From: a virus
Taxonomy: Duplodnaviria; Caudoviricetes
Length of the DNA stretch: 30,975 bases
IMG/VR virus record: IMGVR_UViG_3300033076_000560
Span: 1-30,975 of that record
Reading direction: 5' to 3' (one strand)
The notes under the pieces were generated by a model. It saw nothing but the letters and a program-made list of their open reading frames with translations. It did no database searches and was not told where the DNA came from. This document shows positions 1-30,975 of the stretch, piece after piece. Position 1 is the stretch's first letter. Each line of letters starts with the position of its first letter. The translations under genes were made by a program, and so were the position numbers.

Positions 1-90
1 GCAAACACAAAAATAAAAATAGAATACGTTCACCAATTGCAAAACCTATACTTTGCATTAACAGGAGAAGAATTAACACTAGAGCCATGA
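1..90 (+). CDS. 3' part of the junction-spanning hypothetical protein
   Basis: Frame 1 reads ANTKIKIEYVHQLQNLYFALTGEELTLEP*. YVHQLQNLYFALTGEEL is the C-terminal motif I associate with the ELRLGN/IPLTEEWLLKFGF family of Bacteroidetes phage proteins. Confidence 0.8.
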   Translation, partial: ANTKIKIEYVHQLQNLYFALTGEELTLEP

Positions 91-341
91 GAATCCCACA
101 ACTTCAAAGAATCAAACACATCATTGACTTGCTCAATGACTGCGAGTACCACAAGAATCAGGAGATAATTGACTACCTAGATGACAAGCTCGATATTTGC
201 TATAATGCCAGTACGATTGAAAAGGATATTGCTTTCATCAAAAAAGAGTTTTTAGGTAGATCGTTTACCAGCGGCCGAATTGGTATTAAGATTGAAAAGC
301 CGATTGATTTTTGGGCGGCGTTGCAAACATGGTTAGAATAA
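87..341 (+). CDS. Small winged-HTH DNA-binding protein (resembles the N-terminal HTH of WYL-type regulators)
   Basis: 84 aa; RIKHIIDLL...EIIDYL...STIEKDIAFIKKEF pattern; ATGA coupling to the upstream gene. Confidence 0.55.
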   Translation: MRIPQLQRIKHIIDLLNDCEYHKNQEIIDYLDDKLDICYNASTIEKDIAFIKKEFLGRSFTSGRIGIKIEKPIDFWAALQTWLE

Positions 342-353
342 TTTGTATATTTG
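320..353 (+). promoter_or_regulatory. Bacteroidetes sigmaA-type promoter upstream of the initiator leader
   Basis: TATATTTG at 346-353 matches TAnnTTTG; TTG at 321-323. Confidence 0.6.
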
Positions 354-356
354 TGT

Positions 357-442
357 CTAGGTGTCGCAGACCTAACTAAAGAAATTATTGAAAGCTCATT
401 GAGGAGTAGCACTGCGACTGCGAAACTCAATGGGCTTTTTTG
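357..442 (+). ncRNA. Structured cis-regulatory leader RNA (kissing loop plus terminator-like hairpin)
   Basis: Hairpin TAGGT/ACCTA with loop GTCGCAG (363-369). Long hairpin AAAGCTCATTGAG/CTCAATGGGCTTT plus T-tract, with apical loop CTGCGAC (412-418) complementary to the first loop. Confidence 0.6.
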
Positions 443-470
443 TTGTACTCAAAATTGGGGAAATGAAATA

Positions 471-1451
471 ATGAACAGTTACGAACTATACCGGAAATTC
501 TTTGATTGGTGCTTTGAAAATCCTCATAAAGTTACACCTTCACATGTTGCCATATATTGTTTTGCAATTGAGCATTGCAACCGGTTAGGGTGGAAAACAA
601 ATTTTGGCCTACCTACAACTATGGTAATGGAGGCTGTGGGTATAAAGAGCTACAATACCTACATCAAATGCTTCAATGAATTAGTTGAATATGGTTTCAT
701 AAAATTGGTTGAAAAAAGTAAAAATCAATACTCAGCTAACATAATTGCCCTATCAAAATTTAACAAAGCACTTGATAAAGCACTTGATAAAGCAATGATA
801 AAGCACAAGACAAAGCAACGTGAAAGCATTGCACAAAGCATTGATAGTATAAATAAACCAATTAACAATAATACCAATTTACCAATTAACCAATTTACAA
901 TAGATATAGAGCAGCAAGCTGCGAAATCACAAAATTCAACTCGATTTGTTAAACCTAGTCTTTTGGATATTGAGGTATTTACTCAGGCTAACAACCTAAA
1001 TTTAAACCCCGATCATTTTTTCGATTTTTACGAAAGCAAGGATTGGATGGTTGGCAAAAACAAAATGAAAGATTGGAAGGCGGCAGCTAGAAATTGGGCG
1101 CGTAGAAACGAAACACCACAAAACCAAAACCAAAAACCACAAACACAACTCGAATATGAAAAACAACACATCAACGCCGACGTCTTTAAACATCTTAGAG
1201 GTTTTGAACGAACGGGGAGCATTAGTGCAAGAACGCTTGAAGTCGCGCGGCATTATCTTAGCCAGACGACAACTAGAATCGATGTTCTCGACTTTGCCGG
1301 AATACTTGACAAAATCGAAAATGAAGGCGGAATCCCTGATCAAGCAAATTCTGGAGTTCCGTTACGGCTTGGACTGGGAGAAGCAGAGCAGTTCGATAAT
1401 TACAGCGATATACGAATGTTGCCTAACGATACCGGAGAATTTAACGATTGA
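471..1451 (+). CDS. Phage replication initiator protein (N-terminal wHTH; FFDFYESKDW...MKDWKAAARNW domain)
   Basis: ATG 471 preferred over TTG 351, which lies within the promoter/leader. Motifs typical of Bacteroidetes phage initiators; internal iteron-like repeats. Confidence 0.75.
   Translation: MNSYELYRKFFDWCFENPHKVTPSHVAIYCFAIEHCNRLGWKTNFGLPTTMVMEAVGIKSYNTYIKCFNELVEYGFIKLVEKSKNQYSANIIALSKFNKALDKALDKAMIKHKTKQRESIAQSIDSINKPINNNTNLPINQFTIDIEQQAAKSQNSTRFVKPSLLDIEVFTQANNLNLNPDHFFDFYESKDWMVGKNKMKDWKAAARNWARRNETPQNQNQKPQTQLEYEKQHINADVFKHLRGFERTGSISARTLEVARHYLSQTTTRIDVLDFAGILDKIENEGGIPDQANSGVPLRLGLGEAEQFDNYSDIRMLPNDTGEFND
765..901. repeat. Iteron-like array plus AT-rich repeats: candidate replication origin
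   Basis: AAAGCA at 765, 777, 789, 800, 812, 823 and 835 (11-12 bp period), followed by ~8-bp-period ACCAATT(A/T) repeats at 857-901. Confidence 0.7.
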
Positions 1452-1908
1452 CGATTTGCGCTGTTGCTTCAATTACAACGAGGTTGAAAAAAAGCCATTC
1501 AGTAAGATCACTATTGATGAGTTCATGCAGCCAATACGCGAGTATGTCAAGAATAAGCAGATGGCCCGTATTTGCGCCCAAGAGGTTCAAATTGAATACG
1601 TAAAAGAAGTTGCCCAAGCCGAAGCCGCGCATCAGTTTTTTCTAGGTGCCAAAGCGTTGTACATGGAAAGTTTGAGGGATGGACACTGGAAGGGCGATAT
1701 GTTTCAAGCTCGCTCCATTGCTAAAAACTTCTACTCTAGGTTGCAAATTGAGCACGAAAACATCAAAGACGAAGCCAAAGACGCGTACTTACGCCAAAAG
1801 CATCAAGACGAGGACAAAGTAACCGTTACGCCTGATAAGCTGTATTTCTTAGCGCAAAGCACCGTGAAAAAAGCAGTAGAGTATAAATTGAAATGGACTG
1901 AGATTTAA
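1156..1908 (+). CDS. Hypothetical protein, possible helicase loader/replication accessory
   Basis: 250 aa; directly follows and overlaps the initiator; function inferred from position only. Confidence 0.5.
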   Translation: MKNNTSTPTSLNILEVLNERGALVQERLKSRGIILARRQLESMFSTLPEYLTKSKMKAESLIKQILEFRYGLDWEKQSSSIITAIYECCLTIPENLTIDDLRCCFNYNEVEKKPFSKITIDEFMQPIREYVKNKQMARICAQEVQIEYVKEVAQAEAAHQFFLGAKALYMESLRDGHWKGDMFQARSIAKNFYSRLQIEHENIKDEAKDAYLRQKHQDEDKVTVTPDKLYFLAQSTVKKAVEYKLKWTEI

Positions 1909-1916
1909 ATAAAAAT

Positions 1917-1946
1917 CATTTACATTAAAAATTTATACTATCTTTA
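1917..1946 (+). promoter_or_regulatory. Early promoter with ACATTAAAAATTTAT operator-like motif
   Basis: 15-mer at 1922-1936 is identical to 29200-29214; -7 box variant TATCTTTA at 1939-1946. Confidence 0.55.
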
Positions 1947-1969
1947 CACCAACAATTTAAATTAATCAC

Positions 1970-3910
1970 ATGAAAACTATCACTTTAAAAGCGTTAACAC
2001 TGCGCAATTTTAAGAAAATTCAATCGATTACAATTGAATTTGACCCTAGCGATACAACTATCACTGGCACCAACGGAGTAGGTAAATCAACAATCTTTGA
2101 TGCCTATACTTGGTTACTTTACGGCAAGAACTCGCACGACCAGCAGGATTTCTCAATCAAAACCCTAGACGAAAACAACAAAGTCATTAACCGCATTGAG
2201 CACAGCGTTACAGGCGTCTTTGATGTATCAGGCGAATCCGTAACGTTACAACGCATCTATACCGAGAAATGGACAAAGCGCCGAGGCTTTGAAGTTGAAG
2301 AGCTTACAGGGCATACAACCGACTATTTCATCAACGACGTACCGAAATCAAAAGCAGAGTTTGACGGCTATGTCAAAACCATGATTGAGGATAGCATTGC
2401 AAAGGTTATCAGCTCACCGCTTTACTTCAATGAGAAACTAAAATGGCAGGAGCGTCGCGAAATTTTGTCGAGCATGGCAGGCGACACAACGGCCGAGGAC
2501 GTGCTAAATTTTGCATCTGACGAACTTTCAGGTGCAAAAGAACTCATCGCACTACTCGACGCAAGAAAATCGCTTACAGACGAAAAAAGCCGCATAAGTG
2601 CGCAAAGAAAGAAACTACGCGAGGAACTCGAGCAAATAGACCCAAGGGTATCGGAGCTTCAGCGCATGGCTGAGCATGGTGTAAATACCGAGCAAGTAAA
2701 GGCAGATATTGAGACGTGCGAGCATTTGTTGCAGAACATCGAGCAACAGCAAGCCGACGAACTTAAAGCCCAAGAGGCGGCAAATGATGAGGTGCGCAAA
2801 CATAACGCCAAGAAGTTTGAGCTGGAGCAACAGTACACCAATCTCAAAGGCGAAGCAATGGCCGAGCATAACAAGAAGCAACAAAGCGTGCTAGCGCGTG
2901 AGCATGAGTTAAAAACTGAAATCCAAAAGATTGAGTTTGCTATTGCGGATTGGAATAGTAAGGCAAACCAACGCGCAAGCACTGAGAATTTATTACAGCA
3001 AAGAATTGCAGATTTACGCGATAGTTACATAGCATTGCAATCAAAACAATTTGACGAGAAATGTCAAGACGAAAATTGTCCAACGTGCGGCCAGCAAGTC
3101 CCGGACTACGCGGCTAAAGTCGAAGCAATGCGCGCTGATTTTAATACCAGCAAAGCAAAGCAACTCGCAGAGATAAACGCCAAAGGCAAGGAGCTAAAAA
3201 AGCAGATTGAAGCACTACAAATGCAATGCCCAGCGCATGAACTCGAAGCGCTTAAAGCCGAACTAGAAACCAAACAAACGTACTTACCCGAGTTTCAAAA
3301 AAGCATTGCAATAGATCAATTTGTTGACACCAACGAAATGACCGAACTACTCGCGCAAATCGAGGCGTTTGTACCGATGCAACCAAAGCAAGCGAGCAAC
3401 GCCGAACTAACCGAAAAGCGTAAAGAAATTAAAGCGCAATTAGACGCGCTAAAACTAGAGCTGGTAAAAGTACAGCAAGCCGAGCAAGTGCAGGGACGCA
3501 TTGTAGAACTAAACGAGCAACGCAAAAAGCTAGCTCAAGAAATCGCTACACTTGAAAAACTAGAGTTTCAAATCGAAGCCTACCAACGCGCTGAAATCAT
3601 GCTAATTGAAAGTAAGGTAAACAGCAAGTTCGCCCTGGTTAAATGGAAAATGTTTGATGAGCAACTCAATGGAGGCTTAGCGCCAACGTGTGAGGCAATT
3701 GTAAACGGAACGCCTTACAACGATCTAAACACGGCGAGCAAAATAAACGCAGGACTTGACGTAATCAACGCGCTTAACTATTATTTCAATGTGTTTGCGC
3801 CTGTATTCATTGACCAACGCGAAAGCATTGTAACGCTTCAGCCAACAGATTGCCAAGTGATTAGCTTGGTTGTGAATGATGAGTTTAAGGAATTGACGGT
3901 GATTAAGTAA
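1970..3910 (+). CDS. Rad50/SbcC-like (SMC-family) coiled-coil ATPase
   Basis: Walker A GTNGVGKST, long coiled coils, zinc-hook CPTCG, C-terminal LNTASKINAG and PVFIDQRES. Confidence 0.85.
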   Translation: MKTITLKALTLRNFKKIQSITIEFDPSDTTITGTNGVGKSTIFDAYTWLLYGKNSHDQQDFSIKTLDENNKVINRIEHSVTGVFDVSGESVTLQRIYTEKWTKRRGFEVEELTGHTTDYFINDVPKSKAEFDGYVKTMIEDSIAKVISSPLYFNEKLKWQERREILSSMAGDTTAEDVLNFASDELSGAKELIALLDARKSLTDEKSRISAQRKKLREELEQIDPRVSELQRMAEHGVNTEQVKADIETCEHLLQNIEQQQADELKAQEAANDEVRKHNAKKFELEQQYTNLKGEAMAEHNKKQQSVLAREHELKTEIQKIEFAIADWNSKANQRASTENLLQQRIADLRDSYIALQSKQFDEKCQDENCPTCGQQVPDYAAKVEAMRADFNTSKAKQLAEINAKGKELKKQIEALQMQCPAHELEALKAELETKQTYLPEFQKSIAIDQFVDTNEMTELLAQIEAFVPMQPKQASNAELTEKRKEIKAQLDALKLELVKVQQAEQVQGRIVELNEQRKKLAQEIATLEKLEFQIEAYQRAEIMLIESKVNSKFALVKWKMFDEQLNGGLAPTCEAIVNGTPYNDLNTASKINAGLDVINALNYYFNVFAPVFIDQRESIVTLQPTDCQVISLVVNDEFKELTVIK

Positions 3911-4015
3911 ATTGAAGTATATTTGTGTGAGGATAGGTCGGAGTAGCTACCGGCTGACAAGGCGAAGCGTTTACGTTTTCCTCATTCTTTTTTTAAACGC
4001 ATTTTTTTAAACGCA
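3893..4015 (+). promoter_or_regulatory. Promoter and structured leader of the HNH endonuclease gene
   Basis: TATATTTG 3918-3925; stem TGAGGA/TCCTCA (3928-3933/3979-3984); tandem 14-mer TTTTTTTAAACGCA x2 (3988-4015). Confidence 0.55.
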
Positions 4016-4019
4016 CAAT

Positions 4020-4505
4020 ATGCAAAATGAAATCTGGAAAGATATTGCTGGATACGAAGGATTGTATCAAATATCGAACTTTGGAAAGGTCAAGAGCTTT
4101 CAATTAAACACTGAGAAAATTTTAAAATCACCAGCTGATTCTCACGGTTACCGCTTGGTAGTTCTATGTAAAAATAAAAAATGTAAAACCTTTAAAGTTC
4201 ATCAGCTGGTTGCGAGTGCTTTTTTAAATCATGTGCCAAACGGAAACAAAATGGTTGTTGATCACATTAACGATGATAAATCGGACAACAGGCTTGAGAA
4301 TTTACAAGTAGTTAGCCATAGATTTAATAGCAGGAAAACACAAGGCAGATATAGCAGTAAATATAAGGGAGTATCATTGATAAAGTCAAGTAATAAATGG
4401 GCGGCATTAATACAGATAAATGGCCGTCTTAAATATCTAGGTAGCTTTTTAAATGAATATGACGCTCATGTCGCATATCAAACAGCATTAAACAATCTAA
4501 AATAA
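4020..4505 (+). CDS. NUMOD4-HNH-AP2 homing endonuclease (free-standing)
   Basis: NUMOD4 EIWKDIAGYEGLYQISNFGKVKS; HNH VDHINDDKSDNRLENL; AP2-like SKYKGVS...KWAALIQINGRLKYLGSF. Confidence 0.9.
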   Translation: MQNEIWKDIAGYEGLYQISNFGKVKSFQLNTEKILKSPADSHGYRLVVLCKNKKCKTFKVHQLVASAFLNHVPNGNKMVVDHINDDKSDNRLENLQVVSHRFNSRKTQGRYSSKYKGVSLIKSSNKWAALIQINGRLKYLGSFLNEYDAHVAYQTALNNLK

Positions 4506-4510
4506 ATAAC

Positions 4511-4762
4511 ATGGAAAACGGAATCAAAGAATATTTCAAAGAATTAGGAAACAACCCTATAAACCCCTTAGAAATTAAAAATGGCAATGAATCAATACAA
4601 TTTTTAGGCCTCACCAAACGCGAATACTTCGCAGGATTGGCGATGCAGGGGATGTTGGCAGACCCAAACGCAAGTAATTTTAAACCTCCATTTATTGCCG
4701 GGTTAGCTGTTGACTTTTCAGACGCCCTACTCAAAGAACTTGACAAACCTAAAAACGATTAA
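4511..4762 (+). CDS. Conserved small phage protein
   Basis: GLTKREYFAGLAMQGMLA...ADALL-type motif, widespread in phage early regions. Confidence 0.75.
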   Translation: MENGIKEYFKELGNNPINPLEIKNGNESIQFLGLTKREYFAGLAMQGMLADPNASNFKPPFIAGLAVDFSDALLKELDKPKND

Positions 4763-4796
4763 AAAGTTTTTTATTCACATTAAATTTTTATATTTG
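4758..4796 (+). promoter_or_regulatory. Early promoter upstream of recT
   Basis: TATATTTG 4789-4796, preceded by ACATTAAATTTT (a variant of the shared motif). Confidence 0.55.
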
Positions 4797-4824
4797 TAAA
4801 CTAACAATTAAAACCCAAATACAC

Positions 4825-5712
4825 ATGGAAAACAATCAACCTGCCGTAGTGCAGAAAGAAATCACAAGCCAAGTACTTGCGAAAATCAGCGCTTTTGAAG
4901 CGACTGGAGAACTTAAATTGCCTGCTGATTATTCGGCGGCTAACGCGCTAAAAGGCGCAATGCTTATTCTTGAAGAGCTCAAAGATAAAAACGGCACCCC
5001 CGTTATGCAATCGTGCACAAAAAACAGCATTGCCCAGGCGTTGCTAAAAATGGCAGTTGAAGGCCTATCACCTTTAAAGCGTCAAGGGTACTTTATCGCT
5101 TACGCAAACGATTTACAATGGTCCCGAAGCTATCAGGGTTCTATTGCATTGGCTAAACGCGTAGCAAAAGTCAAAGACGTACCGGCACAAGTCATTTATG
5201 AAGGCGACGAGTTCGAGTATGGCATTGATGAAAATGGCTACATGAAGATTTACAAGCACGTGCAAAAGATACAAAACATCAACAAGGATAAAATCGTTGG
5301 TGCGTACGCCGTTGTAATTTACGAGAACGGCGAGAAAAATGCTACGGTAATGACCATGGAGCAAATTAGGCAAGCATGGAACCAAGGAGCTACAAGAGGG
5401 CAATCTCCAGCGCATAAAAACTTTACCGACGAAATGGCGAAAAAGACGGTAATAAACCGAGCTTGTAAAGCACCAATTAACAGCTCAACAGATGCTTTCT
5501 TGCTTGAAGATGAGTACGAAGAAAAAGATACGACCATCGACATCAAGCACGAAATCGTAACCGAAAACGCAAGCCAACCACTTGAAATTTCAGCGCCAAA
5601 ACGAAAGCCAAAAGCAGAGCCTGCGCAAGAATTACCGCAAGCACCTGCGCCAGAGCCAACCGCCATGCAACCGAACATTGAGTTTGATTTATCTGAGGAA
5701 CCTGAATTTTAA
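4825..5712 (+). CDS. recT: RecT-family single-strand annealing recombinase
   Basis: SIAQALLKMAVEGLSP..QGYFIAY, SYQG, VIYEGDEF, FTDEMAKKTVINRACK; acidic C-terminal tail. Confidence 0.9.
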   Translation: MENNQPAVVQKEITSQVLAKISAFEATGELKLPADYSAANALKGAMLILEELKDKNGTPVMQSCTKNSIAQALLKMAVEGLSPLKRQGYFIAYANDLQWSRSYQGSIALAKRVAKVKDVPAQVIYEGDEFEYGIDENGYMKIYKHVQKIQNINKDKIVGAYAVVIYENGEKNATVMTMEQIRQAWNQGATRGQSPAHKNFTDEMAKKTVINRACKAPINSSTDAFLLEDEYEEKDTTIDIKHEIVTENASQPLEISAPKRKPKAEPAQELPQAPAPEPTAMQPNIEFDLSEEPEF

Positions 5713-5715
5713 GCC

Positions 5716-6429
5716 ATGAAAGTTACAGTTGTAAATACTGGCAGTTTCGGAAATTGCTACATACTAGAAGAAAACGGACGCGCACTTTTAATCGAGTGCG
5801 GCGTCCCTTTTAAAGATATTCAGGCGGCTTTAAACTTTGATTTGCTTAAAGTAGACGCGTGTATTATTAGCCATGAGCACAAAGACCACTGCAAGGCAGT
5901 TAAGCAGGTTGCAGGCGCAGGCATACCGATTTATGCAACGCAAGGAACTTTTGAGGCGATGCAGTTGCCTGTTGATTTAAGGGCAGGACTATTCACTAAC
6001 GGTTTAACGCGAGCTGTTTACGATTGGGACATTACCCATTTTTCAGTAGAGCACGATGCAAAAGAGCCGTGTGGTTTTATTATTGAAACACCTAGCGCAA
6101 AAAACATTTTGTTTATTACAGACACTTACAAGGTAAAATGGGATTTATCCCCTAATAACTTTGACCTCATCATGATAGAAGCCAATTACGATGAAGACAT
6201 GATACAAGGCAAATCGGACATAGTCAACAAGCGCCGTTTGCGATCGCATTTCAGTATCCAGAACGCTATTGATTACCTCGGAAAATTAGACCTATCTGAA
6301 ACAAAACAAATCATGCTTACACACCTTAGCGACGGGGTAAGCGACGAACGAAAATTTAAACAATTAACCGAGGCCGCTTTTGGTATTCCTACCGTGGTGG
6401 CTGATAAAAACACCGTGATTGAGTTATGA
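5716..6429 (+). CDS. Metallo-beta-lactamase-fold hydrolase (YycJ-like, putative exonuclease)
   Basis: GSFGNCY, HEHKDH (HxHxDH), HDA, FITDT, IEANY, SHFS, LTHLS. Confidence 0.9.
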   Translation: MKVTVVNTGSFGNCYILEENGRALLIECGVPFKDIQAALNFDLLKVDACIISHEHKDHCKAVKQVAGAGIPIYATQGTFEAMQLPVDLRAGLFTNGLTRAVYDWDITHFSVEHDAKEPCGFIIETPSAKNILFITDTYKVKWDLSPNNFDLIMIEANYDEDMIQGKSDIVNKRRLRSHFSIQNAIDYLGKLDLSETKQIMLTHLSDGVSDERKFKQLTEAAFGIPTVVADKNTVIEL

Positions 6430-6674
6430 AAAAGTATAGAATAGTTCAAGTTAAAGAACCTACGCGATGGGGTTACGTTAAAGGAGCTCAAGATGAGCCG
6501 CCTAAAGACGTTGTTTTTTCAGCTACGGGATGGTTTCTACAAGAAAGAAAAAGCATATTTCACAGGTGGAAAACAGTAGAGCAAATAGATTCAATTCTTG
6601 AAGCTGAGTATTACATCTACAATCGAAAAGTAGAAAAGACAAAAACAATAGAAAGAGTAATCAGGAAGTTATGA
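6426..6674 (+). CDS. Hypothetical protein
   Basis: 82 aa; ATGA-coupled at both ends. Confidence 0.6.
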   Translation: MKKYRIVQVKEPTRWGYVKGAQDEPPKDVVFSATGWFLQERKSIFHRWKTVEQIDSILEAEYYIYNRKVEKTKTIERVIRKL

Positions 6675-6838
6675 GCCAAGATGAGAAAATCAAACAACTA
6701 GAGAATAAATGCAAGCTTGAACGTTTAGAAAAGCAGTTGTTTATCGGTAAGGTAATGGAGGTTATAGGCGATAAAAAAGCCGCACAATTACTTAAAGAAG
6801 CAAGGGAAGTAATCGAGCAAATAAAAACTAAATTATGA
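6671..6838 (+). CDS. Small hypothetical protein (55 aa, not in ORF track)
   Basis: MSQDEKIKQLENKCKLERLEKQLFIGKVMEVIGDKKAAQLLKEAREVIEQIKTKL*; fills the gap exactly, with ATGA overlaps on both sides. Confidence 0.7.
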   Translation: MSQDEKIKQLENKCKLERLEKQLFIGKVMEVIGDKKAAQLLKEAREVIEQIKTKL

Positions 6839-7269
6839 CAAGCAGATTTTTAGCAAAAGTGCTATATACAGCACAACGACACGACGGCGCTTTTGAGCGC
6901 AAAATAGAGCAACTAGTATTTGAAGCCTTGACCTATACAGATTGTGAGGCCGCCATTTACAAGTACATGGAAAGCGTAACGCGTTCGGAGTTTACGATTA
7001 TGAAAATTGATAGGTTTGCTATTGATAAACTAATCATGGGCAAAGAACCAAATATTTACTTCCTTATCAAGCAGGAATGGGATAGCGTGGACGGCCCGCC
7101 AATTAAGGAAAAAATACTAATTGCCGCCAAGTTTATTGAGGAAGCGAAAACGATTTTATCACTTGATAATAGCGACAACATTCTTGGAACTAATCAATTG
7201 CCCGTAATCAAATCAATCGTAGAAACCAAAATAACAGACTACATCTATGCAGAAGCCGACCAAGATTGA
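6835..7269 (+). CDS. DUF4494-family protein
   Basis: FLAKVLY...EQLVFEALTYTDCEAAI...ILIAA...IKSIVETKITD pattern of this Bacteroidetes family. Confidence 0.7.
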   Translation: MTSRFLAKVLYTAQRHDGAFERKIEQLVFEALTYTDCEAAIYKYMESVTRSEFTIMKIDRFAIDKLIMGKEPNIYFLIKQEWDSVDGPPIKEKILIAAKFIEEAKTILSLDNSDNILGTNQLPVIKSIVETKITDYIYAEADQD

Positions 7270-7453
7270 AAAGGCGTTCATTCGCAAGATTGTCAAGTAT
7301 TGCGAAACGCACCCGGGAGTAACGCCCGTTATGCTGTTCATGCGCATAGGCTACGTGAATAGCACGCGTGTACAAATGTTTATGCAAGGTGAGTGCTCGA
7401 TTAGCCTCAACACAATGGGAAGGCTTGATGAGTGGATGAAGAAAAATAAGTAA
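7247..7453 (+). CDS. Small putative HTH (Cro-like) regulator
   Basis: 68 aa helical protein; ...SISLNTMGRLDEWM C-terminus resembles small HTH proteins. Confidence 0.45.
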   Translation: MQKPTKIEKAFIRKIVKYCETHPGVTPVMLFMRIGYVNSTRVQMFMQGECSISLNTMGRLDEWMKKNK

Positions 7454-7455
7454 CC

Positions 7456-7662
7456 ATGAAAAAGCGAAAGACCTTAAGAATACCCAGAAAGCTCAAAAAG
7501 AAATATAAGAAAATTTGGATGGATATCTACCATTTTCTTCCGCAATACCAAAAGTATAAAGCAGCTGATATTGTAATAATTAAAGATTCGATTCGCTTTG
7601 GTATTTGGGGTGCTAGCCAAGACAAAAATGTTTGGGGCTGTTATACTAGATTTAAAAAATAG
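7456..7662 (+). CDS. Basic hypothetical protein
   Basis: 68 aa; RIPRKLKKK motif. Confidence 0.55.
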   Translation: MKKRKTLRIPRKLKKKYKKIWMDIYHFLPQYQKYKAADIVIIKDSIRFGIWGASQDKNVWGCYTRFKK

Positions 7663-7664
7663 AC

Positions 7665-7742
7665 ATGAAAAATTACGAAAGATTTTTACACATTTTAGCA
7701 GGTATCGCAATAGGTTACCTGCTTTTCACCGCAACACTTTAA
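7665..7742 (+). CDS. 25-aa single-TM peptide (not in ORF track)
   Basis: MKNYERFLHILAGIAIGYLLFTATL*; lies between the previous stop and the terminator. Confidence 0.45.
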   Translation: MKNYERFLHILAGIAIGYLLFTATL

Positions 7743-7752
7743 CACACTAAAT

Positions 7753-7780
7753 AAGCCAATCTTATACGGTTGGCTTTTTT
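7753..7780 (+). terminator. Intrinsic terminator ending the early/middle region
   Basis: AAGCCAAT-loop-GTTGGCTT followed by a T-tract. Confidence 0.75.
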
Positions 7781-7794
7781 ATTTACCTTTGATA

Positions 7795-8295
7795 GTGGAC
7801 TTTTGGAATAAACAAGCATACGAAATCGCCTACAAGATTACATCTGGCCGCGACATTCACCGCGATCTAGTTGCTTTCGTGTACATTTTGCTACATGACA
7901 GAGGCATCGTTGCTGTTTCATTGCCTGCTGTATTTGCCCGCTATGCCTATCAGCAATATAACTGGAAGGATAGCGCGTTCAATAAGCAATATGCCAGCTA
8001 CACGGTTGACATTTCACAAATAAATATCGAGAAAGCCCAAGAGCAATATCAAGAAAACGGGTATGGAGTGCTACTAGATGAGTATTTTGATGAAGAAAGC
8101 AAGAGCGAAAATGAATTTTTTTGCAAAGAAATTGCTAAACTTGTCTTTCAATCAATGAGTTACCGCGAAATTGAGCGCTTAACAGGTATCAATATCCGCA
8201 CTACACACAAATCAATTAAACAATTTGCACATGATTTTAGGGATTTTTGCAGCCGTCGGAGCGGCCAGAGCATGGGAAACAATCAACAGGATTGA
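7795..8295 (+). CDS. Sigma-70/ECF-like factor, probable late-gene activator
   Basis: Region-2-like DLVAFVYILL; region-4 HTH MSYREIERLTGINIRTTHKSIK; placed before the packaging genes. Start is GTG 7795 or TTG 7789. Confidence 0.65.
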   Translation: MDFWNKQAYEIAYKITSGRDIHRDLVAFVYILLHDRGIVAVSLPAVFARYAYQQYNWKDSAFNKQYASYTVDISQINIEKAQEQYQENGYGVLLDEYFDEESKSENEFFCKEIAKLVFQSMSYREIERLTGINIRTTHKSIKQFAHDFRDFCSRRSGQSMGNNQQD

Positions 8296-8461
8296 TTTTA
8301 AGCCGTTTAATTGCACCCCGTGCATGTCTTTTTGGCTTGCTATTGTTTATTACCTTTGCTTATGGCTACTAACAGGTGCGCACCCAATTGTATTGGCAAA
8401 CGCTTTTGTGGCTTACTTACTTGCTCAATTAATATTCTTGTATGAAAAATCTCTTTACTAA
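8225..8461 (+). CDS. Small membrane protein with CxxC
   Basis: KPFNCTPCMSFWL plus hydrophobic helices. Confidence 0.6.
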   Translation: MHMILGIFAAVGAARAWETINRIDFKPFNCTPCMSFWLAIVYYLCLWLLTGAHPIVLANAFVAYLLAQLIFLYEKSLY

Positions 8462-8642
8462 AATCAAACGCGTCATTGTTTGGCTGTTTCGCAAAAAACC
8501 AAAAGCCAAAACAATGACCGAACAAGATAGGGTCTTTGCGTCAATCGGCGCCATTCTTGTCATGGAGCTTCGCAGTAGTCGCGACCTGCGCCGAAAAATT
8601 CGCGGCACAAATCTTGAAACCAAATTAAAAAAGTACATATGA
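8442..8642 (+). CDS. Hypothetical protein
   Basis: 66 aa basic protein, overlapping its neighbours. Confidence 0.5.
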   Translation: MKNLFTKIKRVIVWLFRKKPKAKTMTEQDRVFASIGAILVMELRSSRDLRRKIRGTNLETKLKKYI

Positions 8643-9055
8643 TCACTACAACCATTTCACCCGAACTTTTAGAGAAATTGCAATATTTTGCCAAGTACGG
8701 CAGCTGCAATATGTCTCGGCCCATTAAACAAGAATTGGCAGTACACTATAAGCAAGCGACAGGAAGCACACTTAACATCGACTGTGGCACGTGCGTAAGC
8801 CAAGCAATGCACCGCGTTAATGCAGAGCTCAAAGGCAAAAAGAAAAAGGCTAAGAACGTTCAGTTTACAGGTGTTGCTCAAAGCGAGTTTGACGGCATGA
8901 ATTTCATGAAGCTCAAAAGCTTAGCCAAAGCAAAAGCGAAAGAGCTTGGTATTGAAGTGGCCGCAAATGCCAAAAAAGAGGAGTTGATTAAAATCTTGAC
9001 TGATGCCAGCGCAACCCAAAGTAATAGCGAAACCGAAAGCAACGGCGAAGCCTAA
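8639..9055 (+). CDS. Hypothetical protein with CxxC and a Rho-N/SAP-like helix pair
   Basis: CGTCV; MKLKSLAK...AKELGIEV..NAKKEELIKIL. Confidence 0.6.
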   Translation: MITTTISPELLEKLQYFAKYGSCNMSRPIKQELAVHYKQATGSTLNIDCGTCVSQAMHRVNAELKGKKKKAKNVQFTGVAQSEFDGMNFMKLKSLAKAKAKELGIEVAANAKKEELIKILTDASATQSNSETESNGEA

Positions 9056-9563
9056 GCCTAAAGCCAAGGCCAAAACGCCAGCTAAAAAGACTGTGAAAAA
9101 ACCCGAGTTAGCAAATAATTCGGGTATTCACTTTTTAATGGGCAGCAAAAAACTAGGCAGGCCGCGACAAATTGCACAACCAGAAGACCTTTGGAAATTG
9201 TTTTTGGAGTACAAAGAATGGTGCAAGCAAAACCCGAAACTTATTTACACCGCTTCTTTAGGTAAGTTGGTGCAAGTTCCTCACGAAAAACCGCTTACAC
9301 TTGAAGGTTTTGAGACTTATTGCCATGGCAAAGGGATTTCGATTTGTAATTACATGGAGCAAAGAAATGACGGCGCTTACTCTGATTTTTACGAAGTTGT
9401 AACATATATAAGAACCCAAATTCGAGGCGAGCAAATCGAGGGCGCGATGATTGGCCAATACAACGGCAACATCGTTTCAAGAGTTAATCACCTAGCCGAG
9501 CGCACTGAAAACATAAACACAAACGTCGAAGTACCACTATTCCCGGACGTGTCAAACGAATAG
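9003..9563 (+). CDS. terS: Terminase small subunit (P22 gp3-like DNA-packaging protein)
   Basis: GRPRQIAQPEDLWKLFLEYKEW...PLTLEGF...GAMIGQYNGNIVSR; directly upstream of TerL. Alternative start at 9138. Confidence 0.8.
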   Translation: MPAQPKVIAKPKATAKPKPKAKAKTPAKKTVKKPELANNSGIHFLMGSKKLGRPRQIAQPEDLWKLFLEYKEWCKQNPKLIYTASLGKLVQVPHEKPLTLEGFETYCHGKGISICNYMEQRNDGAYSDFYEVVTYIRTQIRGEQIEGAMIGQYNGNIVSRVNHLAERTENINTNVEVPLFPDVSNE

Positions 9564-9566
9564 CAA

Positions 9567-10733
9567 ATGTTCAAACGAACAACCGCAATCAATAAAATCC
9601 TAGCCATGAAGGCCCGAAAAAAGGTTATTCAGGGCGGCACATCAGCAGGCAAAACTTACGCGGTTATGCCTATTCTTATCGACAAGGCTTTGCGCACACC
9701 TCGCTTAAAAATAACGGTTGTCGCTGAGACAATACCAGCGGTAAGGGATGGTGCGGTTGACATCTTTAAACAAGTCATGTTTGATACAGGGCGCTGGATT
9801 GATTCCCAATGGATAGCTAACCCAATGGAATATAAATTTGGCAACGGATCGCGAATACAATTTAAAGCCTTTGATACCGAGGGAAAAGCAAAGGCGGCAG
9901 GCAAGCGCGACATCTTGTTTTTGAACGAGGCTAATCACATACCCTTTATTATTGCCGATGCTTTAATGATTCGCTCAAAAGAAACCTACATCGACTTCAA
10001 CCCAAACAATGAATTTTGGGCGCACACTGAGGTGCTCAAAGAGCCAAACGCCGAATTTTTACTACTCACCTACCGAGATAACGAAGCATTGCCACCTGAA
10101 ACTTTGGAGGATTTAATGATTAAAAAGGCAAAGGCCGTCGATTCTCAATACTGGGCTAATTGGTGGAAGGTTTACGGCGAGGGGCAAATAGGCATGCTCC
10201 AGGGCGTTGTCTTTGATAACTGGGAAGTAATACCGCAATTGCCAAAAGAAGCGAAGCTACTAGGATACGGCAAGGATTTCGGCTATACGAATGACCCTAC
10301 TACAATGGTATTGATTTACGAGCACAACGGCAAAAAGATATGGCATGAAGGGATTTATCAAACAGGGCTTTTGAATAGCGATATTTATCGCCTTGCTAAA
10401 GACTTGGTGCGGCCTAATGATGTGGGCTTTGCAGATAGCGCCGACCCTAAAACGATAGCCGAGCTCCAAAGAATGGGATTGCGCGGTTTAAGGCCAGCAG
10501 AAAAAGGCAAGGATTCAATCCTTTACGGGATTCAAAAGATACAGCAAGAACCCTTTTTAGTTACCGCCGAAAGCACCAACATAATCAAAGAGCTTCGCGC
10601 CTACACTTGGGCAACCGATAGAGAGGGCAACAGCTTAAATACACCCATTGACCACAACAACCATGCTATTGATGCCGCAAGATATTGGTATCTTAGTCAA
10701 CAAAAAAACAGAAGTAAATACGTTTTCGCATGA
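9567..10733 (+). CDS. terL: Terminase large subunit (PBSX/Terminase_3 type)
   Basis: Walker A QGGTSAGKT, Walker B ILFLNEA, IDFNP; nuclease motifs DFGYTNDPT, DSADP, NHAIDAARY. Confidence 0.95.
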   Translation: MFKRTTAINKILAMKARKKVIQGGTSAGKTYAVMPILIDKALRTPRLKITVVAETIPAVRDGAVDIFKQVMFDTGRWIDSQWIANPMEYKFGNGSRIQFKAFDTEGKAKAAGKRDILFLNEANHIPFIIADALMIRSKETYIDFNPNNEFWAHTEVLKEPNAEFLLLTYRDNEALPPETLEDLMIKKAKAVDSQYWANWWKVYGEGQIGMLQGVVFDNWEVIPQLPKEAKLLGYGKDFGYTNDPTTMVLIYEHNGKKIWHEGIYQTGLLNSDIYRLAKDLVRPNDVGFADSADPKTIAELQRMGLRGLRPAEKGKDSILYGIQKIQQEPFLVTAESTNIIKELRAYTWATDREGNSLNTPIDHNNHAIDAARYWYLSQQKNRSKYVFA

Positions 10734-11428
10734 CACCACACAAACCAATTCACACGCTTTCGCAGGTCAAAATCAGACAAGTCGCCAAGTGGTTAAAGCT
10801 ACTCGAAGGATTCACAGAACAAAAGTATTCTGAGCTTAAAAACAACTTAGAATTTAAGGCGCAAGTTGTTAGCATTATGCTTGACATCACAATGAACCAA
10901 GCGCGCGCCATTGACATTGACGACTTGCTTCAAATATCCGACCACTATATCAATCTGTTTGCTTCATACCGATACCGCGAACCTTTGGAGCTTGTCGAGG
11001 TGAACGGGCAAAAGTTTCGATTCTCAAAGAGCACAGGAGCTTGGGGAACTGGGCAAATAATTGACGCAAAACTAATCACGCCAGAGCAAATATTTGAGCA
11101 CCCCGAGAGGCTTTTAGCTGTGCTTTACATTGAGGATGGTATGCGCTATTTTCAAGAGGATGAAAGGCAGCAAGTGTTAAATCCTACTGAACGGCGCGAG
11201 GCGCTTTTTAAGCAGCACTTTAGTGGTGAGGAGTTCTGGCATTTTGTCAATTTTTTTTTGTCGAACTGCGAAAACTGGAAACTCGCTATTTCGGGGATTC
11301 AGATAGCGAGGATGAGGATAGCAGCGAAGAACAGCCAGAAGATACTCAAGAGGAGACAACGACAAATGAAGATGCGTGGTTCTATTTTACACAAAATCTT
11401 GTCGAGGTTGCAAAGGAACTCAATCTAA
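10730..11428 (+). CDS. Probable tail assembly chaperone (gpG-like, 0-frame product)
   Basis: 232 aa; contains a T9 slippery run at 11251-11259 (VNFFL). Confidence 0.6.
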   Translation: MTPHKPIHTLSQVKIRQVAKWLKLLEGFTEQKYSELKNNLEFKAQVVSIMLDITMNQARAIDIDDLLQISDHYINLFASYRYREPLELVEVNGQKFRFSKSTGAWGTGQIIDAKLITPEQIFEHPERLLAVLYIEDGMRYFQEDERQQVLNPTERREALFKQHFSGEEFWHFVNFFLSNCENWKLAISGIQIARMRIAAKNSQKILKRRQRQMKMRGSILHKILSRLQRNSI

Positions 11429-11532
11429 AAGTTGACGACGTGGCGGCAATGCCTTACCCTAAGTATTTATTTTGGGTGAACTTCCTAAAACTAAGGCAAC
11501 AACGTAGCACAATATCAAATGGTCAATCTTAA
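11251..11532 (+). CDS. -1 frameshift extension (gpGT-like) of the chaperone
   Basis: The -1 frame is open from 11230 to 11532: FVELRKLETRYFGDSDSEDEDSSEEQPEDTQEETTTNEDAWFYFTQNLVEVAKELNLKVDDVAAMPYPKYLFWVNFLKLRQQRSTISNGQS*. It has no early ATG and fills the gap to the next gene. Confidence 0.7.
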   Translation, partial: FFFVELRKLETRYFGDSDSEDEDSSEEQPEDTQEETTTNEDAWFYFTQNLVEVAKELNLKVDDVAAMPYPKYLFWVNFLKLRQQRSTISNGQS

Positions 11533-12055
11533 CGATTTAGGGATAACAGGTAATGCCGCTCCGCAAACGGAGTACGAAACCCTAATACTCGGGATTGCGA
11601 ACGATGTAACCCAACAGCTCCGCGAAGCTGTACTAGCCAAAGCAAGCAACTCAGGCGCGCTTGCTCAATCCGTTGCTTACTTCCCAACAGGCGCACTATC
11701 TTTTGAAGTGCAAGCCGACCAATACTACAAGTTTGTCGATGAGGGTGTAAATGCCTTACCAAAAAAAGACGGTTATACCTATCGCCGCGCGTTAATGACT
11801 GGTAGCCCGTTTTCGTTCAAATACGATGGAGTAGGCACAAGAATGGCAACGGCTATCCAAAAGTGGAAAGGCAGCTCAATGTCTCAAGCATTTGCGACGG
11901 CTTACTCAATCAAGAGACACGGTATTCAGGCGCGTAACATTACGCCGTCTGTTTTCAATGAAGAACTATTGCAACGAATAGCAGATGATCTATTGCAGCT
12001 CACGGGCTTGCAATTCAATGTAACATTTACAAAAAATACCAATACATGGCAGTAA
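11519..12055 (+). CDS. HK97 gp10-like tail completion/neck protein
   Basis: SGALAQSV...YYKFVDEGV...AIQKW...AYSIKRHGIQAR pattern. Confidence 0.6.
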   Translation: MVNLNDLGITGNAAPQTEYETLILGIANDVTQQLREAVLAKASNSGALAQSVAYFPTGALSFEVQADQYYKFVDEGVNALPKKDGYTYRRALMTGSPFSFKYDGVGTRMATAIQKWKGSSMSQAFATAYSIKRHGIQARNITPSVFNEELLQRIADDLLQLTGLQFNVTFTKNTNTWQ

Positions 12056-13251
12056 CAATAACAAGCGGCCCGCAAAGAATACAACCGGGTTGCAATCCTT
12101 ACGAATGGAATTTTAGCAGCACAGAATACGCGCAGCCAAACTTTTATTTTGTGGTTCGCCTTACCATTAACGGGGTTGTGCACTCAACTCATGCCGCGTA
12201 TTTGGAAACAATCGACAGCGGTAAATTTGATGCAAGCGGAATTTTGCGCAGTTACCTAGCTTCAAACCTCATCACAACTGGCGCGCTCCTTACAAACTAC
12301 ACTGAGGCATTTGCCAAAGTAAGCATAACTGTATTTGAGAAATACGGCACGCCGCCTGCCTTGTATGCCAGTACGACATCTTCAACTTTTGTAGCCACAA
12401 ATACGGCTTTAAATCATTTGGATTTCATCGCCTGGGATTATCGCAATCACGATGCCTCAAGAAGTAACCCATTTACAGCGTTTCCGAACACGGTTGATTT
12501 TTTAACTACATGGCCGCGAACTTCAAAGGCTTTTGTAGGCATTGACCAAAGGGTATTTTTAGGTGTGTTATCGCTTGCCAAAAACATTGACTTTGTTTTC
12601 ACTCTTTACAATGCGGCAGGCGGTGTTGTAGCTACCGATACTGTGAACCAAATAACAAATGAGCTTGTAGTTATTGATTGTTCACCTGCTACAATTGTTG
12701 CCAATACTACCATAACAACGACGAACTTTGAAAACTCAGCGCGTTACACCGTGCAAGCGCAGGGCTTGGGCTTAGGAATTTACACGGGATTTAGTGAGGA
12801 GTTTGAGTTTTGGATTGATTTTGAATGTAAACGTTACCCGGTTCGCCGTTTGCACTGGCTTAATAAGTTCGGGGTGTGGGATGCCTTTACCTTTGATATG
12901 GATAGCGTGGAAACCGCCGAGATAACAACCCAAGACTACGAAAGAAACAAAGGCGTATGGGCTGAAAACGCGCACGTGTACCCAATTTATCAAGGGCAAA
13001 AAGTAAACGCCTCAAAGCAATCAAGCGCAATGATGTTGCTTAATAGCGACTGGATAAAACCCGAAGTGCAAAATTGGTTAGTTCAATCGCTTTACGAAAG
13101 CCCGCAAGTCTACCTTGAAACCTCGCTAGGATTTGAGCCCGTAAAAGTCATGAATTCAAACTACACGCTAAAAACGCGCAAGCGCAACGGCTTGATGCAG
13201 GAGCAAGTGCAAATTGAAAGAACGTACACTTACCAAAGCCAGCTAAACTAA
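12046..13251 (+). CDS. Tail-tip structural protein (distal-tail-like)
   Basis: Beta-rich; C-terminal LHWLNKFGVWDAFTF...LYESPQVYL motif of Bacteroidetes siphophage tail proteins. Confidence 0.6.
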   Translation: MAVTITSGPQRIQPGCNPYEWNFSSTEYAQPNFYFVVRLTINGVVHSTHAAYLETIDSGKFDASGILRSYLASNLITTGALLTNYTEAFAKVSITVFEKYGTPPALYASTTSSTFVATNTALNHLDFIAWDYRNHDASRSNPFTAFPNTVDFLTTWPRTSKAFVGIDQRVFLGVLSLAKNIDFVFTLYNAAGGVVATDTVNQITNELVVIDCSPATIVANTTITTTNFENSARYTVQAQGLGLGIYTGFSEEFEFWIDFECKRYPVRRLHWLNKFGVWDAFTFDMDSVETAEITTQDYERNKGVWAENAHVYPIYQGQKVNASKQSSAMMLLNSDWIKPEVQNWLVQSLYESPQVYLETSLGFEPVKVMNSNYTLKTRKRNGLMQEQVQIERTYTYQSQLN

Positions 13252-15512
13252 TGGACACGCAATTATTGATAAATGGCTTTGAGGTTGATTTAGCCGAGCG
13301 GCCAACGTTCCCGTTTTCATACAGCGTTGTTGAGTTGACCGATTTGTCAAAGCGCACGGGTAACTCTTCAAAAACCATAGTGTTGCCCGGAACATCAAAA
13401 AATCAATTGATATTCAACAGCATCTTTGAGCTCAGTTATATTCAAGACCCAAATGGGCAAAGCAGCTCGCTAGTTGATTTTGACCCAACAGTGAAAGCAA
13501 CGGCACAAGTATATCAAAATGGGCTATTGCAATTTAACGGCATCGCCCAGCTATTGACTTGCAAAATGCTAAAAGGCTTTTGGGTTTTCGAGGTCTCTTT
13601 GACTAGCGAAATAATTGACTACGTCGCCAAGATGCAGGAAGTCAAAATTTGTGAGCTTGATTTTTCTGAATACGATCATCTTTTGCGGCTTGAACGAGTT
13701 ACCGAAACATGGCTAGGAAACAACTACATAAACGGCGCGACAACCTCAATTAAAAGCGGTAGCGATTGGCTAGGTATCGGCTACTATTACGGCCTGATTG
13801 ATTACGGATTTCAAAGACCAAACGCGACAACGTGGGGATTGGAGCAATTCCCGTTACAAGTATTCATGTACGGCATACTTCAAAAGCTATTTGAGGCCGT
13901 CGGGCTTACATGGAGTAGCAACTTTTTAGAAAGCCAGCGATTCAAAAAACTAGCTTTAGCGTATGCAGGTGGTGAATTACCGTCGATTACCACCGCGCAA
14001 GCAGCAGCATTGAGCGCTACTAATGAGCAAATAAGCGCATCAACTTACTTTATTGAGGGTTCAAGCCCTGCTAACATTCAACAGCAAGTCATTAACGGTA
14101 CGCCTGAGTTTATTATAGGATTTGGCGAGGCTACATTTGCCGCGGCTTTATCGGTAAACGTACTAAGCGACCCGGGTAATCAAATGATAAGCGCATCACC
14201 ATTGCTATTCAAAGCGGCATCAAAAGGCCTTTACAACTTTGACTATTCCGGAACTCATGATTTTGATTTGAATTTCAATCTTTCTGGGGCAACTATTACA
14301 GCCATCAATGCGACTTATAAACTCAAGGCGGTAATCTATAAAAACAATGCAGTTTATTCAATTGAGGACATTTATAGCGGCAGCATTACCTCAACAGCTT
14401 TAAGTCAAAGCTACTCGATTAGTTACAGCTACTCAAAGCCTATCAACTTAAATATCAATGATGAGGTACGCATATCTTTTCGCCTTGTCATTAACATGAC
14501 GGGCATCGACATTGCAGGCTACTCTGGGCAAACGCTTAACTATTTTGCAGGCATCAAACCAAACTTAGCGGCCGCAAATATCAACAAGCAAGTAACGCAA
14601 ATCGCGCCTAATGAAATTGTAAGTCTTTCGGCATTGCTGCCAGATATGACCGGTAGCGACTTCTTTAACGGGATTTGTAAAATGTTCAACTTGCTAGTAT
14701 CACCCGACCAATACGAACCAACACAGCTAAACATCGAGCCGCTGATTGAATACTACAAGCCCGTAAACGAAGCGCTCAATTTTACCAACAAGTTAGACTT
14801 CAACGAGCAAATCGAAATCGTGCCCTCAGTCAATTACGCATCGAAGCAATATATTTTCAAATGGGCCGACGACGACGATTATTTTAATGTGGACTACAAG
14901 AATAAGTTTGATGAGCAATTTGGATCGTTTACAGTTTACAACCAGTCGCAGTACGCCTCACAAAACACGGTGTATCAATTGCCATTTTCACAAAAGGTTA
15001 TGGCTGATATTCCTGAGGACGATAGCACGTTCACGGGAATAATTGTACCGCGTTGTTTGAGCGTTCAATCTGGGTCTACTGCCAGCGCAAAAAAGGGTAA
15101 GCCGTTTGTTGTTCAGGTGGGCAATATGCGCGGTGTATCATTTCGCGTTGTGGATGAGCTAGGAGTAACCAACTCATTTAGTGAATATCCATACGTTGGA
15201 CACTTAGACGACATCGACGCGCCTACATTCGACTTGAATTTTGGAGTGCCAGACGTGCTTTATTGGCTTGGCGCTACTTATACGCAAAACAACCTATACC
15301 AATATCATGAGCAATTTATTAAAGAGCTTGTAAGCCGTTACGGCCGCCTTGTCAAATGCTCAATACGTTGGAATGAAGCCGATATTTACGCGCTTGACTT
15401 TAGGTATTTGCTACAAATAAATGGGGTTGTCTATCGCTTGCAAAAGATAAGCGACTACAATCCAACAAATGACAACTCAACCAAAACTGAACTACTTAAA
15501 TATATCGACTAA
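13251..15512 (+). CDS. Tail-tip hub/baseplate structural protein
   Basis: 753 aa; SKTIVLPGTSKNQLIF N-terminal motif, DFFNGICKMFNL; TAATG coupling. Confidence 0.65.
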   Translation: MDTQLLINGFEVDLAERPTFPFSYSVVELTDLSKRTGNSSKTIVLPGTSKNQLIFNSIFELSYIQDPNGQSSSLVDFDPTVKATAQVYQNGLLQFNGIAQLLTCKMLKGFWVFEVSLTSEIIDYVAKMQEVKICELDFSEYDHLLRLERVTETWLGNNYINGATTSIKSGSDWLGIGYYYGLIDYGFQRPNATTWGLEQFPLQVFMYGILQKLFEAVGLTWSSNFLESQRFKKLALAYAGGELPSITTAQAAALSATNEQISASTYFIEGSSPANIQQQVINGTPEFIIGFGEATFAAALSVNVLSDPGNQMISASPLLFKAASKGLYNFDYSGTHDFDLNFNLSGATITAINATYKLKAVIYKNNAVYSIEDIYSGSITSTALSQSYSISYSYSKPINLNINDEVRISFRLVINMTGIDIAGYSGQTLNYFAGIKPNLAAANINKQVTQIAPNEIVSLSALLPDMTGSDFFNGICKMFNLLVSPDQYEPTQLNIEPLIEYYKPVNEALNFTNKLDFNEQIEIVPSVNYASKQYIFKWADDDDYFNVDYKNKFDEQFGSFTVYNQSQYASQNTVYQLPFSQKVMADIPEDDSTFTGIIVPRCLSVQSGSTASAKKGKPFVVQVGNMRGVSFRVVDELGVTNSFSEYPYVGHLDDIDAPTFDLNFGVPDVLYWLGATYTQNNLYQYHEQFIKELVSRYGRLVKCSIRWNEADIYALDFRYLLQINGVVYRLQKISDYNPTNDNSTKTELLKYID

Positions 15513-18028
15513 TGGCAGAAAAAGAAGCGGTTTTCTCGGTAAGGGTTAACACCGGGAACTCAATAAACGACCTCAATAGCTTTGATAAGGCATTGAACAA
15601 CCTAAATAACGATGTAAACAAGACGCAAAGCAACCTTGCAGATAACACAGCAACAGATGATTTTGCTAAAAACCTTGAAGAACTAAACGCTAAAGTAGCG
15701 GCAGGTGGTCTTTCAATGCGCCAATTGTCAAAAGTGGTGCGCGAATACCAATCAATTGTAATGCAAGCAGGCGAGCAAAGCCCCGTTGGCCAATCAGCAC
15801 TAAGGGCGGCAGCAGAACTTACCGATAGAATGGGGGATGTTCGAGCCCAAACAACCGCGTTAAGTTCTGATTTTGTAGGCTTGGACACCGCCGTTATGGG
15901 TATTCAAACGGGCGCAGCCGTCTTTGAGGGCGTACAAAGCGCCATTGCCTTAACGGGTGTTGAAAATGAAAAGCTGATGCAAACCATGGTAAAGCTACAA
16001 GCAGTGCAAGGTGTTGCAAATAGCATCAATACAATTGCCGTATCGCTCAACAAAGAAAGCGTGCTTGGTTTACAATTACGCACGGCTTGGGAACGCATTT
16101 ACGCGGCATCCGTTGGCCAATCAACTGGAGCCATGAAGTTATTTCGCGTTGCTTTGATTTCAACAGGTATCGGCGCGCTTATTGTTGGCCTAGGTTTGCT
16201 CATTGCTAACTTTGATAAGGTTACTAAGTTTGTGCAAGCGGCTTACGACAAGTTCAATAAGCTGGGCGCAGGTGTGAAAATTGCCATTTCGGTAATGTTC
16301 CCAATAATTGGCGTGCTTTACGGCATTACCAAAGCGCTAGAATACTTCGGAGTAATTGACGACGAAACCGAACGCAAAACAAAAGCCAATGCAACAAGAC
16401 GAACCAAGCATGCGCAAAAGGAAGCTGATGAAAACATCAAGCAACTGAAGCGCCAGCAAAAGTCTATCAGCGATAAATACGATCATGAAATAAACATGGC
16501 CAAGGCGGCAGGAAAAGACACTGCCGATTTGGAACAAAAGAAACGCGCCGAAATGCTAAAGACTGGGCGCGCAATACTTGAGGAGCTCAAAAAGAAAAAG
16601 GCCGCGTATGAAGAAGAACTAGCAATGCTTAAAAAACTTGGCGATGCAGATAGCAAACGCGCTAAGGACTTGAAAAAGTCAATCAGCGAAAGCCGCACAG
16701 CTGAAAAAGAGCAATACAACGAGAATAAAAAAAATAAGCAGGACATGGAAGTTGCCGAGCAAGAAGCGGCAACCAAAGCTAATGACCGCGCCAAAGAGCG
16801 TAAGAAGTTACGCGACGATGAACTCGCGCAAATCAAAGGCTACTTGAAAGAGGTTGAACAATACAACATGACCAATGAGGAGCGCGATATTGCGGGCGTA
16901 CAAGAGAAGTTTGCCGAGCGGTTGAAAGCCGCGCGTAAATACTACAAAGAGGATTCGCCACAGGTGCAAGCCTTACTCATTCAGCAGATGAATGAAGAAA
17001 ACGACGTGCGGCTAAAATATCAAAATGAGGAGTACGCTAAGACGGTTGAAAACAACGCCAAGAAACTAAAAGAAGCTGAGGATTTAGAAAAGAAAAAACT
17101 AGAGCTATACAATGAAGCTCAAGCAATCATTCTGGACGAATACCAACTAGAGCTTAAAAACTTTGAAGATGCGCAGCGCAAGCAAGTAGAGGCATTAAGC
17201 GAAGCCAACAAGCTAAAGCAAATCACCGATGAAGAATATCTAAAAGGCATGGAGAAACTTGAAAAAGATTATGCCGATAAAGTGGTTGACATCAACAAGA
17301 AAAAAGCCGATAAGATAAAAGAACAAGACAAAAAGAGCCTTGATGAAAAACTAGCCAGTGTGCAATCAATGATTGATGCCGCGCAAAAAATTCTAAACGG
17401 CCTAAACGCAATTAATGACTTGGTAAAGGTTGCGGAGGAAAACCGACTTAACGACGTGAAGCAACGCGCTGAGCAGCAAACAGCCGTGCTTGACCAACAG
17501 CAACAAAGGGAACTTGCACAGCAAGGATTGACCGAGCAGCAAAAGCAGGGCATTAATGACAAGTACGCACAGCTTAAATATCAAAATCAGCTCAAAGCAT
17601 TTCAGGAGGAGGACAAGATTAAGCGTGCTCAGTTCAAGCGAGACAAGGCGCTACGTATTGCTCAAATTGCTATTGATACAGCAAGCGCCATTGTGAAAGG
17701 TATCGCGGAATACGGGCCACCTCCTTCACCTGCTGGTATCTTTGCAATTAGTGCCGCCTCGGCTATCGGTTTAGCGCAAGCAGCCGCCGTTGGAGCTCAG
17801 CAATATCAAGGCGGTCAAATGCCGCAAGCGCCTAATGTTTCGGGCGGTGTGGGCGCAGGCGCATCTACTTTTTCAATAGGCACGAACACGCAGCAAACCA
17901 ACACGCAAACGCAGCAAACACAAACGCAAACGCAAACCATTACACCGGTTGTTGTGCTCGAGGTTAATGACTTTAATGAGGTCGCCAACAAAGTAGCTGT
18001 ACAAGAAGCAAAAAGCAAATTTGGGTAA
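15512..18028 (+). CDS. Tail tape measure protein
   Basis: 838 aa helical protein; hydrophobic ALISTGIGALIVGLGLLIANFD segment, long K/E coiled coil, Ala/Gly-rich C-terminus. Confidence 0.85.
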   Translation: MAEKEAVFSVRVNTGNSINDLNSFDKALNNLNNDVNKTQSNLADNTATDDFAKNLEELNAKVAAGGLSMRQLSKVVREYQSIVMQAGEQSPVGQSALRAAAELTDRMGDVRAQTTALSSDFVGLDTAVMGIQTGAAVFEGVQSAIALTGVENEKLMQTMVKLQAVQGVANSINTIAVSLNKESVLGLQLRTAWERIYAASVGQSTGAMKLFRVALISTGIGALIVGLGLLIANFDKVTKFVQAAYDKFNKLGAGVKIAISVMFPIIGVLYGITKALEYFGVIDDETERKTKANATRRTKHAQKEADENIKQLKRQQKSISDKYDHEINMAKAAGKDTADLEQKKRAEMLKTGRAILEELKKKKAAYEEELAMLKKLGDADSKRAKDLKKSISESRTAEKEQYNENKKNKQDMEVAEQEAATKANDRAKERKKLRDDELAQIKGYLKEVEQYNMTNEERDIAGVQEKFAERLKAARKYYKEDSPQVQALLIQQMNEENDVRLKYQNEEYAKTVENNAKKLKEAEDLEKKKLELYNEAQAIILDEYQLELKNFEDAQRKQVEALSEANKLKQITDEEYLKGMEKLEKDYADKVVDINKKKADKIKEQDKKSLDEKLASVQSMIDAAQKILNGLNAINDLVKVAEENRLNDVKQRAEQQTAVLDQQQQRELAQQGLTEQQKQGINDKYAQLKYQNQLKAFQEEDKIKRAQFKRDKALRIAQIAIDTASAIVKGIAEYGPPPSPAGIFAISAASAIGLAQAAAVGAQQYQGGQMPQAPNVSGGVGAGASTFSIGTNTQQTNTQTQQTQTQTQTITPVVVLEVNDFNEVANKVAVQEAKSKFG
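17881..17938 (+). repeat. CAAAC(G/A/C)-type degenerate hexamer repeat in the TMP C-terminus
   Basis: Encodes TNTQQTNTQTQQTQTQTQT. Confidence 0.6.
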
Positions 18029-18046
18029 CGTAAAAACACAATAGAT

Positions 18047-18679
18047 ATGAAAAAGGACCTACCACTTTACGATATAGGCATTGACCTAAACGATCCCGAA
18101 ACAACCGTATCTTTCAACAGCTTGGTGAAATCGCCTGCGCATGAAAAATCTTTTGAGGTGTTCAGCAACAAAAAGCGCTATGAATTTAACGATGCCGAGC
18201 AAGTTATAACAGGTGTAATGATTGCAGCTGATACGCCGATTTATCGCTTTGATACGAATACAAAAGAAGAGTATTATGTGCAATTCGGTAAGCAAGCCAT
18301 TAAAGACATTGTTTTCGATTATGCCAAAAGGGGCAATTTCAATAATGTAAACCTAGAGCACAACAAAAAGGACGTTGTCAAAGACATTTACATGACTATG
18401 CTTTATGTCATTGATGAGGTCAACGGCTTTACAGCACCCGAGCGCTTTGCTGATGAAACAGACGGCACGGCCATTGTGAGCTACAAAGTCATGGATAAAG
18501 ACGTTTATGAAGCGGCGAAAAACGGAGAGTTTACAGGCTTTTCAATCGAGGGTGTTTTTGCGCTTTACGACACGGGCAAAACCTCGCAAGGCTTCAACTC
18601 ATTTGATAAGGAGCTCGACGCATTTATTTCGGATTTAGAAGCAATTGCGCAACGACTTGGCACATTAGTAAAATCTTAA
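18047..18679 (+). CDS. XkdF-like prohead serine protease
   Basis: GVMIAADTPIYR...NVNLEH...GEFTGFSIEG; upstream of scaffold and capsid. Confidence 0.85.
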   Translation: MKKDLPLYDIGIDLNDPETTVSFNSLVKSPAHEKSFEVFSNKKRYEFNDAEQVITGVMIAADTPIYRFDTNTKEEYYVQFGKQAIKDIVFDYAKRGNFNNVNLEHNKKDVVKDIYMTMLYVIDEVNGFTAPERFADETDGTAIVSYKVMDKDVYEAAKNGEFTGFSIEGVFALYDTGKTSQGFNSFDKELDAFISDLEAIAQRLGTLVKS

Positions 18680-18683
18680 AATC

Positions 18684-19508
18684 ATGAAGGAAAAATTTGA
18701 AAAAATTAAAGCATTGTTTGCGAGTATTTCAAAAACGCTTGCACAAAAGTTTTTTGAGACCGCGTTAGAAGATGGCACTATCCTTACTTGGGAAGGCGAC
18801 TTAACGGTTGGCACACGTGTTTTTGTTGTTGACGGCGAAAACGAAGTGCCAGCACCTGAAGGCACGCACAAATTGACTGGAGAATATGAAGGCAAAAGTA
18901 TCGTATTAGATGCTGAGGGCTTAATCGTTGAGGTAATCGAAGAGGGCGCACAAAGTTCTGACGAGGAAAAGACCGAAGTTTTCAGCAAAAAAGCAATTGA
19001 GCACTTTGCAGAAATCGCACAGGTATCTATGTGGTCAATGAATGTAGACCAAGAAACGATTGAAGTAGGCACAAAACTTACTTATTCTTATACATACGGC
19101 GAAACAACCGACGTTTACACCCTTTCAGCAGGCGAATATCAAGATGCTAACGGCCGCCGCTTCTTGGTTGATGCTAATGGAGTAGTTCAAATGTTCTTGG
19201 AAGGAACGGCAAGCGCACAAACTCAAAACTCAGATGAGGAAATGAGCGCGGCTATTGCTGACCTCAAAGCGACAAATGCCAACATCTTTGCAGCAGCTAA
19301 AGCAATGCAAGAAGTAGTTGAGCAAATGAGCGCTGAGAACGCTGAACTAAAAACTGAGCTCGCAACACTTACTGAGCGCTTTAACGCTGTGGCCTCCAAG
19401 CCGTCGGACAACAAGACCGAAACGCAGCGTGTAACACGTGAGGAAAGTAAGTTCACAGCTCAACAAAGCATCTTGTTCAAAGCAGCACAAGAGGCACGTA
19501 AAAAGTAA
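18684..19508 (+). CDS. Capsid scaffolding protein
   Basis: Acidic; LEDGTIL...VPAPEGTHKL domain and C-terminal coiled coil; lies between protease and capsid. Confidence 0.7.
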   Translation: MKEKFEKIKALFASISKTLAQKFFETALEDGTILTWEGDLTVGTRVFVVDGENEVPAPEGTHKLTGEYEGKSIVLDAEGLIVEVIEEGAQSSDEEKTEVFSKKAIEHFAEIAQVSMWSMNVDQETIEVGTKLTYSYTYGETTDVYTLSAGEYQDANGRRFLVDANGVVQMFLEGTASAQTQNSDEEMSAAIADLKATNANIFAAAKAMQEVVEQMSAENAELKTELATLTERFNAVASKPSDNKTETQRVTREESKFTAQQSILFKAAQEARKK

Positions 19509-19537
19509 ATTATAAACCCCAAAAACAAAAAACAAAA

Positions 19538-20503
19538 ATGGCTTCTTTAAAATCCATCATTAAAAGCAAATTCGATTACGATGTAACGGATTTAACGGCT
19601 TACGTTGACGACCAACAAGCTGAACTTGTAACACGCTCAGTAAGCGAGGCGGTTACACTTAACTACATTCGCACCCAAGAGGGCGTGAAAGGTTCGCAAG
19701 ACATCAAATTGTTGAATGACGAAATCATTTACCAAGCAGCAGATTGCGACATGACCGCTCAAGGCGATACCGGGTTTTCGGATCGCAAAATTACAACCGT
19801 AGCAATTGGCTACAAAAAAGGATTTTGTAACAAAGACCTCGACGGATTCTGGACGCAATTAGCATTGCAACCGGGCGCAATGGCTGAGGACAAACAACTT
19901 CCATTTGAGCAAGCTATTACAGGCTATCTTTTGCAATTGAACGCGCTTCAATTAGACAAATTGATTTGGCAAGGTAATACCTCAACGGGTACAGGAAACC
20001 TTCAGTGGTTCAATGGCTTCAAAACAATCTTAACTGTTGCAAACGGATGTGTTGATTTGAACCCTACGGCAATCGCCTCAATTACGAACTCAAATGCTTA
20101 CGATATTTTCTACGGCTGCTACGCAAACATGAGCGATGCAATTATGGAAAGCCCTGAGAAAATCGCATTTACAAGCCGTGGCAACTTTGACAAATTGATG
20201 AAGAACTTAGTTGACCTTAATTTCTTTCATTACTCGCCAGCCGCTATCGCTGCGATGAATGAAGTTATCATCCCGGGTACTGACTTAACAGTTGTTAAAA
20301 CACCGGGCTTAGCTGGTACAACTGAAATCTTTGTTGGTAAGCGTTCACACTTTGTATTTGGTACTGACCTCGCAAGCGATTCAGCTTCTTACGAGCTTTG
20401 GTATTCTCAAGATGACGACAAACTTTACATCCGTTCTAAAATGCGCGGTGGTGTACAAGTTCCGTTCTTGAACGAAATCGGCGTTTTCGCTTTGGCTGAC
20501 TAA
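19538..20503 (+). CDS. Major capsid protein
   Basis: 321 aa; FCNKDL, LIWQGN, FNGF, FVFGTDL motifs; position; followed by a hairpin. Confidence 0.85.
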   Translation: MASLKSIIKSKFDYDVTDLTAYVDDQQAELVTRSVSEAVTLNYIRTQEGVKGSQDIKLLNDEIIYQAADCDMTAQGDTGFSDRKITTVAIGYKKGFCNKDLDGFWTQLALQPGAMAEDKQLPFEQAITGYLLQLNALQLDKLIWQGNTSTGTGNLQWFNGFKTILTVANGCVDLNPTAIASITNSNAYDIFYGCYANMSDAIMESPEKIAFTSRGNFDKLMKNLVDLNFFHYSPAAIAAMNEVIIPGTDLTVVKTPGLAGTTEIFVGKRSHFVFGTDLASDSASYELWYSQDDDKLYIRSKMRGGVQVPFLNEIGVFALAD

Positions 20504-20518
20504 TCAAAGGCAAATTTT

Positions 20519-20543
20519 AAGGGGTGGCAACACCCCTTTATTT
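20519..20543 (+). terminator. Hairpin/terminator after the capsid gene
   Basis: AAGGGGTG-GCAA-CACCCCTT (GNRA loop) with an interrupted T-tract. Confidence 0.7.
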
Positions 20544-20568
20544 ACATAACCCATTAAATCAAAAAATT

Positions 20569-21090
20569 ATGTCTTGTGGACTTACAGCAGGTTGGAATGA
20601 TAGGATTTGCACCAACGGAAAGGGTGGTATTAAATCGGTTTTATTCTTCCTTAAAGACCAAGTTAGCGGCAACCCTACAAAGGTAGCTAACGAGATTACG
20701 GCAATGACCGTAACTGGAGATACTTATCTCTACAAATTAAAGCGCGATTTGTCAAATGCAACTTATCCAGTTCGCGCAAATGACAACGGCACCTTATTCT
20801 ACGAGCACACACTCACAGCGGTATTGAATAACGATACCAAAGAGTTGCGCGCTGAAATTGATTTGCTTGCACAAAACGAGCTTGTTGCAGTTGTTGAAAA
20901 ACGTAACGGCGACATCATCGTTTTAGGACTTGACCAAGGCTTACAGATTCGTGAAGCGTCTGAGGCTGGCACAGGTACTGCGGTTAGTGATCGCAACGGC
21001 CACACAATCGTAATGACCTCAATGGAAGATAACACGCCGCCAGACCTTGCGACGGCTGTTTATACTACCTTGTTAGGCCAAGCAGTTTAA
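20569..21090 (+). CDS. Major tail (tube) protein
   Basis: Start MSCGLTAG (ATG 20569); C...GGIK, FYEHTL, GTAVSDRNGHTI motifs. Confidence 0.75.
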   Translation: MSCGLTAGWNDRICTNGKGGIKSVLFFLKDQVSGNPTKVANEITAMTVTGDTYLYKLKRDLSNATYPVRANDNGTLFYEHTLTAVLNNDTKELRAEIDLLAQNELVAVVEKRNGDIIVLGLDQGLQIREASEAGTGTAVSDRNGHTIVMTSMEDNTPPDLATAVYTTLLGQAV

Positions 21091-21109
21091 TTCTAATCTA
21101 CTACAAATC

Positions 21110-21141
21110 AAAAGGCAAGGTGTAACGCTTTGCCTTTTTTT
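21110..21141 (+). terminator. Intrinsic terminator after the tail tube gene
   Basis: AAAAGGCAA...TTGCCTTTTTTT. Confidence 0.8.
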
Positions 21142-21153
21142 ATACTTTTGATT

Positions 21154-21363
21154 ATGGCAAAAATCCGAAAAGAGTGCTTAGGTTTGCAAATGAAATCACC
21201 GCTTGTAAATAAGTGGTTCACGATTACCGAAGGCAATGAGAAAACTTATAAGGCGTTACAATTCGATGTATTTGAGAAGCCTAAAAAACCCAAGAAAAAT
21301 GCTGATAGTTTACAAAGCACAGGCGAACCTGATAACGGTAACGGCAACGGAGCTGGCAACTGA
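21154..21363 (+). CDS. Small hypothetical protein
   Basis: ATG 21154, MAKIRKECLG..., 69 aa. Confidence 0.55.
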   Translation: MAKIRKECLGLQMKSPLVNKWFTITEGNEKTYKALQFDVFEKPKKPKKNADSLQSTGEPDNGNGNGAGN

Positions 21364-21655
21364 ACAAGACCCGATTTTTCTTTTTGAGTTTACGCACCAC
21401 CAAAGCGCCGAACAACTTAGTGCTGTGCTTCAAAATGAAAGCATGAGCACACAGCGATACGATGAGTTTGTAATTGATGAAGGGGTAAATATTACCTTTC
21501 CATATACAGGCGATTACACATATCGCATTAAAGAGCAACAAACAGGTATTCTTTTGGAAGTTGGCCGCTTAGTGGTCAAAGAAGCTAAAGCACCTGACAA
21601 CGTATATAATGACCAAGTAACCGACGAAATCTACAATGGAGAAGCAACCAATTAA
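21299..21655 (+). CDS. Small beta-rich structural protein preceding the portal
   Basis: ATG 21299, MLIVYKAQAN...FLFEF...RYDEF...GDYTYRI...LEVG. Confidence 0.6.
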   Translation: MLIVYKAQANLITVTATELATEQDPIFLFEFTHHQSAEQLSAVLQNESMSTQRYDEFVIDEGVNITFPYTGDYTYRIKEQQTGILLEVGRLVVKEAKAPDNVYNDQVTDEIYNGEATN

Positions 21656-23609
21656 AACAGCCAAGACCGAGCGCATTAATTTCGCTAAAACCATGGCCAA
21701 GCCTACCGAGGAAAAAGACCGCGGTGGCTTCATTAAATGGGGTAAAAAAAACGATTGGCCTTTTTTCATCAATGAGCTACGAGAAGGTAGCCCAGTGCAT
21801 GGCGGCATCATAAAAAACAAAGTGCGCTATATTTCAGGTGGCGGCATTGAAGTGGTAAGTGGCCAACTTGATGAATTTCTACAAAACAAATACGCCGATT
21901 TTACCATTGATGAGGTTGCCGATTCAATGACCGAAGATTACGAAGGATTCGGCGGGTTTATTGTAAAAGGCACTTGGGACATGGAAGGCTCAAAGGTTGC
22001 AAAATGGGAAGCACTGCCAATTGACAACTGCCGATTCAGTGAAAAATTAGATCGTGTTTATTTGTCCGACGATTGGAACGCGCAAAACCAAAGCGAGGAA
22101 AAAACGAACTTTCGCAGCTATCCTGTGCTTGACGAAAAAAACCCCACTGGCTCTTTCTTTATCTTCTACAAAGACCCAGTCAAGAAAAACAAAAAAGAGC
22201 TTGGCATCTATCCAAAGCCGCCTTATTTCTCAGGCATCTATGCAATAGAAACTGACTACCTATTGAACCGCTACAATAATAGTTTGGTTCAAAACTCTTT
22301 CAGCTCGGGTAAAATGATCGTGTTAACTGACGGCATCCCGGAAACCCAAGCTGAAATTGACAAGGCAGTACAAGGCATCAAGAATAAAAGCGCAGGCGTT
22401 GACAACGCAGGCGATATTGTAGTAACATTTGCCGAAAGCCGCGACCGCGCGCCAATAGTTGAAAACCTTAACGGCGACGACCTAGACAAGAGATACAGCC
22501 AAACGGGCACAACTACGCTACAAAACATTTTAATTGCTCACGGGGTTGTATCGCCCACCTTGTTTGGAGTAATGCAGCAGGGCTCATTTAATGCAGCCGA
22601 GAGCGCACAGTTATTCGAGGTGTTCAAAAAGACTTATGTAACCCAAAGGCAAGAGCGCTTAAACTGGATGCTCAACAAAATGGTTGAGCTGTCCGGGTAC
22701 GTTGGCGAAATCAAGTTAGTAGAAGTCAAGCCAATTGAGGACCCGACTAATAATACAACTAGTGCGCCTTCAGTAGTGGTAAACAATACAACGGCAACAG
22801 CTGAAAAAAGCGAAAAACTAAGCGCCTCTGAAGTTGGTGCTTTACTTGAAATATCAATGAAAGTAAATAGCGGCGAAATAACCGCCGATTCAGCTGCCGA
22901 GATTATTATCGCTTCATTCCCGTCAATTGATGAGGCCACAGCTAAGAAAATGGTAGGCCTTGAAACGCAGGCTTTCTCTAGTTGCCGCCATTCGCATACG
23001 TTTAGCAAATCGGACATTGAGGTATTTGAGGAATTTGGCGCAGATTTTGGCGATTTTGAAGAGTTTGCGCGCTTGCCAATTGAGTGGGATAGCAAAGGCG
23101 ACGACGTTTTCAGCAAGCATGAGCAATTATTTGCTACAATTGGCGAGATTTCAGCTGAAATGCAAGATGCAGATAAGCAAATTTTGGCCTTATTAAACAA
23201 CGGCGAGGATTCAAACGGCATCGCCGAGGCCACAGGGCTAGCGATTAAGGACGTTGCTTTGTCAATTGCACGCCTTAATGACTGGGGATTGATTAAAAAC
23301 GGCGAACTCTCAGCACTTGCAGAGCGCTTAATTGCCTCGGTAGAGGGTGAAATACCAACGTTTGAGATTCGTTACACCTATCAAGTGCGCTCAGATGTGC
23401 CCGAAGCAAAGAGCGGAAGCCGTGAATTTTGCACGCAGCTCATGAGTTTAAACCGCGCTTACACCCGAGAGGAGATAAATACAATTTCGGAGCGTGTAGA
23501 TCGTGATGTATGGGTTTATAAAGGCGGTTTCTATACCAACCCAGACACCCAAGTAACCACACCTTGGTGTCGCCACTTATGGTTTCAATCAATCGTAACA
23601 AAAAAATAA
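21636..23609 (+). CDS. Portal protein with a multi-domain C-terminal extension
   Basis: WGKKNDWP, SPVHGGII, YPKPPY, ILIAHGVVSPTLFG portal motifs; C-terminal SREFC...YKGG...CRHLW domain. Confidence 0.85.
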   Translation: MEKQPIKTAKTERINFAKTMAKPTEEKDRGGFIKWGKKNDWPFFINELREGSPVHGGIIKNKVRYISGGGIEVVSGQLDEFLQNKYADFTIDEVADSMTEDYEGFGGFIVKGTWDMEGSKVAKWEALPIDNCRFSEKLDRVYLSDDWNAQNQSEEKTNFRSYPVLDEKNPTGSFFIFYKDPVKKNKKELGIYPKPPYFSGIYAIETDYLLNRYNNSLVQNSFSSGKMIVLTDGIPETQAEIDKAVQGIKNKSAGVDNAGDIVVTFAESRDRAPIVENLNGDDLDKRYSQTGTTTLQNILIAHGVVSPTLFGVMQQGSFNAAESAQLFEVFKKTYVTQRQERLNWMLNKMVELSGYVGEIKLVEVKPIEDPTNNTTSAPSVVVNNTTATAEKSEKLSASEVGALLEISMKVNSGEITADSAAEIIIASFPSIDEATAKKMVGLETQAFSSCRHSHTFSKSDIEVFEEFGADFGDFEEFARLPIEWDSKGDDVFSKHEQLFATIGEISAEMQDADKQILALLNNGEDSNGIAEATGLAIKDVALSIARLNDWGLIKNGELSALAERLIASVEGEIPTFEIRYTYQVRSDVPEAKSGSREFCTQLMSLNRAYTREEINTISERVDRDVWVYKGGFYTNPDTQVTTPWCRHLWFQSIVTKK

Positions 23610-23612
23610 GCT

Positions 23613-24113
23613 ATGCAATTTCTAGTATCAGTCGATGAGGTAAAGCGCCGAGGCATTGTGCACCAAAATGTAGACACGAAGCTCATTTCTATTGCGATAA
23701 CACGCGCGCAAGATATTAACATTCAAACCGCTTTAAATACTTGCTTGTATAAAGAGCTTTTGCGCCGTGTCAAAGAAGATGATTGGAACGCAAACTATTC
23801 GGAGCTCATGAATGAGTACGTATTGCCAGCGCTTATTGCTTTTGTAGATTACCGGGCGTGCGACCTTGTTACAGACCGAGTAATGAACCGCGGCACGGGC
23901 ACTTTGCAAGACACCAACTTTAACCCGATGTCGGATAGCGAACGCAACCCATTGCGCGACCGATTAAGAAAAGATGCTTATTTTTACAAAGAGCGCTTGA
24001 TTGGCTACCTATGTGATGACAACGGCGTTAAGTTTCCATTATACACCGATTGCGAGTGCAAAAAAGAGAATGTCAAGAAGGAAAAAGAGGGCTTCAAAGT
24101 GAATTGGCATTAA
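23613..24113 (+). CDS. Head-tail adaptor/connector protein
   Basis: 166 aa helical protein directly after the portal; AQDINIQTALNTCLY...YKERLIGYL. Confidence 0.65.
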   Translation: MQFLVSVDEVKRRGIVHQNVDTKLISIAITRAQDINIQTALNTCLYKELLRRVKEDDWNANYSELMNEYVLPALIAFVDYRACDLVTDRVMNRGTGTLQDTNFNPMSDSERNPLRDRLRKDAYFYKERLIGYLCDDNGVKFPLYTDCECKKENVKKEKEGFKVNWH

Positions 24114-24164
24114 AGCCATTTAGACCTAGCAAAGAAAGTATTGATAAATTAAAACGCTACCTAA

Positions 24165-24821
24165 ATGGAAATGACAATAAACCAACTAGCAAAAGAGCTC
24201 GAAATAATAGCCCAAGAGCATAAGCAAATTAACGGCTTTTTCTTTGGCGAGTTCTTTCAGGCTTTCGCTCAGGAAGAACCGGTAAGTTATCCGCTCATGG
24301 TTGTAACATTACAACCCGGCTCGATGTCCGAAAAAACGGTAAACGTGAACTGCATAATTACAATTTGCGACAAGTATATAACCGACAATGTGCGAAGCGT
24401 TAAGGAAGTGCACAGCGATTGTTTGCAAATCCTTCGCGACATTGACATAACGCTACGTCAAGAACGTTTTGAGGATTTAACGCTAAGCACTCAAAACGCA
24501 ACTGAGCCATTTGTCGAAAGGCAGGCTGATATTATAGCTGGGTGGTTTATGTCCGTTCAAATGAACATATTTGACTTGCAAGATTGGTGCGCGATTCCTT
24601 ACTATAATTATGATTTTGAAAACGGCGATGGCGCTTACGTGCCAGAGTGCGAACCCGCTGCCGTAACAAATACCGATGACACTTACAACGATCAAATTGC
24701 GGCAGGGCAAACGCTTATTTTGCCCGATACAGCGGTAACTGTATTCGTTGAAGGTGTCGAGCAACAAACGCAACAACTGCCCACATTAGGAAGTGGCACG
24801 ATAACAATAAATTGGCAATAA
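24165..24821 (+). CDS. Tail terminator/completion-like protein with a C-terminal beta extension
   Basis: YPLMVV...SDCLQILRDI...EPFVER..IAGW...CAIP pattern. Confidence 0.6.
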   Translation: MEMTINQLAKELEIIAQEHKQINGFFFGEFFQAFAQEEPVSYPLMVVTLQPGSMSEKTVNVNCIITICDKYITDNVRSVKEVHSDCLQILRDIDITLRQERFEDLTLSTQNATEPFVERQADIIAGWFMSVQMNIFDLQDWCAIPYYNYDFENGDGAYVPECEPAAVTNTDDTYNDQIAAGQTLILPDTAVTVFVEGVEQQTQQLPTLGSGTITINWQ

Positions 24822-26551
24822 TGAGCTTTAATTTTCAAATAGATTCCCAAGTAAAAGTGTACGCAACTAGCGGCGCTTTTCCTGCTACCGGTGTTATTCG
24901 CACTATTTACATTGATAAATCAAGCGACACGGCTTATTATTGGGACGACGCTACAAGCACTTACAAAAGTTTAGGTGGCGGCGGCTCTGGTTCTGTTGTA
25001 TGGGGTGCAATTACAGGCACACTTGCAGACCAAACCGATTTGCAAAATGCACTAAATGCAAAAGTGCCATATAGCGGCGCTACAGGCAATGTCGATTTAG
25101 GCGAATACCAAATAAAAGCAGGCCAATTAGAACTTGACCAAACACCAACTGGCACAACTGGAATAGCAAAAATACGTTGGAATGATACCGACGGAACTAT
25201 TGACGTGGGGTTAAAAGGCGGCAATGTTACATTGCAAGTAGGCCTTGAAGAGTTGGTGCGCGTTGTAAACAAATCAGGTGCTTCACTTGCTGAAAGCGCA
25301 TATCAAGCTGTTAGGGTTCGTTTGGTTTCAGAGGGTGGTGCATCAGGCCAGCGCTTAGCAGTTGTATTGGCTCAAGCTAACAACGATCTAAATAGCGCCA
25401 CAACAATAGGTATAGTTACCGAAACAATTGCCAACAATCAAGAGGGTTTTATCAATCGAGGCGGTGAGGTTCGCGGCATAAACACAACGGGTTCATTGCA
25501 GGGCGAAACGTGGGTTGACGGCGATATTTTATACCTATCCCCAACAACGCCTGGAGCACTTACCAATATTAAACCAACAGCACCCAACCATAGCATTACA
25601 ATTGGCTACGTTGTTTACTCACACGCGGTAAATGGAAAGATTTTCGTAAAGGTTGACAACGGCTATGAATTGGAAGAGCTCCACAATGTAACGTCTACCG
25701 ATTACACAGCGCCAGTAGACGCTGATTCGCTTTTGATTTATCAAAGCTCTGAAAGCCTTTGGAAGCGCTTAACGTGGGCAAATGTCAAAGCCAAACTAAA
25801 AACGTATTTTGATACGGTTTATCAAGACGCAATAACGCCGGGTACAACATCTCAATATTACCGAGGCGACAAAACGTTTCAAACACTTGACAAAACAACT
25901 GTTGGTCTTGGCAACGTTGACAACACAAGCGACTTGAATAAGCCTATCAGTACAGCTACGCAAACAGCGCTTAACGCTAAGCAAAACACGCTAACACTAA
26001 CCACAACGGGAACAAGTGGAGCGGCTACTTTGGTGGGTGCTACTTTGAACATTCCGCAGTATAGTGGTGGTGGCGGTGCAACATATCCTAAAAAATTAGC
26101 TAACTCTTTTTCCGGGGTGCAGGTTGTTGGCCAAGTAGTATTGATTTCAGATAGTTTATTAATACCGGCCAATACGATTACTGACACCAATTTTGTTTTG
26201 CAAATCAACGCGTCGCTGTACAGGACATATTCAGGTGCAGGAGGAGGCGTGTTGGGATGGCTTTATTTAAATACTACAAATACTTTAGTTGGCGCGACAT
26301 TAATAGGCCGTAGCGGGCAAATTGGAAGCGGTCAGCAATGGAGTGGTTTTATTAGAAATTTTCCGATAAAAGGAACGGTTGGATATGGTTTGGGCACAGG
26401 CAATCAATTCGGGCAAGATTTTACTTCAAATACTGGATTTACTTTCACTTTCGATAAAACGCAAAATATTTATTTAATTTTTGCTATTAGTTCGGTCAAT
26501 GTAAATGATGGCGGCACTTGGATAAACTCTAAAGTAGATTTATATGTATAA
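24821..26551 (+). CDS. Tail fibre / receptor-binding protein
   Basis: ATG 24821 (TAATG); WGAITGTLADQTDL, GTTSQYYRGD and GLGNVDNTSDLNKPISTATQTAL fibre motifs; Gly linkers. Confidence 0.8.
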   Translation: MSFNFQIDSQVKVYATSGAFPATGVIRTIYIDKSSDTAYYWDDATSTYKSLGGGGSGSVVWGAITGTLADQTDLQNALNAKVPYSGATGNVDLGEYQIKAGQLELDQTPTGTTGIAKIRWNDTDGTIDVGLKGGNVTLQVGLEELVRVVNKSGASLAESAYQAVRVRLVSEGGASGQRLAVVLAQANNDLNSATTIGIVTETIANNQEGFINRGGEVRGINTTGSLQGETWVDGDILYLSPTTPGALTNIKPTAPNHSITIGYVVYSHAVNGKIFVKVDNGYELEELHNVTSTDYTAPVDADSLLIYQSSESLWKRLTWANVKAKLKTYFDTVYQDAITPGTTSQYYRGDKTFQTLDKTTVGLGNVDNTSDLNKPISTATQTALNAKQNTLTLTTTGTSGAATLVGATLNIPQYSGGGGATYPKKLANSFSGVQVVGQVVLISDSLLIPANTITDTNFVLQINASLYRTYSGAGGGVLGWLYLNTTNTLVGATLIGRSGQIGSGQQWSGFIRNFPIKGTVGYGLGTGNQFGQDFTSNTGFTFTFDKTQNIYLIFAISSVNVNDGGTWINSKVDLYV

Positions 26552-26750
26552 CATAACAACAACACAAAACGGATTTATTTTCAATTCAATTGAATTTATT
26601 TTTGAAGGACAAAACGAAATTTTAAGTGAAACTCAATGTCATATCGGTACTGATAGAGGAATTATTTTACTCGACCTTTCGTGTACTATTAACGAGGTTG
26701 AATTTACGGATATTAATTTATTTGTTTCAGCACTTAAAGGTGAGCAATGA
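26544..26750 (+). CDS. Small acidic protein, possible fibre chaperone
   Basis: 68 aa, directly after the fibre gene, AT-rich. Confidence 0.5.
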   Translation: MYNITTTQNGFIFNSIEFIFEGQNEILSETQCHIGTDRGIILLDLSCTINEVEFTDINLFVSALKGEQ

Positions 26751-26968
26751 ACGAACTTGTTACCATAGTGAAAAAATACGGCGTTACGGGTGTTCTTTGC
26801 GTATGGCTTTGGCATACTGAAAACCGATTGAACAAAGTTGAAACCGCGCTTTACGATTGCTACAAAGAAAGTACCATTAGACAAGGTGCGCAACAAACAA
26901 GCGCGTTGCCAGATCGCCTTATCGCTATACTACCAAATGATAAGAAAACTTATAAACGAAACGCTTAG
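26747..26968 (+). CDS. Single-TM membrane protein (holin/antiholin-like)
   Basis: KKYGVTGVLCVWLW followed by a short coiled coil; first gene of the lysis cluster. Confidence 0.5.
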   Translation: MNELVTIVKKYGVTGVLCVWLWHTENRLNKVETALYDCYKESTIRQGAQQTSALPDRLIAILPNDKKTYKRNA

Positions 26969-27161
26969 GCCAAACGGCAAATGGAGCATTAAACGCCTTG
27001 GCGCTTTTACTTCGTTTTGGGTTTCTATTGTGTACGCTTTTGCGCCACTTTTCAAAGACTTAAAAGTTCATGAGTTTGTATTTGTAGGCTTACTCACTTA
27101 TTCAGCAACCGCACTAGGCCTTACGGTCTGGAATAAAAAAATTAAAGAAGATGAACAATAA
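26937..27161 (+). CDS. Putative class II holin (2 TM)
   Basis: ATG 26937; GKWSIKRL, then two hydrophobic helices and a charged C-terminus. Confidence 0.55.
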   Translation: MIRKLINETLRPNGKWSIKRLGAFTSFWVSIVYAFAPLFKDLKVHEFVFVGLLTYSATALGLTVWNKKIKEDEQ

Positions 27162-27687
27162 ACGCGAACTATTCAGTTTTTTAGGCTTAGTTTTTACTTG
27201 CATTGCCGCTATTTTTTTTGTTGCTTTCTTAGCTTTTGGATGCTCGGCAACTCGCTTGCATGACAAGGCGGTAAAAAAAGGCTATATTCACACTGTCCAT
27301 GTGGATACTTTAAAGGTTGCTTATGTGGACACCTTCTTTAAAGACGGCAAACCATACCCTGTAATCAACTACCGCGATTCGCTTATAATCAAAACAAATA
27401 CTGAATATATCCCTAAATGGCGCTATCGGTTCGATTCTAGGCGATTTGCCGATAGTTTAGCAATAATTCGGGCAATGTATGCGGATTCTTTAAAATACGC
27501 GCTTAAAACGCAAAAAATAATTGTGAAGCATGAAGATAAAAAAGACAAACAACAAACCAAAAGAACACAAAGCGAAAACAAAAACGGGTTTGCGGATTCT
27601 ATGAAGTGGCTCGCTGTATTTGCAATCATTGCTTTTGTTTGGTGGATAGCTTATACAATCAATAAAAAAATCGCTATAAATGATTAG
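27151..27687 (+). CDS. Putative unimolecular spanin (lipoprotein with C-terminal TM)
   Basis: Signal peptide ending FLAFG-C; C-terminal TM WLAVFAIIAFVWWIAY; adjacent to the endolysin. Confidence 0.65.
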   Translation: MNNKRELFSFLGLVFTCIAAIFFVAFLAFGCSATRLHDKAVKKGYIHTVHVDTLKVAYVDTFFKDGKPYPVINYRDSLIIKTNTEYIPKWRYRFDSRRFADSLAIIRAMYADSLKYALKTQKIIVKHEDKKDKQQTKRTQSENKNGFADSMKWLAVFAIIAFVWWIAYTINKKIAIND

Positions 27688-28201
27688 TTACGAATGGCTC
27701 AAAAATGAGAAAGCCCCTAAAGTTTTGGTGCAAGCTGTTAAAATGCTTGGCACAAAAGAAATAGTTGGAGCAAAGCACAACCCTGTCATTTTGGATTGGG
27801 CAAAAGAACTGAATTTACAAAATATTTACAACGCCGATGAAATACCGTGGTGCGGCTTGGCTGTTGCTTATGCTTGTAAATCGGCAGGCTTAGAAGTAAT
27901 CAACAAGCCGCTATGGGCTTTGTCTTGGGCGAAATGGGGAACGGAAGTAAAAGAACCCATGCTTGGCGATATTCTCACCTTTAAGCGCAACGGCGGTGGC
28001 CATGTTGGTTTTTATGTTGGTGAGGATAATTTGTGCTACCATGTTTTAGGTGGTAATCAAGGTAATGAAATGAATGTTGCCAGAATTGCTAAAAATCGCC
28101 TGTATAAAGCAAGGCGCACTGCATGGAAAGTTGCGCAACCTTCGGCGGTTAGAAAAGTTTTCCTAGATGCTAAAGGCGAAATCAGTACAAACGAGGCTTA
28201 A
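27680..28201 (+). CDS. Endolysin, TIGR02594-family (NlpC/P60-CHAP-like) cysteine peptidase
   Basis: DEIPWCG, GGGHVGFYVG, LGGNQ. Confidence 0.85.
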   Translation: MISYEWLKNEKAPKVLVQAVKMLGTKEIVGAKHNPVILDWAKELNLQNIYNADEIPWCGLAVAYACKSAGLEVINKPLWALSWAKWGTEVKEPMLGDILTFKRNGGGHVGFYVGEDNLCYHVLGGNQGNEMNVARIAKNRLYKARRTAWKVAQPSAVRKVFLDAKGEISTNEA

Positions 28202-28212
28202 AAACTAAAAGT

Positions 28213-29079
28213 ATGCAGCTTAAAAGACACGCGAAAAACATTCATGAGTTAAAAATCAGCGGCACGCGTGTACGGCTTGCTATTTTTAGCGATGTGCATT
28301 GGGATAATCCAAAATGCGATTGGGATTTATTGCGGAGAGATTTAGACTATTGCCTGAAGGAAAGCATACCAATCATGTTTAACGGCGATACCTTTTGCCT
28401 CATGCAGGGGAAATGGGACCCGCGCGGCAATAAATCGGACGTGCGCCCAGAACACAACACAATTAAATATCTTGATGCGGTAATTGAAACGGCGGTAGAA
28501 TTTTTTGCGCCTTACGCGCATTTAATTACAGTTGTCGGCTATGGTAATCATGAGACAAGCATTTTAAAAAGACACGAAACAGACGTTTTGCAACGCTTTG
28601 TTGATTTGCTTAACTACAAATGCAGCTCAAATGTTCAAGCGGGCGGCTATGGCGGCTGGATAGTCATAAAGCAATTAGCAAAAAACAACAATCGTTTAAG
28701 CACAAAGATTCGCTACCACCATGGCTCTGGAGGTGGCGGCATTGTTACACGCGGCGAAATCAATTTAACGCGAGCTCTTGAAATGTACGAAGATTTTGAG
28801 GTGTTTACTATGGGTCATATTCACGAAAACAAGTGTACAAATGTTGTGCGCGATACAATAGGATTTGTAGCTCACAATGGGTTTAAGCAAGTTCAAAAAC
28901 AATTGCACTTAATGATCACAGGAACGTACAAAGAAGAATTTGGCGACGGCTCGAAAGGTTGGCACGTAGAGCGAGGTGCACCGATTAAACCGCTTGGCGG
29001 CCGCATCTTAGTAATTGATACCAGGCGCACGGGCAATTGTCATTTAAAAAGTATTGATAGTATGAAATTCCCAATTTAA
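28213..29079 (+). CDS. Calcineurin-like metallophosphoesterase
   Basis: SDVH, NGD, GNHE, HHG and GHIH motifs. Confidence 0.9.
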   Translation: MQLKRHAKNIHELKISGTRVRLAIFSDVHWDNPKCDWDLLRRDLDYCLKESIPIMFNGDTFCLMQGKWDPRGNKSDVRPEHNTIKYLDAVIETAVEFFAPYAHLITVVGYGNHETSILKRHETDVLQRFVDLLNYKCSSNVQAGGYGGWIVIKQLAKNNNRLSTKIRYHHGSGGGGIVTRGEINLTRALEMYEDFEVFTMGHIHENKCTNVVRDTIGFVAHNGFKQVQKQLHLMITGTYKEEFGDGSKGWHVERGAPIKPLGGRILVIDTRRTGNCHLKSIDSMKFPI

Positions 29080-29082
29080 TCA

Positions 29083-29156
29083 TATCTTTGAATTGTTAGC
29101 AGGGTGATAGCTGTTTTCATGTGTGGGGGGCCCTTATAGAGTGAGCCCCCTTTTTT
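29083..29156 (+). ncRNA. Candidate ~60-nt small RNA (promoter box to terminator)
   Basis: TATCTTTG at 29083-29090; body 29099-29124 antisense to early start codons; GGGGGC/GCCCCC-T6 terminator. Confidence 0.45.
29125..29156 (+). terminator. Intrinsic terminator ending the late region
   Basis: GGGGGC (29126-29131) / GCCCCC (29145-29150) plus TTTTTT. Confidence 0.75.
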
Positions 29157-29195
29157 ATGTCCGTAAAAAAAAATTCACTTTTTTATTAAAATTAT

Positions 29196-29224
29196 TTTGA
29201 CATTAAAAATTTATCGTATATTTG
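29196..29224 (+). promoter_or_regulatory. Major early promoter with shared 15-bp operator-like spacer motif
   Basis: TTTG 29196-29199, 17 bp, TATATTTG 29217-29224; A/T tracts upstream. Confidence 0.7.
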
Positions 29225-29251
29225 TCAAACAAAACGCTAATAATTAAACAC

Positions 29252-29467
29252 ATGACTATCACAGAACACACCAAAAAACTAAAGCCGCTGATTGATTCAG
29301 CGAGCTATCTAATCAAGCAAATAGAAATTTGCGAAAACGAGCTAGATAAGCTCATGTCATTGCCGCCATTATACCGCGAGAGACTACAAGATGAAGTCGA
29401 AATGTGGCTAAGAAATGGCGAGCAGTATTACAAATCACTTTTAGAAATCACTAACAAATTGAAATAA
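29252..29467 (+). CDS. Hypothetical early protein
   Basis: ATG 29252 preferred, since TTG 29222 is inside the promoter; 71 aa, helical. Confidence 0.65.
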   Translation: MTITEHTKKLKPLIDSASYLIKQIEICENELDKLMSLPPLYRERLQDEVEMWLRNGEQYYKSLLEITNKLK

Positions 29468-29685
29468 TGAATCACAAACAAGAAATGCAACAAATCATTT
29501 TCGGCGCAGTAGTTATGTGCCTATTCTTTGCCGGGTTAATCTGGCTAATTAGAACCAACAAGCCACCGCAAGTTGACACGGCTACACCTGATGCACAAAT
29601 CGCCGTGCAAGAGAGCTACGAGCTTAAAGGTGTTTGGGAAAAATACGCGCAAGAATGTTACGATGGAACGCATGAGAAAAATTGA
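29467..29685 (+). CDS. Small single-TM protein
   Basis: IIFGAVVMCLFFAGLIWLI; TAATG coupling. Confidence 0.6.
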   Translation: MNHKQEMQQIIFGAVVMCLFFAGLIWLIRTNKPPQVDTATPDAQIAVQESYELKGVWEKYAQECYDGTHEKN

Positions 29686-29767
29686 GAGAGAGCGCCTGTT
29701 TATTTTTGGCGCAGTATTATTTTGGATCACATTACTAACACTTAAAATCCTATCACAATGCCACTAA
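29672..29767 (+). CDS. 31-aa single-TM peptide
   Basis: MRKIERERLFIFGAVLFWITLLTLKILSQCH*; bridges the gap between its neighbours. Confidence 0.5.
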   Translation: MRKIERERLFIFGAVLFWITLLTLKILSQCH

Positions 29768-30021
29768 CAGCAACTTATAAAATGATAGCTGATGCGCAAT
29801 TTGTTTACGGGCCTAAGTGGTTTAAAGTAGAAAACTTTGAACTTCATGGCTACTTAGCAGGCGAGCGCGTCGATATGATTGAAACGTTATCAATCGAGCA
29901 CTTTGACGAAATCCACTACGTTAGCCAATCGCAAAACGCTAAAAACTTAAAGACCTTTGTACACGCTATCGGCGTGCGTGAAGGCAACAGGAACACAGTA
30001 TTAATTTTAAAAGAGAAATAA
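29758..30021 (+). CDS. Hypothetical protein
   Basis: 87 aa in a tightly packed operon. Confidence 0.55.
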   Translation: MPLTATYKMIADAQFVYGPKWFKVENFELHGYLAGERVDMIETLSIEHFDEIHYVSQSQNAKNLKTFVHAIGVREGNRNTVLILKEK

Positions 30022-30377
30022 TGAAACACATACCAGGACCATGGGAATTGAGCCCAAGCGGACAATTTGTAAGAACAGACACAAAAGGAGACGGACATTT
30101 GACAATCTGTGAAGTCAATCGAAATTGGTACATACGTAAGGAAACGCAAATTGCCAACGCGCTGAGAATAGTCGAATGCGTAAATGCAATGGAGGGAATA
30201 ATAGATCCAAAAAAGTTTCGAGAAAATTGGGAAGCTGTAAAACATCTCGAGCTTGATAAATACCACAACCTCAAAGAAGTAATCCAAAACATGATTGACC
30301 GCTTAGATGAAGGCGGCAAAATAACGCTAACAAAAGATAGCATTATTGTTTTAGCATTAAAAGAAGCAATCAAATGA
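30021..30377 (+). CDS. Conserved phage hypothetical protein
   Basis: KHIPGPW...ANALRIVECVNAMEGI motif, common in phage early genes. Confidence 0.7.
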   Translation: MKHIPGPWELSPSGQFVRTDTKGDGHLTICEVNRNWYIRKETQIANALRIVECVNAMEGIIDPKKFRENWEAVKHLELDKYHNLKEVIQNMIDRLDEGGKITLTKDSIIVLALKEAIK

Positions 30378-30634
30378 GAAGCTCGCTAAAATACCCAACG
30401 CGCCGCGCTTATGTTACACTTGAATTTTACAATGAAGCAAGCTTAGACAAGCAGCTAGCCGAGCTCAAAGCAAAGCTACTAGGCGGCACAGAGAAAAAAG
30501 AACAAACAACCATGTACGGCGGCAACTCTTTAATGCTTTTAGTTGAGCAAATGTACACGGATAATCACAAAAGAGAGAGAATTGTAAGCCTTGAAAATGG
30601 GCAAAAAGTTGAACTAGTAAAATCGAGAGTATGA
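30374..30634 (+). CDS. Hypothetical protein
   Basis: 86 aa; ATGA-coupled at both ends. Confidence 0.6.
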   Translation: MRSSLKYPTRRAYVTLEFYNEASLDKQLAELKAKLLGGTEKKEQTTMYGGNSLMLLVEQMYTDNHKRERIVSLENGQKVELVKSRV

Positions 30635-30975
30635 AAACAAGTGAATTGAGGCTTGGTAATTTAGTGCAATACGGAGGTACTACAGCAAAAGTATGTCAGA
30701 TAGAAAAATCATTTTTTTATTGTGAAACTGATGGGAATGAATTTTTTACAAGAGACGGAGAATCAGGATCCAAACACATTCCACTAACCGAAGAATGGTT
30801 GTTGAAGTTTGGGTTTGAAGAAAAAAACATTGGAAACAAGTTGCCTGAATCGTGGTATGAACTAAAATATTTATCCAATGAGCATGAGCCAATGATTACA
30901 TCTTGGGTTTCTATATTAATAAACATAGAAACATGTAGTTGTGTAATTTGTGATGAATATCCTGATGAAATAGGT
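30631..30975 (+). CDS. Conserved phage hypothetical protein, 5' part (continues in frame into 1..90)
   Basis: ATG at 30631 overlaps the previous stop (ATGA). 115 open codons to the window end: MKTSELRLGN...IPLTEEWLLKFGF...DEYPDEIG. Not in the supplied ORF track. Confidence 0.8.
   Translation, partial: MKTSELRLGNLVQYGGTTAKVCQIEKSFFYCETDGNEFFTRDGESGSKHIPLTEEWLLKFGFEEKNIGNKLPESWYELKYLSNEHEPMITSWVSILINIETCSCVICDEYPDEIG

What the first reader, a model, noticed from the sequence alone, without database searches (positions are those of the whole stretch)
346..470. Kissing-loop / loop-E attenuator RNA in front of the replication initiator
Seen: immediately after a TAnnTTTG box, hairpin 1 (TAGGT 358-362 / ACCTA 370-374) presents a 7-nt loop GTCGCAG. 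Hairpin 2 is a 13-bp stem (391-403 / 426-438, with one wobble pair) followed by a T-tract. It contains a GAGTA/GAAA internal loop, and its apical GCA/TGC stem presents the 7-nt loop CTGCGAC, the exact reverse complement of loop 1. Established: AGUA/GAA is the sarcin-ricin/loop-E motif, and loop-loop pairing is used in attenuators and replication-control RNAs. Inference: a tertiary-folded leader that switches termination and so sets initiator dose. I cannot assign it to a named RNA family.
Basis: partly seen in the sequence, partly recalled or inferred. Interest (0 to 1): 0.8.

Follow-up and report, generated by a model that had tools for sequence, protein, structure and literature searches.

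The report
Kissing-loop leader of phage replication genes
The replication genes of this phage and of over a hundred related phage sequences are preceded by a short two-hairpin leader whose loop letters change together so that they stay complementary, and it likely acts as an RNA gate, not found in Rfam, that sets when the replication genes are expressed.

Summary
The element belongs to a conserved family with no Rfam hit for the window. Of 128 distinct loop-E hairpins, 123 have an upstream complement of their apical loop, against 8 of 60 non-hairpin matches; 92 of 123 follow a TAnnTTTG box. The family heads phage replication modules, whichever gene comes first. Two corrections apply. Loop E is exchangeable: behind one shared promoter, 6 of 24 leaders use it. 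In 30 of 123 members a third, covarying copy of loop 1 lies just before the start codon; this window has lost it. That layout implies kiss = ON: the kiss likely hinders terminator closure and keeps the start free. Termination, direction and trigger are untested. Sister leaders occur in four cultured flavobacterial phages, so the model is testable. Closest known: guanidine-IV topology, P4 CI/P1 c4 layout, S. aureus Teg147 hairpin; none passes membership. An unnamed candidate in PMC10690425 may be the same RNA. This scan noted the general design before on other DNA.

The parts
87..341 (+). Upstream ORF (84 aa, no family) whose stop lies 4 nt before the promoter box
   Evidence: a same-strand ORF ends within 80 nt of loop 1 in 83 of 107 family members with enough upstream DNA
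346..353 (+). TATATTTG, Bacteroidota sigma-ABfr -7 box; predicted start about 356-358
   Evidence: box within 45 nt upstream in 92 of 123 members vs 14 of 472 control windows; consensus from PMC7366714
358..374 (+). Hairpin 1, 5 bp, at the predicted 5' end; loop 1 GUCGCAG at 363-369
   Evidence: loop 1 enclosed by 4 bp or more in 112 of 119 members vs 552 of 1190 shuffled-flank controls
375..390 (+). A/U-rich single-stranded linker, 16 nt
391..438 (+). Hairpin 2: lower stem 391-403/426-438, loop-E internal loop 404-408/422-425, apical stem 409-411/419-421
412..418 (+). Loop 2 CUGCGAC, complement of loop 1 (and of box 3 in relatives)
436..445 (+). U-tract of the predicted intrinsic terminator; predicted 3' end about 441-443, short RNA about 85 nt
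   Evidence: T-run follows the hairpin in 24 of 26 promoter-anchored loci
455..461 (+). Site where relatives with the same code carry box 3 (a copy of loop 1); here 5 of 7 letters differ, so box 3 is lost
   Evidence: alignment A2
464..472 (+). Two-codon mini-ORF (Met-Lys-stop) at the relatives' start-codon position, overlapping the initiator start
471..1451 (+). Probable replication initiator, 326 aa
   Evidence: weak PHROG 18020 'replication initiation O-like' E 2.6e-5; C-terminal part matches Porphyromonas phage 'replication initiation protein'; no Pfam family; the 60% Danklef_1 homologue is annotated 'transcriptional regulator'
765..817 (+). 4.5 copies of a 12-bp repeat inside the initiator gene, iteron-like
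   Evidence: likeness to lambda O iterons is recalled

Best explanation
This is a promoter-proximal leader of about 85 nt at the head of the phage replication operon, one member of a conserved family in which a 5' hairpin loop and the loop of a terminator-like hairpin stay complementary, and it likely works as an attenuator in which the loop-loop kiss is the ON state. Shown: promoter box, two hairpins, covarying 6-8 bp loop complement, U-tract, position before replication genes, and in about a quarter of members a third covarying copy of loop 1 (box 3) 0-5 nt before the AUG. Inferred: loop 2 leaves RNA polymerase before the 3' strand of the lower stem, so loop 1 can catch it first. The rigid kissed shape, set by the internal loop (loop E or an equivalent), would slow closure of the terminator stem and let polymerase read on, and it keeps loop 2 off box 3 so the first gene can be translated. 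If the kiss fails, the terminator would close; any leaked transcript with box 3 would have its start region paired to loop 2. What tips the balance is not shown; the leader's own accumulating short RNA pairing with nascent loop 1, or a phage protein, are the likely triggers. This window has only the transcriptional layer.
For: Loop complement in 123 of 128 hairpin-defined matches vs 8 of 60 non-hairpin matches; 60 of 1406 non-cognate code pairs. In a set chosen by promoter letters only, 24 of 26 loci have kiss, hairpin and U-tract. Pairing is confined to the loops, 6-8 bp in 114 of 119, and no classical antiterminator helix exists: upstream RNA pairs with the stem strands at -4.9/-5.6 kcal/mol vs -4.8/-5.1 shuffled and -14.6 for the stem itself. 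Box 3 occurs in 30 of 123 vs 99 of 3931 non-cognate tests and follows loop 2 through four codes there and two more. If the kiss meant termination, read-through transcripts would be the unkissed ones and box 3 would silence them, so kiss = ON is the coherent reading (inference). Steric antitermination by kissing hairpins is the mechanism proposed for the guanidine-IV riboswitch (PMC7736828; PMC11611296). Bacteroidota initiation is tuned by structure near the start codon (PMC6847099 abstract). Of 70 downstream proteins scanned, 25 are initiator- or primase-type, 4 helicases, 12 endonucleases.
Against: No transcript, 3' end or functional data were obtained. The kiss is compatible with the finished terminator hairpin, so it could just as well stabilise a terminated RNA. 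Box 3 is missing from 93 of 123 members, including this window. Weak hairpins (-3 to -9 kcal/mol) can form around box 3 and the AUG, so loop 2 pairing there might have another effect. No trigger was identified. The members were collected with patterns that fix the loop-E letters and, a T-run, and were filtered on stem pairing, so the stem covariation is partly circular.
Confidence: 0.45

Rival explanations
1. A stable small RNA made between a promoter and a plain terminator (like lambda PR'-6S-tR', recalled; or S. aureus Teg147). The kiss clamps its two ends for stability, and a phage antiterminator protein, not the RNA, releases read-through.
For: Hairpin 1 starts 0-7 nt after the promoter box in 59 of 87 members and the predicted RNA is 69-102 nt. 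Rfam TEG147, listed as a bona fide 60-nt sRNA (PMC5826253), has the same loop-E terminator scaffold. Box 3 is absent from most members.
Against: Box 3 lies beyond the terminator and covaries with loop 2 in six codes, which a purely structural clamp does not explain.
Confidence: 0.27
2. A P4 CI / P1 c4-like antisense system: a processed hairpin-2 RNA acts in trans on loop 1 and box 3 of new transcripts, giving feedback on genome copy number or exclusion of superinfecting phages with the same code.
For: The same upstream / complement / downstream layout as P4 seqA-CI-seqC, which controls P4 replication genes by premature termination (PMC4825925). 38 code strings among 123 members. One copy per genome in 41 of 42 positive records.
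Against: Only 5 of 33 near-complete records searched have a tyrosine integrase and 0 of 31 a resolvase; the window's phage has neither. The code changes slowly: 96 of 98 pairs with scaffold identity of 90-99% share it, so there is no sign of rapid lock-and-key diversification. Loop 2 would be self-occupied unless hairpin 1 is trimmed off. No Rfam C4 or IsrK hit.
Confidence: 0.18
3. A ligand- or ion-sensing riboswitch of guanidine-IV type.
For: Same topology: a 5' hairpin kissing the terminator loop. It stands before several non-homologous genes.
Against: No conserved pocket: loop letters vary and the internal loop is exchangeable. The genes behind are replication genes, not transport or metabolism. 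A strong match was found in 1 of 151 genomes of a flavobacterial order sample.
Confidence: 0.06
4. A DNA-level element: three short operator or iteron repeats, or a single-stranded origin hairpin.
For: Loop 1, loop 2 and box 3 are direct and inverted repeats next to an initiator gene.
Against: Stems keep many G-U pairs that work only on the + strand. The internal loop matches an RNA 3D motif. The iteron-like repeats lie inside the initiator gene instead.
Confidence: 0.04

Closest known systems
Guanidine-IV riboswitch (GGAM-1/mepA motif; PMC7736828, PMC11611296)
   Same: 5' hairpin whose loop pairs with the loop of an intrinsic terminator; no classical antiterminator strand; steric antitermination proposed.
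   Different: No Rfam hit, no conserved ligand pocket, freely changing loop letters, phage replication genes instead of guanidine exporters, and a third box at the start codon.
Phage P4 CI RNA with seqA/seqC, P1/P7 c4 RNA, Gifsy-1 IsrK (PMC4825925; c4 details recalled)
   Same: Leader-derived RNA with a segment complementary to one upstream and one downstream site, in front of replication genes, with premature termination.
   Different: Two simple hairpins and a single 6-8 nt code; no C4 or IsrK Rfam hit; most carriers lack an integrase; trans action and processing not shown; the downstream site is present in only 30 of 123.
Rfam RF03535 TEG147, Staphylococcus aureus sRNA
   Same: Terminator-like hairpin with a GAGUA/GAAA loop closed by an apical G-C pair and followed by U's; rated a strong 7x6 sarcin-ricin match by JAR3D (PMC13085918).
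   Different: Best member scores 35.8 bits against a gathering score of 56.1, the window has no match; longer apical part; the model has no hairpin 1; whether Teg147 has an upstream kissing partner could not be checked.
Unnamed candidate DNAVirus_8377 (also _1270, _4859) of PMC10690425
   Same: 105 nt, 88 sequences, predicted terminator, Bacteroidetes hosts, mostly freshwater, upstream of HNH/NUMOD4/AP2/GIY-YIG genes.
   Different: Its alignment could not be read, so identity is open; the paper's main text has no 'kissing'.
Lysine riboswitch P2 loop E under the L2-L3 kiss (recalled)
   Same: Loop-E motif in a stem that presents a kissing loop.
   Different: No multi-way junction or aptamer; no Rfam hit.

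Membership tests
Any Rfam 15 family | Score at or above the gathering threshold | tested here: not met
   0 hits in the window; only a chance rli40 match at E 1.6 over 250-600; in 20 family loci only a tRNA and a sub-threshold TEG147 match
TEG147 (RF03535) | Gathering score 56.1 bits | tested here: not met
   35.8 bits for L240; no match in G000
TEG147 (RF03535) | Loop-E internal loop in a terminator-like hairpin with U-tail | tested here: met
   consensus alignment; window 391-445
TEG147 (RF03535) | Shared upstream kissing hairpin | not testable with these tools
   no S. aureus chromosome could be reached; no match in three staphylococcal phages or 151 sampled genomes, and the controls did not ring either
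Sarcin-ricin / loop-E motif | AGUA opposite GAA in a 7x6 internal loop | tested here: met
   403-409 and 421-426; same loop letters as the TEG147 loop that JAR3D rates a strong 7x6 match
Sarcin-ricin / loop-E motif | 3D geometry (bulged G triple, S-turn) | not testable with these tools
   needs probing or a structure
Guanidine-IV riboswitch | 5' hairpin loop pairs with terminator loop | tested here: met
   123 of 128
Guanidine-IV riboswitch | Conserved nucleotides and guanidine-related genes | tested here: not met
   no Rfam hit; none of 70 downstream proteins is a transporter by Pfam
P4 CI / P1 c4 antisense systems | Complementary sites both upstream and downstream of the RNA's pairing segment | tested here: inconclusive
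   met in 30 of 123 members, not in this window
P4 CI / P1 c4 antisense systems | C4/IsrK fold and Rfam match | tested here: not met
P4 CI / P1 c4 antisense systems | Processed RNA acting in trans in a temperate phage | not testable with these tools
   indirect only: integrase in 5 of 33 near-complete records
Intrinsic terminator | Stable stem directly followed by a U-tract | tested here: met
   24 of 26 loci chosen by promoter only
Intrinsic terminator | Transcript 3' end in the U-tract | not testable with these tools
   needs Term-seq or in vitro transcription
Candidate DNAVirus_8377 (PMC10690425) | Same alignment | tested here: inconclusive
   length, host, terminator and gene context fit; alignments unreadable

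The most novel reading that the evidence does not exclude
Bacteroidota phages, lytic ones included, time their DNA replication with a protein-free RNA toggle. One terminator loop chooses between two copies of the same 6-8 nt code, one at the 5' end (read on, translate) and one at the start codon (silence). The short terminated RNA feeds back in trans as a genome-copy counter that also excludes phages with the same code.
Probability: 0.2. Interest if true: 0.85.

Novelty: new variant of a known kind. Interest (0 to 1): 0.64.

Why it matters
How phages of Bacteroidota time their replication genes is, to my knowledge, little studied. This leader sits at the head of the replication module in many of them, whichever initiator or primase follows. 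It would be an attenuator that works by loop-loop pairing without an antiterminator strand or an evident ligand, a mechanism so far proposed for guanidine-IV. The three-way covariation gives ready-made compensatory mutants. Sister leaders occur in cultured phages of Cellulophaga, Polaribacter and Flavobacterium, so the model can be tested directly. The many natural codes could also serve as RNA control parts for Bacteroidota.

Tried and rejected
Rfam scans of the window gave no family. blastn of the element against annotated phages gave only short chance matches. Collecting leaders through the initiator protein was poor: 80 loci, no loop-E leader in the 60 searched with model R1, only four sister leaders; the first loose kissing scan was too noisy to use. 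The genome-collection pattern was too strict: 4 loci, none a convincing member. The metagenome scan returned one locus whose leader reads like L395's. RNA runs: no RNA holder listed; the one contig set laid is probably this DNA's source and shows no differences; neither is evidence. Rejected: a classical antiterminator helix and kiss extension into strand invasion; rapid lock-and-key diversification of the code; loop E as an obligatory part; autoregulation by one specific downstream protein. The Teg147 locus could not be reached. Paper searches that found no description of this RNA; subscription papers are not covered. Four of the 123 (L083, L253, L273, L343) were dropped as probable chance; L273 may be real.

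Full report
Setting. The window is a whole 30,975-base virus record, rated 95% complete. It has terminase, RecT, SbcC-like and head genes and neither a tyrosine integrase nor a resolvase. TAnnTTTG boxes stand before several genes; this is the Bacteroidota -7 promoter consensus (PMC7366714, passages). The closest cultured homologue of the gene behind the element is in Polaribacter phage Danklef (60%).

Observation. All letters and coordinates are right. The two-hairpin fold is the MFE of 355-445 (z -2.97) and hairpin 2 alone scores z -4.21; in a wider stretch the signal falls to z -1.50 and hairpin 1 is lost from the MFE. The loop pair is unique in the window and arose once in 30 Markov copies. 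Rfam has no hit.

Family. Pattern scans gave 285 matches to the loop-E frame, 192 distinct; 4 were dropped for missing upstream DNA. Of the 188 left, 128 form hairpin 2. Nothing about loop 1 was selected, yet 123 of 128 have a complement of 6 nt or more to the apical loop just upstream, against 8 of 60 non-hairpin matches and 60 of 1406 non-cognate pairings. There are 38 code strings; several are nested variants, so independent codes are fewer, and many members are close relatives. A TAnnTTTG box lies within 45 nt upstream in 92 of 123, against 14 of 472 control windows. Loop 1 is enclosed by a stem in 112 of 119 (control 552 of 1190), and the kiss stays at 6-8 bp in 114 of 119. The hairpin-2 stems covary: 89% of cells paired, 228 double changes, 0 of 500 shuffles, slid controls 27-57% (on 56 chosen members); this is partly circular because members were filtered on pairing.

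Unbiased test. A scan fixed only on 18 promoter letters returned 26 loci (19 distinct). Twenty-four have the kiss, the long hairpin and a T-run; 6 use loop E with a 6-7 bp kiss and 18 use another purine-rich internal loop with an 8-9 bp kiss. So kiss and terminator-like hairpin are the constant parts and loop E is one of at least two exchangeable spacers. In one search, all 11 true members had GAGTA/GAAA although the pattern allowed variants, so within its subtype the motif is held.

Genes. Of 70 first downstream proteins scanned (a subset chosen to limit redundancy), 14 are DUF6291, 4 HTH_36, 3 Prim-Pol, one each BT4734/PriCT, DnaG, DUF1376 and Phg_2220_C, 4 helicases, 12 HNH, GIY-YIG or MUG113 nucleases, 1 Bro-N/ANT, 6 others and 22 without family. 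DUF6291-type proteins are annotated 'replication protein' in elemoA phages. Homologues of the window's protein follow the same leader with other codes in L359 (directly) and L430 (one gene on), while its best overall matches L001 and L002 do not. The leader therefore belongs to the replication operon, not to one protein. It is single-copy in 41 of 42 positive virus records and gave one strong match in 151 genomes of a flavobacterial order sample. The window's gene is probably an initiator: weak PHROG match, C-terminal match to a named initiator, and 12-bp repeats inside it.

Box 3. In 30 of 123 members a copy of loop 1 lies after the U-tract, 0-5 nt before the AUG (background 99 of 3931). It follows loop 2 through four codes in that set and two more in the promoter-anchored set, one of them in the non-loop-E subtype. 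The three relatives with the window's own code all have it; the window keeps the spacing but differs at 5 of 7 letters, and the old start now opens a two-codon ORF overlapping the initiator start. AUGs are under-represented near Bacteroidetes starts (PMC6847099, abstract only), so this may damp initiation; that is speculation.

Mechanism. There is no classical antiterminator helix. Loop 1 and box 3 are tethered on either side of hairpin 2, 16 nt from the stem base in the window for loop 1, and can only compete for loop 2. Loop 1 is made first. If the kiss meant termination, escaping transcripts would be the unkissed ones and box 3 would silence them; kiss = ON is the coherent reading. A steric block of terminator closure by kissing hairpins was proposed for guanidine-IV (PMC7736828 and PMC11611296, passages). 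All of this is inference; no RNA data were available.

Against an immunity lock-and-key: 5 of 33 near-complete records searched have a tyrosine integrase, none of 31 a resolvase, and 96 of 98 pairs with 90-99% scaffold identity share their code. The window and L391 do differ in code at 88% identity, so switches occur.

Cultured phages. Four of five records examined through their replication genes have a promoter box, a 7-9 nt complement between the 5' segment and the hairpin loop, and a T-run in front of the replication module: Danklef_1, Cellulophaga phi13:2, Flavobacterium elemoA_1-9A and lillamy9-1. None is of the loop-E subtype; in whole-record searches model R1 scored only the lillamy9-1 leader, weakly. 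In Arctus_1 the stretch fetched had no such intergenic gap.

Known relatives. P4 CI with seqA/seqC has the same three-site layout and controls replication genes (PMC4825925, passages), but fold and Rfam match are absent. Rfam TEG147 shares the loop-E terminator hairpin below threshold; I saw passages of PMC5826253 (plus supplement rows), PMC13085918, PMC7779021 and PMC3053349 on it. In PMC10690425 (passages and supplement tables) the unnamed candidate DNAVirus_8377 fits in length, host and context; its alignments were unreadable, so prior anonymous cataloguing is not excluded. Searches found no description of the kissing leader. Lambda PR'-6S, c4 details and the lysine riboswitch comparison are recalled.

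Earlier notes of this scan describe kissing-loop terminator leaders in other phages, one with a third copy at the start codon; look-ups by this sequence and by the loop-E words found nothing. I found box 3 before reading that note. The notes are not counted as evidence.

Verdict. A real, conserved RNA leader family absent from Rfam; a new variant of leader-based attenuation; mechanism probable, not shown. Interest 0.64.

Noticed in passing
window 3918-4022: A second promoter box followed by a branched, terminator-like leader before the NUMOD4/HNH/AP2 gene. An internal 7-mer at 3967 has two complementary copies at 3994 and 4008, just before the AUG; no Rfam family. L001 has a leader of similar look before its initiator.
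   Followed up: partly
window 1156-1451: The initiator ORF overlaps the next ORF (1156-1908) by about 295 nt in another frame. L003 has homologues of both in a similar overlap, and Danklef_1 genes 43 and 44 overlap by 92 nt, so it is probably not an assembly error.
   Followed up: partly
window 464-472: Two-codon ORF Met-Lys-stop overlapping the initiator start, where relatives have their start codon.
   Followed up: partly
window 87-341: 84-aa ORF without family ending just before the promoter; by eye it looks like a winged helix-turn-helix and could be a regulator.
   Followed up: no
window 29083-29160: Another TAnnTTTG box followed by two hairpins and a T-run after the last gene of the lysis region; no loop complement was found by the scan.
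   Followed up: partly
L481-L506, L020, L021, L033, L041: Sister subtype with a GA-rich internal loop, 10-nt apical loop and 8-9 bp kiss, behind the same promoter.
   Followed up: partly
L240 890-939: Sub-threshold match to S. aureus TEG147; Teg147 could be the terminator half of a similar leader.
   Followed up: partly
G162 C1 3863-3925: Second, weaker match to model R1 in one record; not inspected.
   Followed up: no
L336 and L226 elements: Members with a much longer spacer (56-58 nt) between loop 1 and loop E.
   Followed up: no

Follow-up and report, generated by a model that had tools for sequence, protein, structure and literature searches.

The window analysed here is a virus record of 30,975 bases, estimated by CheckV to be 95% complete, whose credible genes all lie on the + strand. 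Its gene order can be followed from a set of early small genes starting at 29252, across the record end, to a replication gene (471), a gene for an SbcC-like ATPase (1970) and recT (4825), and thence through the terminase, structural and lysis genes to a phosphoesterase gene that ends at 29079. The promoter boxes are of the TAnnTTTG type and point to a Bacteroidota host for this freshwater-type phage. A search for a cultured relative among 50,697 phage records returned no match to the major capsid candidate, and the ATPase matches among those listed are 32–35% identical. Neither a PF00589 tyrosine integrase nor an HTH_3 repressor was found in any of five genomes examined, four of them complete with terminal repeats. 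The end of the late block and the three early promoters comprise the following features:

28213..29079, + strand: gene for a calcineurin-like metallophosphoesterase (Pfam Metallophos), the final gene of the late/lysis block
29083..29090, + strand: Bacteroidota sigma-A -7 box of the TAnnTTTG type, TATCTTTG, recognized by sequence
29095..29156, + strand: predicted sRNA of ~61 nt with no ORF on the + strand (fold; box-to-terminator unit finder)
29098..29124, + strand: pairing region (unpaired probabilities; identity in relatives)
29125..29156, + strand: intrinsic terminator, a G/C hairpin (29125-29151, -14.8 kcal/mol) and T run
29202..29224, + strand: first early promoter, directly 3′ of the sRNA terminator (palindrome 29202-29215, -7 box 29217-29224)
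1924..1946, + strand: early promoter of the ATPase operon (palindrome 1924-1937, -7 box 1939-1946)
4779..4796, + strand: early promoter of the recT operon (palindrome 4779-4792, overlapping the -7 box 4789-4796)

The predicted RNA and the early promoters

The original prediction described a box and a terminator enclosing ~60 nt without an ORF, and this arrangement is confirmed, with the box at 29083-29090, the hairpin at 29125-29151 and a T run extending to 29156; likewise, all the strings that it quoted (29083-29090, the reverse complement of 29099-29124, 1967-1983, 4821-4844 and 29248-29262) lie where it placed them. Bacteroidota -7 boxes occupy positions -12 to -5, according to PMC9723704, and the box at 29083-29090 therefore places the predicted transcription start at 29095. 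The unit finder reported two box-to-terminator units in the window, of which this is one; a simple terminator scan did not list the terminator, which would also end the late/lysis transcript. Within the pairing region a weak 5-bp hairpin (29098-29102 with 29111-29115) leaves exposed, as judged by unpaired probabilities, its loop (29103-29110) and an anti-start stretch (29116-29124), such that the seed is partly sequestered in the free fold, both in the window RNA and in the subtype B1 described below. When the window and eight relative loci were compared with Rfam, no match reached the gathering score and those below it were at chance level only, while an exact 19-nt seed search of viral contigs gave a single match, which is unrelated and gene-internal. 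Of the sequencing runs listed, none of RNA contains the stretch, and the single DNA run that does, with its sequence unaltered, may be where the window comes from and carries no weight here.

The promoter of the predicted RNA has no operator-like palindrome upstream of it, which sets it apart from the three early promoters. The latter were originally noted to share the motif ACATTAAA, and this string does occur three times on the + strand (1922, 4777 and 29200), each time 5′ of an operon-leading gene; however, it makes better sense as the left half, together with two further bases, of a 14-bp palindrome, (T/G)ATAAA-NN-TTTAT(A/C), that abuts or overlaps the -7 box at all three sites. The palindrome is present in every related genome holding these sites, in all the lineages examined. 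A protein binding this operator-like element was looked for and none was identified.

Two further arrangements in the early region are worth recording. At 346-445 a promoter box precedes the replication gene, and the leader of ~100 nt behind it contains a pair of complementary segments and finishes in a terminator-like structure; the sequence of this leader varies among relatives while its layout is kept, and it looks like an attenuator. At 7784-8295 a box right after the early-block terminator precedes a 168-aa ORF with a non-ATG start, which is 61–97% conserved in relatives, displays a weak C-terminal HTH-like match (E 0.002) and is a candidate late regulator.

Pairing with early-operon starts

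Four start regions were considered as targets:

1967..1986, + strand: predicted target 1, start region of the SbcC-like ATPase gene (1970-3910; PHROG 77, Pfam AAA_23)
4821..4844, + strand: predicted target 2, start region of recT (4825-5712; Pfam RecT)
29248..29262, + strand: possible weak target 3 by pairing, start of the first early gene (29252-29467, unknown function)
29750..29760, + strand: possible further weak target, CTATCAC just 5′ of the start of gene 29758 (rank 3 of 45, -14.3)

With folding included, the recT start ranks first among 45 called starts, with a predicted 22-bp duplex and a binding dG of -19.5 kcal/mol, and the ATPase start second, at -18.3 kcal/mol, with 11+9 bp flanking a 3-nt bulge, two G:U pairs among them, plus 3 marginal bp; the median over the 45 start regions is -6.3 kcal/mol. 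This bears out the complementarity to these two genes from which the original prediction set out. Both duplexes cover the AUG, and their G:U pairs fit recognition of RNA rather than of DNA. The third proposed target, the start at 29252, bears both tags, CACATG and CTATCAC, and pairs only through 7+4+4 bp (-14.0 kcal/mol, rank 5 of 45). Thus, of the proposed three-target antisense RNA, the ATPase and recT stand, on the strength of rank, shuffles and reciprocal co-variation, whereas 29252 is weak. The CTATCAC tag at 29750-29760 is retained in two close relatives, L125 and L126, but may be coding-constrained since it lies inside an upstream small ORF. By their pairing, 29252 and 29758 may be weaker targets. 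The start lists comprise + strand ATG ORFs of at least 40–45 aa, taken from the first ATG with two starts corrected by hand; they take in some doubtful starts and leave out short or non-ATG genes. Below their length cut, and situated where the early block ends (7663-7740), is a short ORF of ~24 aa, the start of which is a 9-nt perfect match to the sRNA.

By raw duplex energy over 47 hand-listed starts the ATPase ranks first and recT second, and across the whole + strand the first 30 nt of the RNA find no longer perfect match than an 11-mer at the ATPase start. These 30 nt were shuffled 1000 times per scheme and scored by raw-duplex energy, a metric that in this run places a probably spurious start (29591) second and the ATPase third. 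Both observed energies were reached in 0/1000 dinucleotide shuffles, in 0/1000 that retained TTTTCAT and in 1/1000 that retained TTTTCATGTGT; any two starts equalled or exceeded the observed best-two sum in 31/1000, 17/1000 and 72/1000, respectively. The scan against shuffled controls that had been suggested favours the ATPase and recT as a specific pair, but is less stringent for any two starts. The caveat that ATGAAAA contexts are common is borne out to the extent that this string opens 6 of the 45 genes; against a chance match, none of the TTTTCAT-keeping shuffles reached both targets. In a raw genome-wide scan that ignores accessibility five gene-internal sites outscore the ATPase site, and binding of the window RNA is as strong at 5 of 410 non-cognate start regions, from two distinct genes, as at the ATPase start. 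From the window alone, the complementarity makes a suggestive case for an antisense RNA.

Lineage-matched change in relatives

Syntenic phages were collected by searching with the ATPase, with RecT and with aligned sequences of the first early protein. Among 22 loci found with the first early protein, a box-to-terminator unit lies at the same place in 20, which form two clusters of close relatives; the two counted as misses are L124, a rearranged contig with 316 nt upstream, and L130, whose contig is too short on that side (152 nt). The L124 contig is 97–100% like the window in two genes, has some segments inverted, with foreign sequence 5′ of the first early leader, and is probably chimeric. 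In several relatives the metallophosphoesterase gene upstream of the unit has been swapped for another gene, while the unit stays.

The first cluster, lineage A, comprises the window, L125, L126 and L127. Its 27-nt pairing region is identical in all four, while the terminator stem varies (it differs in L125 and L126 and still folds, at -18.0 and -16.0 kcal/mol) and the upstream gene is a different one in L126 and L127; this conservation is modest evidence because the genomes are 82–94% alike in their longer matching blocks. In lineage B, whose ATPase is 49–51% identical to that of lineage A, the unit is ~100 nt long and of other sequence, with two U/G-rich stretches on either side of a central hairpin. 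Its boxes are non-consensus (TAAATTTA, TAAATTCA and TAACTTCA) and overlap the upstream stop codon. The lower stem of the hairpin is unlike in subtypes B1 and B2 and folds in both; RNAalifold failed to align this hairpin correctly across 11 lineage-B sequences and gave support for the terminator alone (two-sided change in 3 of 22 pairs), so that covariation in the hairpin is read from single folds. A TTTTCAT unit had been anticipated in relatives, and this holds for the closest lineage only: in the more distant one other seeds pair just upstream of the ATG.

The RNAs of the two lineages change in step with their predicted targets, as the original prediction had put forward for checking, and the pairing is lost when the RNAs are swapped. 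The lineage-A RNAs rank recT first and the ATPase second, both among 45 starts in the window and among 29 in L125, at -16.7 to -19.7 kcal/mol. When four lineage-B RNAs are set against the lineage-A targets, the energies are -5.2 to -9.2 and the ranks drop to 17–29 for the ATPase and 8–20 for recT. Against eight lineage-B target sets, the lineage-B RNAs place the ATPase at rank 1–4 (-12.7 to -15.8) and recT at 1–6 (-10.5 to -16.0), and the lineage-A RNAs place them at 5–18 (-6.6 to -8.5) and 3–24 (-5.8 to -10.5). Whatever the number of genomes, this exchange counts as one independent contrast. In lineage B both seeds jointly pair with one continuous stretch of ~20 nt just upstream of the ATPase AUG, the 5′ seed also pairing at the start of recT, while the first early gene ranks 1–14 in the eight lineage-B genomes for the two lineage-B RNAs tested. 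For four of six RNAs tested (A, B1, B2 and D2) the longest perfect match genome-wide falls at the ATPase or recT start.

A third lineage (D; G009 and G010), with ATPases 43–48% identical to those of A and B, has two tandem units downstream of the lysin, the pairing of which suggests a lineage-matched relation in weaker form. Unit 1 mirrors a tag of 8 nt found at the starts of the ATPase gene and of the first early gene, and ranks its own ATPase fourth of 43 and third of 48, compared with 9–40 in foreign genomes. Unit 2 places its own recT first in G009 and sixth in G010; it is not specific, because the G009 unit also ranks the ATPases of A and B second. In G008 and G011, whose post-lysis region lies outside the contigs, a unit behind a relocated phosphoesterase gene ranks recT second of 43 and fourth of 32, respectively, with the ATPase at 32nd and 18th. 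It is this comparative, lineage-matched change in predicted pairing that we regard as the decisive evidence for a relation between the RNA and its targets.

Units following the same phosphoesterase gene in other phages were also compared. Among 17 picked by hand from 80 loci with phosphoesterase relatives, which are partial and belong mostly to other phage types, only four had an own-locus start that beats all 70 foreign starts, for which reason the architecture of box and terminator by itself proves nothing. The four (L039, L066, L078 and L079) lie just 3′ of the phosphoesterase gene in other freshwater-type phages, and the seed of L039 resembles that of the third lineage.

Proposed function, alternatives and related RNAs

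We propose that 29095-29156 probably encodes an sRNA of ~61 nt which acts in trans on several targets, damping translation of the ATPase and recT; taken together, the pairing and its co-variation make it a well-supported candidate for a phage sRNA with more than one target, two of them strong and one weak. At the level of motifs it has its own promoter, an intrinsic terminator and no ORF; it lies apart from its targets and is imperfectly complementary to several mRNAs; and its conserved accessible seed, which is only partly unpaired, tracks those targets. In the mechanism we envisage, the host polymerase would transcribe a discrete RNA from this promoter, first contact would be made by the loop and the anti-AUG stretch, both of them exposed, and pairing would then extend across the ATPase and recT start codons, blocking ribosome loading and turning down the early recombination operons, an outcome of repression rather than activation. 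Since the promoter of the RNA is devoid of the palindrome, the RNA might keep accumulating while the early promoters are shut by a DNA-binding protein seated on that palindrome. The sRNA would thus be the second layer of a two-layer early shut-off, in a phage in which no integrase was found.

The most serious alternative is that the RNA that does this pairing is the 3′ end of the late lysis transcript, either intact or released by an RNase, and has no promoter of its own; the RNA would then be present only late, and early translation shut off at that stage. The unit does follow immediately on the final late gene, the late operon would naturally finish at its terminator, and the non-consensus lineage-B boxes that overlap the stop codon also accord with such an origin. 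We nevertheless think it unlikely: the distance from box to seed is constant in all 20 unit-bearing loci despite exchange of the upstream gene, the similarity between the window and L126/L127 starts inside the box, each tandem extra unit has its own box, and the box variant TAACTTCG also serves an early promoter in L133. It is a good deal more doubtful that the RNA is real but has a different main task from temporal shut-off, be it superinfection exclusion or carrier-state immunity, or stimulation of its targets. That operator-like palindromes mark the early promoters of phages in which five of five genomes had no PF00589 integrase or HTH_3 gene, that seeds vary by lineage as immunity determinants do, and that there are extra tandem units without an own-genome target would all suit exclusion or immunity; against this, no plasmid-maintenance gene was recognized in the window, and against stimulation, the pairing covers the AUG or adjacent bases, which favours repression.

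Matches that arose without selection, whether by coincidence of composition or in a functionless inverted relic, are hardly probable either. Bacteroidota start regions are A/C-rich and pre-terminator stretches U/G-rich, the any-two shuffle frequency and the common ATGAAAA openings noted above point in the same direction, the U-rich unit D2 cross-reacts between lineages, and 13 of the 17 similar-looking units in other phages are without a clear own-locus target. Yet the lineage-B RNAs, which are equally U/G-rich, do not match the lineage-A starts, nor the lineage-A RNAs those of lineage B; the same two genes are targeted in each lineage by different sequences; and shuffles that keep TTTTCAT do not recover the pair. 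The least credible of the alternatives, which we regard as highly improbable, is that the stretch resembles a gene start because it is one, that of a small minus-strand gene for a 14-aa peptide that begins MKTAITLLT. Here, a frame of 14–17 codons is open and its first nine residues are common to the four lineage-A sequences, but the C-terminal halves differ, lineages B and D have no equivalent frame and their seeds mirror non-coding leaders, the sole nearby minus-strand box (29194) is lost in L125, and both the -7 box and the T run indicate transcription of the + strand.

Two known RNAs offer parallels to the proposed multi-target sRNA. Like the c4 RNA of phages P1 and P7 (RF01695), it is phage-encoded and partially complementary to phage genes. 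In c4, two separate single-stranded seeds join on one target, and the lineage-B RNA resembles it in bringing two seeds to one target. Unlike c4, the window RNA is directed at recombination operons rather than icd-ant, in a phage whose host is of Bacteroidota type by promoter motif, with no repressor or antirepressor found and no cloverleaf in the window case. We accordingly do not assign it to the c4 family: the window and the eight relative loci gave no RF01695 match at the gathering score, nor any up to an E-value of 5. C4 regulates ant, as stated in PMC8201110; no ant or icd was recognized among the 46 window proteins, and the predicted targets are the ATPase and recT. The second parallel is GibS of Bacteroides thetaiotaomicron, which, according to PMC7366714, represses Bacteroidota mRNAs that have no SD by pairing at their start regions. 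With it the window RNA shares a trans-encoded gene, a largely single-stranded 5′ seed, long pairing across SD-less start codons and an intrinsic terminator; GibS differs in being chromosomal and 145 nt long with metabolic-gene targets, and the window RNA has no Rfam hit at the gathering score. Among the Bacteroides sRNA families in Rfam, BTnc201 scored 17.9 bits against a gathering threshold of 105 (E 1.5) and was rejected. By analogy, then, the window RNA would work like c4 and GibS while belonging to neither family.

In the sections of PMC12197685 consulted, the phage RNAs acting as repressors of phage genes are for the most part cis-antisense RNAs with a single target or Hfq-dependent RNAs from Proteobacteria. 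To the former belong OOP (lambda cII), Sar (P22 ant), aQ and PAK_P4as15, which repress by pairing and are transcribed opposite a single target, whereas the window RNA is encoded apart from several targets and pairs imperfectly. A cis-antisense RNA of the OOP/Sar type was rejected, as the window RNA is intergenic, on the same strand as all the genes, with a longest perfect match of 11 nt. To the latter belong the trans-acting, phage-encoded VpdS (VP882), PreS (lambda) and 24B_1, none of which those sections describe as directed against the first genes of several early operons; an obvious Hfq is lacking in Bacteroides, according to PMC7366714. No description of such an RNA in Bacteroidota phages was found among the literature entries consulted. 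If the proposal is correct, this would be a different means of timing a phage programme or of excluding kin: an RNA that acts in trans and co-evolves with the start regions of several early operons, in a host that has neither Hfq nor SD sequences. The two lineages would amount to a natural swap experiment, each RNA being expected to repress its own targets alone, and the RNA to a compact tool for translational control in Bacteroidota.

More speculatively, and with considerable doubt, one could see the gap between the lysis genes and the first early promoter as a variable antisense-RNA cassette of repressor-less Bacteroidota phages, in which a core RNA, rewritten lineage by lineage in step with the tags at the early-operon starts, would act as an RNA-only master repressor and immunity determinant, and optional tandem RNAs, swapped between unrelated phages, would silence genes of the host or of rival phages. 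Optional second box-to-terminator units are seen in L126 (6587-6659), L127, L184, L087 (G002 24187-24255) and L091 (G005 14656-14724), with a 5′ part that is conserved across lineage A, lineage B and L184, the last a phage with different neighbouring genes. No own-genome target was found for this unit in the two complete genomes tested; because its complement resembles the beginning of a gene, M(N/T)QYRK, it may be aimed at an mRNA of the host or of a rival phage. A search for a host target with a degenerate 19-mer gave 66 scattered genome hits and no recurring gene. One of these hits, probably by chance, lies at the start of a long ORF in an uncultured Flavobacterium (L193:601-619, - strand), which we take to be malic-enzyme-like. 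In lineage B there is in addition a short mid-genome box-to-terminator unit (G004 15739-15781, also in G005-G007 and G017), the target of which is not evident, and a third type of second unit is present in L114 and L118.
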